Shown: positions 1-64,000, counted from the first letter of the stretch. The stretch: 64,000 nt of DNA from Blastocladiella emersonii ATCC 22665 (GCA_025594325.1 JANHCV010000001.1:1798001-1862000); one strand, 5' to 3'. The notes: a model not told the origin generated them from the letters alone. Made by a program: numbers and translations.

Positions 1-1121
1 ATCTTACCCGCGCCGTTGGCCAGGTGCTGCAGCAGGTCGGCGTCGAACGTGGTGGTCCCCTGCGCCGTGCCGAACTGCGCGTCGTACACGCCCACGCCAA
101 ACACGGACTTGTCGGCCGCGGGCGCGCCGTCGCGCAGGCAGTGCAGGACGGCCACGTACCGGTTGGGCAGCGCCGTGACGCGCAGCGGCTGGTACGCGGC
201 GGGGATCGCGACCGCGGACGTGGACACCTCGATGGCGGACGCCGAGGCGACGGTGAGGACGTGGCTGACGACGCGCGTCGGGCACAGGACGGCGAGGTGG
301 CGCGTCACGGCGTGGAACGAGATGTGCAGCCAGTCGGGCTTTGCCGCCGCAGCCGCGGAAGCGGGCGCGCTGTCGGCGGTGAGCGTCGGCAGGTCCTGCG
401 CGTGCACAACCTCGAGGTTGGGCTCGTTGCCGTCGTCGAGCACCTTGACGACGACGAGGTGTGGTGCGCGCTGGCCGGCAATCTGCAGGACGAGCAGTAG
501 GTGCTCGACGTCGGCAATGGCGAGTGGGTGCGCGAACACGACCGTGGCGGCGGGCGACGCTGCACTGTCGGCATCGGTATCGGCGGAAGAGGTGCCGACG
601 GCGAGGTCAAAGGTGGCCGTGTCGGCGAGGTCGTGGGTGACGAGCGAGACCTTACCGGTCGAGTGGACGACGACGAGGCGGTTGGCGAGGCGCGTGGGGG
701 CAAAGAGGGCAAAGATTGGGTGGTCCATGCGCAGCTCCTGGCGCTTGGTCGAGTCGCTGGCGCACGGCCACGCCCAGATGGTCTTGAGCGAGGCCTGGCG
801 CGGCAGCTCAATGTGCTGCTTGATGGGCACGAACAGCATCTGCTTGGGCGCGTGCAGCACGGGGCTGGCCGCGAACACGGTCTTGGGGTGCGACGCCCAC
901 ACGGACACGCGCTTGATGTCGTGCACGTTGAAGACGGCAATCGACTGCCCCGACAGGGACACGGTCACCCGCGGGTGCTCGGGCGCCGCACCACTGGCGG
1001 CCCCGGCGGCGCCGGCGGCAACGAGGGCGCTCGCGGCGGGCTCCTCGGTGCGCGACAGCAGCGGCGCGACGGCGGCCGCGGGCGACGTGACCACGGTGAA
1101 GCGCACGGTCTTGCTGATCAT
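1..1121 (-). CDS. 5' part of a probable beta-propeller nucleolar protein (Utp8/NOL11-like); runs off the window's left edge
   Basis: Open minus-strand frame from ATG at 1121 (MISKTVRFTVV...) to the window edge. It is missing from the ORF track because no stop lies inside the window. Strong GC3 bias and alternating beta-strand pattern. VGVYDAQFGTAQ resembles a conserved Utp8/NOL11 motif as I recall it. Confidence 0.45.
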   Translation of the reverse strand, partial: MISKTVRFTVVTSPAAAVAPLLSRTEEPAASALVAAGAAGAASGAAPEHPRVTVSLSGQSIAVFNVHDIKRVSVWASHPKTVFAASPVLHAPKQMLFVPIKQHIELPRQASLKTIWAWPCASDSTKRQELRMDHPIFALFAPTRLANRLVVVHSTGKVSLVTHDLADTATFDLAVGTSSADTDADSAASPAATVVFAHPLAIADVEHLLLVLQIAGQRAPHLVVVKVLDDGNEPNLEVVHAQDLPTLTADSAPASAAAAAKPDWLHISFHAVTRHLAVLCPTRVVSHVLTVASASAIEVSTSAVAIPAAYQPLRVTALPNRYVAVLHCLRDGAPAADKSVFGVGVYDAQFGTAQGTTTFDADLLQHLANGAGK

Positions 1122-1585
1122 CTCACGTGGGCGGTTGCTAGGGCGCAAAATTCGGCGGACGGGGGCGGCAGGCGGGCGGGTCGAGCGCGAGGGGACGGCG
1201 GCAGGCGATCCAGGGGCCGCAATTCGTTGATTCGTGTGCGATACGTTGCGTGGTGCCGAGCAGCGTCGAGCAGGAGGGAGAAGGGGACGAAGCTGGCCGG
1301 AAGCGCGAGACAGCCGAAAACCAGCCCGAACCGGCTCGGCGTGATCGGGGCGAAACCGCCTGCCATCCCTGTCGTCTCGCAATTACATCACCGTTTTGGA
1401 GAGGCTGACGGTTGATCGCGCCGCGCCGCCCACGCACCGCCGCCGCGCGGCGAGAAAGTCCGAGCGCTGTCCCGCCCAGTGTCCCGCCCCCCGCCACCCC
1501 GGGCATCCCTTTCCCCCTCTCCCCCGTGCGGGCTCCGACCGATTCAACCCACCAAGCTCTCTCTATTTGCTCTGTATCAACAACC

Positions 1586-2976
1586 ATGGCAACGACGAAG
1601 CGCTCTCGCGGGTCGGCCGCGGCCGCCGCGCCGCCAGTGCCGCGCAAGCAGTCCGCCAAAGCCGCCAGCGCCTCGGCCAAGGAGTGGAAGCCCAACCCGC
1701 TCATGGCTGCCTACCGGAATCATCAGATTGGTGTGTCTCTAGGCGCCCGACCCGCCGCGGCGCGAGGATCCTCGCCGTGATGGTCGAGGGAGGGACTCGC
1801 GCCTGCTGGCGCGCCAGCAACCTTGTCGTCGAGCGAATTGTTCACCGTCATCTCGCCCTCGCCGCTGCGCTGCCGCTCGTGCGCGATCTACTCGCGCGCA
1901 CCGTGTAGACGTGCCCGCTGCCCTCGTCGCCGTGACGCTGGCCGCCACGTACCTGGCGCCCGGCTCGCCGTTCGCGCACCTCGCGCTGCCCTCGCACCCC
2001 GTCAGCGTCCCCGCCGGCGCGCCGCGCCCGACGGGCGTCGCGTTTGCCGGCCCCACCGACACGCTGTACGGCAAGGGTCCCTACGACCTCGCCTTCATCG
2101 CGTTCGGCGTGGTGGTGTGGACGCTGCTGCGCGCCGTGGTCATCGACTACGTGCTACGGCCGACGGCGCGGTACCTCGGGTGCAAGCGCAGCATGCTGGA
2201 CCGGTTTGGCGAGCAGGGGTGGCTCGTCGTCTACTACACGCTGTCGTGGTCGGTCGGCATGTTCTTTGTCGTCAACTCGGCCTTCTGGTCCGACACGCGC
2301 CACTTCTGGACCGACTACCCGCACCTGTACCTCAGCGCCGCCTTCAAGTCCTACTACCTGATGCAGCTCGCCTTCTGGATCCAGCAGCTCTTTGTGATCC
2401 ACATCGAGAAGCCGCGCAAGGACTACACGCAGATGCTCGTGCACCACCTCGTCACCTGCGCCCTCATCATCTCGAGCTACTACGCCAACTTCACGCGCAT
2501 CGGGTCCGCCGTGCTCGTCGCCATGGACGTGGGCGACATCTTCCTGTGCTCGGCCAAGTGCTTCAACTACGTGCGGTGGCGCCGCCTGTGCGACGCGACG
2601 TTTGTCGTGTTCGTCGCCGTGTGGCTCTACTCGCGCCACTACGTGTACCTCGGCATCATGTACTCGGTCTACGCCGAGTCGCGCGCCGTGCTCGACTGGA
2701 CCTGGAACCCCGCCGCCGGCAGCTTCGTCAGCGACGGCATGTGGTACTTCTTCCTCATCCTGCTCGGCGCCCTGCAGGTCCTCCTCGTCATGTGGCTCTA
2801 CTTGATCGTCCGCGTCATTGCCAAGGTCATCCGCGGCAACAGCGCAGAGGACAACCGCTCCGACGACGAGGACTCCGATGAGGAGTACGTTCCCTCTCGC
2901 TTGATCCGACGCGACCGCACACTCACACCCCGTCGCTTCTAGTGAGCCCGCACCACCCAAGAAGAAGCACGAGTAG
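1586..2976 (+). CDS. Ceramide synthase (LAG1/LAC1, TLC domain), copy 1
   Basis: Lag1p motif MLVHHLVTCALIISSYYANFTRIGSAVLVAMDVGDIFLCSAKCFNY and multiple TM helices. Introns at about 1731-1908 and 2885-2942. Spliced C-terminus ...DEDEPAPPKKKHE* is a dilysine ER-retrieval-like signal. Confidence 0.93.
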
Positions 2977-3474
2977 CGCGCCGCTCTTTGACGCCCGGGA
3001 ACATGCGACGGCGCGAGCGCGACGACGACCATGGTCACGGCGGCCTGCAGAGGAAGGGTTTTTGAATTCCGTTCACACACCCCGTCGACTTTTGCTCTCA
3101 TTTCCCTCACCACACTATCTCTCCGTATTATTGACCCGTATATAATGTTAAGTCTGCCTCTCCCTCTGCGCCTTGGGCGCTGGTCGCGGGAGCGGAAGCG
3201 GTCCTCAGGCGTTTCACCGGTCCAGCGACCTGCAGCGTCTCACGCGCTCCACGGGCCCGACCGTCGACGTCGATTCGACTCTCCCTTGCACAATTCGCCA
3301 ATTACTACCGGCATCTCCCTCGGGGGCCGCACTAGCACTTCCTGCAACGCATTCTCACGCATCGACTATCTCTCTCGCCCGGGTCCCTGCCCGCATTCTC
3401 GTCGCGATCCCCGCTGGACCCGCACGACTCCTCATTCCCTACCACCACCACCACCACCCCCTCGCTGCGCTACA

Positions 3475-6400
3475 ATGATGGTCACCCCGGCCAATGGCAG
3501 CGGCGGCGGCGGGAACCCGGCACCGAATCGCGGGCCCTCGCCGCAGCAGAACGGCGGCGAGTACCACCAGCGGACCCCGTCCGGGTCCCGACGGCAGCAA
3601 CAGCAGCAGCAACAGCAGCAGCAGCAGTCGAACCGGCTCATCAACCTCGCCGACTACGTCCAGGACAAGGTCATTGGCAGCGGCTCGTTTGGCCGGATCT
3701 GCAAGGTGCACCGGATCTCGGACGGCATGGTGCGTGCGTGTGCGACGGCCGGCCGGCGGCCAACGTCCCTTCCATCGCGGCCGCGACCACCGACCGAGCT
3801 CACCCACCACCCTCCACCACCACCTCCACCTCCGCCTCGGATCGTCTAGGTCATGGCCCGCAAGGAGATCATGTACGACCGGATGAAGCAAAAGGAGCGG
3901 ACGCAGCTGGTGCAGGAGGTCAACATCCTGCGCGAGCTGAACCACCCGCACATCGTCAAGTACCACGGCCGCATCGTGGACCGCAACAACTACATCATGT
4001 ACATCATGATGGAGTACTGCGAGGGCGGCGACCTGTCGATTGTCGTCAAGCGCCACAAGCAGTCGCGCGCGCTCATCCCCGAGGCCACCGTGTGGGGCTA
4101 CCTCGCGCAGCTCGCCGCCGCGCTGCACGAGTGCCACTACCTCCACGGCCAGCGCAAGGCCTCCCCCGGCGGCGCCATCCTGCACCGCGACATCAAGCCC
4201 GACAACGTGTTCCTCGACGCCGACAATAACGCCAAGCTCGGCGACTTCGGCCTCAGCACGCTCCTCGGCGAGTCCGAGAACAACTTTGCCCGCACGTTTG
4301 TCGGGACGCCCTACTACATGAGCCCGGTACGCATCTCGCGTCGCGAGATTTGCTGAGGGCATCGACTGACCTCCGCCTCGCCCGCGTCTCGCCCGCACAC
4401 GCGTGTAGGAGGTCGTCAACTCGAAAGAGTACAACGAGAAGAGCGACATCTGGTCTCTCGGCTGCCTGACCTACGAGCTCTGCGCCCTCTCGTATGATTT
4501 AACCTTCACCCCACACGCGTCGCCACGCACTGACCCCGCGCCCCGCCCGCATCTAGCCCACCATTCGACGGCAAGGACCACGCCGAGCTGCACCGCAACA
4601 TCCTGAACGTGCGGTACTCGGACATCCCGAGCGGCTACTCGCGCACCATGCGCGCCATCATCTCGCGCATGCTGCAGTTCGACCCCGGCGCCCGGCCCTC
4701 GGCCGGCGAGCTCCTCGAGCACCCGCGCGTCGCCCTAGCCTTCGAGACGCGCCAGGCCGAGACCACGCTGGCCCGCCGCGATCGCGACCTCGCGCGACGG
4801 ACCAGCTCGCTCGAACGCCGCGAGAACGAGGTTGCTAGGCGCGAGGCCGGGATCGTCGGCCGCGAGGAGGCTGTCACCGCGCAGGAGGCCCGGATCGCCG
4901 AGCGCGAGGCGGCGGTTCAGCGCGCAGCCGAGGAAAATGCGTCGACGCGATCCGCACTCGGTACGATTCCCGAGAAAGGACTGCACCGCGCCGGGTCCGA
5001 GCTCACCCAACCCCCTGGCACGCGTGTGTAGAGGAGGAGCGCCAGAAACTCATCAACGCCCGCACCGAGCTGCAGGCGTTCCAGGCGCAGCTTGAGCAGC
5101 GGCACCGCGACTTGCAGGACGAGATCGCCGCCGCGCACGTTGAGGTGCACAAGCGGCGCGAGGAGCTCGACCAGCGGCAACGCGACCTCGATCATCGGCA
5201 AGGTGAGCTCGACCAGCGCCAGGAGTCGATGACCCAGGAGTACCGCCGGTTCGAGCTTTACCAGCAACAGCAGCAGCAGCAGCGGATCATGGATTCTAAA
5301 CCGTTCTCACCACCCAGCCATCCGCAGCCGCTCCACCACCACCACCACCAGTACCAGCAACCGCCACCATCCCACCACGTCGCACCCGCTGCCGCCCACG
5401 CGACCACGCCCGCCGCGGGCCAGCCGCCGTCGGAGCTGCGTGACTTCCAGTTCCGCCAGCCGAGCGCCAACGGCGCCACCGTCGACATGGCGTGGACCCC
5501 GACGCCCGCCGCGACGAGCGGCCCGCCACCACCGCAGCAGCAGCCGCACTCGGAGCCGCCGCAGTACCAGCGCACGCCCTACCCTGGCAGTGACGCCAGT
5601 GGCGGCGTCCAGTTCCCGCAGTCCCTCCCGCGTATGCCGTCGTCGAACCCGCTGCGGCAGCAGGCCTTCTCCAACAACGGGGCCCAGCAGCAACAGCTGC
5701 AGGCACCCACATCCGCATCGTCGTACGCCGAGTTTGCGCGGCAGCAGGCGCGGCTGCACGCCAGCAGCTCCGCGGCCGCGGTTACCCCGTCGCCGGCCGC
5801 GTTCCAGCCGCCGCTCCAAGCGCCGCACTCGGCGCCCGCCGCGTCGTCGTCCTCCTCCTCGTCGGTCACGCCGATCGTCAAGCTGGATCAACGCGGCAAC
5901 CGCGTCATTGACCACACGCACCACCAGCACCACTACCAGCAGCAGCAACAGCAGCAGCAGCGCAACGACGACCACGGGTTCCGCACGCCCACGACGCCGG
6001 CGTCGCGGATGCAGGCGGAAAGCGCGGGTAGCGGCGGGCTCCGCCGCGCGGTGCTCTCGGCGGGTGGCCGGTCGGGTGGATCCACCAACACCGGCGGGAG
6101 CAGCAGCAGCAACGCGTACATCGGCACCCCGCGGCCATCCGCCGGCGCGCTCATGCTCGGCCCGTTCCAGCAGCAACATCAGCAGCAGAACGCGTTTGTG
6201 CCACCTCATCCGCGCTCGGCCCCGTCGACGGGCGGCACCTCCGCGCCCGCGGCGACGCCCGGGACCACGGGGACCATCGACAACATGGCGTCGACGCTCG
6301 CGCGCATGGACATTTCGCCGTCGCCCGCGATGCCGAACGGCACGCTGTACGGCCGCCCGACGTCCGCGAGCGCGGCAACGGGCCGGCCCACGTTCGCGCC

Positions 6401-7247
6401 GCCGTCGTCGTCGCGGCCCGCGTCCATGATGAACCTCGCGGCGGCGGCGTCCAACGGCAGCAGCGGGCGGTGGGTCGGGACGCCGCGGTACTCGCACGCG
6501 CAGATGCAGGCGGCGCCGGCGCCGCAGGCGGTCGCGGGGCGGAAACGCGCCAAGGCCGAGGCGGCGGACGAGGACGAGGTCGACGAGGAGCACACGTCCA
6601 ACACGGTCGACATGGATGTCGGGTACTACGAGGCGAACGGCGGCGGCGAGGAGGAGTTTGATGACGCGGCGACCATCGACATGGGCGAGCAGCACGACGA
6701 GGACGACGGGACCGGCATGTCGTCCGACCTGTACGCCGACGACACGCTCATGCACCGGATCCGCGAGACCAACGTGCGCAACAGTCCCGCCACGTTCCAC
6801 GCGCAGATGCAGAACGGGATCCAGCAACAGCAGCAGCAGCAGCAGCAGGGATCGAGCTCAAGCTCAAGCATGCTCCCGCCCGGCCGCGCGCCGGTCCGCC
6901 GGCTCAAGCCGCCCGCGACCCGCGGCGAGGTGCACGTCGGGACGCCGATCCGGCGCGCCGCGCCGCTAGCGACGCCGTCATCGTTCAACCCGACGCCGTA
7001 TGGGCCGTCTCTTGACCGGTATTCGAGCACCGCGGCGGCGGCGGGGATGCTCGACACGCCGACGCCCGCCATGGGCAACGGCGCGGCGCGGTCCACGGCG
7101 CTCCAGTTCCAGCAGCGGTTCATGAACGGGCTCGCCAGCGGCGTGCCGCGCATGCGGTCGCTCAAACCGAGTGCCAGCGGCGGCAGCTCGGCGGCGGGAG
7201 CAGGAGCGCGGCCTGTCGTCGGGTTCCAGTACCACCAGGGACGATAA
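3475..7247 (+). CDS. NIMA-related Ser/Thr kinase (NEK2/NimA/Fin1-like) with coiled coil and long Q/S/A-rich tail
   Basis: IGSGSFG, KEIMY, EVNILREL, MEYCEGGDL, HRDIKPDN, LGDFGL, FVGTPYYMSPE, KSDIWSLGC and PPF motifs across about four short introns. Coiled coil at about 4750-5280. Confidence 0.93.
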
Positions 7248-7535
7248 TACATACACTCTCACGTCGCGGTACTCGTGGCTCGCTCCGCTTTGCACTACTA
7301 CAACTCGTCCTGGTGTTGGCTGTCATCACGCGGCTAGATCACGCGTCGTTCATAACCCGTGCCGTGCTCCCGCGCTCCCCCGCTCCCTCTTCAATTTCCG
7401 TAAGATTATGCGGCTCAGCACGGTCCCAAATGGAGCTTAGCGCCCGCCATGGCAGGATGTCGCGTTCGAGGGCCCGACGTATAAAGACGAGCGCCCCCGC
7501 CCTCGTCTGGTGCGACCATGGCGCAGTAAGGGGCG

Positions 7536-9203
7536 ATGTATCCTAACGACTCTGACGACGACCCGCACGACGGAAACCGCGACCACGACGCGCGGCCATC
7601 GCGGCCCGCAACAGCTTCACGGCCGCCCGCAGAGCCTGTGCGGCGGCACTGGTCGCGCAGCTCGACCGTGTGGTTCCTCATCGCGTGCTCTATCGCGATT
7701 GGCATGTCCCTCGGCCCCGTCCCCGCCGCCGCCGCGCAGTATATCCTGACGGCCGCCGCCGCGGTGCCGTGCCCTGACGAGTTTTCCATCGACTGCGTCG
7801 CGGATCCGGAGCTCGCGCAGAAGCGCGCGGCACAGCTCTTCGCGGCCATGGACACGGCGCACTCGATCACGGGCCTCCTCGGTATGGCCATCGTCGGCCG
7901 CGTCGCGGACCGGTACGGCCGGCCGATCGCCATGGCCACGGGCCTCGCGTCGACGGTTCTCGGCAACGCGGTCCTCCTCCTCCCCGCGGTGCTCTTCGCG
8001 CGCGCGCCATGGCACCTCACCGCGGCCGCCGCGGTCCTGTCGTCGACCATCAAGGGCGCGGGCGGCGGGCTCGGCGCCTACTTTCTCGGCCGGCACGCGT
8101 GGCTCGCGGACCGGTTCGACGACCCGACAGTCCGCGCGCGCGTCTTCGCCGTCGTCAGCGGCACCGCGCACGTCGGGTGGGTCCTCGGCCCGCTGTGGGG
8201 CGCGCTCGCGAGTGGCGCCGGCCCGATCGTCGTCATCGCGGCCGCATCCGCTGCGCTGCTCGCCGTGACCGTCGCGCTCCTCGTCGCGCACCGGATCCGG
8301 TCGCGGCAGCCGCACCGCAAGCTGGTCTCGGCCGAGCGCGACGCACGGCGAGGCAGCGGCGACAGTGGGCCGTGGTACGCGCCGCTGCGGATCCTGCGCC
8401 GCCCGATCGAGCCGGTGACGCGCGGGTCGCGCCGCCGGCACCAAGTCCTCGTCGCGCTCGTCGTGTGCCGCCAGGTCCTCGATGTCGCCGGGTCCATGTG
8501 GGGGAACAACTCGCTGCTCTACGTTGCGCTGCGGTTCGGGTGGGGCGCGGCCGAGAACAACTACTACTCGGCCATCGCGGGCATCACGTCCGCCGTCTCG
8601 CTCCTCGTCCTCTCGGCCGGCGCGCGGCGGGCCGTCCGCTGGCTCGCGGCGCGGGTGCAGGGCACGCCGCATGTCGGGACCGAGCGAGAGCCGCTTCTCC
8701 AGCCCGAGGCGCAGTCGCCCGACGGTGTCGAGGACGAGGGTGACGACCGCGGCCAACTCAGCGACGACAACCATCTGCCGCAGCTGGCCGCCGCGACGCT
8801 CGCCCTGTACGCCGCGGGCCACGTCGTCGAGTTCGCGCTCTTCGCGCGCCAGGCCACGACCAGCGCGCCAGCCGAGTTCCTCGTGCTCGGCACCGCCAGC
8901 GGGCTGCTGTCGATGATGGGCCCACTTCTCGACTCGCTCGTCTCAACGCTGGTCCCAACGGAACACCTCGGCACGCTGCTCGGTGCGACCAGCATCATCG
9001 GGCACGCCGTCGCCATGGTCACGCCGGCCGTGGCCAACGCCGTGTACACGCGTACCGTCGCTCACATCGCCGTATTCTCGGCCATCTGCGTCGCCGCGCG
9101 CGGCGTCGCCGTGGCCCCGGTCATCGTCCTGGCCGTGTGGGTCTGGCGACGCCAGCAACGTGACGCGCATCGGTTCCCGCGAGTGCAGACAGATTCTGGA
9201 TAA
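7536..9203 (+). CDS. MFS transporter (SLC46/TetA-like subgroup)
   Basis: Intronless 555 aa ORF with about 12 hydrophobic segments and MFS motif A (VGRVADRYGRP). Confidence 0.85.
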   Translation: MYPNDSDDDPHDGNRDHDARPSRPATASRPPAEPVRRHWSRSSTVWFLIACSIAIGMSLGPVPAAAAQYILTAAAAVPCPDEFSIDCVADPELAQKRAAQLFAAMDTAHSITGLLGMAIVGRVADRYGRPIAMATGLASTVLGNAVLLLPAVLFARAPWHLTAAAAVLSSTIKGAGGGLGAYFLGRHAWLADRFDDPTVRARVFAVVSGTAHVGWVLGPLWGALASGAGPIVVIAAASAALLAVTVALLVAHRIRSRQPHRKLVSAERDARRGSGDSGPWYAPLRILRRPIEPVTRGSRRRHQVLVALVVCRQVLDVAGSMWGNNSLLYVALRFGWGAAENNYYSAIAGITSAVSLLVLSAGARRAVRWLAARVQGTPHVGTEREPLLQPEAQSPDGVEDEGDDRGQLSDDNHLPQLAAATLALYAAGHVVEFALFARQATTSAPAEFLVLGTASGLLSMMGPLLDSLVSTLVPTEHLGTLLGATSIIGHAVAMVTPAVANAVYTRTVAHIAVFSAICVAARGVAVAPVIVLAVWVWRRQQRDAHRFPRVQTDSG

Positions 9204-9665
9204 GGTTTTCATATATCTATTGCGTCTGTGCATCGTCGTTAGGCCGGAGGAGCGAACGTGCAACGAAAACTCGCTCCAACCTCGACTCAGCCACCTCGCC
9301 TCTGAAGTTTGTGGCTTAGCACTCGGGCCCCGTGTGCGCTAGCCTGGCAAATCTCACCGCTTCTCCGCTCACTTGCGCCCCCCCGTTCCCGCCCGCGAAT
9401 CACACTTGTAACTACGACGACGACGAAGACGAATACTACGACGACGTCCGGCTGGACCGTGACGACTTCGCGCAACTTGAGCGAGCTGGACCTCCTTCCC
9501 GTCGGGCACTCCGACGCACCCCCACTCCATCATCGGCCGTCGCCACCGACGGCCACGCAGCGACGACGACCTTCTCGCCGCCCGCCTCGACATTCGCCGG
9601 CCGAGTGCCGGCCCTCCGCCTTCTCCACCCGCGACCCGCCTCGTGCGGCCTCCCTAGACGAAACC

Positions 9666-12600
9666 ATGCCCCTCTCTACAATGTCAACTAGACGCTTCCA
9701 TGCCCTCCTCGTTCTCTTCTTCTTCTCCTTCCTGTGCGCCACCGCTCCCGCACACGCCGCCGATACCGCGCAGCCCGCCACGGCCGGGATCCGGCTCCCG
9801 ACCTTCGTCGGGTGCTTCGAGGGCGCCTCCGGGATGCGTGCGCTGGCGTCGCTCCCGCCGCTCGTGTCGCGGTCCATGACGCCCAACCTGTGCTATGCCC
9901 GGTGCATCGACCGCCAGCTGCCGTACGCCGGCATGGTCAACGGCAGCCAGTGCTACTGCGGCGACCAGTTCAACGTGGTACGTTTTGATGAGCTTCACGG
10001 GGTGTGATGGCGTAGCTGATCAACCTCTTGTAGCGCACGACCACGTCCGGGTGCACCACGCTGTGCACCGGCGAACAGAACCTGCTGTGCGGTGGCGTCA
10101 ACAAGATCGGCGTGTTCCTCGTCGGCAAGGAGCGCGGCGGCAGCAGTCCGGCGCAGGGGCTCAACCAGGGGCTCAACCAGGGCGTGCTGCGCGGCCAGGG
10201 CTCGGACGTGGCCCGCTCGGCGGGTTCTTCGAGCGGGCTCAGCGCGGGCATCGTCGTCGCCATCGTCGGCGGCGCCGTGGCCGTGCTCGCCGCCATGGGC
10301 GCCGTCGGCCTCGTCTTCTTCCGCCGCCGGTACAGCGGGCCCGGCGGTTCCCCACGCGTCCCGCCCAAGGACACGCCGGGCGCCGCCGAGTCCTCGGCCT
10401 CGGGCTTCTCGCTCCCGTCCATCTTCGGCCGCGGCAAGGTCGGGTCCACGTCCAGCGCGACCAGCTCGCTGTCAAGGTCCTCGACAAAGGGCTCGCGCCG
10501 CGGCAGCGACGACAGCTTCGGCAACGCGCCGTCGCCCGGCACCTCGCTCGATCGCAAGGACGCCAGTGGCGCGCCGTACGTCCCCGAGCACGCGCGGCCC
10601 AAGGTCGAGTACTCGATCCCGCTCGCGCCCTCGTCGCCCGACACCGAGGTGCCCACCAGCGCGCCCTCGCTCGACCGCGCCGGCGGCCAGGCCATGGACC
10701 CAGGCCTCGCAGCCGCCGTCGCAGCATCGGCGGCCCCGCCGCGCGAGCGCCGCCCGAGCACCAAGGGCAACAATGTGCGGTTCAACGACACGGTGCGCGT
10801 GCGCGAGCGTCCGACGACCGTGTCTCTAATGAACGGCGCTACCGCCGGCGCCGGCGCCGCTGAGGCGAGCGGGCCACCGCTCCCGCCGCCCGCCGCGCCC
10901 ATGCCCATGCCCAACATGCGGCCGCCGCTGATCTCGCTGGCCACGACGACGTCGTCGTCGTCGTCCACACTGCTCTCCGGCTTCTTCGGCGCCAGCTTCA
11001 ACCCACAGGGCAGCGCGGGCATCGCGCCGCCGCCGCACGCCATGTCGCTCGAGCGCCGGCCCTCGGACGCGTCCACCGTCGTCGACTCGGACGAGGAGGA
11101 CGACAACGTCCCGCTCGGCGGGATCCAGCCGGCGGCCCTCGCGGCGGCGCTCGCAAACGCGGCGAAGGCGTCGGCCGAGGTGGCGAAACCGACCCGCGTC
11201 CAGATCTCGAGCGCCGAGTCGTCGCCTGCGTCATCGCCCGCTACGTCGACGACCTCATCGGCATCAACGTCCGTCGAATCGTCGCCCGCATCGTCCGCGA
11301 TCTCGACACCAGAGATCATGACCAAGAACCTCTCGCACGCGCCGATGCCCGCGTCGGTCGTCGCCGCGTTGGCGGCTTCGGCGCCCGCTGCCGTTGCCCA
11401 GGCAGCTCCAGCACCTGTGACGGCCATGAACACCACGGTGACACCAAGATCTGCTCCTGTCGCCGCTGAGGCGACGCCGGCACCAGCTGCCGACAAGGCA
11501 GCCCCAGCTCCCGCGCCCGCCCCCGTCGCCGCCAGTGCCACCCCGCCAGCCGTCGCGCGGGCGCTGCCCCCGACGCACGCCTCGCCGCGGCTGACCAAGA
11601 GCCAGTTCGTGAAGCGCGCGCCCGGCGGGCCCAAGCAGGGACCTGTCCCGCTCAACAGCGCGGCCGCGGGCAAGTCCAAGAAGGCCAAGGCCGCTGTCGC
11701 TGCATCGCCAGTCGCGACTGCCGTGTCCGTGGCGTCCACCCCCGCCGCATCACCCATGGTCGCGCCGCGGACGACCGCACCACCGACCCGCACAACGGCC
11801 CCACCACCGCGGCCCGCGCGCGTCGACTCGGGCCTGATCGTGGCGGGCTCGCCTAGCGTCCCGCCCTCGAACTACTCGCCCGTCCCGCCGCCGCGCGATG
11901 CGAGCAGCAACCCCGGGACCCCGCTGACCGGCTACCGATCCCTCGGCGGCTCGCCCGCCCTGCCGCCGATCCAGACGTACTCGCCGGTGCCCCCGCCGCG
12001 CGACGCGAGCAACGTGAGCACCCCGCTGAGCGACCTCGCGGCCCTGGCCGACGCCGCGGGCGCGAGACTCGCCAACGGGTCCACCTCGCCCGCGCCCGAC
12101 ATGCAGCTGCCCGCCGTTGACCGCGAGATGGGCGAGGCGCGCGTGCGCGCGATGCACGCGACCGGCGAGCCATCCAACGCCGCGTACCGGATCCGCGAGT
12201 CGACTGTCGTCGCGGCGACCGGCCGCGTGCGCGAGACCAAGATCCGCGCGTCGAGTCTGTACGACGACGAGGACGACGACGAGCTCGCGCGGCTCGCCGC
12301 GTTGCGCACGCCCGAGGACAATAACCGCGCGACCATCACGGAAGACGACACCGACGTGGTCCCCGCGTGGTCGCTCAGCCTGCTCCGCGGGGACCACGGC
12401 ACGATCGGCCGCGCGGGAGCCGCGGCGACGCGCCGCGTCGAGGCTGAGGGCGGCGCGCAGCGGATGACGTCGCTGTCGGCCTTCTCGTCGACGTCGTCGA
12501 TCGCGCTGGCCGCGACAAGGACACCACGCGTGCGGCAGTCTACGGCGACGGTCACGAGCGACGCGCCCGGCGGTGGGAACCGCGGGACGTACGTGCGCAG

Positions 12601-12715
12601 TATCGGGTCGTCGTTCGGCAACGCGGTGGAGGGTGATATTGACGCGATGCTCGCGGCCGCGGAACGCGAACTCGAGGCGGGACGAGCCGCGGTCGAGGCA
12701 GCGGAACGAGGCTGA
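9666..12715 (+). CDS. WSC-domain type I membrane protein (cell-wall stress sensor-like) with long low-complexity cytoplasmic tail
   Basis: Signal peptide (RRFHALLVLFFFSFLCATAPAHA). WSC cysteines FVGCF...MTPNLCYARC...YAGMVNGSQCYCG...CTTLCTG...CGG, split by an intron at 9978-10033. TM helix GIVVAIVGGAVAVLAAMGAVGLVFF followed by RRR. Confidence 0.85.
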
Positions 12716-12755
12716 CGATGCAGTGAATATACAAAATTGATCGATTTATAGTAGT

Positions 12756-14562
12756 TCAGAGGTGCTTGATGACCGCGTCCGCGAGGAGGTCGCCGTAGTC
12801 GGCGCGGAGTGCCGCGTGGTCGACGGTGACCGCGGTCATGCCTGGTGCGGTGCTCAGGTCCGACGCCGCCATGGTCTTGTGGATCGATGCCAGCGCAGAC
12901 TAGACACGGATCGGAAGTGTGAGTGGGAGCGACGCGAAAGCTTCAAGCCAAACGAGCGTACCGCGTAAGCGTCGAGCAGCTTGCCCACCTCGAGCGGCGA
13001 CCCTGGACTGCCGCGCGCGTCCTTGGCCGGTGCACCGTTCGGGGCGCTGCTGCCGTCCTTGGTCGGGGGCGCCGCGCCGTCAACGTCCATGGCGTCCTCT
13101 TTGGCCTGCCCGTTGGCGGCCGCCGCGGGCTCAAACACGGTCGTGGCGTACTTTCGCGCGTTCGGGACGAGGCACACCTTGCCGACCTCGACGCCGAGCA
13201 TGGACAGGGCGACGACGGCGCCAAACTTGGTGGTGAGCGGCTTGGCGTCGTCGACGAGGGCGACGAGCAGAGTCTTGGTGACGCGCGGGAGGAGCGTCGG
13301 GTACTGGTCGGCGAAGCGGTTGAGGATCGACGCGAGGAGCGAGGCAGCGTGGCGGCGCAGCGTCCAGTGGTCGTCGACGGCCGGGTCGCTGCACAGCTGC
13401 TTGCCGACGATGGTGGTGAGGAGGATCGGGATGATTTGGTGGAGCTACACACGCGCGCCGTAGGAGCGTCAGTGTTGCGGGACTTCGATCAGTGCAGAAA
13501 CATGGCGTACGTAGGGCTCGAGGAAAAAGTTCTCGTTACTGAGCAGCTTCTCAAGGAACGAGACCGATAGCACGAGGACGCGCAGGTTCTTGAGGTTCTT
13601 GCTGACGCGGTCGTGCGCAAACTTGATAAAGTAGGGGAGCAGTGCCTGGAGCCCCGGGTCGGTCGCGATACTGGCAAGCGCAGCGTCGCGGATCTCGTTG
13701 CTCGAACCGACCACGGCCTCGGTGATCTTCTCGTAGTACTCCTGCAGCTCCTTGGACAGCACGTCCTTGACGAGCAGCTGGCCACTGGTCGAGATGGCGC
13801 CGGGCGCAGCGGCGGAAGCAGATCCGCTCGAGGGACCGAGCGTAACGTGGCCGGCCGCAGCGGAGCCACCATTCGAGTGACTGGCCGCCGCCGAACCCGG
13901 GATCGCGGTGGTAGGCGTCGTTGCGGACGGACCCTTGCGGTCGATGGCTAGACGCACGGTAACGGTCAAATCTGGTGCGGCGATGCGGTATTCAGCGACC
14001 GGCGTACAGTGTGGTGGTGGGTTCTGCGGGATCGCGGGCTGAACGCCGTCAATCGACAGCCAGTGCGCCGACAGGCTCACGTCGAGCGGGAGCTTGGGCA
14101 GCGGGGTGGCGAGCACCTTGTCAAAGTCGAGGTCCTCGTCGTCCATGTAGAATACGTTGGCGTCGGCGCGCTTGAACTTGACGGGCCGCGGCGCGAGGTA
14201 CCCGTACAGCGGCTAGGGCGATACGGGAGGCCGTGAGCACGGCGTCGCGTAGAACCCACGAGAGCGAACAGCGAACGCACCTCGACGTTCTTGACCTTGA
14301 GGGCCGAGTTGATGTCCTGGGTCGACAGGAACGAGCGCCGCGAGTGGCGCATGAACTTTTTGGACTCTTGGATGATCTCGCGGATGCGGTACTCCATGTC
14401 CTGGGTCAGCGCGTTCATCACGTCCTCGCTGAGGTTCTCGAGGCCCATGGACTCGCCCGTGTGCTATGGTGAGGCGTAGTGAGCGAGCGAGCTCGAGGGA
14501 CGGTGGTCGCGAGGACAGCCCTCCCCACTCACTTTGACAAACGTGTTGTTGAAGACGCTCAT
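12756..14562 (-). CDS. TAF6: TFIID/SAGA subunit TAF6
   Basis: Spliced N-terminus MSVFNNTFVK|HTGESMGLENL. Histone fold DMEYRIREIIQESKKFMRHSRR..LSTQDINSALK, then VE|PLYGY, AHWLSIDGVQPAIPQNP, LSKELQEYYEKIT and DPGLQALLPYF. Confidence 0.95.
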
Positions 14563-14955
14563 TGTAACTTCAAGTGCGTAGGGTCAAGTTGCATGGAGTG
14601 GTGGTGTATAATTCGCTGCGTTTGCGAGTCCAGAGGGAGAAGATCGACGCAAGGAAGCGAGCCGTCCGAGCGGCTGTTCACGGCACGATGGACTTGACCC
14701 GCCCATCACGCGTCGGCGCGTCGCGTCTCGCGTTCCGTGTCTCGCACCGGCAGTTTTCCGTCAGTCAGCTGCCTGTGGTGGCTGGCCGCAGTCCGTCAGT
14801 CGCGCGTTTGGCAGTGCATGCGCATTCGGCTTCCGCGCCGTGGGAGACGCGCGACTCGAGCGTATAAGATCCCCGCGCCCGCCGCCCACGTCGCAGCTCT
14901 CCTTGCGAAGCACCCCTCCACGCAGCACTTCACCCCTACCCTCAACGTAATCAAC

Positions 14956-16283
14956 ATGGGCAACCCGTCTCCCCAAGTCCGCAACCGCAAGGCCGGCGAC
15001 GCGCCCGCCGCGTCGAGCGCCAAGCAGGCCGGTGCCGGTGCCGGTGCCGCCAAGAGCAAGGCGTCCGCCGCCAAGGGCAAGCAGAACGCGGCGCAGGACC
15101 GCAGCTTCGTCAAGGACGCGGCCAAGTACTCGCTGCTCGCCGTGCTCCTGCTCGCCGTCATGGTCCTCGGGCCCGAGCGCGGCGGCCAGCTGCTCAACTT
15201 CTCGCCCAGCGGCGCACGCGTCGGACGCGATGTCGACCGCCGCGCGCCCGTTGCTGGTACGCTACCTCGAGTCCTCGTGTGTGACCTGATGGCTGACTGA
15301 GATCTCTCCGTGTAGCCCCGTCGTCGCTCGCCAAGTCGTGCACGGGCGCCAACGCCAACGCCAAGGTCGTGAGTGTGACCTTCTCGGACGGTCCCGGCCT
15401 GCAGCTCGGGTCGTTCCTCGACGGCCTCAAGGCCGCCAGCGCGCAGGCCACGTTCCACTTTGTGCCCAAGGTCGCCAAGCAGTTCAACGAGGGTCCCGGC
15501 CTCGTTGCGCGCACCGCGACCGAGGGCCACGCCGTCGGCCTGCGCTTTGACCCGAGCGTCGACCCGACGTCGCTGACCGACGCGGCGCTGGCCAAGGCGC
15601 TCGCCGACCAGTCCGAGGAGCTCAAGGCGCTGACGGGCAAGTACCCGGCGTTTGTGCGGTACAACTACGAGCAGGTCGACGACCGCGTGCTGTCCGTGAC
15701 CAAGGCCATGGGCATGACGGCGACCAGCTTCAACCTCGACGTCATGGACTACAAGTACGACACCAACAACCCGCCGGGCGCCGCGATCCACGCCGCGTAC
15801 TACTCTGCGTTCGACGCGACGCCCAACACGTCGTTCATCTCGGTGCACTCGGACCTCAACAACGTTACGGCCTCGCTCACCCAGGACCTGTTCATGAACG
15901 TGGTCGCGCGCGGTTACCAGATCATCCCGCTCACGACGTGCGTTGGCGTCGAGAAGGCCTACCGCGGTACGTGCTCATTCTGTACTTCCTCCCTCTTGCA
16001 CCACTATGCTGACTTCCCTCTCTATCGCCGTCTAGACTCGAACACGATCCCGGCCAGCCTGACCGGCACCTCGACCTCCTCGTCGGGCTCGTCTGGCTCG
16101 TCCACCTCGGGCTCGTCGAACGGCATTAAGACCACGTCGTCGTCGGGCTCGGCCGCCACTAACTCGGCGCAGCAGAGCAACAACAACAACGGCGCCAAGA
16201 GCGCCGCCGGCTCGCTCAAGGCCACGGTCGCTGCCCCCGCGGCCGCGGTGCTCGCCGTCCTCGCGGCCATGCTCCTCGCTTAA
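14956..16283 (+). CDS. NodB/CE4 polysaccharide-deacetylase-like protein, catalytically degenerate, with N-terminal TM helix and C-terminal GPI-like signal
   Basis: VSVTFSDGP (motif 1 variant), ATFHF, EGHAVG, ELKALTGKYPAFVR, FNLDVMDY, FISVHSD, RGYQIIPLTTCV. Ser/Thr-rich stalk and hydrophobic C-terminus. Introns at about 15257-15315 and 15967-16035. Confidence 0.8.
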
Positions 16284-16494
16284 CCGCTCGCTCTCCCCCA
16301 TACCCGTTCGGATCGCGTCGATGAACCGATCCATGAATACAAAACTCCGTCTTCTACTGAACTAGCCGCCTCACTCCCGCGAAGCTACGGCCGAGACGCG
16401 ACGAGTTTCTTGAGCATGATCATGAGTCTATTCCATCGAGCGGAACTCACCGATGGTCCGTTCGTACACACAAGGATAACTCGGCAGTCAGGGA

Positions 16495-17814
16495 TCAGAA
16501 AGTGCTTCGTGAGCGGCTGCGACGGCCCCGCGTTCCAAGCGCGTCTCGCCAAGTGGTACGCCGGCGCTTGAGCGGCGGCGAATATTCCGTGCGCGTAACC
16601 GTTGAGGCGGCCTCGGTCACTACGCGGTCGTTGCTCGGCTTTGGCCGTGTGATCTCGGTCACCTCGAGAATGTCGGGCGACGACTCGCGGCTGCGGTCCG
16701 CATCAGGCTCGTCGGCGGCGCGTCGCTTGTGCCCGTTGTTCGAGGCGCGCGGCGTGGGCTCGACGTCGGTGCGGCGCTCGGTGATGGTGCGCGCGGTGGA
16801 AGAAGCGGTTGCGCTCGCGCTCGCGTCCGCGACAGCGCGCGGAGGGGATCGCTCGTGAGGTCGGCGCGGCCCCGCAGAAGCGGTTGACGTGGTCCCGGAG
16901 GAGGAGTCGCGCGAGCGCGCGAGCCCCGTAGGAGGTGGTGGCGGGCGTGGCGACGGTGTACGGCGTCGAGTTGGCGCGGAAGCAGCATGCTGGAGGTGCG
17001 AGGACGGGGTGCGAGCGTGACGAGTTTCTGCAGCTCGGGCTGCTACCTGCCGGTACTGGCGAGGGTATCGCTGCTTCACGTCGTCCCTACAGATCGGACT
17101 AGAGGTTAATCGTCGGGTGGAACCGGGTGACGGTACAACGCACAATGTGATGGTGCGGAACCTGTTGAACCGGCTGCGGAGCCGAGGAACGAGGTGCTCG
17201 CTCCAGGCGTTGAGGATGAGCTTGATGGAACGCCGCTCGGTATTGAGCGCGTCTACCATGGTGAGCCGCCCTCGTTAATCATGTGGTGACGTGACGACTG
17301 CAAAGGAGACGCCATCGAACCTGGATCATAGTGCGTCGTCATCGCTCCCGAAGCCGCCAGGATCGAGCGGCAACCAACCGGCGGCACGATGACGATGAAG
17401 TAGCCTTGCTCGTACACCTGCCGTCCGCGCGGAAGTCGAGCGTGAGCATTTGGCGTTGCTCGAGGAACAAGCAAGGACTTCGTCTACCTCCACGGTTGAC
17501 TCAAGCGGAATGTGCCAGGAATGGGGTCCACTCCGCAAGGCGAGCGAAGTGGAGGCCGCTGTCTCGGCTGCGACAAAGGCCATGGTGTGCCTGTCCGCAG
17601 GGGATGCGGCAAAGTAACCCGCCCACCAGTGTCCAACACGAAACGAGCAGATAGAAGGTGGTACGGGCTTACTAGCGGAGTCGCCGGACAGTTCATCAAA
17701 GCGCGGCTTCTGCGCCGTTCGAGACTGAGCAGAACTTGACGACGCCGCCGTCAGGCCGCTCGCGTTGCCGGATCCATGGTCAAGGACGGCGTTGCCGCTA
17801 GTGTTCACATTCAT
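16495..17814 (-). CDS. Three-exon orphan protein (about 393 aa) with basic, disordered C-terminus
   Basis: Exons 17814-17488 (327 nt, cccaccATG), 17417-17321 (97 nt) and 17252-16495 (758 nt). The GT-AG introns (70 and 68 nt) have GCTCAC branch sites and all phases join in frame. NLS-like PPLKRRR. Confidence 0.5.
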
Positions 17815-19007
17815 GGTGGGCCAGTAGCTGCATCCTGCACAGGTCGTTGGGACCGGCAGCGAGCCGCGACACTTCGCGGCCGTGCGAATGTGGCTGAGCG
17901 CCACCACATGACGGACGCGACGAGGAATCCTTCCCTCCGCGCCTGCGACCAGGAAGAGCTCCTGCCGCGGCGCTCTTCGAACCGATTCCCCATCCTCTGG
18001 GTGCCGTGTGTCGTTCCTGGTCCGAATCCCAAGGGTGACTGACTCTCGTTCTCCGACCTCGGGACTCGCGTCGGGCATGAAAAATGGAGTCAAGCATGAC
18101 GCGCGGTGACGTGGCGCGACGCGTGGGCGCCGGTCCTGTAGCATCATGCGGGTTCGCCCCGCAGTGTGCGCCCGAATCCTGCAACTCAAACTCTGCGGCC
18201 AGCGTGGGAAAGTCGCTCGTCTCGACGGCCCCCGCCGCCGAGTTGCGAGTGGTGCGGCCCGGGGCCGAGGAGGTGACGCCGTCCGTGGCCACAAAACGGG
18301 GCTGGCGGCCACGGCCAAGAGCGGCGACGCGTCGGGCGCGCGCGAGTTGATGGCCATGGCCACGGTGGCAAAAGAACGTGTTCTCGCCGAAACGCGGCGC
18401 GTGAGCAGGGCAAGAGGACCCGAATCGCCGGGCCGCCGATCCCTGCCCATCCGCGGGCCATCTGCACGTGAGGAGGGTGCATGATGCGCGGCTCAGCTGA
18501 CGCGATTGTTAATTTCTCGCGTCGGGGCCACTCGGGAGTGCGCCCGCTGACCCACCAAGCCAGGCGACGACCACCGAGTCCGCACGACCGGGGTCGTCCG
18601 CGACGTCGGGTGGGTCCCCAAAGCTGGGCGCTCGGTGGGCGGGGCGCATCGCGGCCATCGCTGTGCATCGCGGCCATCGTGAGGACCGGCGCGCTCGCGA
18701 CGACGACGCCGTACTGCGCGGCGGGGAGGCAATACGCTGACGGCGAGGGCGAATCGATGGCGGGTGTGGCGCAATCGAGCGCGCCGTTCACGACGGGGAT
18801 TTGTGGCGAGCGGTGGCGGAAGCCGAGGCGATGCTTGGCCACCACCCGTGCTTGTTCGCACTCCGACCTGGATCCCGGCGGTCTCCGCCTATATAGTCCG
18901 CCGGTCCCCCCTCCTCTCCCTCGGCCTGCGCTCCCAGCTGCTGGCCGCTCGCTCGCAGGCACCCCCATCCCCACTAGAAGCAACGCATCGACAACCCACA
19001 AGCCAAG

Positions 19008-19688
19008 ATGACCAACAACACGACGGTGCCGTCCATGCTTAGCGTGCCCGCGGGCGCGACGGACCTCGGGATGGTGCTGGAGGCGAACCGGCAGTGGTCG
19101 GCCGAGGTGCACGCGCTGGACGCGGGCTTCTTCGAGGAGCTCGAGGGCGGGCAGCAGCCCAAGATCATGTGGATTGGGTGCTCGGACTCGCGGGTGCCGC
19201 CGAATCAGATCTGCAAGCTGGCGCCGGGCGAGCTGTTTGTGCACCGCAACATTGCCAACGTGGTGCCCAACGCCGATCTCAACCTGCTGTCGATCCTGCA
19301 GTACGCGGTCGAGGTGCTCAAGGTCGAGCACGTCGTGGTGTGCGGCCACTACGGGTGCGGCGGCGTCAACGCGGCGCTCGGCGACAAGTCGTACGGCCTG
19401 ATCGACGCGTGGCTGCAGAACATCCGCAGCGTCGCGCACACGCACCGCAAGCGGCTCGGGGCCATTGGCGACGCCAAGGAGCGCAGCAACCTCATGGTCG
19501 AGCTCAACGTGGCCAACTCGGTGTTCAACGTGGCGCACACCAACATTGTGCAGGCGGCGTGGAAGCGCGGCCAGAAGCTCGCGGTCCACGGGTGGGTGTA
19601 CCGGCTGCAGGACGGGCGGCTCGAGGACCTCGGCATCGTGGTCGACGGCGCCGACAAGATCGACCCCGAGTTCCAGCTCATCAACTGA
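19008..19688 (+). CDS. NCE103: Beta-class carbonic anhydrase (Nce103/Can-like)
   Basis: Zn-ligand motifs WIGCSDSRV and VCGHYGCGGV, plus FVHRNIAN and ELNV. Confidence 0.95.
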   Translation: MTNNTTVPSMLSVPAGATDLGMVLEANRQWSAEVHALDAGFFEELEGGQQPKIMWIGCSDSRVPPNQICKLAPGELFVHRNIANVVPNADLNLLSILQYAVEVLKVEHVVVCGHYGCGGVNAALGDKSYGLIDAWLQNIRSVAHTHRKRLGAIGDAKERSNLMVELNVANSVFNVAHTNIVQAAWKRGQKLAVHGWVYRLQDGRLEDLGIVVDGADKIDPEFQLIN

Positions 19689-19852
19689 GGCGCTGGGGCA
19701 GGAACGGCGCGTGTCGTGCGCCATTTGCTGTTGGTCACACGATGTACCATACATAAATCACTCCAGTTGTTGCGAAACCCACGGCGTGTGCGAGAGCGAG
19801 TGTGAGAGAGAAACGAGGTCTATATACACGTCAGCAGCGGTCGGTCGTCGGC

Positions 19853-20276
19853 CTACTTGCCGCCGCGCTTCTTCTTCTTGCCGCCCTTGCCGCCCTTGGC
19901 CGCGCCGCCTTCTCCTCCCGCGGCCGCGGCCGACGCGGCGGGTGCGGGGGCGGCGCGCGGCTGGCGGTTCTGCATCTTCTCGACCATGGCGCGGGTGAAG
20001 GTGAGGACCTTGCGCAGGTCGTCGGCGTGGTGGGCGTGCCAGTGCACGGTGCGCGCGTCGTTGGTGACTTTGATGCGGATCTCCTTTGCGGCGGGGCGCA
20101 CGGCGAGGCTGCAGCGGGTCTACGTGGGGGCCGGCGGGCCGTGGTCAGGCACTCTGCGCGGATCATAGCAGCAGCAGCGGTAGCGGCGCGCCTACCGTCG
20201 GGATGGTCTCGGCGCTGCCCTGCACGAGCAGCGTGGCCTTTGCGGCAAAGTCGTCGTATTGCCGGAAGTGTGGCAT
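19853..20276 (-). CDS. SRP9: Signal recognition particle Alu-domain subunit SRP9/Srp21
   Basis: Spliced MPHFRQYDDFAAKATLLVQGSAETIPT|TRCSLAVRPAAKEIRIKVTNDARTVHWHAHHADDLRKV follows the SRP9 pattern. Lys-rich tail GGKKKKRGGK. Confidence 0.75.
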
Positions 20277-20859
20277 GGTTGATGCGTTGCGTTTACGTTG
20301 CGTCGAGTGCGGGTGGTACGTGGCAACAGCAGCGGGGATCAGCGCGAGGAAGAGGAACTCGAGAGACAGCGCGAGCGAGCGGCGACGCCCTCGCGTGGCT
20401 GGCACGTGACGCATTTTCGGCACGTCGCCGCGGTGGCGCCCCCGCTCGCCGCCGCCGCCGACGCCCACCCGCCGCGCGCGTCCTTGGTCGCTCCCCCTCC
20501 CCGACCCTCCGCGCAGACCAGGCCTCGACCTCGCCCGCTACGCATCGACCACCGACCCGCACGGACACGCGCACCCCCGCGAGCTGCTGCCTGCGCGTCC
20601 CGACCCCGACCCCCTCGCGCTGTGCTGCCGGCCCCCTCTGCCCTCGTTTTTGACGCGATACACACGCCGCGAGCGGGCCTCCATGCACACCCGCCCCTAG
20701 CGACCCCGACCCACTCTCCCCTTTTGACCGATCTGCACGCATCCCACGGCACGACCACCGAGGTGCGCGTCGATGCGCCGACCGACCGCGTCGCTACAGA
20801 TATCCCTGACCGGCATCGTACTCGCTCCACACAACTAGTTTAAAACCGCACCGCCCAAC

Positions 20860-23800
20860 ATGACCCGCAAGTCGCTCAACCGGACAGCGACCCTGGCGTG
20901 GTCGCCCGCCCTGCCCAACCAGGCCCACTTCCCGCAGTACATTGCCACGGGCAGCGTCGCCGGCGCCCTCGACGCCAACTTCTCGAGCCAGTCGGAGCTC
21001 GAGCTGTTCGAGGTCCCCTTCGACACGGCCTCGGGCGAGCTGCGCCGCGTCGCCGGCGTCGCCTCGGCCGCGCGCTTCAACCGCCTCGCCTGGTCCGGCT
21101 TCACCACCCCCGCCACGCCCTCGGGCATCCTCGCCGCCGGCCTCGAGAACGGCGAGCTCGCCCTCTACAACCCGCACGCCCTGCTGCACCCGGCCACCCT
21201 CGACGACGGCGTGACCCCCGCCGACCCCGTCCTGTTCCGCAGCGCCTCGCACACGGCCGCCGTCCGCGGCCTCGACTTCAACCCGGTCCAGACCACCCTG
21301 CTCGGCACCGGCGCCGGCGAGGGCGAGATCCTCATCTGGGACCTCAACAACCCGACCACCCCGTACTCGCCCGGCGCCACCAAGACCCCGCGCCTCGTTG
21401 GCTCCGAGATCACGGCCCTCGCCTGGAACCGCTGCGTCCCGCACATCCTCGCCACCTCCTCGTCCAACGGCGTCACCGTCGTCTGGGACCTCAAGAACCG
21501 CCGCGAGGTCTTCTCGCTCGCCGCGCCCTCCACGTCGCAGGCCGGCGCCGGCGGCATGTGGGGTGGCCCTTCCGCGGGCGCCGGCGCCGGCGGCATGGGC
21601 AGCACCGGCTCGCGCCGTCAGGGCGTCGTGGTCGCGTGGCACCCGGACGTGCCCACCCAGTTCGTCACGGCCCTCGAGGACGACGCCAACCCCACCGTCT
21701 ACGTGTGGGACCTGCGCAACGCCCACGCCCCGCTGCGCGTGCTCTCGGGCCACGCCAAGGGCATCATGAGCGTCGCCTGGTGCCCCAAGGACAGCGACCT
21801 GCTCCTGTCGTGCGGCAAGGACAACCGCACGCTCGCGTGGAACCCGTCGTCGGGCGAGATGCTCGGCGAGCTGCCGCACGCCGACAACTGGTGCTTTGAC
21901 GTGCAGTGGTGCGCCCGCAACCCCGACTGGCTCAGCGTCGCGTCCTTCGACGGGTCCATCACCGTCCAGAGCCTGCTCCCCTCGGACCCCGTCGCCCCGG
22001 CCTCGCCCACCGCCACCAGCAACGACCCGTTCGCCAACATCGCCCCCGCCCAGCCCACCCACTCGGCCATCGCCCTCAAGCAGCCGCCCAAGTGGCTCCG
22101 CCGCCCTTGCTCGGTCGCCTTCGCCTGGGGCAACCGCCTCGTCCACGTCAGCTCCGGCAATAACCCCAAGACGGTCCGCGTCCACTCGCCCGCCTCGGCC
22201 GGCGCTCTCAACGACGCCGCCAAGGCCGCCTCGGAGCTCCAGGACGCGGTCCGCAACGGCACCCTCGCCGAGCTGCCGCGCGCCCGCGTCGCCGCGACCA
22301 CGCCCGAGACCCCCGCCGCCGAGCGCACCACCTGGCTCGTCCTGCAGTCGCTGTTCGACGCCGAAGGCGGCCGCAAGGCCCTCGTTGCGCACCTCGACGC
22401 CGCCATGACCGCCGCCGGCCTGCCCACGTCGTCGCCGACTACGCTCGCCACTCCCTCGTCCGCGAGCGCGCCCGCCGACGACGGCCCGCTCGTGCACGCC
22501 GTGGTCCACGGCAACTACGCGGCGGCCGTCGACGACGCGCTCGCGCAGGGCCGGTTCGCCGACGCGCTCGTCCTCGCGGCGTGCGGCGGCCACGAGCTGT
22601 TCGTGCACACGCGCGACGTGTACCTCGCCGGCTACGCGTCGCCGCTGCGCTCCCTCGTCGGCCAGATCACGGCCGAGAACTGGGAGGCCGTGGTTGCCGA
22701 CCGCTCGCTCGACTGGCGCCAGGCGCTCGTCGCCCTCCTGACCTACGTGCACGGCGACGACCTCACGGCGCGCGCCGGCGAGCTCGGCGACCAGCTCCCC
22801 GAGACCGACATGGACGGCAAGGTCATGTGCTACCTCCTCGCCGGCCGCGTCGACCGCCTCGTCGAGATCTGGACCCGCAACCTCACGGACGCGCACCTCA
22901 TGAGCCCCGTCCAGCAGGCGCCGCTCGGCGCGTGGGGCGCCAAGAACGCCGACCGCGCCGCTAACCTGCACCGCGTCGTCGAGCACGCGACCGTCCTCAT
23001 GCACGCCGTCAACGCGCCCAAGTCGGTTTCTGGGGAAGGCGAGGACGGCGCGCTCCCCGCCGCGCTCCGCCGCACCTTTGCCGAGTACGCGTCGACCATG
23101 GCCGCCGCCGGCGCCCTCCGCGTCGCCTGGGAGTACCTCGCCCAGGTCCCCGCCGACGCGCACGCGTCGATCCCGGAGCTCAAGGACCGCGTGTTCCGCG
23201 GCCTCGCCAAGACCGACGTCCCCGCCGGCGCCGTCGCGCCCGCCGCGCCGTACGAGCCCGTCCAGGTCGCCTCGTCAATCGTGCCCATCGCCCCCGCCCC
23301 CGCCCCCGTCGCGGCCGCCCCCGCCGCCAGCGCGCCCTACAACCAGTCGTCGTACGGCCAGCCCCTGCAGCAGACGCCGGGCCCGTACGGCCAGCCCCTG
23401 CAGCAGACGCCGGGCCCGTACGGCCAGCCGCAGGGCTACTCGGGCTACGCGCAGAACAACCCGTACGCGACCAACACGGCGTCGCCGGCCATGCCGCCCA
23501 AGCCGTACAACCCGTACGCACCCGCGCCCTCGGCGGGCGGCCCGCAGCAGCAGCAGCACAACCTGTACGCGCCGCCCGCGCCCGCCATGGGCACGCAGGC
23601 GCCGTACAACCCGTACGCCCCGCCCACGGCCACGAATGCGGGGCCCTCGGCGCCGCCGACCGCTGGGCAGTCGTTTGTCCCGCCCGCGCCCTCGGCGTTC
23701 GCCCCGGCGCCCAGCTCGTTCCAGTTCGCGCCGCCCGTGCCCAACAATAACGCGGGTGGCCCGCTTAACACCATGGGCGGGATGGGCTCGGCGCTCCCGC

Positions 23801-24762
23801 CGCCGCCGCCGCCCATGGGCGGCGCTGCCCCGGCGCCCGCGACGTCGCAGGCCGGCGGGTGGAACGACGCGCCGCCCGCGCCCATTGCCCCGCGCGGCCT
23901 CGCCAAGCCCGCAACCCCCGCGCCCATGCCGCCGCCGCCGTCCGCGCAGAACCCGTACGCGGCTCCCCAGCAGCAGCAGCAGCAGCAGAACGGGTACCCG
24001 AGCCCCGCGCCGCCCGCCGCCCAGTACAACCCGTACGCGCAGCCGCCGCCCGCCGCCGCGACCCCGCCGACCGCTGTCGCGGCGGCCGCCCCGCTCCCGC
24101 CCCCGCCCTCCAACGCGGTCGCGCCCGGCGCCGCGTTCGCGGGTAACATGATGGCCGGCCGTCCCGGCTCGGTCCCGCCGCCGCCGCAGGTCGCGACCGG
24201 CTCCGCGCTGCCCCCGCCGCCGCCTATGGGCGGCGCCGCGCCTGGCACGCCCGTCGGGAACGCTAACCCGTATGCGAACCCGTACGCCGCGACGCCCCCG
24301 CCGCCGCAGCAGCAGCAGGGTTACGGGATGGGCATGGGCATGGGCATGGCGCCGCCGCGTCCGTCGAGCGTTGCGCCCGCCGCGCCTCCCGCTGCCCCCG
24401 CGGCTCCGGCCGCGCCTGCGGCGCCCGCGTACCCGCCGGGCGACCGGTCGCACATCGCGGCCGAGCACCAGCCGCTGGCGCGCACGCTGATGGCGGCGCA
24501 GGCGCACATCAAGCAGCACGCGCAGGCGGCGCAGCGGCGCATGGCCGAGGACGCGGACCGCCGCATCAACACGCTGCTCGACGCGCTGAACGCGGGCGCT
24601 GTCGACGCGAGTGTGGCCGCGGCCCTCGTCACGTTCGGCCAGGCGATCGACGCGCGCGACTGGGAGTGGGCGGCCCGCGTCCAGCAGCAGCTCGCGGTTA
24701 CGAGCTTTGACCCCTGGATGCTCGGGCTCAAGCGGCTCGTGGATCTGCTCGCGCGGATGTAG
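20860..24762 (+). CDS. SEC31: COPII outer coat protein Sec31
   Basis: RTATLAWSP, ATGSVAGALDANFS, N-terminal WD40 repeats, KQPPKWLRRPCSVAFAWG, ACE1 region, Pro-rich region with GGWNDAP, and C-terminal DADRRINTLLDAL...W..GLKRL. Intronless, 1300 aa. Confidence 0.97.
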   Translation: MTRKSLNRTATLAWSPALPNQAHFPQYIATGSVAGALDANFSSQSELELFEVPFDTASGELRRVAGVASAARFNRLAWSGFTTPATPSGILAAGLENGELALYNPHALLHPATLDDGVTPADPVLFRSASHTAAVRGLDFNPVQTTLLGTGAGEGEILIWDLNNPTTPYSPGATKTPRLVGSEITALAWNRCVPHILATSSSNGVTVVWDLKNRREVFSLAAPSTSQAGAGGMWGGPSAGAGAGGMGSTGSRRQGVVVAWHPDVPTQFVTALEDDANPTVYVWDLRNAHAPLRVLSGHAKGIMSVAWCPKDSDLLLSCGKDNRTLAWNPSSGEMLGELPHADNWCFDVQWCARNPDWLSVASFDGSITVQSLLPSDPVAPASPTATSNDPFANIAPAQPTHSAIALKQPPKWLRRPCSVAFAWGNRLVHVSSGNNPKTVRVHSPASAGALNDAAKAASELQDAVRNGTLAELPRARVAATTPETPAAERTTWLVLQSLFDAEGGRKALVAHLDAAMTAAGLPTSSPTTLATPSSASAPADDGPLVHAVVHGNYAAAVDDALAQGRFADALVLAACGGHELFVHTRDVYLAGYASPLRSLVGQITAENWEAVVADRSLDWRQALVALLTYVHGDDLTARAGELGDQLPETDMDGKVMCYLLAGRVDRLVEIWTRNLTDAHLMSPVQQAPLGAWGAKNADRAANLHRVVEHATVLMHAVNAPKSVSGEGEDGALPAALRRTFAEYASTMAAAGALRVAWEYLAQVPADAHASIPELKDRVFRGLAKTDVPAGAVAPAAPYEPVQVASSIVPIAPAPAPVAAAPAASAPYNQSSYGQPLQQTPGPYGQPLQQTPGPYGQPQGYSGYAQNNPYATNTASPAMPPKPYNPYAPAPSAGGPQQQQHNLYAPPAPAMGTQAPYNPYAPPTATNAGPSAPPTAGQSFVPPAPSAFAPAPSSFQFAPPVPNNNAGGPLNTMGGMGSALPPPPPPMGGAAPAPATSQAGGWNDAPPAPIAPRGLAKPATPAPMPPPPSAQNPYAAPQQQQQQQNGYPSPAPPAAQYNPYAQPPPAAATPPTAVAAAAPLPPPPSNAVAPGAAFAGNMMAGRPGSVPPPPQVATGSALPPPPPMGGAAPGTPVGNANPYANPYAATPPPPQQQQGYGMGMGMGMAPPRPSSVAPAAPPAAPAAPAAPAAPAYPPGDRSHIAAEHQPLARTLMAAQAHIKQHAQAAQRRMAEDADRRINTLLDALNAGAVDASVAAALVTFGQAIDARDWEWAARVQQQLAVTSFDPWMLGLKRLVDLLARM
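23351..23429 (+). repeat. Perfect 33-bp coding tandem repeat (about 2.4 copies) in SEC31
   Basis: cgtacggccagcccctgcagcagacgccgggcc twice plus a partial third copy; encodes YGQPLQQTPGP repeats. Confidence 0.9.
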
Positions 24763-24932
24763 TTGTGTGTGAGAGGTTCGGTTTGGTTCTCTTTTCGTCT
24801 CGTTTGTTTTTTGTCTCTGATTATTGCCCCTGTTGTTGTTGTCCCGCAAGGAAATGGTTATCGTATTCGCTGCTACCGCTGTGTTGTGTGTTTGTGCAAG
24901 AAGGGAGGGGAGGGATATGAACACGAGAGACT

Positions 24933-26483
24933 TCACACGGCGGCCGTGGCCGCGGCCGACTCGATGGGCGACTTGGCCCCGCTCCCGCCGCCGCTGCCGC
25001 CGTTGGCCGACGCGGCGTTTCCGCCGGGCGGCGGCTTGATGGGCGCCATCTTGGCCGACGTCGCGGCCTTGCGCTGCTTGATCTCGCCGCCGCTGCCGTT
25101 CGCCTGCTTAGGGGCCGCCGCGGCGGCCTTCTTGGCGGGCGTCGGCGGCGCCGACCGGACCTCGACCTCCTGGACCTTCCCCGTGTCGCCGCGGATCACG
25201 TACTTGACCTTCCCCGGCTGGATCTGGTCCGCGGCGACGCGGGTCCACCAGTCCCAGATCCGCGCGTACAGGGTGTCGACGATATCCGGAGTCGTCGCGG
25301 GGTTACGGCGGCGGACGAGCGGGATCCACGCGCCGACGACGTGCGGGACGTGCGGGGTGTCGACGGCGAGGTCGTGCTGGACGCGGGCCGTGGCCGAGGG
25401 CTGGTGCGCGAAGAAGGCCTCGATGCACGAGGCGAGCTGCTCGGTCGGCGACGACTGGATCAGGATCGGCGTCGCGCCGTGCGTCGTCTTGGTCACGTTG
25501 ATGAATAGGTGCGCGTGGACCGCGGACTCGGCGGCGGTGACGGCCTTCTCGTCGGCGCCGATGCTCCACCACCGCTGGCGCGGGGCGGCGCGGCCGAGGT
25601 AGGTGCGGGCGACGCTGAGCTTGCGGTTGGTCATGACCGACAGGAAATCAAAGTGCTCGTTGGCGGTGGCGCTGGGCTGGAACGCGCTGGCGACGTCGAG
25701 GGCGGGCGAGATGAGGCAGAGGCCGGCGGGGAGCGCGGGCTCGTGCATCGCCCGCAAGAGGGCGTGGAGGGCGACGCACAGGTTGCCGCCGGCCGAGTCG
25801 CCGACGAGCACGATGCGGCGCGGGTCGATGTTGGCGTCGTTGACGAGCCAGCGGAACGCGGCGAGGGCGTCGACGAGCGCGCACGGGAACGCGTGTTCCG
25901 GGGCGAGCCGGTAGTCGACGGCGAGCACGGCGAACCCGAGCCGGGCGAGCCGCCGCGTCACGGCCCGGTACGCGCGCGTGTCGAGCGAGAAGAAGGCGCC
26001 GCCGTGCAGGAACAGCGCCACGGGCGTGTCGTGCGGGATCTCGGGCCACGCCGCGCGCGTCGTCACCCACTCGGCGTGCAGGACGCGCGTCGGCGCGTCG
26101 CCGTTCGGGAGAGCGCCCGCGGGCGCGTAGTCGATGCCGAAGGGGCGCAGGTCCGCCTCGTGCCGGCGCGGGGCCACGCGCAGCTCCACCTCGCGGTACA
26201 CGACGCCGTCGAGCAGGCGCAGCCGCTTCATGGCGCCGCCGAGCAGGCTGAGCGGGGCGAACAGCGCGCGGCCGAGCTGCGCGTTGGGCACGATGGCGCC
26301 GAACGCGCGCACCACGACCATGAAGACCTGCGCGCGGCGCGTGGCCGACGGCAGCGGCGGCGACACGAACACGGCGACCAGCGACGTGAAGAGCGCCCAC
26401 GCCCACGCCACGGCGCTCAGGGCGAGCGCGGCCGGGTACGGGTACGGCGGCGCCGTTGCTGATGACGGCGAGTGATCGGGCAT
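24933..26483 (-). CDS. Alpha/beta hydrolase, HSL/abhydrolase_3 family (Say1/Mug180-like) with N-terminal membrane anchor
   Basis: Oxyanion motif LFLHGGAFF, DYRLAPEHAFP, nucleophile elbow GDSAGGNL and LISP. Probable start MPDHSP at 26483. Confidence 0.88.
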   Translation of the reverse strand: MPDHSPSSATAPPYPYPAALALSAVAWAWALFTSLVAVFVSPPLPSATRRAQVFMVVVRAFGAIVPNAQLGRALFAPLSLLGGAMKRLRLLDGVVYREVELRVAPRRHEADLRPFGIDYAPAGALPNGDAPTRVLHAEWVTTRAAWPEIPHDTPVALFLHGGAFFSLDTRAYRAVTRRLARLGFAVLAVDYRLAPEHAFPCALVDALAAFRWLVNDANIDPRRIVLVGDSAGGNLCVALHALLRAMHEPALPAGLCLISPALDVASAFQPSATANEHFDFLSVMTNRKLSVARTYLGRAAPRQRWWSIGADEKAVTAAESAVHAHLFINVTKTTHGATPILIQSSPTEQLASCIEAFFAHQPSATARVQHDLAVDTPHVPHVVGAWIPLVRRRNPATTPDIVDTLYARIWDWWTRVAADQIQPGKVKYVIRGDTGKVQEVEVRSAPPTPAKKAAAAAPKQANGSGGEIKQRKAATSAKMAPIKPPPGGNAASANGGSGGGSGAKSPIESAAATAAV

Positions 26484-27255
26484 GGCGTTCGTTGCAGTTG
26501 GTGGTGACGTGGACCTAAGCGCGCAGCAGATGATGATACATGGAAGCGGGCAGCGCAGAGGGAGAGAGAGAGCGCGAGCGGCTTGGCCTCGGTGAACGTC
26601 GCGCCCGAAAGTGGAGCCGCGCGGTCCGCAGCGGGGCCCTCCTGCGCTCTCGACGGCCCTCCCGTTCCCAGCGTTCCCACGGCACGAAGTCGCGCGCTTC
26701 GAGGCGCATCGCGTCGCGTCGGCCCGCAGGGACCGCGTCTCTATCCCGCGGCCATTCGCATGCCCATCCGGAATCCATGCGGATGCCGCCACGTGCGCGC
26801 AGCGAAAACGTGTTCGCGCGCGATCGCGCAGCGGCAGGAGCCACGCCCCGCCACCTCCGACCGGCGCCGACTTCGACGCGCCTTGTTCGCCGCTACCCGC
26901 TCTCCCTGTCTAACTGCGATTGCAACGAAATCTCTACGAATCAAGTCTGTCTAATGAGTTTCCCGCTGGCGACGCCGACCACGGCACCACGGCGGCCGCG
27001 GCGCCGGAGCAGGCCGGGCTGGATGAATGGAAGCCGACCTGCTTGATCCCGCGCAACGCTATGCCACAGTCGCCGGTAACGCCCGCTATCGCCGGCCGAC
27101 GGCCGCGCCTGACTGCCGCCCACCCTGCGGTGCCACGCCCGACGCCCGCCCCGGCCGCCTGGCCGCCCATGCCTGCTCGAACCATGGCTCACGCTCTCTC
27201 TCCCCCTGATTCCTTCATTCCGACCGTCCCTGCTCTAGCCTTCCATCCGTCCGCC

Positions 27256-27700
27256 ATGCCGTCCTCGTCTACCGCCCCCGCCTCGTTCATCCGTGTCGAG
27301 CCCAAGGTCTTCTTCGCCAACGAGCGGTTCGTGTCCTCTCACCCCGCCGTTCCTCTCGGATCATCGCTCTAACCCAGCGCGTGTCTACAGTACCCTGCTG
27401 TCGTGGCTCAACTTCACCGTGATGCTGGCGGGTCTGTCGCTCGGCCTGCTCAACTTCGGCACCGACAAGGTCGGCAAGATCTCGGGCGTGCTCTTCACCG
27501 TCATCGCCATGGGCATCATGCTGTACGCGCTGTACCTGTACCTGTGGCGCGCCAACATGATCCGCCGCCGCGAGGGCGGGCCCTACGACTCGCGCTTCGC
27601 CCCCGTCCTCATCGTCATCGTCCTCTTCGCCGCCATGTGCATCAACTTTGGCCTGCGTGTCTCGGCCGACTCGACCCCTGCCGCGCCAGGCAGTCCCTAA
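27256..27700 (+). CDS. VTC1: Vacuolar transporter chaperone Vtc1 (DUF202; polyphosphate synthesis complex)
   Basis: [12 protein letters not shown]|[27 protein letters not shown], three TM helices and one intron. A possible extra 5' exon starts at 27027 (MEADLLDPAQRYATVA|gtaacg). Confidence 0.9.
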
Positions 27701-27925
27701 GTCGTCGTGGTTGTCGTAGTTGTCCATTCAAGTACCTCCCTTCTATCGGTGTGCCTTCTTTCTCCTCCTCACTACATCATCTCAGCTGTTCACTTGACCA
27801 TTGATGCGAGAAAACTTGACATGTTACATTGAGGAGCATATGGAGCAACTAGAGCGAATCCCCGGGCGCTGGTGCGGACCGGAGCAAGGGAACAAAAACG
27901 GTCGGCGCCAAGCCTTGACCCAGCC

Positions 27926-28746
27926 TTACATGGCAAACAGACCGACAGCCGCCATGACGAGGGCCGCGGCCGCCGAGCCCTGCACCGCCTCGGCGCCACT
28001 GCCGAGCACGTTCGACACGGTGGGCGGGGACACGGACGACGTGGCCGACGCGGTACGCGACGCCGACGCCGAGGTGGCCGACGACGAAGCGGCCGACGAC
28101 GACGAGGAAGCGGCCGACGAGGTCGACGACGCCGTAGCCGCCGACGTCGTGCGCGAGGCGGTGCCCGTCGCGGTGGCGGAGCCCGAGCTCGACGCCGCCG
28201 TCAGCGTGGCCGTCGACGAGGCGGGCACCGGGGTCGAGCCGTCCGACCCGATCAGCGGGAACGCGGCCGAGAACTTGGACGTGGACGCGGGCTGGTCGGC
28301 AAAGTTGAACCGCAGCGCGTAGTCGGAGCCCGGCGCCAGGTCCGACGGCACCGTGAAGGTGGTGCGGCCCGTCGTCGGGTCGACGTTGGTCGCCACCGTC
28401 GCCACCACGTTGTTGGCGCCAATGTTGTTGGGGTTGCCGTTGACTATACGGTGGCGCGGTGCGAGGCGGCGCGGTGCGAGGAAACGGTCAGCGGGCTGGC
28501 CACGAACATGCTGCGAGCAACGACGACGACGGCGGCGGCGGGATACGCACTGCGGATGAGCTCAATGGTGCCCGTGGTGCCGGCGGGGACGGCGCCGCGG
28601 CTCGCATCGTACGCCCACGTCACCGTCTCGGTGTTGCCGGCCTTCCAGCCGCCGACCGAGGGGGTGTTGACCGTCACGTCGATGGCCGAGGCCGAGCCGG
28701 CGGCCAGGAGGAAGGTGGCGGCGAGGATGGTCGAGAAGCGGGTCAT
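27926..28746 (-). CDS. Ser/Thr-rich GPI-anchored protein with Kre9/Knh1-like N-terminal Ig-type domain
   Basis: Signal peptide MTRFSTILAATFLLAAGSASA, then W.AG...TVTW, FTVPSDLAPGSDYALRF and S..F pattern. S/T/A stalk, hydrophobic C-terminus, one intron. Confidence 0.8.
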
Positions 28747-28944
28747 GGTGAAATGGGGGCGTTTGATGTGCTTATGCTGAGGGAAGAGGGGAAGAGGGAG
28801 AGGGGAGGCTTTGGTTGGAGCACGAGTGCGAGTGCGAGTGCGTGCGCGAGTTGGAGCGCCGGCCAAGCCACACGCCACGCGACTCGAATAACGTTAAACA
28901 TGTATTTAAGCTTCCACTCTGCAGAGAGAGCAGCGAAAACAAAA

Positions 28945-29015
28945 TGCACGCACCGGGAATCGAACCCGGAGCTCTACCTTGGGAGGGTAGAATTTTACCA
29001 TTAAACCATGCGTGC
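28945..29015 (-). tRNA. tRNA-Gly(CCC), copy 1
   Basis: Reverse complement GCACGCATGGTTTAATGGTAAAATTCTACCCTCCCAAGGTAGAGCTCCGGGTTCGATTCCCGGTGCGTGCA. 7-bp acceptor stem, CTACC/GGTAG anticodon stem with CCC, GGTTCGATTCC T-arm and downstream T-run terminator. Confidence 0.95.
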
Positions 29016-29101
29016 TTGCAAGTAAAACAGTTATTGAGTTTCTCACCATGACCACGCTGTAGCTCAGCTGCCGCCCCGTGGTTCGCAATGTATTCATCGC
29101 C

Positions 29102-30391
29102 TCAACCGCCAGGGTCAGGATAAACATCAGCGCCTGCGTGTAGCGATCCTTCACTCGCGATGGCCGACTGAATTGGGACGCCGGTCCGCTGGCCTCGGCC
29201 TTGCTCGCCGGCCGGCTCCTTGCTCGTGGCCATGGCCATGGTCGCGGTCGCCGCCGGCTCGTGGACCGTGACGCCGGCGCCCATCGTGATGAACTGGCTC
29301 GCCGAGTTGCGCCGTTGCCGAGACCGGCGCGTGTTGAACTGGACGAGCCGCTCGAAACTTCCTTCAATGAGGATCGCGAAGCCCGCGACCAGCGTGCGCA
29401 GCGGTCCGTAGTTGAGCGGGAGCGGGCCGTTCGTAGCCGTGATGTACGCGAACGCGCTCCACTCGACGACCATGAGCATGCTGAGGACAACGAACGTGTT
29501 GCTCAGCGGGTACGCCGTCTGACCCGCCTGGTGCTGCGACGAATTCGATCCGCGGACCGGCGACAGGGACGGCGAGCCAGACGACGACACCTGCGACCCG
29601 GAATCGAGGTGTTGCGACGACGCGAACTTGAACGACGCAACCGACTTGGTAATGGCGACCGCGCTGAGCCGCGCTCCGCCCGCGCCCTTGATCTCGGCCG
29701 CCGCAGCACGGGCGGAGCGGATGGCAGCCGCGGCAGCGGCCTTCGCAGCGGCGGCCCTGCTCTCTCGGCGGCGATGGCCGAACGCGACCTTGAGCGACCA
29801 CACGGTCCCCGCGAAGCACGTCACGGGGACGATGGCCAAGCCGGCGCCGACCCAGTCTGCAGCGAGCGGCGCCGCAACCCATTCGTGGAGCGGCGCGTTG
29901 CGACGGATGAGATCGAGCAGTATTGTGAGGCCACCGACGATGCCAACGACCCAGATCAGAAAGCACATGGCCGCGACGACGCGCAGGAACCGCTTGCGGC
30001 CTTCGGGACGCTCCATGACGATCAACACGCATCGCTGGCCAATGGCGAGGGTCAGCAGCGGGCCGACGCACGGGAAGAACGTCAGCCGCACGGCGCGAAA
30101 CGCGAGTACGTTGGGCTCGCGCGTGATCCACAGATTGAGAAAGTAGACGGCCGAGTTGATGCTCTCGAACAGCAAAAACAGCGCAGCGAGAAAGAGGACG
30201 CGACAGCGCATGACCATGAACGCCATGGCCGAGTCGCCCGGGATGAAGCGACCGATGGTCGGGAACGCGCGGCGCGCAAGGTAGCCGAGAACGAACACAT
30301 CCAGGGCCAAGGAGAGCGCGGCCACGACCACCGTGTTGACCGCGATCCGGTCCTCGATCAACGCGGGCATGAATCCATTGCTAGTAGTCAT
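29102..30391 (-). CDS. Orphan seven-transmembrane (GPCR-like) protein
   Basis: Intronless 429 aa ORF with seven hydrophobic segments, QRC at the end of TM3, a long basic/Ser-rich loop between TM5 and TM6, and a polar C-tail. Confidence 0.6.
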   Translation of the reverse strand: MTTSNGFMPALIEDRIAVNTVVVAALSLALDVFVLGYLARRAFPTIGRFIPGDSAMAFMVMRCRVLFLAALFLLFESINSAVYFLNLWITREPNVLAFRAVRLTFFPCVGPLLTLAIGQRCVLIVMERPEGRKRFLRVVAAMCFLIWVVGIVGGLTILLDLIRRNAPLHEWVAAPLAADWVGAGLAIVPVTCFAGTVWSLKVAFGHRRRESRAAAAKAAAAAAIRSARAAAAEIKGAGGARLSAVAITKSVASFKFASSQHLDSGSQVSSSGSPSLSPVRGSNSSQHQAGQTAYPLSNTFVVLSMLMVVEWSAFAYITATNGPLPLNYGPLRTLVAGFAILIEGSFERLVQFNTRRSRQRRNSASQFITMGAGVTVHEPAATATMAMATSKEPAGEQGRGQRTGVPIQSAIASEGSLHAGADVYPDPGG

Positions 30392-30606
30392 GATATCATT
30401 CTTATGATGCTCATAGCATCGCGTAGCTTTGTCGCAGCAACTCGGATCACGCTCGACGCGCCCGCTGGACGCGACCCGCGGTGCGAGACATGCTGCGAGA
30501 CATGTTGTTTCGCAAGCTCAAACCTTCACGGCTCCGCTGGAAGACCGATGAGATGATGATCAATGGGAATCTATGAGTGATGAATTATGTACAAAACTGT
30601 GCCACG

Positions 30607-33600
30607 CTACTGGCCATGGACAAACCGCTGGGCCGTGGCCTTGAGCGGGCCCTCGATGGTCGTAGTCCCGTCGCCGAACACGCCCGTGGCCTGCATCTTC
30701 CACTGCGACGCGGCCGCGCCCTCGGTCCCGCTGCGCGACAGCACGGCCATCATCACGGACCGCGACTGGCCCGCCTCGTCCTCGGTGAACGTGTAGCTCG
30801 CCAGCTCGCCCTCGGCCACGTTGGTGCCGTCTGCAAGCCGGATGAACGGGTCGCGCACCGCGGACAGCGCCGTCGTGTAACCCGTCATAAAGAAGGCGAG
30901 GTGCACGATCTCGCGCGGCGGCTTGCCGAGGTCAATGTTGATGCGGTGCGTGCCCTCCTTCTTGGCGTGGTCCACAATGTCGCCACTGTGCCGCACGGCG
31001 CCGTTGCCGCGGATCGAGCACGTGTTGTTCCACTTGATGTGCTCGAGCGAGTTGCCCTGCGCATCGAGGAGGAGCACCGACGCGTCGAGGAAGATGGTGC
31101 TGTCGGTCGGGTACCGCCACGTCTCCTCGACAGCCACCAGCGAGAGGTTGGGCGGCACCGTATACGACTCGCCGCGCAGCAGGATCTTGGACACGCCGCT
31201 GCTCTGCACCTTGGCAAAGTCGGTACGCCGCGTGTGGTACCCCTTGGCGAGCGATGCATGCACGGCCTTGTGCCACGCGCGCGTCGCCTGCACCGGCGAC
31301 AGCGGCGTGACCGCGACCGATTTGTACCACGCGCCCCAGTGCGGCGTCGCGTCGAGAATGGACCGGATCCCGCGCTGGATGCGCGCCGACACGCGCGCGG
31401 GCAGCTTGCCGTACAGCACGTCGGCGGTCAGCGCCATTTCCGTGACCGACTTGATGGGCGCGCCGTCCTGCCCGCCGAGGCCGCGATGCTCGCGCAGGAA
31501 CAGCGCGTGGAACGCGAACAGGCGGCGCGACACGGCCGACGACTCGAACGCGGCGTCGAGCAGCGCCGTGTCGGCCTTGGTCGGCGGCTTGCCGAGCGGG
31601 ACCGCCTGCCACGTCTTGACGACGGCCGGGTTCGCCTTGCCGAGCCATAGGACGGCGCGTGCCATGCTCTCCGAAATGAGCGCCGGCGCAAGGTCGCGCC
31701 ACGCGTACCGCTCGCTGACCGACAGCAGCGCGACGAGATCGCCGAGACTCGGCTCCGCGCCCTTGCTCCGCGCGTCCTCGCCGCCGTCGATGAACCGCGC
31801 GAGCCGCCGCTCGACTTCAGCCTGCAGCCGCGGGTACCGGTGCATGCAGGCGACCCACACGCGGTGGACCTGCGTGTACATCTCGACGGCGGCGTCGGAC
31901 GCGTACATTCCGCGGTCGGCGAGGAGCACGGCGCACGTGTTGAGCAGCTTGGGGAACACCTCGAGGATCATGCGCGGCGCGAACAGCGGCGCCGTGTCGC
32001 CCTTCTCGGCGGCGAGGGACGTGATGAACTCGCGCACGGCCGGCCACGCGCGGTTGAAGTGCTCCTGCGTGAGGTACGCGGGCAGCCAGAACGCGAATGC
32101 GCGGCGGTCCTCGGGCGTGCGGCGGACGCCGAGGTCGCGGAACGCCGTCTGCGACAGCCAAGCGAGCGTCGGCACCGCGTAGTCGAGCTTGCGCGTGCGC
32201 GGGTTCCACGTCGCCTCGACGGGGAAGCCCAGCACGTCGTCAGCAAACGGCACGCGCGTGTACCAGCAGCGCAGGTCGCGTGCCGCGTTGTTGTGCTCGG
32301 CCAGGTACGCGTACCGCCAGTTGGTCGTGTCCTCGCTCGCCGCGCCCGACGCCGCGTACGCTGGCCGGAACCGGCGCCAGACCTCGGCCGCCTGCGCGAC
32401 GCCGTGGAGCCAGCGGCACGCGCCGCCGAATGCGATGAGCGCGCGCGGGTCCGTGTCGCCCAGAACCTGCAGCAGCACCTCGGTGGGCAGGAGGCCGAGA
32501 CGGCCGGCTTTGGTGGGGTCGACAGCGGAAGACTGCTTGGCCGCCACTGGAGCCGCGGCCGGCGCGACCGTTTCGGCGACGACGGGCTTGGTCGAGGCGT
32601 TGGCCGGGAGGCCGTACTGCGCGGCCTTGGACGGCAGGATGTGGCGGACGTGGGCGACCGAGGACAGGGTCAGCACGCGCAACTTGGGCTTTTCGAGCTG
32701 CTGCTGGTCCTTGGCGACGCTGACAGGCGCCGCGACCGGCGCGGGGGCCGACGGTGGGGCAGCGACGGGCTTCTTGGTGGCGGCGTACACCTGGTCGAGG
32801 ACCGACTGGTGCGGGTGCGCGTTGGCGCGCGTGACGAGCGTCCACCCGTCGGCGAGGCGCATCCGGGTACCGCGGGCGTAGGCGACGGGCTTCTGCGGAC
32901 CCGCACCAGCGCCACTGCCGCTCGCGCCGTTGAGCGTGCGCGCATACTCGGCCTGGAGTCGACGGACCATGCCGAGCTGCTCGAGGACCGTCTTGGGCAT
33001 CTCGGGCACGGCCTGCGCGCCGCCCGCCGCCGCGGTCACGGCGTGGCGGCCCTTGGTGGAGGAGGTAGAGCCGGGAAGGGCAGGAAACGGCGCCGAGGCC
33101 GAGTGCCCGCAGGCCGAGCACTGGAACTCGGCGGCCGCCGCGGCCGCGGCCCGAACGCCGGCCTCGTCGTCCGACGCGCCCTCCTCGAGACGCGAGTCCC
33201 ACAGGAACGCCTGCAGCTGCATGAGGACCGAGCGCACCGAGTACGCCGAACTCCACCCGGCGCCCGCGGTCATCTTGTCCGGGTCTGTATCGCATACGAA
33301 GGAGCAAGTGAGTGACTTGTTTCGCTAAACGTGGAGCAAAGGACGGAACGTACCAGTCTCGAACATGTCGAGGCACACACGATGCTCGGCGCCGTGACGG
33401 TGCACGTTAGGGTGCTGCGGGAGACCCGTGCACAGCGCGACCTGGGGCGGCGCGGCCGGATACGCAGCCGGGAACCGCACGACCGCGTGCCACACGGTCC
33501 CGCGAAGCGGCTCGACCGCGAGATCCGCGGGCCCGCGCAGGTTCGCGTGCCACTCGAACAGGTTGCTGCCGCCGTCACCCTCGACGGGAGTGGCCGCGAC

Positions 33601-33717
33601 GTGCTCGAGCGGCGCCGACTGCAGCTCCTTGAGATCCCACATGAGCCGCTTGACGGCCACCTGGCTCGCCGACGTCGCCGCCGAGGACTTCTTCTTGGAG
33701 CCGGTGGAGCCGATCAT
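30607..33717 (-). CDS. Multidomain protein: UBC (E2) - CxxC - F-box - helical domain - TerD-like domain
   Basis: Exon 1: KRLMWDLKEL, NLFEWHANL.GP, FPAAYP..PP, HPNV...VCLDMF (catalytic Cys). Exon 2: GWSSAYSVRSVLMQLQAFL, FQCSACGH, F-box-like LGLLPTEVLLQVLGDTDPRALIAFGGACRWL, and C-terminal FLDASVLLLD...AVRHSGD...HRINIDL...LAFFM...WKMQATG. One intron at about 33283-33354. Confidence 0.8.
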
Positions 33718-34108
33718 GGTGCGGGAAGAGTGGTTCGAGGAGACGCGAGGCCGGGGAGGTCGAGGGGTCGAGTTGGCTGCGGTGGAGAGCAGCCGAGACA
33801 CACAGATCGACCACGGCGGCGTGGGGGCGCCCCGGCCTTTTATTGGGCGATTTGCATCAAGTCACGCCCGCCGCTGCTGTGTCATTTGGGATTCATCGTA
33901 CTGAGGGGCGTAATAGCGTGAGCGGAGGCGCGCGGAAGGGTGACGCGGCAGTGACTTGGACGCGTCGCCGCGTGTGGCTTGCAACGCGAGACACTGGACG
34001 CGTGGGCACGTGGAGCTTGCAGATCAACCACGTGCCGCGTGCGAGACGCGTTTGGAGACAATTCAACTTGACGTGGCTCGATACTGTTCTGGCATCATCG
34101 GCGGCTAG

Positions 34109-34656
34109 ATCAAGCAATCAATAACTTTTTTAACAACAAACGTGTCGCAGTGCGTTGTTTCTGAGACCATCACGACTACTATCGTCACGTCCCAGTCAAG
34201 CGCTTCTTTTTCGACCACCGCTTCGCACTCGCTTCCGACCTCAACCGTCTCTACCACTCGCTCTTCGTCGCTGCCGACCACTACCGCCTCGGCCACCTCG
34301 TCGTCGACCTCGACGCAAACCTCGGCCGCCCCTACAACAAACACGAACGGTCCGCCTGCAACCAACACCAACGGTGCCCAGACGACGACTAAACGAATGG
34401 TCGTCCGACTACTGCTTCTACCACAACCTTGACTACGACCACCACCGCGACGGTACCCGGCGGGGGTCGGCCGTCGACCACGACCACGTTTGCGGCGTGG
34501 CCCGTCGTCGCGGTCAGTCTCGTTGCGGTGCTGGCCGCGGTGGGTCTCTTCGTCGCTCGCCGCCGCCGCCGCCACCGTTGCCAGGCTCAGCGCGACGTCG
34601 AGTACGCGCAGCTCGAGGCGCCGGTCGAGGTGCCCGCTGCTCCCCTCCTCTCGTAA
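34109..34656 (+). pseudogene. Thr/Ser-rich single-pass membrane protein reading frame with an apparent 1-nt frameshift
   Basis: A T/S-rich frame (34109-34392) with TNTNG repeats continues in another frame as TNGRPTTAST...AAWPVVAVSLVAVLAAVGLFVARRRRR. The 5' end or signal peptide was not found. Confidence 0.45.
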
Positions 34657-34838
34657 GGTTTCTGCGCGACGACGTGCAGATATAACACTTGCCCGCTCAA
34701 GCTCGCGGCACTCGTCTGAGTTGTTGTTGTTCGCAGTTTTGCTCCATCTTCCGTGAATTCGAATGATCTTGTTCTTCCACTCGTCGCTTCTCCAGTCCGT
34801 GAACGTTCAGATAACCCGTGCGTGGGCGGTTCTATTCA

Positions 34839-36536
34839 TCACGAATGAGCCACCGACCCGTCGTCCTCGTCCTGCGGCGGACCCATCAGGTAGCTGTTGA
34901 GCCGCTTGAGCGATGCGCGCGACGGCAAAGACTACAACGAGCGCGATCCGGTGTCAGCTGTCGTTGCATCACGTCCATACCAACTCGAGACACGTACCCG
35001 CGGATGATGGTTCGTGATCCATACGAGGGCCTCGCGGACCGCATCCTTGTCGATCGCCGCACCACGGCTCGCATCGCCGTCCCGGCGATCACCCGTGACC
35101 GCGTCGCCAAAGTGCTTGAGCACGAGCAGGAGCGCGACGGCGACGCTGCGGTCGCGGCCCTGGTTGCAGTGGACGAGCACGCGCGGCGGCTTCGACTCTG
35201 AGCTGCTCGGGACCACGTTCTCGCGGAACCACGCGTCGACGACGGGGAACGCGGCGCCGAGCGCGGCCTGACCCTTCTTCCCCTCGGGGACCTGCAGACA
35301 CAGGAACCGCGCGCGCGTACCGTCCTCGTCGGCGGCGTAGTCGGGGTACTCGAGGTCCGTGCAGTTGATGACGTGCGTGAACCGGTCCCACGGGCGCGAC
35401 GCGGGCCGCGCGGCGCCGCGCGAGCCGACCGTGAGCCAGGTCCCGGGCAGGTCGCTCGCGTACCCGTCGGCGCCGTCCGCGTCACCCGCCGCGGTCGCGC
35501 TACTGCTGGACTTGAGGTTGTCGAGGAACGCGTCGCACGCCTCGGCACTAGCGAGGATCGACTCGCGGTTGGCCCAGAACACGGCGGGCGTGAGCCCCGA
35601 GCTCCAGTTCTCGTCGTCGTCGGCCGCGCCCTGGATGTACACGTAGTTGCCCGAGCGGTACCCGTCGGCCGAGTCGACGACGCGCGACGCGGTCAGGCAG
35701 TAGACCGGGTGGAAATCGAGCGTCGCCGGATCGACGCGCTGGATGGCGAACGAGTCGGGGCCAATCCACAGCGGGCGCAGTGGTTTCGAAAGCGCGGGGA
35801 GACGTAGCCGCGTGGACCGGAGCCGCGGGAGGATGGCGTGGTCCAGCGCGTGCTGCATGCCCGCGTGCTCGGACTTGCTCACGAGCGAGGGAAGGGTCCA
35901 GAGCGGCGCGTGCTGGGCGGGAGCGGCGTCGCTCGGAGGTGCTTCGCCGTCGGTGGTGGGAGCATGGTTCGGGAACAGTAGCGCGTTCATGGCGGCGCAC
36001 CACAGCGGGACGGTCCGCGAGAGTGCATCCGGGAAGCGCTTCCCGCGGCGAGTCGAGTCGACGATGATCACACTAGGCGGGGCATACGTCAGGTAACGGA
36101 GCTCGGGTCACGGCTGTGCATGGCGTTCGTACCCTTGCTGCTTCTCAATCAGCGCGAGCAGGTGCAAGTTGAGCCGTCGCGTCGGCACGTCCCACTTGCC
36201 ATAGTGCCCGTCAGTCGACTTGAAGTAACACGTCTCGGGGACCGTCTAGACACCCTCGCTGCATCAGCATCCCGCACCATTCCCATGCCAATCCCTCCTG
36301 CGTCGTACCGCCGGATCGGCATACCACCGGCCGCAACGGAGGTTCAGGGCAAGCGGAAGCTGCAGCTCATCGGCGGCCTGACGCACGAACCGCGCGTCCT
36401 CGTCGATGGAGCGCAGGATGTGGTACGGCTGGTGCGTGTGCCGCTTCAGGCGGCGGGTCCGCCGCGACTGGCTCTCGCCCAGCACGGTTTCCGGGTCTTC
36501 GTGCCCGTTGCAGGGACTTGATTCATTGGATTTCAT
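34839..36536 (-). CDS. RIT1: Initiator tRNA phosphoribosyl transferase Rit1
   Basis: ILRSIDEDARFV, NLRCGRWY, CYFKSTDGHYGKW, RRLNLHLL, IIVDSTRRGKRFPDALSRTVPLWC, YIQGAADDDENWS.GLTP, and a C-terminal DSP-like VLVHCNQGRDRS. Two introns. Confidence 0.95.
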
Positions 36537-36805
36537 GGCGAACGTCTAGTTTTGTAGCGGGCGGGGAGAGAGCGCGAGCGAGCTGAGCCACCGGCGGTAT
36601 CAAGGGATCAGCTAGCGATCACGCCGACTGCGTGCGTGAGTCAAAGCCGGGCCAGCATTCAAGGGGGGGGGGGTAAATGTCATACAGGAAACGAGATGAG
36701 ATGAGTGTGATCAAAATTGGTGGAGACAAGTCTACGCCGCGCCGTCGTCACAGAGGAGACCAACAGCGCGCGGTGAGGGAGGGAGGAGGGGGAGGGAAAC
36801 CATGT

Positions 36806-39800
36806 CTAGTTTGCCGGCGGTACCGCCGCGCCGGCCGTCGCATCCGCAGGGGCGCCGTTCGACGGTTCAGACGCGGACGCGGCGTCGCTCGGCGCCGAGG
36901 TCGGCGCGTCCTGCCCGCTGCCGCCGTCGCGCGCGAGGCTCGAGGTCGCCAGGACCGAGTCGCGGCGGCCCGTCATGAACTGGGCGCGCGCCGCCTCAAA
37001 GTCGGCGTCCACGACGGACCGCCGTTTGCGCAGCATCGCGCTGAGGTTGGCCACCACGGCCTGCTCCTTGGCCGCGTCGCCCTCCTGGGGCGGCTGGGAC
37101 GACGATGACGATGGCGCAGAAGGCGGCGGTGCGGACGCGGCGTTGGCGGCGGAGCCAAACTGCGGGCTCGGCGCGGATGTTGGTGGGGATGCCGAGGAGG
37201 TAGAGGACGGGTTCGAGGGCGCTTGCGGCGGGGGCGGCGCCGTTGCTGCGACTGCGTCATGGTGCTGCTGGGCCCGCGCGCGCAGCTCGCCGAGCATCGG
37301 GGACGGCTGGATCTCAGCGCCGTCGGCCCCGAGCTCGTGCGCGTGGCCGGCCATGGCCGCCATAGCCGCGACCGACGGCAGCACGTTCATCGCCGCCGCC
37401 GCGGCCGCCGCGGTCGCCGACGAGTCGCCAAACACCTGGTGCACGGGCGGCGACGCGAACGCGTCCCAGGTCGGGACGCGCGGGAGCCCCGCGCTCTGCG
37501 GACCGGGCGGGATGTTGGCGAGTGCGGGGGGCGGGAACAGGGCGAGCTGGTCGGCAGTCGACGCGCGGTGGTACGGGCGCGACGAGCCCGACGCGTTGAG
37601 CAGCGGCAGCGACGTGTACGACTGGAACTCGGGCGAGAACGCGACCTGGCCGGGGACCACGGGACCGACATTCACGTTGGCGAGGTACATGCCGGGCGAG
37701 TACAGCGACGGCAGCGAGGCGCCCGAGCTCACCACAGTTGTTTGCACGGCGTCACCGCCGCCGCCGTTAGTCCCGTTCGCCGCGGCGTACTCGCGCTGCA
37801 GCGGCGACAGGATCGGGTTCTCGAGCGGCTGCATGCCGTGGTGGTGTGCGGGCGTGTGGTACTGCTGCTGCTGTTGTTGCGCCGCCATGACGTCGTTGAA
37901 CGCCATATTCCCGTGGGCGAGGTGCATGTCGGGCGAGTGGCCGGCGTTCGACACGACGGGTGACGACGTGACCATGCCGTTGGCGTCGACAACGAGCGGC
38001 TGCGCGAGGAGCGGCAGGTTCGCGCTGCCGCCGGTCGGGTCGGGCCCGCCCATGCCGTTCATGTTGACAGGCGGCAGCGTGTGCGGCGGGGGCGGGGGTG
38101 GCGGCGGCAGCAGGTGCGCCGACGACGACGTGTCCTGGCCGTAGTTGCTCAGGTACACGTAGTGGTGCTCGGGGGCGACGTTTTTGGACAGCGCGGGCGT
38201 CGGGAGACCGTGTGGTGGGTCCGCCTGTTGCTGCTGCTGGTGCGGGTCCGCGTACTGGTACTGCTGCTGCTGCTGTTGGTCGAACTGCTGCTGTTGCGGA
38301 TCAAACTGCTGCTGCGGCGGCGCGTAGTTGGACTGGTCGTACTGCTGCTGGTGGTGGTGGTGCTCGCCGTAGTACCCGTGCCCAGCCTCGACTACCGCAC
38401 CCGAGTCCAATGGCCGCGGCTCGCCGGCGCCGGGGTGCGAGAAGTGCGTCGCCGTGATGGGCGTAGGCGGCGTCGACCCGACCCCGAAATGCGACGCGTA
38501 CGCAGCGGCGGCGCCGCCCACGACCGCGGCCGACGACTGGAACGGCTGGAACGCGAGCGACTCGTGGTGGCTCGAGAGCGTCGGCGACATGAGCCCGGTA
38601 CCGTCGGCGGCCGCCATGCCGGGCGGCGGACCGATCATCGAGTCCTGCTGCTGGTGCTGCTGCTGCGGGAACCGCGGGAAGGTCGGGACCGTGGGCGTCG
38701 GCTGCAGCGGCGGCGGGAGGAAAGACGAGGCGGCGAGCGCGGCCGCGGTCGCGGCAGACGCGACGGCCGCGATGGCGTTGTTGTTGTTGCTCGAGGACGA
38801 GACTGCCGGCGCCGTGCTGGCGCCCGCCTTGGTCTTGCTGGGCCGCGGGCGGAGCCGTTTCGGCGCCGGCGGATCCGCAGGCGCGGCCGACTCGAACGAC
38901 GACGGCGCGGGCTCGTGCTGCGATGGTACGACGGGCGCGCCGCTCCGTCGCCTCGAATTTGGCGCGTTACCGCTCGTCGCCGGCGCGAAATCGGCCGTAG
39001 TCGGGCTCGTGAGCGGAAACGAGTCGGCGGTGGCGGACGCGGGCCCGCCGGTCTGCCCGTCGGGGTCGGGCACGTCGCCGGTGATGGGGTCGCGCGGGAG
39101 CTGCGGGAGGCCGCGCGGGACGTAGGTGCCTGGCTCGTGCATGGCCTCGAGGGCGCCGTCGAGCTCGGCGATGCGGTCCTCGAGGGCGTGGATGTACTCG
39201 CGGGCGCGGGTGACGACGATGGTGACCGAGGCGCGCGTGGCGCCGCGCACGCTTGGCACCGCGTCGCGCAGGTCGAGCACGCGCTGCCGCTGCAGCACGC
39301 GCCGGTTGCGCTCTACCTCGTTGTGGTTCGGGCGGAAGCGATTCCTGCGTGGGACGCGTCAGTCATGGGTTACAATACGTGTACGAGGGAGAAAACGCGT
39401 ACCGGACGCGTCGCTTCTTGGTCGGCGGCTCACTGGTCCCCGCGGCGCCCGACGCCGACGACCCGGGCTCGTGGCGGTCGAGGTCGTCTTCGCTGAACCC
39501 GTCGTCGTCGTGGTCGTGGCCGAACCCGTAGTCGGAGCCCATGTGCGTCGCGCTGCCGAGCAGGGCCGAGCGCGGTGTTGGCGCCGTCGGCGAGAGCGGG
39601 GTCGGGTCGACGGAGATGGACAGGATCTTGGTGGCGCGCCTTTTCCGCGGCGGTGGACGCGCGGCCGCGGCCGCGGCCGATGGGTTTGAGGCAGCAGCCG
39701 CAGCAGCAGTTGCGGCGGCGGCGGCGGCGTTGCTGCTGGACCGCGTGGTGCGCTTTGTCGCGGGCGCCGTGGTGGTGGACGAGGAGGGCGGCGGCATGGC

Positions 39801-40793
39801 CGAGTCGGCGGCCGACGACGACGCGTTATTGGGCGCGAGGAGAGGCGTGGAGGTGGCCGTGATAAAGGGCGACGGCGCGCCGCCGCTGACGAGCATCTCG
39901 GAGGTGTGGGAGGGGAAACTGAAGGACGCGGCCGATGGCGACTCGGCAGCCGCGGCGGCGGCGGCCATGAGCGGAACGGCCGCGGGGTGCGAGTACGAGT
40001 GCGAGAGAGCCATCTGGTCCTGCAGTTGTGGCGGCGGTTGATGTGGATGAGGCAGCAGCTGCTGCTGCTCGTGGTGGTGGTGGTGGTGCGCCATGGTCGG
40101 GCTGGTCAGGGTGTAGACGGGCCCGGCGCCGTCGGTCGCGGAGCCGAACGGGTTGGTGGTGGCGGTGGCGAGCTGGGCGTGATGGAGCGGGTGATGGCCG
40201 GGGTGCTCCGAGGACACGACGAGCGAGTGGTCCGACGGGTACACGCTGGTGGGTGGGTACTCTGGCACGCACGGGGTGGGCGGCTGGTCGGCGGCGATGG
40301 TGGTCGCTGGCGCGGGCAGCGCGTAGAAGCCCGCGTCGCCCGTCACGCCGCTCCCAACGGAGTCGTAGTGGAGCGCGGAACCCTGCGACTGCTGCTGCTG
40401 CGACGGGTCCATGGCGTAGGCGTGGACGGCGTCGGACTGGCCGCCGATCGGCGGCGACATGGGGCCCGGGCCGCCGCCAAAGTTCGGGATCGGGCCCTGC
40501 AGCGGGAGCTGGCTGGTGGGCGGGTACGACGGATGCTGCTGCTGTTGGTGGTGGGAATGGTCGTAGTGCGCAGCGTAGTGGCCCTGGTCGTAGGGCGCGC
40601 CAGCAGCGTAGTGGTCGGACGAGTCGAACGGCTGCTGCTGCTGCTGCGCGTGGTGGTGGTGGTCGTCGCCGACGCGAGCAGGCAGGGTGAGAATGTACTG
40701 CTGTGGCGGCTGCGGTGGGGGCGGCGGGGGCAGTTGCTGCTGGTAGTCGTGCTGCCGCTGCTGTTGCTGCATGGCGCCGGGCGGCGAGTACAT
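36806..40793 (-). CDS. bHLH(-zip) transcription factor, Myc/Max-like basic region, with long Q/P/H-rich activation-type regions
   Basis: Spliced KKRRVR|NRFRPNHNEVERNRRVLQRQRVLDLRDAVPSVRGATRASVTIVVTRAREYIHALEDRIAELDGAL. One intron at about 39346-39404. Probable start MYSPPG at 40793. Confidence 0.82.
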
Positions 40794-41821
40794 GGCGATA
40801 GACGCGTGTGGCCGGGGAGGGAAGAGGGCGGCGCGAGGGAGGGGGAGGGTGAAAACAGCCCGTCGCGCGCCGTGCGGGCGCTGGCGGTTTGGGGCGTTGT
40901 GGCGGCGGCGGCGGCGCCTGCCAGGTTGCAGCGAAAGCGGGCGGGTGCGGCGTGTGGCGAAGTCGAAGTCGGCGGACTCGCGCGCGCGCCGGTGAGAACA
41001 AGGGCGGGCGGGCGGGCGGGCGCCGAAGTGCTGCGCACAGCTCACACTGACAGCGACGGTCGGGTCGGTGTCGATGCGCGAGTTGCAGGGAGAGGATGGA
41101 CGGCGCGGCGCAGAGGGATCGCAGAGGGCGGGAAGGGCGTCGGTCACGCACACACGAGTTATTTCGGCCGGCGAGGCGAAGAAGACAAGGCGCTGTGGCG
41201 GAGCGCGCGAGCGCGGCGGGCCGCGCGTGGGCCCACCTGGTGCCGCGGGCGCTGCGCCCGCCGATGCCTGCGCGCCCTGAGACCCGGCGCCGCCCGTCCC
41301 CCGAGCGTAGCGCACCACAGCGCTCCGCGATCGGCAAGAGGCGCGCGCGATGCGTGGGCCATGCGTGCGACCTTCGTGCCCGTGGATCGCGGCGCGCTCG
41401 CGCGACTTGCAGGGCCCGCGGATCCACGCGTCGCCGTCGCGCCGCGATCCCGATCAACAGCGACGGCGGAGCAGACACGCCACGTGAACGCCTTGTAGAC
41501 AAGGGAAGGCGTAGGTGGGCGTAGACGCTGTTTCAGATCCGCCTCGCCGACGCCCGCCTTCGTTTCCGCCGCGTCGGTGCGTCGCGTGTGGCGCAGGGTG
41601 CCGCCGCCACGTTCTGCTGCGGGGGCGCCACAGCCGGCGCCGGAATCCCCGCCACGTCGCCCCATCTGATCCTCGCACAGGAGGCGCGCTACACGGGATC
41701 CCTCGCGCGCGCAGCATCACGCGGACGCTGCAGGTGGCGCAACGCGTCGCGCGACGCGTCTCGCGCCGGCTGTCTCCACCTTCTCCAACGCTCTCAATGG
41801 ACCCCACGACACACACCAGCC

Positions 41822-43205
41822 ATGCAATCATTTCTCGAGCAGTGGTATCACGACGAGACCGCCACCGTCGCGCCATGTGTCGCCCCGCTGCCGGCGCAGC
41901 GGCTGCGTGCGCCGCCGTTGATCCCCGAGGCGCTGTCCGAGCCCGAGTGCGAGTGGCTCTTCACCCAGATCTGCCCGCCCAACACGCCGTACCACAGCGT
42001 CACAGTACGTCTGCTCGTACCCCCTTCCCAGACGTATCGCTCACGCGACACCTGTCAGATCTCGTACGACCGCTTCGCCGAGCTCCGCGCCGCCCTACCC
42101 GCCAAGTTCAAGCCGTACCTCTCGCCCGCCGTCTTCCTGCGCCTGCCCAAGGACATGTCGGGCGCGCTCCTCGGCCTGCCGTGGATGCACTACATTCTCA
42201 AGAAGGGCGCCGTCTACGAGGCCCGGTCGGGGCTGTGCGCCGCGAGCAAGAACGGCGTCTCGCTGACCCACGACGAGTTTGCCGCATTTATCCTCGCCCG
42301 CTACGCCCGCGATCCCGCCGACCAGCCCGATGATGACGACGATGACGGGGATGAAGATGATGATAACAGCGAAGTCAACTCGCCGCTCTCGTCGCCGCCG
42401 CTGTCGCGGTACTCGTCCGAGGTCCGCCTCGCCGGTCCCGCGCGCGCCGTGCCCGCCGCGCTCGCCGACGTCGCCGCCGAGTACCTGATCCAGGCCCTCG
42501 CCCCGGCCGTCCCCGCCTGGCCCGTCCCGCTCCGCGCCCTGCTCGGGCACCCCGTCGTCCTCGAGATTGCTGAACACGCGGGGTTCTTTGCCCGCCGCGC
42601 CGCGAATGGCCTTTTTGGTACGCGCTCTTCTTGGATCTCCGAACGCACGCGTCCCTGATCACCTTGCGCCGTCGCTAGACCAGTACTGCGCGCTCCTCGG
42701 CACTCCACCTCCGCGCCCGCCGTCCCCGCTTCCCGCGCTCTCGCGCACCGCGGCCGGCCGCATGTGCAACGGCGTGCTGACCGAGACCTTCCTTTCCGCT
42801 TTGCAACGTCCGGGCCCCGTGACGTGGCGACGGTACGCGGCGTTCATGGTCGCCGCGTCAGACGTGCACCGGGTGCCCGCGATGCGCGCACTATTCCGAA
42901 CACTGGACGTGGACGGCGCGGGCGTGCTGACCGAGCACGCGGTGCGCGAGTACGTGCGCGACGTGTGCCGTGCGGTCTCGCGACTCGGGCTCGGGCCCGA
43001 GTTTTCCGTCGAGGACGTGGTCAACGAGGTGTTCGACATGGCGCGGTGCACCAAGGCAAGCGGGATCGCGCTCAAGGACCTGCTCGCGTGCGGCGTCGGC
43101 GGCACCGTGATCCGGATCCTTGTCGATGTCCACGGGCTCGCGCAGTACGACGCGTTTCTCTCGTCGGGGTCCGGCGGTGGTGGCGGGGGTGGGGCGGCAC
43201 CGTGA
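41822..43205 (+). CDS. PP2A regulatory B'' subunit-like EF-hand protein (PPP2R3C/TON2-FASS-like)
   Basis: ISYDRF...KFKPYLSPAVFLRL, EF-hand-like LFRTLDVDGAGVLT, and VEDVVNEVFDMA...IALKDLLACGVGGTVIRILVDVHGLAQYD matching the B''-gamma C-terminal pattern. Two introns. Confidence 0.75.
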
Positions 43206-43347
43206 GAGTGGAGAATCAATCAATGGTTGTAGTATGGAGGAGGAAAAGTCACGACATCGGTCAGGATGCGACACACACACATGTGGCGGACAGCGAGCGG
43301 GCGAGGGAGGGGAGCGGACGGGTTGAGCTGTCGGACAGGAACACGCA

Positions 43348-44819
43348 TCACGCGCGCTTGGCCTTCTTGGGCGGCGCCGTCGCCGCCGTCTGCTGCTGCT
43401 CGTCCTCGTCCTCGTCCTCGTCTTCGTTGTCGGACGCTTCGTCGTCGGACCGGTTGTCCTCGGGGGCGCTGCCGCGGACGACCTTGAGCACGACGCGCAC
43501 GATCATGTACAGCCACATGAGGAGAAGCGCCTGGAGGGCGAGCAGCAGGGTCATGAAGAACCAGAACCCGCCCGTCGACATGTAGTGCCCGCGCTCGGGC
43601 GCCCACGTCAGCGGGAGGATCGTCGGCAGCTCGCTCCACAGGGACCACACCATGGACAGGTAGATGTAGTGGCGCGAGTAGAGCCAGACGCCGACAAAGG
43701 CGACAAACGTCGCGTCGCACAGCCGCCGCCACCGCACGTAGTTGAAGCACTTGGCCGACGACAGCAGGATGTCGCCCACGTCCATGGTCACGAGGACCGC
43801 CGACCCGATGCGCGTGAAGTTGGTGTAGTAGCTCGAGATGATGAGCGCGCAGGTGACGAGGTGGTGCGCCAGCATCTGCACGTGGTCCTTGCGCGGCTTC
43901 TCGATGTGGATCACGAACAGCTGCTGGATCCAGAAGGCCAGCTGCATCAGGTAGTACGACTTGAACGGGCCCGTCAGGTACGCGTGCGGGTAGTCTACAC
44001 GCGCGGAGCGTGAGTCGCTCGCCATCGAGCAGGTCGGGAGCGGGCGAGTGGGGGCCGTACCGATCCAGAACTGGCTCGTGTTGTACCAGTATGGGCTGTT
44101 GTAGACAAAGTACTACACGCAATGCGACCGAGCATCGTCAGCGCGCCGTGCGAGCCTCGCAACAAGCAGCAGCACCGCAGCCGTACCGTTCCGACAGAGA
44201 ACGACAGCGTGTAGTAGACGACGAGCCAGCCCTGCTCGCCGAACCGCTCGACGAGGGCGCGGCGGCACCCGAGCGCCTTGGCGGTTGGCCGCAGCACGTA
44301 GTCGATGACGGCGGCGCGCAGGAACGTCCACACGAGCACGCCAAACGCGACAAACGCCACATCGTAGGCGCCCTTACCGTACAGCTGCGTGCCGTCGGCC
44401 ACGAACCCGGGCGCGGCGGCGCTCCGTGGCCGCGGCAGCGGCTCGGTGCCGTCAATCGGGTACGACGGCAGCGCGATGTGGCCGAGGAGCGAGTCGGGCG
44501 CCAGCAGCGTGCCGCCGACGATGAGCGTGATGAGCGCCAATGGGACCTCTACACGATGGCGGGTCAGCGGAGCCGGAACCGATGGGATTCGACGGCGAGG
44601 CGGGGACGCACTGAGCTGGTTGTCGCGGTACGCGGCCATGATGGGGTGCGGATGCCATCCTGCGTGGTGCGCATCGGCATCGGTCGCGGGTGCGGCGGTG
44701 CCGGCCTTGCTCAGCGGCGCGTGCTGCTTGGCAGGGAAGGCGGGGCGCGAGACACACGGCGAAACGCGGCCCGCCATGGATGCGGCGGTCGAGTGGCGGT
44801 GGATCGTCGACGTTGCCAT
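43348..44819 (-). CDS. Ceramide synthase (LAG1/LAC1, TLC domain), copy 2
   Basis: MLAHHLVTCALIISSYYTNFTRIGSAVLVTMDVGDILLSSAKCFNY. Three introns (44549-44611, about 44113-44185, about 43995-44059). Acidic tail ending PPKKAKRA. Confidence 0.93.
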
Positions 44820-45783
44820 GGTCGCGGAATTCGTGGTCGATGCGTTGCGCGAGGGGAGCTACGGTCCGGCGGAGGAATGGAGATGAAGGGGCGGCGAGGG
44901 GAGAGCGCGGGTTCCCGGCGGCGAGGACCCGGCCAAAAGCTTGCAGTCGGGTTCGGAAGGTGGAGAGCAGGAGTTGAGGCCGGCCGTGAGGATGGCGGGG
45001 AGGGCGCGGCGATCGATGGGTGGGAACGCGGTACGCGAGTCGAGTCAGGCGGGACCTGACCAAGCCAGGCGGAGGACGAGGGTGGAGGAGAGCGTGGGAA
45101 TGGAGACGGTCCGTCGCGTCAGTCAGAGCTTCATGGGCGGGGTCGATCGAGCGCTGTGAGTTGCAGAGTTGCATGAGGGGCGGGGAAGCGGGCGGAGCGG
45201 CGGTGCGGCGCAGCACCCTGCAGGCGCGGGCCTGCAGGCGGGCCACGGGCAGAGGCGCCGCGGTGACGTGGGGGCGGTCCGCCGGGTCCGGTCTGCCTGC
45301 CCCCGCTCCGCTCCGCGCACCACCACACCACCCCCGTGCGAAATTTAATTGAAGAAGGTTTCACAAAAGTTTAACCGAGCACGGCGGCGGCGGCAATTCC
45401 AAGCGACCTCACATGACCGCGGAACGCGTCTCCCGACGCGTCTCACGCCGCGACGCGTGCGCGTGCGCGCGAATCAAAAATTGTCTCGCAGCGCGCAGGC
45501 TCCAATCGCGAGTCTCTCCGGGCAACACGGTCCACTTCTAGCACCATGCAACGCACGCGCACTCATCCGTGCTGAGCTTGACTGCCGCACCCCGACATGT
45601 AAGTCCCGCTTGCCCCCTTCCCGGATCACGCCGCCGTGGAGCTCGCCCGCCCGCCGCGCCCCGCTCTGATCGGTGACGCTGCCGCCCGCCCGCTCGCTCG
45701 CGCGCACCCGCTCCCGCCCCGCCTCGCCCTGGCCACTGTAATAACGTCTCTCCCTCCCTCGTCCCCGTGTCTCCTCCCGCCCG

Positions 45784-48700
45784 ATGCAGAAGCCGCCGCC
45801 ACCGAGCAACTCGAGCCGTGACCCGCCACGCGCCTACACGCCCGAATACGTCAAGGAACTCCGCAAGGAGCGCGACCTCTACGCGCGCACCCTGCTCAAC
45901 TCGGTCGGAAATGCCCAGCAGGGCGCCAACTCGCCGCCCGCCTTCCACGACCTCCACCTGAGCGGCCACCGCAACTCGACCGCTGGCCGCCGCGAGAGCA
46001 TCTCGCGCGCCGTCACCGCCAACAACAGCCCCGCGGGCCTCTCCAACTCGCGCTTCAACCTCTCGGGCTCGCAGACCGCGCTCCACTCGCTCTCAGCCGC
46101 CGCCATCGGCTCGTCCACGGACGGCGTCATCTCGCCTCCCTCCTCGCGCACCCCGGCCTCGGGCAGCGCCGTCGTCGTCGGCCGCGGCACCTCGTCCACC
46201 AGCCGCCCGGGATCCACCTACTCGCTCAACGCCAGCAACAACCCGCACCACGCGCCCCAGCAGCTCCTCGCGTCCGGCTCGCTCCGCGGCGGCACCAGCG
46301 CTTCCGCCTTTGCCAACACTGCCATGAGCCAAACTACCCGGCGCCGAGCGTCGGTCATCAGCTTCAACAGCACCAACTCGCGCGCCCGCGGGCCTAACGC
46401 CGGCCGGCCGTCGATCGCCGTCCCCGCCGGCAGTATTGGGTCGAATGGGACCCCGCGATCCGACGAGCGGCTCAAGAACCAGGGCGGTCCGCTCGCGAGC
46501 AGCTCATCGTACGTTTCCTCACTCGCTCGCTCGGCTCGGCTGTGGTCCCGCTCGTCGCTCACCATTGTCCCGCGCGCGCGAGTGTAGTATACAAAAGCTG
46601 CCGCTGTCCAACTCAGCGTCCAAGGTCGGCACCATGGAGGACGGCTTCGACCCCGTCGTCGGCAGCGTGCGGCTGCAGATGGGCTTCCACTACCTGTGGT
46701 ACGGCTGCCTGCTCTTCATCGGCTACTCGGTCAGCTGGATCGGCGCCATCCGGCCCGTCACCATCTCCATCTGTACGTTTGGTCTCGCCCCACTCCTCGC
46801 CGCCACCGACCGTCAACTGACGCGCACGACGAGTAGACTTTGCGACGGCCTTCATCATCACGCAGTTCTCGCGCGTGCTGTACGCGTCCAACGAGTTCTC
46901 GCTGATCCCGCTGTACCTGTCGTTCCTGCCCTTCTTCGAGTTTTGCCTGCTGTCGCGCGAGGGCCACATTCTCTTCTCGGTGCTGTGGTTCATCTCGCTC
47001 ATGATCGTCAACATGCAGTGCGGCGCGAGCTCGCTGACCCGCCACATAGTCGCGTCGTCCGTGTGCCTGCTCGTCACGTACGTGCTGGCCGTCGGCCTCA
47101 TGTACGAGCACTCGGCCATCAACATCTTCAACGTGGCCAACGGCAAGTACATCCGCGAGCTCGGGCCCATCGACATCAACCTCGCCAGCGAGGGCACCTT
47201 CCTCGTCTTCATGGTGCTGCTCCAGCTCGGCCTGTTCATGCTGCAGCGCTTCATCAAGCGGTACGCAACCTTCCTCATCGACCGCCAGCGCCGCATGCAG
47301 CGCCTGCAGGCCGCCAACGCCGAGCTTCAGGACAAGCTCAAGCTGCTCAAGGTCGACGTGAACCTGGACCTCGACACCCCGATCACCAAGGTCATCCGCA
47401 TCATCAAGTCGATCCAGGCCAAGGAGGACATGGACGGCGAGGTCATCGAGTCGCTCGACTACGTCATCGGCATCCTCTCGTCCAACAAGCTGTTCAACAT
47501 CGACCTCGGCGCCTTTAAGGAGAACATCGACAACGAGGTCAAGAGCTGGCTCGACAACATGCTCCAGGCCAAGGAGACGCACCCGTCGCCCGAGCTCAAC
47601 AACGGCAACGGGATCGCCTTCACCCCGCCGCCGCAGCCGCCCGCGCAGGACGCCGCGAGCACGCTCGGCCCGAGCGCCGGACCCGCGTCCACGTCGGGCG
47701 CCATCACGGCGGCCACGTCCACCATCTCGGTCGCGCCTGGGTCCACGACGAGCCCCGCGTCGGGCGACGACGGACACGCCGAGCCCACGTCGATCCAGGT
47801 CGTCGACCACGCGTCCATGGCCGCGGCCACCTCGGCTGCAGCTGCAGCGGCCGCTGCCGCCGCGGCGGGAGCGTCTTCCGGCATGGCCGAGGACCCGCAC
47901 GGGTTCGCGGCGATCCCCGAGATCATCTACAAGCCGGTGCTCGCCAACGACACGCTGATCCAGCAGGCGCTGACGAGCGCCGAGACGTGGGACTTCAACT
48001 GCTTCGAGCTGGCGCAGGTGACCAACGGGCGGCCGCTGTACTACTTTGCGCAGCACGTGTTCGCGTACAACGACTTCTACGCGACGTTTGGGCTCGACCA
48101 CGGCAAGGTCGAGAAGTTTTTCACGCGGCTCGAGGCCGGGTACCGCGTCAACCCGTACCACAACTCGATCCACGCTGTCGACGTGATGCACGGCGCGCAC
48201 TACTTCCTCGCGACGCTCGGCATGAGCGACCTGATCAGCATCGAGGAGCGGCTCGCGTGTCTCCTGGCCGCGAGCTGCCACGACGTGGACCACCCGGGCG
48301 TGTCCAACGCGTTCCTCGTCGAGACGCGGTGCGACCTCGCGGTCCGGTACAACGACCAGTCGGTGCTCGAGAACCACCACGCGGCCAAGGCGTTCGAGCT
48401 GCTGCTCGGCAACAACGAGACCAACTTCCTGGCCTCGCTGCCCAAGAACACGGTGCAGCACCTGCGCCAGTGCATGATCCGCATGGTGCTGGCCACCGAC
48501 ATGGCCATGCACTACGAGCTGCACACCAAGTTCAAGAACAAGGTGCAGGGCGCCGGCATCAACGTCAAGGACGTCAAGGACCGGCAGCTGCTCATGGAGA
48601 TCGCCATCAAGTGCGCGGACGTGAGCAACCCGACGCGGCCGCCGCAGCTGTCGCAGAAGTGGACCGAGCTCGTCATGGCCGAGTTCTACCTGCAGGGCGA

Positions 48701-49172
48701 CATTGAGCGGGCGCGCGGGATCCCGATCTCGCGGTTCATGGACCGCCAGAACCCGGGCGTCGGCAAGTGCCAGATCGGCTTCATCGAGTTCGTCGTGCTC
48801 CCGCTCTACGAGACGTGGGACGCGTACATCAACGAGGACGACCAGTTCCTTGGCCTCCAGCACCTCGCCACCAACCGCGAGTTCTGGAAGTCGTACGTCG
48901 ACCCGCCGCCCACCACCCCGCTCACGCTGTCCGACATCCCAACACCCGACTACCTCAAGCCCGCCCTCGCGAAACCCACGGTCGTCCCGCCCTTCGACCA
49001 CGTCTTCTCGGGCCTCCCGACCGTCTGCAACATGACCCTCCCCTCGCCGTGCCTCGCCGCCGGCGAGCGCCACCGCGACATCAACGAGGCCGAGGCCAGC
49101 GGCAAGGCGTCCGTCGCGGGCGCCGCGGCCGCCATGAACGGCGGTGGCGGCCACGGCGGCGGTGAATCGTGA
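45784..49172 (+). CDS. Class I cyclic nucleotide phosphodiesterase with multi-pass N-terminal membrane domain
   Basis: Catalytic motifs YHNSIHAVDV, HDVDHPGVSN, SVLENHH, LATDM, IKCADVSNP, EFYLQGD and CQIGFI. About six hydrophobic helices plus a coiled coil upstream. Introns at about 46509-46587 and 46772-46836. Confidence 0.92.
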
Positions 49173-49261
49173 ACTTGGTGGACTGGTGTATTTTATAGTA
49201 CTACGCGCGTAAATAGACGGCTAGAAAGAACAATACTCTGGTGGTGAAGATGGTTGGTTGG

Positions 49262-51151
49262 TTAGCTCGAAACGACCGGGTGGTAGCCCGTCGGACTGCC
49301 GAGCGACGCGAGCCGCTCGCGCGAAGTGCTGCCCGCGGGCTCGTCCTGGTCGCGGAGCTCGAGGACCACGGCGCCGCCGCTTTCGCGATCTTGCGCCAGG
49401 GCCTCCTTCTCGACGGCACCCTTGGCGGCAAAGTACACGGACTCGGCGGCGTTGTGGATCGAGGTGACGGCGCCGGCCGCGACGAGGAGCCGGCGGCCGT
49501 GCGCGTCGACGCCAACGAACCGCATGTGCCCGCCCTGCGTGCGGAACCAGGTCTTGGCGGCGGCCTGGAGCACCGCGACGGCGCTATGGTCGTGGAGCCG
49601 CGCGTGCGCGAGGTCGATGGTCACGGAGCGCGGGTCGGCTGGAGCCGGCGCGAGCTGCCGCTCCATGGTCGACGCCGACGTGAAGAAGACGGGACCCGTG
49701 ATACGGATGGTCAGCTCGATGTCGCTTGTCGCGCGGTCGATGCGAACGAGGCTTGCCGACTCCCACGCGAACACGACGGCGGACCACAGCACGCCCGTCA
49801 GGACGCCGATGGCGAGGTCCGCGACGACGGCGAGGACCGAGACGAGGAGCACGGTCACCGAGTCCTGCCACCGCATCTCGCGGCGGAACAGGTACCGCCA
49901 GGTGCGCCACTCGAACGTGTGGATCACGACGATGAACAGGATCCCCGTCAGCGAGGCGACGGGGAGCAGCTCGATGGCGGGGCCCGCGACGGCGATGATG
50001 AGCAGAATCCAGAGTGACGCGGTCACAGACCCGAGTCGGCCGCGCGAGCCTGCCATGACGTTGAGCGAGGACTGGCCGACCATGGCAGACCCGCCGATCG
50101 TCGAGAAGAGCGACGCGACGAGGTTACCGAGCCCCTGCGCGACCTGCTCCTGGAACCCGGCGTGGCGCGGGACCTCGCGCTTGGCGAGCCCGGCGCACAG
50201 CTCGAGCGTCATGAGCGACTCGACGGACCCGATGGCCGTCAGCGTCGCGGCGAAGCGGAAGACGGTGCCCCAGTGCGGGCTGCCGAGCGGGAGCGACGGG
50301 AACGCAAAGGGCAGGAACGCGCCGCGCAGCGTGGCGACGTCGCCGACGGTCTTGGTGCGCACGCCGAACCCGAGCCGGTACACGAGGTGCTCGACCAGCG
50401 TGGTCAGGATCATGGCCGTCAGCGACGACGGGATCACGCGTGATGTGACGGTGATGGGACCCAGGCGCAGCGTGCCGCGGATCCGGGGCTGGAACTCCAT
50501 GGCGACCATAGCGAGCAGGACGAGAAGCAGGACGAGCCACAGCTCGAGCTCGCCGAAACTGAGCCACCGCTGCGGGCCCATGGTTGGGATGACGGACGGC
50601 GGACAGCCAGCCGGCTCGCTCAGTGTCGCCATGGCCGCAGCTGAGTTGGAGGTATCGGTCACCTTGAACGCGGTGAGCTGCGCGAGGCCGATCACGATGG
50701 CGAGCCCGTTGGCGAACCCGACGTGGACCGGGTACGGGAGAAGGCGCAGCAGCTTGTGTGCCTGAAAGACGCCGAGCAGGATCTGCATCACGCCCGTGAC
50801 GAACATAGTCATGTACAGGATCTGGAGCCGGTCGGCGCTGCACAGCTCGACGAGCGCGCCCGTCGTCGGCGCGACGATGTGGTTCTGGACGACGGCCATG
50901 GCGCCGGCCATACCCGAGATCATGCCCGACATACCGCCGAGCGCCGCCGCGAACAGGCCGATGAAGAAGGTCGACTGGAGGCCCTGCATGGGCGCGATTC
51001 CCGCGGTGAAGGCGAACGCGCTCGATTCGGGGACCTGCATGATGGCAACCGCGAGGCCGTTGAGCAGCTCGGTCTTGAGCTGGACCGGGTTGCGGGCGTA
51101 GAACTTGGCCGACTCGCTCGCGTGGCTGGCCAGCGCGCCCGGCGCCTGCAT
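49262..51151 (-). CDS. SulP/SLC26 anion transporter with STAS domain, bacterial-like subtype
   Basis: ELLNGLAVAIMQVPESSAFAFTAG, GMISGMAGAMAV, GFANGLAIVIG, IGSVESLMT, QGLGN...GGSAMVGQS.LN..G.RGRL, and STAS GPVFFTSA...VTIDL...D.SAV. Intronless; probable start MQAPG at 51151. Confidence 0.9.
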   Translation of the reverse strand: MQAPGALASHASESAKFYARNPVQLKTELLNGLAVAIMQVPESSAFAFTAGIAPMQGLQSTFFIGLFAAALGGMSGMISGMAGAMAVVQNHIVAPTTGALVELCSADRLQILYMTMFVTGVMQILLGVFQAHKLLRLLPYPVHVGFANGLAIVIGLAQLTAFKVTDTSNSAAAMATLSEPAGCPPSVIPTMGPQRWLSFGELELWLVLLLVLLAMVAMEFQPRIRGTLRLGPITVTSRVIPSSLTAMILTTLVEHLVYRLGFGVRTKTVGDVATLRGAFLPFAFPSLPLGSPHWGTVFRFAATLTAIGSVESLMTLELCAGLAKREVPRHAGFQEQVAQGLGNLVASLFSTIGGSAMVGQSSLNVMAGSRGRLGSVTASLWILLIIAVAGPAIELLPVASLTGILFIVVIHTFEWRTWRYLFRREMRWQDSVTVLLVSVLAVVADLAIGVLTGVLWSAVVFAWESASLVRIDRATSDIELTIRITGPVFFTSASTMERQLAPAPADPRSVTIDLAHARLHDHSAVAVLQAAAKTWFRTQGGHMRFVGVDAHGRRLLVAAGAVTSIHNAAESVYFAAKGAVEKEALAQDRESGGAVVLELRDQDEPAGSTSRERLASLGSPTGYHPVVSS

Positions 51152-51979
51152 AACTGGTCGGTCGGCTCGGCGTGTGAGCGGGGCTCGAATTCGCATGTTT
51201 CCCTGGTGGTACTCGACGGACCTTTGCGGCCGACCGAGGTTGCACCAAGTGTCAATCGTCGATAGAGCTCCATGGTAGTGTTTGATGTTGAGGGAGGGGA
51301 GAGGTGAAGCGCGGGGACGTCTGAGGACATGTTCGCGGCTGAGGCGTCCCGAATCGCCAGATCGCGATCCCATCCTGATCATCACAGTCACGAGAACCGA
51401 GAAGGTCAAACTCATGAATCAAGCTGTATAGGCACAAGCTTTCCGTGGACACGATTCAGAGAAGTCCATAGCGGAGACGGCGCCGGTCTCGGCGCCGTTC
51501 ACGACCGTGCTGGCGCCGACAAAGCCGTTGCCGTCCTGCACCTGGCCCCGCTCAAGCTTGCCGTTGCGATCGATCAAACACGTCGGCCGCGACCGAGTCG
51601 TCGCCTTTCGCGCTGAGTTGAGTCTCGTAGTACCGTCGCCGTTGACCCCGCAGGCGGCCATGGCCGGGTACTCGTCGGCATCAGAGCTCGTCGTCGCATC
51701 CTACAGCGCGTCGCCGTTGGCGTCGCCCCCCAAGCTGAACTGACCCGTCGGTCGACGTGTACATGGCCGCGCTGGCGGCATCCATCACCGATCTGGCCAT
51801 CGACGATGCCCAGACCGCCGCATGTGATCAACCGTCACGCCATGATCCGCGAGATGATGTCCCATTTGATAGCGATGTGTGTCGAGTTGAAGAAGATGCA
51901 ACAATAAGAACTTGCAAGCAAGCAAAGTCGACATTTGCAACTTGCGCACGCTCTTCGAGCTCCACGCACAAGACTAGCC

Positions 51980-53168
51980 GTCACGGCGCCCGCATCGGCT
52001 TCTACCAGGGCGACACCCTCAAGCTGCTCGACGACGTGTGCGTGCTGCGCCCGACGTGCTTCATCTCGGTGCCGCGCCTGTTCAACCGCATCTACGACAA
52101 GGTGCTGGCCGGCGTCAAGCAGAAGGGCGGCGTCGCCGAGTACCTGTTCAACACGGCGTACGCGCAGAAGAAGGCGGCCCTCAAGCGCAACACGGTCACG
52201 CACTACCTGTGGGACAAGCTCGTCTTCGCCAACGTGCGCGCCAAGCTCGGCGGCCGCGTCCGGTTCCTGTTCACGGGCTCGGCGCCCATCTCGCCCGACG
52301 TCATGGACTTCCTCAAGATCTGCTTCTCGTGCGACGTCCTCGAGGGCTACGGCCAGACCGAGACCGCCGCCGGCATCTCCATCACCTTCGCCGGCGACTA
52401 CAGCTCGGGCCACATCGGCGTGCCCATGGCGTGCGGCGAGGTCAAGCTGCTCGACGTGCCGTCCATGAACTACACGTCCAAGGACGAGCCGTGCCCGCGC
52501 GGCGAGATCCTCATCCGCGGCAACCAGGTCTTCCAGGGCTACTACAAGGAGCCCAAGAAGACGGCCGAGACCCTCACGGCCGACGGCTGGTGCCGCACCG
52601 GCGACGTCGGCATGTGGGACGAGATGGGCCGCCTCGTCATCATTGACCGCGTCAAGAACATCTTCAAGCTCGCGCAGGGCGAGTACATTGCTCCCGAGGT
52701 ACCTATCTCTCGTGGTAGTGGTGACATCGTTTCCACAACACGTACTCACGATCTGTTTTGCACTCGCTCGTGTAGAAAATCGAGAACGTGTACCAGAAGC
52801 ACGAGCTGGTCGCGCAGGCCTTCGTGTACGGCGACTCGCTCCAGGCGTCGCTCGTCGGCGTCGTTGTGCCCGACGAGCACGCCTTCATGCGGTGGGTGCC
52901 GACGTGCGGCGTCGAGGTGGCCGAGGACGCGTCGTTCGCGGACCTGTGCGCCAACCCCGAGGTCGCCAAGAAGCTGCTGGCCGTGATTGTCGCGTTCGGC
53001 AAGGCCAGCGGCCTGTTCGGCTTCGAGCAGCTGCGCGAGATCCGCCTCGACACGGAGCAGTTCACGGTCGAGAACAACCTGCTCACGCCCACCTTCAAGC
53101 TCAAGCGCCAGGACGCGGCCAAGAAGTACCGCGCCGAGATTGACGCCATGTACGCCGCCATGGCGTAA
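51980..53168 (+). pseudogene. Long-chain fatty acyl-CoA synthetase (FAA/ACSL), C-terminal half only
   Basis: HGARIGFYQGD, SVPRLFNRIY, GSAPI, EGYGQTE, GEILIRG, GW.RTGDVG, IIDRVKNIFKLAQGEYIAPE|KIEN, NNLLTPTFKLKR. No N-terminal half or YTSGTTG P-loop is encoded upstream. Confidence 0.7.
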
Positions 53169-53551
53169 TGAGGGAACCCCAACGATATCAAGGTGGAAAA
53201 AAAAACTGCCAAAAGAACGAGAACAAGGACTCGGCCGCCGCGACGTCTTCTACATGCTGCAGCTCGCAGAGGAGACTGAGGACGTCTGGTGGTCGTTCCC
53301 GTGTACATAAAAATACAGCTCACCACACTTCAACCAAATCGACCGGCTTGTCCTCGCTGAGAGATAAGAGAGGGACCGCACGAGGTGGGCGGATCGTGGT
53401 CAAGGCGCATGGCGACGCGACCTGAGCCTCAATGTCGGTGGATGTGGTCGCAGCCATGGCTAAGGTGGCCGTGCCCATGGTCGCGATCATCGCCTTGGCC
53501 AACAGTTGACGACCTGGAGCAAAAGGAGCGCACCGTTCGCGGGCGGCAAAA

Positions 53552-53622
53552 TGCATGCACCGGGAATCGAACCCGGAGCTCTACCTTGGGAGGGTAGAAT
53601 TTTACCATTAAACCATGCATGC
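53552..53622 (-). tRNA. tRNA-Gly(CCC), copy 2
   Basis: Reverse complement GCATGCATGGTTTAATGGTAAAATTCTACCCTCCCAAGGTAGAGCTCCGGGTTCGATTCCCGGTGCATGCA followed by TTTT. Confidence 0.95.
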
Positions 53623-54538
53623 GCTGGTGAGCAGTCTTCGAGAGGCTTGATGACTTTACTCGGGGCGACCCGCATATGCTTCGAGCTCGGCGCACCAGTT
53701 CAGCCGCCGCTTCGCTGCTCGCACCCGCGTCAAGGGTCATTCGTCGGGGCCCACCCAAGCTGCCGTCTTTGCATTGTCGCCGAGGTGGAAGTCAACCTGT
53801 GGCTTCCCATCAGTGCGCCGAACCACAGAAAGTCCATACAATCCATCAAATCGTTCATTGCATTAAGTGGAGGCCCGGAGTAGGTCAAGCGTCGGCAGCG
53901 GGGTGGGTCGCCGGGGAGCGGCTGCCGGAGGTGGGACGATAAAAAAGTGTCTCGCAACCACCGCGTGATCGCAGCGCGTCTCACAAACGCGTTGTCGACA
54001 CGCCTCCCCGCTCGCTCGTCTACTGTCGACGGAGCCATCCTCGTTTCTCTCGAGGTCTCCGATTCCGGTTCCTCACACATAATCCACGCGAATGAGCGGC
54101 GGTCCACTGATTCGCCCGCGGTCCGCCCAGCGCGAAGTCGCAGCGACAGGCCTTCTCGCCTGTGTGCAGCTGGTTCGACTGAGGGCACATACCAAAGCCG
54201 GCTACTGCAATAACTGAATCTGTATCGACCATAGTCAAAGTATCAAACGCAGAAAAACGTGAGCAAATGGGCAGATATGAACGCAAGCCAAAGTGCATAT
54301 AGGCAGTCGACTGGAAGCTCGCTGAGCAGCCGCTCGAATACAAAAGCAAGGCCCATCCCCCACTCCTCCCTCCTCGCTCCCCAACCCGGTATCGTTAGGT
54401 GCCCTCCCCTGTACTCTCAAGTTTGCCCCTCAAGCACAACTTCTCGAGTACGCCCTTGTACACTCCCGTACAAGACCATCGACGACGACAAGAACACTCG
54501 CGCCCGCGCACCACATTGCCACACGGAACTTCATCATC

Positions 54539-55861
54539 ATGTCGCCCATCCTCAGCATCATGTCGCTCCCGACTGGCATCCGTGCTCGCGCGCCCGTCTT
54601 CTCGACCTCGTCGACCCGCACTGCTCCCATGGCGGCCCCGGTTCCGTCCAAGAACCTCGCCGCCGCCTCGGTTGCAGTTGCGCCCAACACGTTCCTCGCC
54701 TCGGCCAGCCGTCCCACGATGGCCGCCAAGACCCAGGAGCAGCAAATTCAGCCGCTCGCCTACCACGTCGGCAACCTCGCCGACTCGGGCGTCCTGGCCA
54801 CCACCCCGACCCACTCGGCCGAGCGCATCCAGTGCGACTCGCCGACGGGGTCCAAGTTCAACATCAGCAACGCGGCCGGTGTGCGTCGTGTGCACGCGCA
54901 TGCGACGGCCGCCGCGGCCGCGGTTCGCCACGCGGCCCAGTCGGCCTCGTACGCCGTTCGCCGCGCCGCGGTTGGGACGGCGACCGCCGGCAACCGCGCC
55001 GCCTCGCGACTCGGGCAGCTGCTGAGCAGTCGCCGCTGCAGCCAGCAGCGGCAGGCTGCCCCGCTGACGGGTCTCGCGGCGACGCTCGAGTCCATGGCGC
55101 GCAACGGCGACCCGCTCGCGTGCCCCGGCGTGTGCGGCGAGCGCCCCGCCGAGATTGACCGGCTGTTCGACGAGTACAAGCTCGGTTCGGCCCGCTTCTT
55201 TGGCGGCGCGTCGGACCAGTACCCGGACCAGAGCATCTGGGAGCACCAGGCGCTCGGCCGCGTCGAGGAGATCATGCCCGCGGTCCTCCTCGACTTTCTC
55301 GGCCCGCAGCTCGCCGAGTTCCGTGCCAAGCAGGCGCTCTCGCCCGCGGCCATCCAGCAGATTGCCGCCGTGCTCCGCGAGCATCGCGAGGTGTACCAGC
55401 ACATTGCGCCGCGCTTCGACCCGGCCAACGACAAGCTGCTCCCGCGCGAGGTCCCCCGCGACATGCTCCTCCGCTCCCCGCTCCTGCGATCGGCCATGGA
55501 GGCGCTGGACGCCAAGATTACGCCGATGCTGCGGTGCCACCGTCGTCGGTCGGAGCCGCAGCAGCAGGGCAGCGGCGGGAGCAGTGTCGCCGAGACCGCG
55601 TTCCGCACGGAGCAGCAGGCGGCCGACTTTTGGGCGTACATGCGGTACATGGGCCGCGTGCACGACGCGCACGTGCAGTTCGGCAACTACGAGGCCGGCA
55701 TTGCGGCGCGCAATCTCGCGTCGCTGGCGGTGCTGCACCTCACGGGCGTTGACGTGTACGAAGGGTGCGACTACAAGGCGTGGGAGCGCCAGCCGGCCGT
55801 CGACCGCGACGCGTCCGAGGTGCTCTACTACCTGTTTGCGTTCAGCCGTATTGGCTTCTAG
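54539..55861 (+). CDS. Hypothetical protein (orphan; low-complexity N-terminus, predicted helical C-terminal domain)
   Basis: Intronless 440 aa ORF with host-like GC3 bias, followed by an AT-rich 3' flank. No family recognised. Confidence 0.7.
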   Translation: MSPILSIMSLPTGIRARAPVFSTSSTRTAPMAAPVPSKNLAAASVAVAPNTFLASASRPTMAAKTQEQQIQPLAYHVGNLADSGVLATTPTHSAERIQCDSPTGSKFNISNAAGVRRVHAHATAAAAAVRHAAQSASYAVRRAAVGTATAGNRAASRLGQLLSSRRCSQQRQAAPLTGLAATLESMARNGDPLACPGVCGERPAEIDRLFDEYKLGSARFFGGASDQYPDQSIWEHQALGRVEEIMPAVLLDFLGPQLAEFRAKQALSPAAIQQIAAVLREHREVYQHIAPRFDPANDKLLPREVPRDMLLRSPLLRSAMEALDAKITPMLRCHRRRSEPQQQGSGGSSVAETAFRTEQQAADFWAYMRYMGRVHDAHVQFGNYEAGIAARNLASLAVLHLTGVDVYEGCDYKAWERQPAVDRDASEVLYYLFAFSRIGF

Positions 55862-56207
55862 TTTTCTTTTGTTCTTCTACATATACCTCGTTTTCTCTTG
55901 TTTTCCTTGCATGGTTGATTGATGTGCTGTCGCGTCCGCAACGCGTCTTTGGTCAGAGTTGAGCCACCCCCGCTGCGCGCGCGTGTTCCTCCCTTGCTCG
56001 TCCGCACCAACGTGTCAAGCTGGCAGCTCTGTAGGCGAACAAAGGCCGTGGACTCTCCGATCTGGAGGCGGTTCGCCAGCACCAAATGCCGAGTTGTCCG
56101 AAAGTTGTTGGACGAGCTCAAAAGCGCGGACCAGATCAACTCGCACGACGAGAGAGCCAATGGGAGATGTGCAAACGATGTATATACAGTGTAAACGCGA
56201 CAATCGC

Positions 56208-57416
56208 TTAGCAGCACATGTCGCCGTGGTCCATGCCGCCGAGCTCGGCGCCCGTCGCGTGGATGCCGTCGAGGGCGAGGCCCGTGAGGTCAAAGCCAGC
56301 CGGGAGGTCGGCCGAGCCATCGCCGTTCACATCCGTGTTGGCGTCGACGAGACCGTCGCCGTCCTGGTCGAGGTTCTGCGTGAGGTTGCCGTTGCGGTCG
56401 TAGACGCCGACCGTGACCGAGCCGTCGTCGTTGGCGTGCAGCTGCGTCTCGTAGTAGCCGTCGCCGTCCGCGTCGTAGGCCGCCATGGTCAGGTTGCCGT
56501 CGGCGTCGAACCGCGCAGCCGCGTCCTGCGACCCGTCGCCGGTCACGTCGCCCTCGAGCTGCACCGACCCGTCGGCCGACGTGTACGCGATCACGTTGGC
56601 GGTGCCGTCGCCGTCCGTGTCGACCGAGCGGATCTCGGCGCCGCCCTGGAACCGCTCGATGTGCACCTCGTTGCCGTCAATGATCTCGACCGCCACGGCC
56701 GAGCCAATGTCGCCGACCTCGGCCGACGCGTCGCGGGCCGCGTCCTCGGCAGGCGCGAAGGCCGGCTCGTACAGCAGCTCGGTGCGGTTGGCCGCCACGT
56801 TGGCGAACTGCGTGTCGCTGCCGTCGGCCTGGTCGATGAGGTTGGCGGCCTCGGCCCAGGTGATGCCCGGGTTGTTGGCGAGCACCTCGGCAATGGCGTT
56901 GGTGAAGAGCGAGCCGTTGGCGGTGGCGCCCGACAGCTCGGTCGACGAGCACGACGACAGGACCACGAGGTTGCCGGCAATGTCGGCGTCGCTGAAGTCG
57001 AGGTCGACGATCGTGCCCGACTGGCACGAGTCGTACACCATGGTCATGTTGGCGCCCTCGGGCAGGTCGGCCATGATCGCGCGGATCTCGTCGTCGGTGA
57101 TGGGCCCGTCGGCGGCGTAGATGGCCTCGTCCTGGCCGTCGGCCTCGTCGCCGTTCCTGTCGGCGACCTGGCCGCCGTGGCCCGAGAACGAGAACATGAG
57201 CGTGTCTCCGGGCTCGGCCTGGGCCACCATGTCGCGGAGGCTCTGCAGGATGTCCTCGCGGGTGACGGGCGCATCGGTGTCGGTGACGGTCTGGACGTTG
57301 TCGATGCCCATGCCGCACGCCACGTTGGTCATGGTGTTGGCGTCGATGTCGCAGCCCGACAGCGGGTTGTCGGTGCCGGCGTAGTTGAGGCCAAAGCAAA
57401 CTGCGGCGTTAACCAT
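56208..57416 (-). CDS. Metacaspase (peptidase C14B) fused to a C-terminal Dx[DN]xDG repeat region
   Basis: FGLNY...LSGCDIDA, catalytic His in FSFSGHGGQ..D.NGDE.DG.DEAI, catalytic Cys in YDSCQSGTIVDL, p10 VVLSSC...GSLFTNA. Then DTDGDG, DVTGDG, DADGN, DADGDG, DRNGN, DQDGDG and DVNGDG. Intronless, 402 aa from ATG at 57416. Confidence 0.9.
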   Translation of the reverse strand: MVNAAVCFGLNYAGTDNPLSGCDIDANTMTNVACGMGIDNVQTVTDTDAPVTREDILQSLRDMVAQAEPGDTLMFSFSGHGGQVADRNGDEADGQDEAIYAADGPITDDEIRAIMADLPEGANMTMVYDSCQSGTIVDLDFSDADIAGNLVVLSSCSSTELSGATANGSLFTNAIAEVLANNPGITWAEAANLIDQADGSDTQFANVAANRTELLYEPAFAPAEDAARDASAEVGDIGSAVAVEIIDGNEVHIERFQGGAEIRSVDTDGDGTANVIAYTSADGSVQLEGDVTGDGSQDAAARFDADGNLTMAAYDADGDGYYETQLHANDDGSVTVGVYDRNGNLTQNLDQDGDGLVDANTDVNGDGSADLPAGFDLTGLALDGIHATGAELGGMDHGDMCC

Positions 57417-57497
57417 TTTTGATGATGTGTGCAAGATGAGCTACGTTGGATGGGATGGGTGGAGAGAGAGAGGAGAGGTAGCGGGGAGGTCGGCGCG

Positions 57498-57505
57498 CTT
57501 TATAG
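57498..57505 (-). promoter_or_regulatory. TATA-like box upstream of the metacaspase gene
   Basis: Minus-strand CTATAAAG about 85 nt upstream of the ATG, embedded in GC-rich DNA. Confidence 0.4.
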
Positions 57506-58121
57506 TCGCCGGCCGCCCCACGCTTTGCGGCACACCCGCCGCGCGCCGTTTCGTCTGCGTCTCCGTAGAAACGCCACCGAGCGAAACGCGTCGCGGCGCG
57601 CGGTCCGCCGGTGCCGCTGCCGCAGCTCGGGGCTCAGGGTCCTCACGCTGGGATCCGCGTCACTCGCAAAGTGTCCCTCCCGCCCACCCGACGATGGCCG
57701 GCGGCGAGCGTGCGTCAGGACCGGGCAGGAGGGTGCGAACGGAGCTCCTCGCTCGAGGGCCGCTCGATCAGGTCGTCGCAGACGGTGGACGGGGAGGATC
57801 AGCGGAGGCGAGAGCGACGATCGCTCCAGCCATCGGTGTGTCTGAGCCGTCCGTCCAGTCAGGGCAGTGCACGCGATGAGGACAGCAGCAGTGAGAGCCC
57901 GCCCATCTCGCGCGAGCGCCGTCGTCGCCGTGCAGCCCAGCAGGCAGTAGGGAGCGTCAGCGGGTGCGGGTACCGCGTCCGCTGCGGCATTGGGTGGCGC
58001 GAAGCAGCGCGCGAAGCGACAAGCTCGCGGCGGTCGCGTCGATGACGACGTTAACGCGCGCCTCTGAGCCCATGCATCGTTTGCTCGCGCCGTGACTTCT
58101 TGCAACGTACCCGACCCGACC

Positions 58122-59708
58122 ATGCGATTCACGGCGGCCGAGTGCGCGCTCTTCTTCACGTCCGACGAGGACTGTCCGTCGCACTCGCACGACGCACAGG
58201 TTGGTCTCACCGCGCCCTCCCCATCGCGACTTCCGAGCGGGCACTGACCAGCCTGACGTGAGCGTAGGCCGAGGTCGAGGAGCTCATCTACGGCGAGTAC
58301 CTGGCGGCGCTGCGCAAGGCGCGGTCCGCGACCGCCTCGCGTGTCGCTTCACCGACCGACGAGTCCGACGGGGCCGGCACCCGCCGCTCCGATGCGACCG
58401 ACGCCGAAGACGGCTCCGACCCGCTCCTCCTGCGCCGCGCGCGGCACCAGCGGTACGTGCAGCGCAACGCGGACGCGCTGCCGGCGTACATGTCGGCGCT
58501 GAGCGCGTCGCGCCCGTGGCTCGTGTACTGGCTGCTGCACGCGCTGGACCTGCTGTCGGCGGACCACGGCCTGCCCGAGGCGCTGCGGCTGCGCGCCGCG
58601 ACCACGGTGCTGCGGTTCCAGCAGCGCGCGACGGGCGGGTTCGGCGGCGGGCTCGGCCAGATCGCGCACCTCGCGCCGACGTACGCCGCGGTCCACGCGC
58701 TCGCGATCACGCGTGAGCCCGACGCGTGGAAGGCGATCGATCGGCGCGCCATGTACCGGTTCTTCATGAGGATGAAGCAGAACGACGGGTCGTTTCGCGT
58801 CTCGGACGGCGGCGAGGTTGATCTGCGGTGCGTCCCGCAGTCATAGCGAGGTATGGGCCGAGAACTGACGCGTGCGTGTGCCTGCAGCGGCATGTACTGT
58901 GCGCTGACGGTCGCGCGGATTCTCGGGATCATGACGCCCGAGCTCACGGCCAACTGCATCGACTTCATCGTCAAGTACGCGTCGATCGCTGCTCTATCAG
59001 CCGGCTCGCACTGATCCCTCGTCGTCCTCCTGTTCAGGTGCCAGGCATACGACGGCGGCCTCGCCGCATCACCCGGCCTCGAGGCGCACGGCGGGTACAC
59101 GTTCTGCGGCCTAGCCACGGCGATCCTGCTGGGCGAGGCGGACAAGCTCAACCTCCCCGCGCTCCTCGGGTGGGCGGTGCGGCGACAGATGCCGCTCGAG
59201 GGCGGGTTCCAGGGTCGGCCGAACAAGCTCGTGGACGGGTGCTACTCGTGGTGGGTGGGTGGGATCTTTGCGATGCTGGACGTGGCCATGCCCGCGGCTT
59301 CCCCCACCTCCGCCCGGCCGAGCGACGCGTGGGACCGCGAGGCGCTGCAAGAGTACATTCTGGTCGCGGCGCAGAACGAGCTCGGCGGGCTCATCGACAA
59401 GCCGGGCAAGTCGCCCGACCAGTACCACACGTGCTACGTGCTCAGCGGGCTGTCGGCGGCGCAGCACCAGTTCGACGCGCGCAGCGGCGAGTACGGGCTC
59501 GAGTTTGTCACGCGCGAGGAGCTGCATATCACCGGGCCCGTGGGGAACCTGCTGGTACGTCTTGTTGCTCGCTGCGGACGCAGGACAGCGCTGACGACGA
59601 GACGTGTAGCACCCGACCGACCCGATCCACAACGTCCGGCCCGCCGCGCTGCACGCCATGCTGCGGTACTTTGCCGAGCGGCCCATCGACCCGACCTCGC
59701 TCGAATAG
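58122..59708 (+). CDS. RAM1: Protein farnesyltransferase beta subunit
   Basis: ASRPWLVYWLLHAL, GGFGGG.GQ.AHLAPTYAAV, GGEVDLR, EAHGGYTFCGLA, EGGFQGRPNKLVDGCYSWW, LIDKPGK..D.YHTCY.LSGLS and HNV. About four introns. Confidence 0.95.
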
Positions 59709-59769
59709 CTGACCCAGAAAAGCGATGCGGTTGAAGATACATTCCCATTACCCATATACACATGTGACA

Positions 59770-61626
59770 TTACATGAACACGACGCTCGACCGCGGCCGG
59801 CTGAACACCTCCGCAAACTCCTCCTCGAGCCCGGACGTCTTGGCGCCGACGCCGAGCGCGGCCGCGACCTCGAGCCCGCGGTCGGCGGCCCACTGCGCGA
59901 GCGCCATATGCCCGCGCGCGCGCGCCGTCTTCATGAGCCACTTGAGATTGTGCGGCACATCGCCGTTCCACGCCATAGCCGCAGTCAACGCGGCCTCGCC
60001 CTGCGCAGCAGCCTCGCGGTGGACCGCGGCGAGCAGCGCGTAGTTGGCGGCGACCAGGTACACGGTCGCGGGGAGGTGCAGGTCGCGGTCGAGCGCGTCC
60101 GAGTCGAAGAACAGGATCTGCTTGACGGCGTCGTAGATGAGCGTGTGCGCGGGGCTCAGCGCCGCGCGCCCGTCGACCGTGAGCACCGCCGCGACGGACG
60201 GGTGCTGCGCCACGTCCTGCGCCAGCACGTCGACGAGCGCAGTGTACGTCAGCGTGTCGTCGGCGGGCGCGGGAAGGTTGTGTGCGACAATGTCCAGGAT
60301 CTGCGACAGTGCGGCTAGGCGGTCTTCGGGGTCGCCACACAGCCGGTCTTCCGCGGCGGCCACGGCGGCGGCGGGAGCCACGGTCGCGCCGCACGACTGG
60401 CACACGACGTCGCCCGCGGTCGTCGCGGATTCGCGGAGCTGGATCCGCAGCGCGGGACCCTCCTCGTCGTCGTCCTGGTCCTCGTCGTCGCTGTACGGCT
60501 CCTCGACAACGCTCACGTCGCTCGCAGCGACCGCGGGCCCGACGGGCGCGGCGATCCCAACCTTGCACTCGGGGCACGCGACGGCGCGAGCGACGTCGGG
60601 GACGGGCCCCGCGCACATGTCGCAGTTGCACAGGAAGCCGCGGCGGGTGAGGTTGGTGCGTCGAACGGAGGCGGCGAGGAACGAGTTTTCCTGGTACGAG
60701 ATGGTGATGGGGTCGCCCTTGGCGATCGGGCGGACGGCCGAGAAGAGCAGGTGGGTGGTCGCGGTCGGGTCGACGGGGGTGCCGTCGCGCGCCTTGGGCG
60801 GGAAGAAGCAAACTTGGGCGTTGGGCAGGCACGAGTGGTCGGGCATCGAGGCCAGGAGCGACAGGACGCAGTGCTCCTCGTCGAGGTCGTCATCAGCGTG
60901 CTCGTCGCCGTCGGCGGACTGGCGGGCGGAGGCGGTGCGCAGCGGCGAGTCGGCGCCAAAGTCCTCGGAGTGCACGTTGGTCTCGACCATGTCGAGCAGC
61001 GTGAGCAGCGTGTCCTGGGTCGGCATCGGGGCGACCATCTTGGTGGCGCGGCGCTGCAGGCGCTTCTTGATCTTGTCGCGGAACACCTTGATGCCGCGGG
61101 CGTACCCGGCGCGGCGCGCGGCGTTGATGCGGACGGCGAGCGGCGACGCCATGCCGTCGGTCGACAGCGTGTCGAGCATGAGGGCGTGGGCGCGGGCGAC
61201 GGGCAGCGTCGGCGCGTACACGGCGCGCGCAATGTACTCGAAGAGCAGCCGCTGGTAGTCGGGGGCGATGCGGCACTCGTCAAAGGCGAGCGGCGTGAAC
61301 TCGCGGGCCACGGCGTGCGCCGTGTCGAGCAGCGCGGGCTCCGAGAAGAGGACCTGGCCGGGCACAAAGTCCTTGGCGGCGACCAGCACGCGGTCGGTCC
61401 GGTCCGGCGATGGGTGCGCCTGCACCACGACCAGGTCCGCGTACGGCGCGAGGTACTCGGCGAGCGACTGCGCGGGCGGGATGTCGGCGGTCATTGCATC
61501 AGCTGCGTCAAGGTGGAAGGGGTGGTGGGCCGAGGCGAGCGCGCAGAGAGCGTCGATCGAGTCGGCGGGGCCCGTGGCGACCATGGCGGGATGTTGGTGG
61601 TCGGTGGTCGGTGGCGGTGGCGGCAC
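59770..61626 (-). CDS. SMYD/Set5-like SET-domain methyltransferase
   Basis: N-SET RVLVAAKDFVPGQVLFSEP, SMPDHSCLPNA, AVRPIAKGDPITISY, post-SET FLCNCDMC, extra CPEC/CQSC pair and helical C-terminus. Start codon uncertain. Confidence 0.82.
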   Translation of the reverse strand: MPPPPPTTDHQHPAMVATGPADSIDALCALASAHHPFHLDAADAMTADIPPAQSLAEYLAPYADLVVVQAHPSPDRTDRVLVAAKDFVPGQVLFSEPALLDTAHAVAREFTPLAFDECRIAPDYQRLLFEYIARAVYAPTLPVARAHALMLDTLSTDGMASPLAVRINAARRAGYARGIKVFRDKIKKRLQRRATKMVAPMPTQDTLLTLLDMVETNVHSEDFGADSPLRTASARQSADGDEHADDDLDEEHCVLSLLASMPDHSCLPNAQVCFFPPKARDGTPVDPTATTHLLFSAVRPIAKGDPITISYQENSFLAASVRRTNLTRRGFLCNCDMCAGPVPDVARAVACPECKVGIAAPVGPAVAASDVSVVEEPYSDDEDQDDDEEGPALRIQLRESATTAGDVVCQSCGATVAPAAAVAAAEDRLCGDPEDRLAALSQILDIVAHNLPAPADDTLTYTALVDVLAQDVAQHPSVAAVLTVDGRAALSPAHTLIYDAVKQILFFDSDALDRDLHLPATVYLVAANYALLAAVHREAAAQGEAALTAAMAWNGDVPHNLKWLMKTARARGHMALAQWAADRGLEVAAALGVGAKTSGLEEEFAEVFSRPRSSVVFM

Positions 61627-62101
61627 GGGAGCGGTTGCTGTGGCTCGGCTCGCGGCCTACGCGTCGGCGGAGGTCAGTTTGCCGCTTCTCCCCCAACTCT
61701 TGGGCTAGCGCGCTACATACAGAAGGATCAGCGGAGGAACCGATGTGCTGTGGCGAGAGCGGAGAGAGGAGGCGGCTCAGCGACGGCGACGTGGAGGGGG
61801 GCGACCCCGCCCGGTCCCTGCATCAGGGGTGCAGCTCGGCGACCAGGCGCCCGGCTCTCGGCCATGGCCGCCGCCCACGCGGGGCCGATGGCGGCGAACG
61901 AGTGGTGCGGCCATTTGTCATGAGGCGAAGCCAGGGCGTGCATGTGCAGTGGTGCAGCACGCGCCGCGCCGCTCGCCGCCACACCCGCGCGCTCCGCCGC
62001 CGCTGGCCCCGCGAACACGCCGCGCTCACGCTGGTCTCAGCGATGATGGCACGGCGGACCGCCCCACTCCATGCATCTTGAGCCGTGACGGAATCACCAC
62101 C

Positions 62102-62901
62102 ATGGGTCAGGTCCTCAGCAGCAGCGGGAAACCCAAGGCGCTGCCGCACGACAAGGCCGTGTTCGAGCTGAAGCGGCAGCGCGACAACCTGCGCAAGTAC
62201 CAGGCCCAGCTGTCGCGCATCGTCGACCGCGAGACGGCCATTGCGCGCAAGTGCCTCGCCGCGGGCGACAAGCGCCGCGCGCTGCTCGCCCTGCGCAAGA
62301 AAAAGTACCAGGAGCAGCTGCTCGAAAAGTCGGACAAGCAGCTGTGCAACCTCGAGGAGATGGCCGCGTCCATCGAGTACGCGGCGCTCGAGGCCCAGAT
62401 CCTGACCGGGCTCGAGCAGGGGAACGCCGCCCTCGCCGAGCTCAACAAGGAGACGTCGCTCGACCGCGTCGACAAGATCATGGAGGAGACGGCCGAGGCC
62501 ATGGAGTACCAGCGGGTCCGCGTTCATCTTGTGTTCGCAGTGTCGCCCGTGATGCTGACCTTGACGCCGCCGCTCGTCACAGGAAATCGAGGAGATGCTC
62601 GGCACCAAGCTCTCGGAAGAGGACGAGGCCGCCGTCCTCGCCGAGCTCGCCGCCATCGAGACCGAGCAGGCCCTCGACCTCGAGCACGCCATGCCCGCCG
62701 TCCCCGTCACGCCGCTCCCCGAAGCCGTCGCGACGACCGAGCCCGAGCAGCCGCAGGTCGAGGCCACGACGGCAGCGGCGCAGAAGCCGGCCAAGGTCGC
62801 CGCTGGTCGGCAAAAGAACGAGGGTACGCTTTCTTCGTGGTCTCACCTCGCGCGACGCGATCGATCCTGACGAGCTCCCTGCTTTAGCTATGCCGGCGTA
62901 G
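62102..62901 (+). CDS. VPS20: ESCRT-III subunit Vps20/CHMP6
   Basis: N-terminal MG myristoylation site, DKAVFELKRQRDNL, ALLALRKKKYQEQLL, LEQGNAAL, V.KIMEETAEAMEYQR|EIEEML. Two introns; ends NEAMPA*. Confidence 0.93.
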
Positions 62902-63018
62902 CGACAAAACGTGTCGACCAGTCGCCTCGCGACGACGTGACGACGAGATATTGTATGATATACACGCGCAAAACACACACACGGGAGACGGGCACAACGG
63001 CCCAGCGGTAGAGAAACC

Positions 63019-63897
63019 TTAGGCGTGAGTGAAGTTGGGCTTGCGCTTCTCGGCAAAGGCCTTCATGCCCTCCTTCTGGTCCTTGGTGCCGAACGTGGCC
63101 TGGAACAGGCGGCGCTCAAAGTGGAGGCCCTCGGCGAGCGTGAGCTCGTACGACTTGTTGACGGCCTCCTTGGCCATCTGCGACGCCACCTGCGAGTAGT
63201 CGGCAATCTGCTCGCCGAGCTTGACGGCCTCGTCGACGACCGTGTCGGCGGGGAACACCTTGGACACGAGGCCGGCGCGCTCCGCCTCCTCGGCCGACCA
63301 CATGTTACCCGAAAGCACGAGCTCCATGGCCTTGGACTTGCCCACGGCCTTGACGAGGCGCTGGGTGCCGCCGGCGCCCGGGATGGTGCCGAGCTTGATC
63401 TCGGGCTGGCCGAACTTGGCGTTGTCGCCGGCGTAGATGATGTCGCACATCATGGCCAGCTCGCACCCGCCGCCGAGCGCGAACCCCTGCACCGCCGCGA
63501 TGATGGGCTTGCGCACCGTGGTGATCTCGGTCCAGTGGCCCAGGAAGTTGGTCTTGTAGTTAGTCACAAATTCGGTGTCGGCCATCTCCTTGATGTCGGC
63601 GCCCGCCGCAAACGCCTTGTACCCGCCCGTCAGGACGACGGCGCCGACCTTGGGGTCGTTGTCGAGCGCGCGCATCGCGTCGTTGAGCTCGTGGAACAGG
63701 CCCGAGCACAGCGCGTTGAGCGCCTTGGGACGGTGCAGCTGAACGACGCCGACCTTGCCGGAAGCCGAGTACGACACCTTGAGGTACTCCCACTGGCGCG
63801 CGGCCAGGTTCGACTCGGCGCGCACGGGCGTCATGCGGGCAACGCCGCCCGAGGCGCGCACCGAGCGCATGGTGGTCGAGGCGAGGCGCGAGAGCAT
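63019..63897 (-). CDS. ECHS1: Mitochondrial short-chain enoyl-CoA hydratase (crotonase, ECHS1-like)
   Basis: Mitochondrial presequence, [67 protein letters not shown]. Confidence 0.95.
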
Positions 63898-64000
63898 CTT
63901 GAGACTTGGTAGCAGTGGTCGATCCGTCGCAGATGAAGGTCGTCTGAGGAGAGCGGGGACCGACGAGCGAAGGCCGCGCGTATTTGTACGCGTTCTCGGC

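What the first reader, a model, noticed from the sequence alone, without database searches (positions are those of the whole stretch)
30607..33717. E2 (UBC) - F-box - TerD fusion in one polypeptide
Seen: two exons join an E2 domain with an intact HPN...C active site to a CxxC segment, an F-box-like motif, an approximately 350 aa unassigned helical domain and a C-terminal TerD-like domain. The TerD acidic Ca2+ loops look degenerate (FLDAS for DLDAS; HSGDIVDHAKKEGTHRI lacks the GDDE motif). Established: E2s and F-box proteins normally act as separate SCF components, and TerD domains belong to bacterial Ter stress-response systems with sporadic eukaryotic fusions. Inference: a self-contained E2/E3-like ubiquitylation machine that could dock on Skp1-Cul1 and bring its own E2, with a TerD sensor or substrate module. 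I recall UBC proteins with a similar middle domain, but not this full combination.
Basis: partly seen in the sequence, partly recalled or inferred. Interest (0 to 1): 0.72.

Follow-up and report, generated by a model that had tools for sequence, protein, structure and literature searches.

The report
E2 enzyme fused to UBR4-like ligase
This water-fungus gene encodes one protein that combines a ubiquitin-carrying enzyme (E2), an F-box, a ligase (E3) module shaped like that of the giant ligase UBR4, and a remodelled bacterial-type TerD domain; it belongs to a widespread eukaryotic family that I could not find described in the papers searched.

Summary
Window 30607-33717 (minus strand) is an intact two-exon gene, identical to the 1013-aa Blastocladiella emersonii protein H9P43_000669. 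Pfam scores UQ_con, F-box-like and TerD all above their cut-offs.

Two points change the reading.

1. The "unassigned helical domain" can be assigned. A confident model (pLDDT 93) matches the UBR4 E3 module (hemiRING plus UZI) at Z 22 and yeast Ubr1 RING plus cap-helical region at Z 12. The next match is below Z 5. Its first ~70 residues look like a RING/U-box without the zinc ligands. The protein therefore carries both an E2 and an E2-binding E3 module.

2. The combination is not unique. A profile of this module finds 1529 cluster representatives. The same domain order occurs in chytrids, Orbilia, amoebae, algae, ferns and a lycophyte.

The TerD site is remodelled across the family ([FY]LDA[ST], HSGD, GxH), not decayed.

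I read it as a built-in E2-E3 hybrid ligase. Docking of the E2 on its own E3 module, Skp1 binding and the TerD role are inferred. No paper I could search describes the family. No RNA run was listed.

The parts
30607..33717 (-). Whole coding region, two exons, 1013 codons plus stop (stop at 30607-30609)
   Evidence: ORF list and sequence. Translation is identical to P0001, H9P43_000669 of Blastocladiella emersonii ATCC 22665.
33285..33353 (-). 69-nt intron, GT..AG, phase 1 (splits codon 122)
   Evidence: Sequence read. Read-through gives a stop. Orthologues align without a break across the junction. No RNA run was listed.
33124..33675 (-). UBC (E2) core, residues about 15-175, spanning the intron. 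HPN is at 33406-33414 and the catalytic Cys115 at 33373-33375.
   Evidence: Pfam UQ_con 64 bits. PDB E2s reach E 6e-15. The AF2 model matches whole E2 chains at Z 16-17 with 137-150 residues aligned. In the family, Cys is kept in 56 of 65 and the His of HPN in 62 of 65.
33103..33120 (-). CxxCxH motif (C177, C180, H182) directly after the last UBC helix
   Evidence: Kept in 54, 57 and 54 of 65 relatives. Modelled with pLDDT 93-95, packed onto the UBC core. Zinc binding is inferred only.
32842..32850 (-). DGW motif (residues 267-269) within the low-complexity linker (about 233-382)
   Evidence: W269 is invariant in 14 distant family members although the linker is otherwise unalignable. Function unknown.
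32368..32493 (-). F-box-like domain, residues 386-427
   Evidence: Pfam PF12937 scores 24.7-25.0 bits (cut-off 24.3) here. It scores 31-43 bits in P0007, P0011, P0012 and P0018 (20.8-26.7 in P0008, P0026 and P0089), and PF00646 also matches in several. The family consensus shows LPxExL...W.
32065..32286 (-). RING/U-box-like subdomain without a visible zinc-ligand set, residues about 455-528
   Evidence: Model residues 20-93 align to the UBR4 hemiRING (chain residues from 4832). On their own they also hit U-box and RING domains (Prp19, TRAF6, TRIM56, CTLH; Z about 4). C461 is kept in 121 of 122; G474, P523 and H530 in 122 of 122.
31204..32064 (-). UZI-like helical subdomain, residues about 529-815
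   Evidence: AF2 model with pLDDT 93.1 and pTM 0.91. Matches: 8b5w Z 22.3 and 8btl_A Z 22.0 (307 aligned, rmsd 4.2), 7mey_A Ubr1 residues 1218-1643 Z 12.2, next best below 5. Foldseek gives E 7e-5, probability 1.00.
30610..31203 (-). TerD-type domain, residues 816-1013, with a remodelled binding site (F853-L-D855-A-S, H887-S-G-D890, G899-x-H901)
   Evidence: Pfam TerD 52 bits (cut-off 25.3). 3IBZ at E 1.5e-8. In 80 relatives H887 is kept in 100%, S888 in 97%, G889 and D890 in 98%, H901 in 95% and D855 in 92%. It is the only TerD match in this genome.

Best explanation
The gene encodes a single-chain E2-E3 hybrid ubiquitin ligase of a conserved, uncharacterised eukaryotic family.

Shown here:
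- A complete UBC fold with HPN and the catalytic Cys115, followed by a conserved CxxCxH tail.
- A long disordered linker.
- An F-box.
- A module with the fold of the UBR4/UBR1 E3 module: a RING/U-box-like part packed on an 11-helix-type UZI bundle.
- A TerD beta-sandwich directly after it, in which the calcium motifs are replaced by a conserved His/Asp set.

Inferred:
- After charging by E1, the N-terminal E2~ubiquitin swings on the linker and docks on the RING-like face of its own E3 module, or on that of a partner molecule. This would mirror how UBE2A docks on the UBR4 hemiRING-UZI.
- The E3 module then promotes transfer of ubiquitin to a protein held nearby.
- The TerD domain, rigidly joined to the UZI bundle, is the likeliest substrate- or ligand-recognition element.
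- The F-box recruits Skp1, either as an adaptor or regulator or to bring the enzyme to a cullin scaffold.
For: - Domain calls.
- Full UBC fold and confident CxxCxH packing.
- Catalytic residues kept here and in most relatives.
- The middle domain matches the UBR4 E3 module at Z 22.0-22.3 over 307 of about 350 residues and Ubr1 at Z 12.2, with nothing else above 5.
- The UBR4 module is experimentally an E2-binding, E2~Ub-activating unit, and the UZI fold is reported only for UBR1-4: PMC10873205.
- The middle module is the most conserved part of the protein (82% mean column identity among Blastocladiomycota) and has four (near-)invariant residues in the RING-like part.
- The same domain order is found in distant eukaryotes, including transcript-derived ORFs from Protostelium and MMETSP.
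- An ESM Atlas cluster carries UQ_con 98%, TerD 82% and F-box-like 69%.
- Skp1 genes exist in this genome.
Against: - There is no sequence-level link to UBR4 or UBR1: no Pfam PF13764 hit and no PDB sequence hit, with 8% identity in the structural alignment.
- The four zinc ligands of the hemiRING are not recognisable, so E2 binding by the RING-like part is unproven.
- Nothing here shows that the E2 docks on its own E3 module.
- About one in seven relatives lacks the catalytic Cys (Ser or Ala in the sampled green-lineage members). In those lineages the family can work without E2 catalysis.
- The F-box score in this protein is only just over the cut-off.
- There is no expression data for this gene.
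Confidence: 0.6

Rival explanations
1. The protein is chiefly an SCF substrate receptor. The F-box docks on Skp1-Cul1-Rbx1, the RING-like/UZI/TerD block only holds the substrate, and the fused UBC works with Rbx1 as a tethered E2.
For: The F-box-like profile matches across the family (31-43 bits in P0007, P0011, P0012 and P0018). Skp1 genes are present in the genome. The E2 is intact.
Against: The block after the F-box has the fold of an E2-recruiting E3 module, not of a known F-box substrate-binding domain. Several relatives show no F-box with my family-specific profile yet keep UBC, the middle module and TerD. That profile is narrow, so this is weak evidence. Skp1 binding was not tested.
Confidence: 0.2
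2. The RING-like/UZI module is a structural relic that no longer binds an E2. The protein acts as an E3-independent E2 in the manner of UBE2O, or as a scaffold, with UZI and TerD as a binding platform.
For: The hemiRING zinc ligands are missing. Some relatives lack the catalytic Cys. There is no sequence similarity to UBR modules.
Against: U-boxes show that a zinc-free RING fold can still bind an E2 (stated in PMC10873205). The RING-like part holds the most invariant residues of the whole family, which points to a conserved functional surface.
Confidence: 0.15
3. The fusion is a gene-model artefact: a UBC gene and an F-box/TerD gene wrongly joined.
For: No RNA run could be listed for this gene. 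In one Geranomyces assembly the locus is annotated as two neighbouring proteins of 209 and 694 aa.
Against: The UBC fold itself spans the intron, with HPN and Cys in exon 1 and the crossover helix in exon 2. The intron has canonical ends and keeps the frame. Full-length single ORFs with the same order come from transcriptomes of other eukaryotes.
Confidence: 0.03

Closest known systems
UBR4 (POE/BIG) C-terminal E3 module: hemiRING plus UZI (PDB 8B5W, 8BTL)
   Same: The whole middle domain superposes at Z 22 with 307 residues aligned. This covers a RING-type subdomain with a long beta-AB-type loop packed on a multi-helix bundle. In UBR4 this unit binds UBE2A and activates E2~Ub (PMC10873205).
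   Different: Identity is 8% and there is no profile match. The single zinc site of the hemiRING is not recognisable. There is no UBR box or any other UBR4 region. Here the module is internal and followed by TerD, not C-terminal, and an E2 is part of the same chain.
Yeast Ubr1 RING plus cap-helical domain (PDB 7MEY)
   Same: Second-best fold match, Z 12.2 over residues 1218-1643. It is the same RING-on-helical-bundle arrangement and serves a Rad6-type E2.
   Different: Ubr1 has a full two-zinc RING, a UBR box and a separate E2. No sequence similarity was detected.
E2/E3 hybrid enzymes UBE2O and BIRC6 (from general knowledge)
   Same: One polypeptide carries a UBC domain together with the elements that select substrates, so it acts without a separate E3.
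   Different: Those proteins have no RING-UZI module, F-box or TerD. The relationship is limited to the UBC fold.
F-box proteins of SCF ligases
   Same: An F-box-like motif with the LPxE...W pattern.
   Different: Classical F-box proteins carry WD40, LRR or similar substrate-binding domains and no E2 or RING-type module.
Bacterial TerD proteins (for example Streptomyces 3IBZ)
   Same: The same domain family (Pfam 52 bits; E 1.5e-8 to 3IBZ).
   Different: The first Asp of DxD is aromatic and the acidic GDDE stretch is replaced by G-x-H. HSGD is invariant across the family. The domain is fused to ubiquitin machinery instead of sitting in a ter operon.

Membership tests
UBC / E2 (PF00179) | Profile score above the curated cut-off | tested here: met
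   64.2 bits against a cut-off of 27. Exon 1 alone scores 49.1 bits.
UBC / E2 (PF00179) | HPN motif and catalytic cysteine | tested here: met
   H102-P103-N104 and C115.
UBC / E2 (PF00179) | Complete UBC fold | tested here: met
   The model matches whole E2 chains at Z 16-17 with 137-150 residues aligned. Rad6, Ubc9, UBE2G and UBE2D are tied.
UBC / E2 (PF00179) | Forms a ubiquitin thioester | not testable with these tools
   Needs a biochemical assay.
F-box (PF12937 / PF00646) | Profile score above the curated cut-off | tested here: met
   24.7-25.0 bits against a cut-off of 24.3 here, which is marginal. P0007, P0011, P0012 and P0018 score 31-43 bits; P0026 and P0089 score about 26.6; P0008 scores 20.8, below the cut-off.
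F-box (PF12937 / PF00646) | Binds Skp1 | not tested
   Skp1 genes are present.
TerD (PF02342) | Profile score above the curated cut-off | tested here: met
   51.9-52.1 bits against a cut-off of 25.3. 3IBZ at E 1.5e-8.
TerD (PF02342) | Acidic calcium-binding motifs (DxD...S and GDN...GDDE) | tested here: not met
   The motifs read FLDAS and HSGD...G-T-H, with no GDDE. The same replacement is seen in 80 relatives.
UBR-type RING-UZI E3 module | Fold of the RING-type subdomain packed on the UZI helical bundle | tested here: met
   Z 22.3 and 22.0 to UBR4, Z 12.2 to Ubr1, next best below 5. Foldseek probability 1.00.
UBR-type RING-UZI E3 module | Zinc ligands of the RING or hemiRING | tested here: not met
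   Only C461 and H530 are conserved Cys/His residues in this part. No CxxC...HxxC set is present.
UBR-type RING-UZI E3 module | Sequence-profile relationship (PF13764 or UBR sequences) | tested here: not met
   No Pfam hit at E up to 10. There is no UBR hit in PDB sequence searches with the 5- and 122-sequence profiles.
UBR-type RING-UZI E3 module | Binds and activates an E2 | tested here: inconclusive
   The complex prediction gave no answer. A binding or discharge assay is needed.
UBR N-recognins | UBR box | tested here: not met
   No UBR-box family appears in the Pfam scan of the whole protein.

The most novel reading that the evidence does not exclude
This family is an unrecognised branch of RING-UZI ubiquitin ligases, older than or parallel to UBR1-4, in which the E2 is built into the chain. 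The remodelled His/Asp pocket of its TerD domain binds a metal or a small nucleotide-like signal that switches the ligase on or selects its substrate. That would make it a ligand-gated, self-contained E2-E3 machine, derived in part from a bacterial stress-response domain.
Probability: 0.2. Interest if true: 0.85.

Novelty: new variant of a known kind. Interest (0 to 1): 0.7.

Why it matters
E2 and E3 activities are normally on separate proteins, and the UZI fold has been reported only in the UBR1-4 N-degron ligases. A compact protein of about 1000 residues with a built-in E2, a zinc-free RING-UZI module, an F-box and a TerD domain would be a new type of hybrid ligase. It would also be far easier to study than the 574-kDa UBR4 as a model for how RING-UZI modules handle E2~ubiquitin.

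It would also give the eukaryotic TerD domain a concrete biochemical setting. The family spans fungi, amoebae, algae and early land plants but has no studied member. In the sampled green-lineage members the catalytic Cys is replaced by Ser or Ala, which gives a natural comparison of active and inactive forms.

Tried and rejected
- Complex prediction of the UBC-CxxCxH part against the middle module returned "no answer" (score 0.00, alignments not used). It counts neither for nor against docking.
- The RNA-run search listed none, so the splice has no read support and read laying was not used.
- The second word-based homologue search, with the 14-sequence profile, returned only the query.
- The protein-atlas feature search of the middle domain gave one sub-threshold hit.
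- A test for a composite zinc site (CxxCxH together with C461/H530) by co-loss was uninformative, because C461 and H530 are never lost.
- PF13764 was not found in this genome, but the control genomes did not ring either, so this shows nothing.
- The 2012 Ter-systems paper (PMC4104200) is not held. I could not check whether it mentions eukaryotic TerD fusions.
- Full-text searches combining TerD with UBC, F-box or ubiquitin-conjugating found nothing relevant.
- Rejected: that the TerD is merely degenerate.
- Rejected: that the architecture is unique to this organism.

Full report
**Gene and organism**

Six-frame ORFs and the minus-strand sequence show a first exon from the ATG at 33717 to 33354. 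It is followed by GTACGT...CAG (intron 33353-33285, 69 nt) and a second exon from 33284 to the stop at 30607-30609. Reading through the intron gives a stop codon after 12 codons.

I searched the exons separately by reference. The word-based search with exon 2 returned a 100% identical 1013-aa database protein, H9P43_000669 of Blastocladiella emersonii ATCC 22665 (P0001). From then on I used that record by its id.

The only place where I joined the exons myself was an equality check inside a script, which confirmed that the two-exon translation equals P0001. No self-joined sequence was sent to any search.

No RNA run could be listed, so the splice rests on four points:
- Canonical intron ends and a kept reading frame.
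- The UBC fold spans the junction.
- Orthologues align without a break across it.
- Transcript-derived full-length relatives exist in other eukaryotes.

The gene is single-copy, and its TerD is the only TerD match in the 32.7-Mb assembly.

Pfam gives all three named domains above their curated cut-offs:

| Domain | Residues | Bits | Cut-off |
|---|---|---|---|
| UQ_con | 24-163 | 64.2 | 27 |
| F-box-like | 386-427 | 24.7 | 24.3 |
| TerD | 833-989 | 51.9 | 25.3 |

HPN (102-104) and Cys115 align with the HPN and catalytic Cys of UBE2D1.

A model of residues 1-235, built on 65 relatives (pLDDT 83.9), has a full UBC core. It matches complete E2 chains at Z 16-17. Rad6/UBE2A, Ubc9, UBE2G and UBE2D are tied, so no subfamily can be named.

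The CxxC segment is really CxxCxH (177-182). It follows the last UBC helix directly, is modelled with pLDDT 93-95, and is kept in 54-57 of 65 relatives. With the unusual, nearly invariant H57 and H77 in the sheet, a zinc-stapled tail is plausible but untested.

The F-box score is marginal here. It is 31-43 bits in P0007, P0011, P0012 and P0018, and lower (20.8-26.7 bits) in P0008, P0026 and P0089.

**TerD domain**

In 80 family TerD domains the replacements are themselves almost invariant:
- An aromatic residue stands before L-D-A-[ST].
- In H-S-G-D, H is kept in 100% and S, G and D in 97-98%.
- In G-x-H, G is kept in 90% and H in 95%.

This is a remodelled pocket under selection, not decay. 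What it binds is unknown. Two His and two Asp suggest a transition metal or a phosphate-bearing ligand; that is inference.

**The middle domain**

This is the most conserved part, with 82% mean column identity among five Blastocladiomycota sequences. It has no Pfam match and no sequence match in the PDB.

A profile search of 1.84 billion cluster representatives found 1529 proteins at E up to 1e-3 and 225 at up to 1e-30. With a 122-sequence alignment, AlphaFold2 gave a very confident model (pLDDT 93.1, pTM 0.91).

Fold-search results:
- Foldseek's only significant hits are the UBR4 E3 module, alone (8B5W, E 7e-5) and bound to UBE2A (8BTL), both at probability 1.00.
- The independent all-against-all aligner gives Z 22.0 for 8BTL_A (307 residues aligned, rmsd 4.2, chain 4832-5183).
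- Yeast Ubr1 residues 1218-1643 score Z 12.2, and everything else is below 5.
- The second-look run gives Z 22.3 and 22.0 for the two UBR4 entries.
- Model residues about 20-93 also match U-box and RING domains on their own at Z about 4.

The UBR4 paper describes this unit as a hemiRING packed on a new helical fold, UZI. It binds UBE2A/B and modestly activates E2~Ub, and a RING-UZI arrangement is also predicted for UBR1-3 (PMC10873205). A plant N-degron review adds only BIG (PMC11668491). Neither paper mentions a UBC-linked family.

In the present family the four hemiRING zinc ligands are not recognisable. Only C461 (121 of 122) and H530 (122 of 122) are conserved Cys/His residues, along with the invariant G474 and P523. 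The subdomain is therefore better called RING/U-box-like.

**Distribution**

Domain HMMs built from the Blastocladiomycota alignment were run on the 154 proteins in hand. UBC, middle module and TerD occurred together in 45 of them. F-box was detectable in 16 of those, even with this narrow profile. UBC plus middle module without TerD occurred in 34 more.

Pfam confirmed UQ_con, F-box-like and TerD in seven of seven distant members tested for the full set, including P0001. In one of them (P0008) the F-box-like score is below the cut-off. It also showed two variants: UBC-S1-module in Alphamonas, and UBC-F-box-module without TerD.

Source names place full-architecture members in these groups:
- Allomyces and the chytrids Rhizophlyctis, Geranomyces and Entophlyctis.
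- The ascomycete Orbilia oligospora.
- The amoebozoan Protostelium.
- The stramenopiles Chattonella and Ectocarpus.
- The green alga Cymbomonas.
- The fern Adiantum and the lycophyte Diphasiastrum.

TerD-less forms occur in Mastigamoeba, Pellita and others. The ESM Atlas holds a cluster with UQ_con 98%, TerD 82% and F-box-like 69%, and a rotifer-rich cluster with UQ_con only.

The architecture is therefore ancient and already present in databases, under names such as "UBC core domain-containing protein" or "hypothetical protein". Five full-text searches found no paper that describes it. The 2012 Ter-systems paper could not be read.

**Mechanism**

Shown here: an intact E2, an F-box, an E3-module fold known to recruit and activate an E2, a remodelled TerD, and their fixed order across eukaryotes.

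Inferred:
- The tethered E2~Ub docks on the RING-like face of the module, in cis or between two molecules.
- TerD, which follows the UZI bundle without a linker, recognises the substrate or a ligand.
- The F-box brings in Skp1.

The one docking prediction gave no answer and is not evidence either way. In UBR4 a helical stretch just before the hemiRING raises E2 affinity. In this family the F-box occupies that position, so it could contribute to E2 handling as well as, or instead of, Skp1 binding. That is speculation.

About one in seven relatives lacks the catalytic Cys. These include the sampled green-lineage members, which carry Ser or Ala. Some lineages therefore use the UBC fold non-catalytically. 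Blastocladiella keeps HPN and Cys.

**Verdict**

It is one member of a widespread family that I could not find studied, so it is not unique to this genome. As a type of ligase it is a new variant of known kinds (E2/E3 hybrids and RING-UZI ligases). Interest is 0.7.

Noticed in passing
window 33960-34055: Three ACGCGT and two CACGTG palindromes sit within about 95 bp, 240-340 bp upstream of the ATG. They lie in the gap shared with the divergent plus-strand ORF that starts near 34142. They resemble MluI cell-cycle-box and E-box sites. An earlier first-reader note (s1-078298) had already flagged them.
   Followed up: partly
P0026, P0033, P0070, P0132 (Ser) and P0042, P0076 (Ala); alignment A5, column of Cys115: The named green-lineage members (the lycophyte Diphasiastrum, the fern Adiantum and the alga Cymbomonas) and a few unnamed relatives have Ser or Ala in place of the catalytic Cys while keeping H..N. 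This suggests a pseudo-E2 form of the family.
   Followed up: partly
P0002-P0005 (Allomyces), alignment A1 columns about 160-165: The Allomyces orthologues have HLN or HFN instead of HPN and carry an insertion before the catalytic Cys. Allomyces macrogynus also has a 511-aa paralogue (P0006) that lacks the UBC and TerD parts.
   Followed up: no
P0145 (Alphamonas edax), residues 330-396: In this family variant an S1 RNA-binding domain (63 bits) sits between the UBC domain and the RING-UZI-like module, where the F-box would be. It has no TerD.
   Followed up: no
window 32842-32850 (residues 267-269): A short DGW motif, with an invariant Trp in 14 distant members, is embedded in an otherwise unalignable low-complexity linker. 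It may be a docking motif.
   Followed up: no
G000 whole genome: A six-frame search with PF13764 (the UBR4 E3 region) found nothing in this genome. None of the control genomes matched either, so absence of UBR4 is not shown.
   Followed up: partly
window 29102-30391 (-): A 429-aa ORF rich in hydrophobic segments lies just downstream of the gene. An earlier first-reader note calls it a 7TM receptor-like gene. I did not examine it.
   Followed up: no

Follow-up and report, generated by a model that had tools for sequence, protein, structure and literature searches.

A metacaspase gene with a repeat tail in Blastocladiella emersonii

The window analysed here is a stretch of 64,000 nucleotides from the assembly of Blastocladiella emersonii ATCC 22665 (GCA_025594325.1 JANHCV010000001.1:1798001-1862000), and a gene on its minus strand encodes a prodomain-less metacaspase with an array of calcium-type loops joined to its C-terminus (Table 1). 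An earlier note on this DNA had proposed the fusion and had described the gene as intronless. Both statements hold: the two halves lie in one open reading frame, which on direct translation contains zero internal stops, and, read from the DNA, the gene consists of one exon.

Table 1. Features of the metacaspase gene and of related sequence in the window
Feature	Position	Strand	Extent	Basis or remark
Whole CDS	56208..57416	-	402 aa	Single exon as read from DNA; ATG at 57416, TAA at 56208-56210
TATAAA box	57499..57504	-	83 nt 5' of the ATG	Read directly from sequence; putative function
p20 part of Peptidase_C14	56982..57416	-	Residues 1-145	Pfam and PDB alignment
Compact p10-like part	56754..56981	-	Residues 146-221	Alignment, AF2 model, fold matches
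Disordered acidic linker	56700..56753	-	Residues 222-239	pLDDT below 50 (AF2)
Beta-hairpin repeat module	56301..56699	-	Residues 240-372	Tail-only AF2 model, motif statistics, DUF6802 relation
Five nine-residue calcium-type loops	56595-56621, 56523-56549, 56448-56474, 56343-56369, 56307-56333	-	At residues 266, 290, 315, 350, 362
C-terminal helix and terminal Cys-Cys	56211..56300	-	Helix about residues 377-388; Cys-Cys 401-402	AF2 models; sequence ends ...DMCC
Conversion-like tract	56921..57111	-	191 bp, CDS nt 306-496	Identity to the P0003 gene (on a different contig) is 98.4%
Decayed partial copy of a tail of this type	51493..51778	-	286 bp	72.5% nucleotide identity to 56321-56602; stop and frame shift

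The deposited gene model for this locus, P0001, has 374 amino acids, begins at Met29 and loses beta-strand 1. The longer reading is favoured because its start coincides with those of the paralogues in alignment; eight of nine close paralogues begin 3-5 residues ahead of beta-strand 1, and more distant relatives do likewise. The faulty 5' end of P0001 shows that annotation here is fallible, which gives some room to the idea, raised in the earlier note, that the gene is an ordinary type I metacaspase nesting among its fungal counterparts, with a prodomain exon that has been missed. We regard this as highly improbable, however, as an in-frame stop lies seven codons 5' of the ATG with a TATAAA box upstream, at least 30 independently annotated relatives from three genera also start 3-5 residues before strand 1, and the inter-domain segment of type I enzymes is absent across the whole clade.

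The GC3 of the gene is 95.5%, resembling that of other long open reading frames in the window. The encoded protein is strongly acidic (pI about 4), with 0 Lys and 10 Arg; given the mean Lys content of 2.25% in the long open reading frames of the window, the probability of finding no Lys in 402 residues is about 1e-4. Near-absence of Lys is found family-wide (0-3 per protein).

The protease half

The N-terminal half matches Peptidase_C14 (PF00656) in Pfam over residues 5-182, with an E-value of 4e-23 and a score of 82.6 bits (cutoff 21.4); NCBIfam gave one match, to caspase_w_EACC1, which is below threshold (36.6 bits against 140). The p20 region aligns with Candida glabrata CgMCA-I and yeast Yca1 at E-values of E-26 to E-28 (PDB sequence alignment; 7qp0). 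The intact His/Cys dyad and the lack of a prodomain had both been read from the DNA at the outset, and both are borne out: His80 lies in an SGHG motif (57177-57179) and Cys131 in DSCQSG (57024-57026), and beta-strand 1 begins at residue 4. When zoosporic sequences are aligned with canonical fungal and bacterial ones, Asp25, His80, Asp96, Asp108, Asp129 and Cys131 prove invariant. Of these, Asp25 and Asp129 correspond to two aspartates reported to line the S1 pocket in the TbMCA2 structure. In CgMCA-I, calcium is liganded by Gly196, Asp198, Asp214, Thr242 and Asp245 (PMC9622860), and the counterparts of all five, Gly94, Asp96, Asp108, Thr135 and Asp138, are conserved in the alignment to 7qp0.

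The junction between p20 and p10 had been described as very short, and alignment agrees: in comparison with canonical type I enzymes (Pecoramyces and relatives), about 70 residues are gone from the stretch linking the DLxx motif that follows the catalytic Cys to the opening strand of p10, an absence that holds for the whole compact clade of zoosporic fungi. The missing segment spans CgMCA-I positions 263 and 307, which have been tested as first maturation cleavage sites (PMC9622860, whose numbering is used). In the AF2 model, the p10 consists of strands at residues 149-156 and 204-209 and helices at 170-181 and 187-198. Its motif reads SSCSSTELSGA in place of the SGCKDTQTSAD of canonical enzymes, so that both p10 aspartates of the 280-loop are gone; these aspartates have been implicated in the S3 pocket and in calcium binding of low affinity (PMC9626678, PMC5756287).

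The best fold matches for the full-length AlphaFold model (pLDDT 78, pTM 0.56) are Geobacter GSU0716, CgMCA-I, TbMCA2, Yca1 and plant metacaspases, with E-values of 1e-15 to 1e-12 for the first four and GSU0716 at the top. At a pTM of 0.56, contact between tail and protease is without support from the model.

The C-terminal tail

A disordered linker connects the protease to the tail, and its sole basic residue, Arg228, is retained in 6 of 10 aligned paralogues. The repeat module that follows had been noticed as a series of Dx[DN]xDG-like motifs separated by beta-strand-like segments. All seven motifs listed then were located, namely DTDGDG (residue 266), DVTGDG (290), DADGN (304), DADGDG (315), DRNGN (340), DQDGDG (350) and DVNGDG (362), five of them as full loops, and strands are present between them in the model. 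Five loops fit the pattern D.[DNT].DG..[DEN], compared with a mean of 0.05 and a maximum of 3 in 20,000 composition-preserving shuffles of the tail; position 3 is Thr in one of the five. The shorter xDG[NS] motifs are placed by the model at tight turns between strands rather than in loops. The loop Asp and Gly residues are the best-conserved columns of the tail, in which paralogues average only 37% identity. As a linear motif, Dx[DN]xDG binds calcium in at least 12 structural contexts (PMC3123361).

An AF2 model of the tail by itself, computed from an alignment of 13 family tails, has pLDDT 85 and pTM 0.78. Residues 240-372 are predicted to form ten antiparallel strands in an open, single-layer beta-hairpin meander, with the nine-residue loops alternating with tight DG turns. 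The earlier note had compared the motifs with those of EF-hands, integrin/FG-GAP blades and dockerins; the loop motif is indeed shared with these, while the predicted fold is none of them. An FG-GAP or integrin propeller is contradicted by the open single-layer model and by the lack of any propeller among the PDB matches, FG-GAP and FG-GAP_3 scoring weakly in 5-6 of 13 tails and sharing only the loop motif. An EF-hand was rejected because beta strands, not helices, lie on either side of the loops and EF-hand Pfam scores are below threshold. A dockerin was likewise rejected on the modelled fold and low Pfam scores.

On the evidence of profiles and predicted shape, the tail is best read instead as a distant relative of uncharacterised bacterial repeats of the DUF6802 type, a reading that draws on Pfam, a profile of family tails, hhalign and ESM Atlas shapes. 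Against DUF6802 (PF20615) the tail of the window gene reaches 13.6 bits, under the threshold of 27, and matches of this kind can be inflated by repeats and biased composition. Across the family, DUF6802 is matched at E<=0.1 by 12 of 13 tails, with only P0022 (845 aa) over the Pfam threshold at 31.2 bits. Two DUF6802 proteins match a profile of the family tails at 95 bits, and hhalign gives 97% probability and 31-38% identity to two bacterial repeat proteins (a DUF6802 protein, at 96.8%, and a 1254-aa Hyphomicrobiales protein). The nearest ESM Atlas shapes are bacterial DUF6802/EF-hand clusters (TM 0.54-0.57); an Atlas feature search with the tail gave scores of at most 0.86, which serve as leads only. 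Checked half by half with profiles and AlphaFold, as the earlier note had advised, the protein divides into a C14 domain confirmed by Pfam and fold and a tail confidently predicted as a meander, probably of DUF6802 kinship. Among solved structures, those nearest the tail are OspA, MORN4, the CPAP G-box and the DUF1975 domain of GtfA/TarM, with Z of at most 8.1; by the calibration of the search, this indicates a common arrangement, not kinship.

The protein ends in a helix and two cysteines. The -CC terminus is common to 8 tail-bearing family members, and in several other relatives the C-terminus is a cluster of Cys; the close paralogues P0004 and P0009 are without it. The neighbouring, divergent gene encodes farnesyltransferase beta. 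Farnesyltransferase acts on CaaX ends, not on -CC ends, and a functional link between the neighbour and the Cys-Cys end was dropped for this reason; the adjacency is treated as coincidence and lends no support to lipidation.

Paralogues and phylogenetic placement

The gene is not unique, being one of at least 12 tail-bearing paralogues in the genome. An exhaustive search of 1.84 billion representatives gave 14,115 C14 matches; among the best 150, which were checked for both halves, both were matched only by B. emersonii proteins, and no bacterial fusion of C14 with DUF6802 was found. The closest relatives of the window gene all come from the B. emersonii assembly. Compact relatives without a prodomain number at least 30 in B. 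emersonii, six in Catenaria anguillulae and two in Dinochytrium kinnereticum (on one 14-kb contig), with one further UniParc entry. A look for the same architecture in zoosporic fungi, which the earlier note had suggested, was thus rewarded in part by compact C14 proteins in three genera, with the repeat tail found only in B. emersonii: the Catenaria and Dinochytrium proteins are without it. The tail-bearing proteins are those of the window gene, P0002-P0009, P0020, P0022 and P0023, and weakly P0074.

Many of the compact B. emersonii metacaspases are dead at the dyad. Among the tail-bearing proteins about half have lost His and/or Cys (8 of the 13 listed, plus P0074) with the tail retained, from which it follows that the role of the tail cannot be only the regulation of catalysis in cis. 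This pattern lends itself to another explanation, that the tail is a structural spacer or interaction scaffold in which any calcium is structural and has no effect on sensing or catalysis, the family serving mainly in non-catalytic binding. The lack of a predicted contact between the domains is consistent with such a role, as are the solved folds nearest the tail, since the MORN4, CPAP G-box and GtfA/TarM DUF1975 families are interaction surfaces. However, the window copy keeps every catalytic and calcium-site residue, and the most conserved features of the tail are its loop Asp and Gly residues rather than a surface patch. On balance we find a mere spacer or scaffold rather unlikely.

A phylogeny of the C14 domain was built with IQ-TREE from 91 sequences, the named members of its fungal type I group being Pecoramyces and Ramicandelaber. 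The compact sequences, seen only in zoosporic fungi (Blastocladiella, Catenaria and Dinochytrium), are monophyletic (SH-aLRT 98) and fall outside a clade in which fungal type I-like sequences are joined by euglenid ones, at a low backbone support of 22-25. A tree in which the zoosporic clade and fungal type I are forced together is 0.84 log-likelihood units better, with a p-AU of 0.51; a sister-group relation of the zoosporic clade to the ordinary type I metacaspases of fungi is possible and fits the data as well as an unconstrained tree. The protease is best read from these trees as a lineage-specific derivative or sister of the type I enzymes, and not as a bacterial import, because its C14 domain lies in the zoosporic clade and the sister constraint to type I is not rejected. 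The bacterial origin that the earlier note had entertained finds no support for the protease; the tail alone is of bacterial type.

Recent import of the whole gene from bacteria has in its favour the missing intron, the compact p20-p10 arrangement with bacterial GSU0716 as best fold match, and the bacterial type of the tail. It is very unlikely all the same, given the placement of the C14 domain in a zoosporic-fungal clade whose union with type I is not rejected, the host-like codon use, the presence of an intron of about 80 nt in each of the paralogous genes P0005 and P0007, and the absence of both halves outside B. emersonii among the best 150 of the 14,115 matches.

Acquisition of the tail alone is a different matter. 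Relatives of the tail were found in bacteria only (DUF6802 proteins and proteins of Hyphomicrobiales, Corynebacterium, Microbacteriaceae and others, at 30-38% identity), the compact metacaspases of Catenaria and Dinochytrium are tailless, and exchange of domains between paralogues is directly shown (see below). A bacterial tail could have entered an ancestor of Blastocladiella, fused to a resident compact metacaspase and spread by duplication and recombination. Against this, the GC3 is typical of the host, no close bacterial donor was found (identities are below 40%), and short acidic repeats can arise and expand unaided; other eukaryotic carriers are also possible, the size-matched word search with the tail alone having given zero matches and being uninformative. 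A bacterial source for the tail is possible, and we hold it tentatively, as a minority view.

Recombination within the family

The two halves of the window gene have different closest relatives. Identity of the C14 half is 81% to P0003 and 58-63% to P0002 and P0004; in the tail it is 59-65% to P0002 and P0004 and 43% to P0003. The trees agree, with the window gene pairing with P0003 in the C14 tree (94/97) and grouping with P0002, P0004 and P0009 in the tail tree (100/100). The swapped groupings are rejected, with AU p-values of 0.02 (C14) and 8e-7 (tail) for groups that were chosen after the identities had been seen. By these comparisons the gene is a mosaic whose two halves side with different paralogues.

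Within the protease half, one tract stands out for its near-identity to the P0003 gene (Table 1); outside it, identity to that gene is 80% upstream and 88% downstream, and the identity of the tract to P0005 and P0007 is 88%. Where the amino acids are identical, codons agree at 60 of 61 positions in the tract, whereas the flanks have 88 agreements in 112 (Fisher p 1.8e-4). The tract is likely, from this sequence pattern, to reflect ectopic gene conversion. Some 4.5 kb from the gene lies a partial, decayed copy of a tail of this type. The family keeps gaining, losing and recombining members, and the gene is a product of this turnover.

A model for function

The account that we favour, and consider fairly probable on the strength of sequence comparison and structural models, is that the gene encodes a cytosolic, acidic, compact metacaspase that would be activated by calcium, would cut at Arg or Lys and would carry a calcium-dependent tail of the DUF6802 type. 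An acidic S1 pocket is the source of Arg/Lys specificity in metacaspases, and the pocket predicted here from Asp25 and Asp129 suggests cleavage after these residues. The match at the ligand positions suggests that calcium at the p20 site switches the protease on. With both the prodomain and the segment of about 70 residues containing positions 263 and 307 absent, an internal maturation cut is probably not needed. The flexible linker is predicted to lead into the single-layer meander, and the edge of the sheet that bears the five Dx[DN]xDG loops most likely binds calcium; this would stiffen the sheet, and the tail could then act as a docking or sensing module dependent on calcium.

Further steps are more speculative, and any part that the protein may have in death or differentiation, as the earlier note had suggested, would likewise be conjecture. 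The terminal Cys-Cys could be S-acylated and tether the protein to a membrane, by analogy with Yck2, whose C-terminal Cys-Cys is palmitoylated by Akr1 (PMC2173492, PMC3145546). An active family member might cut the linker at Arg228, freeing the protease. Active and dead paralogues might pair as protease and pseudoprotease, a partnership for which the analogy is TbMCA-Id (MCA4) of Trypanosoma brucei, a lipidated pseudopeptidase of the flagellar membrane according to work cited in PMC10896300. The most far-reaching version, which we think quite improbable as a whole, would have zoosporic fungi, and above all B. emersonii, possess a private network of membrane-tethered, calcium-gated proteases and pseudoproteases. 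In it, S-acylated Cys-Cys ends would hold active and dead members at the membrane, the DUF6802-type tail would replace the low-affinity calcium sensing of the 280-loop, and active members would release or remodel their partners at the single linker Arg; the whole would be a counterpart of the trypanosome MCA3/MCA4 flagellar system, its diversity kept by gene conversion.

Metacaspases have been sorted into three architectures, with eukaryotic members thought to be without C-terminal accessory domains, and the B. emersonii family breaks this rule. Here a minimal metacaspase core, without prodomain or maturation loop, retains the p20 calcium site, and it may offer a natural test case for a metacaspase switched on by calcium rather than by proteolytic maturation. 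The tail-bearing family would also give the bacterial DUF6802 repeat a first functional context. With its dead copies, its scarcity of its own target residues and its visible gene conversion, it could serve as a compact model of how a family of proteases and pseudoproteases evolves. This significance is confined to one little-studied lineage.

Comparison with known C14 proteins

In the literature searched there was no paper on metacaspases of Blastocladiella or Blastocladiomycota, none on a metacaspase fused to FG-GAP-type repeats, and none on DUF6802, a family of no known function; the combination of a metacaspase with a calcium-loop tail is undescribed in that literature.

As to class, the protein is a metacaspase by its C14 fold with dyad, its p10 following p20, its acidic S1 pocket and its p20 calcium site, with the acidic p10 motif degenerate. 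The earlier note had judged that it fits none of types I, II and III, and indeed none fits cleanly. It keeps the p20-p10 order of type I, and the prodomain, the inter-domain segment and the acidic 280-loop are absent; the N-terminal prodomain (a Pro-rich repeat or zinc finger) is optional in type I (PMC5756287). In place of the long p20-p10 linker of type II it has one shorter than that of type I, and p20 comes first, not p10 as in type III. Orthocaspases have a p20 only, whereas a p10-like region is present here, and it is only in having a C-terminal accessory domain that the protein resembles that group. Within the wider family, such domains had been known from prokaryotic orthocaspases alone (review PMC5756287), and a eukaryotic one departs from that account.

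The MALT1 paracaspase also has a C14 domain followed by a C-terminal beta-rich domain, and MALT1 chains occur among the full-length fold matches. However, the rmsd of 16-22 A for MALT1 (caspase plus Ig3) means that no arrangement is shared, the Ig fold differs, and paracaspases are without p10 and calcium control. TbMCA-Id, which lipidation tethers to a membrane (PMC10896300), likewise comes from a multi-copy metacaspase family in which active enzymes occur alongside pseudopeptidases, in flagellated cells. It differs in that its lipid is N-terminal (myristate and palmitate), that it has no calcium-loop tail and that it belongs to another clade; lipidation of the window protein is only inferred.

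The tail shares with DUF6802 proteins a unit in which a nine-residue DxDGDGxxD loop is followed by two strands with a tight DG turn between them. In contrast to these, it scores below threshold, is eukaryotic, follows a protease domain in the same chain and has a helix and Cys-Cys at its end. With prokaryotic orthocaspases and bacterial type I-like metacaspases such as GSU0716 (PDB 3bij), the latter its best fold match, the window protein shares a compact domain and the possession of C-terminal accessory domains; orthocaspases, however, are without p10, whereas the window protein has a p10-like region and its host is a fungus.

The fungal type I metacaspases Yca1 and CgMCA-I (MEROPS C14B) have the same p20 fold, dyad, acidic S1 pocket, five calcium-ligand positions and order of p20 and then p10. 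Unlike them, the window protein is without a Pro/Gln-rich prodomain and without the p20-p10 segment of about 70 residues, has the 280-loop aspartates of its p10 replaced, contains almost no Lys and carries an added C-terminal module of 180 amino acids.

Protease core, tails and gene models

The core of the compact prodomain-less metacaspases carries more than one kind of tail. In the compact B. emersonii paralogues P0017, P0018 and P0021, Pro/Gly/Trp/Tyr-rich repetitive tails stand in place of the calcium-loop module, and thus one protease core has been fused to several unrelated tails. The clade itself extends outside Blastocladiomycota, as the chytrid Dinochytrium kinnereticum has two compact prodomain-less metacaspases (P0138 and P0072), both on one 14-kb contig and with acidic, Cys-tipped tails.

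The deposited model of the gene under study (374 aa) takes Met29 as its start and leaves out core strand 1; the tail-bearing paralogue P0008 (378 aa) is apparently truncated in the same way. In two other tail-bearing paralogues, P0007 and P0005, the gene exceeds the coding sequence by about 80 nt, and the surplus falls between codons ~67 and ~102; both genes therefore contain an intron that is absent from the gene under study and from P0002, P0003 and P0009.

Coordinates of the features discussed
Feature	Location	Strand	Remark
Decayed fragment of type-B metacaspase tail	window 51493-51778	(-)	72.5% nucleotide identity to 56321-56602
Gene under study	window 56208-57416	(-)	
Farnesyltransferase beta, divergent upstream neighbour of the gene under study	window 58457-58846	(+)	E 9e-29 to PDB farnesyltransferase beta chains
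1254-aa repeat protein, Hyphomicrobiales MAG	L001 2500-6264	(+)	nearly all one repeated unit
P0002 and P0009, tandem pair	L011 2835-8302		
P0007 gene	L012 3001-4298		
P0005 gene	L013 3001-4317		

Genomic context

A connection between the farnesyltransferase beta gene and the terminal Cys-Cys (residues 401-402) was considered and rejected; because this end is not a CaaX substrate, the adjacency is read as coincidence. The tandem pair of dead paralogues, P0002 and P0009, is flanked by IFT20, a gene of intraflagellar transport, and on the opposite side by a gene for a DUF1295 protein in which an ICMT signal is faintly present. These flagellar and prenyl-processing neighbours are a suggestive but unsupported hint. 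The decayed tail copy, interrupted by one stop and a frame shift, has a SulP-like gene on one flank and an acyl-CoA synthetase ORF (51757+) on the other, and may mark a rearrangement breakpoint.

Resemblance to a bacterial repeat protein

The closest bacterial look-alike of the metacaspase tail is the Hyphomicrobiales protein, whose repeat unit runs, as in the tail, from a DxDGDGxxD loop through a strand and a DADGN turn to a second strand.
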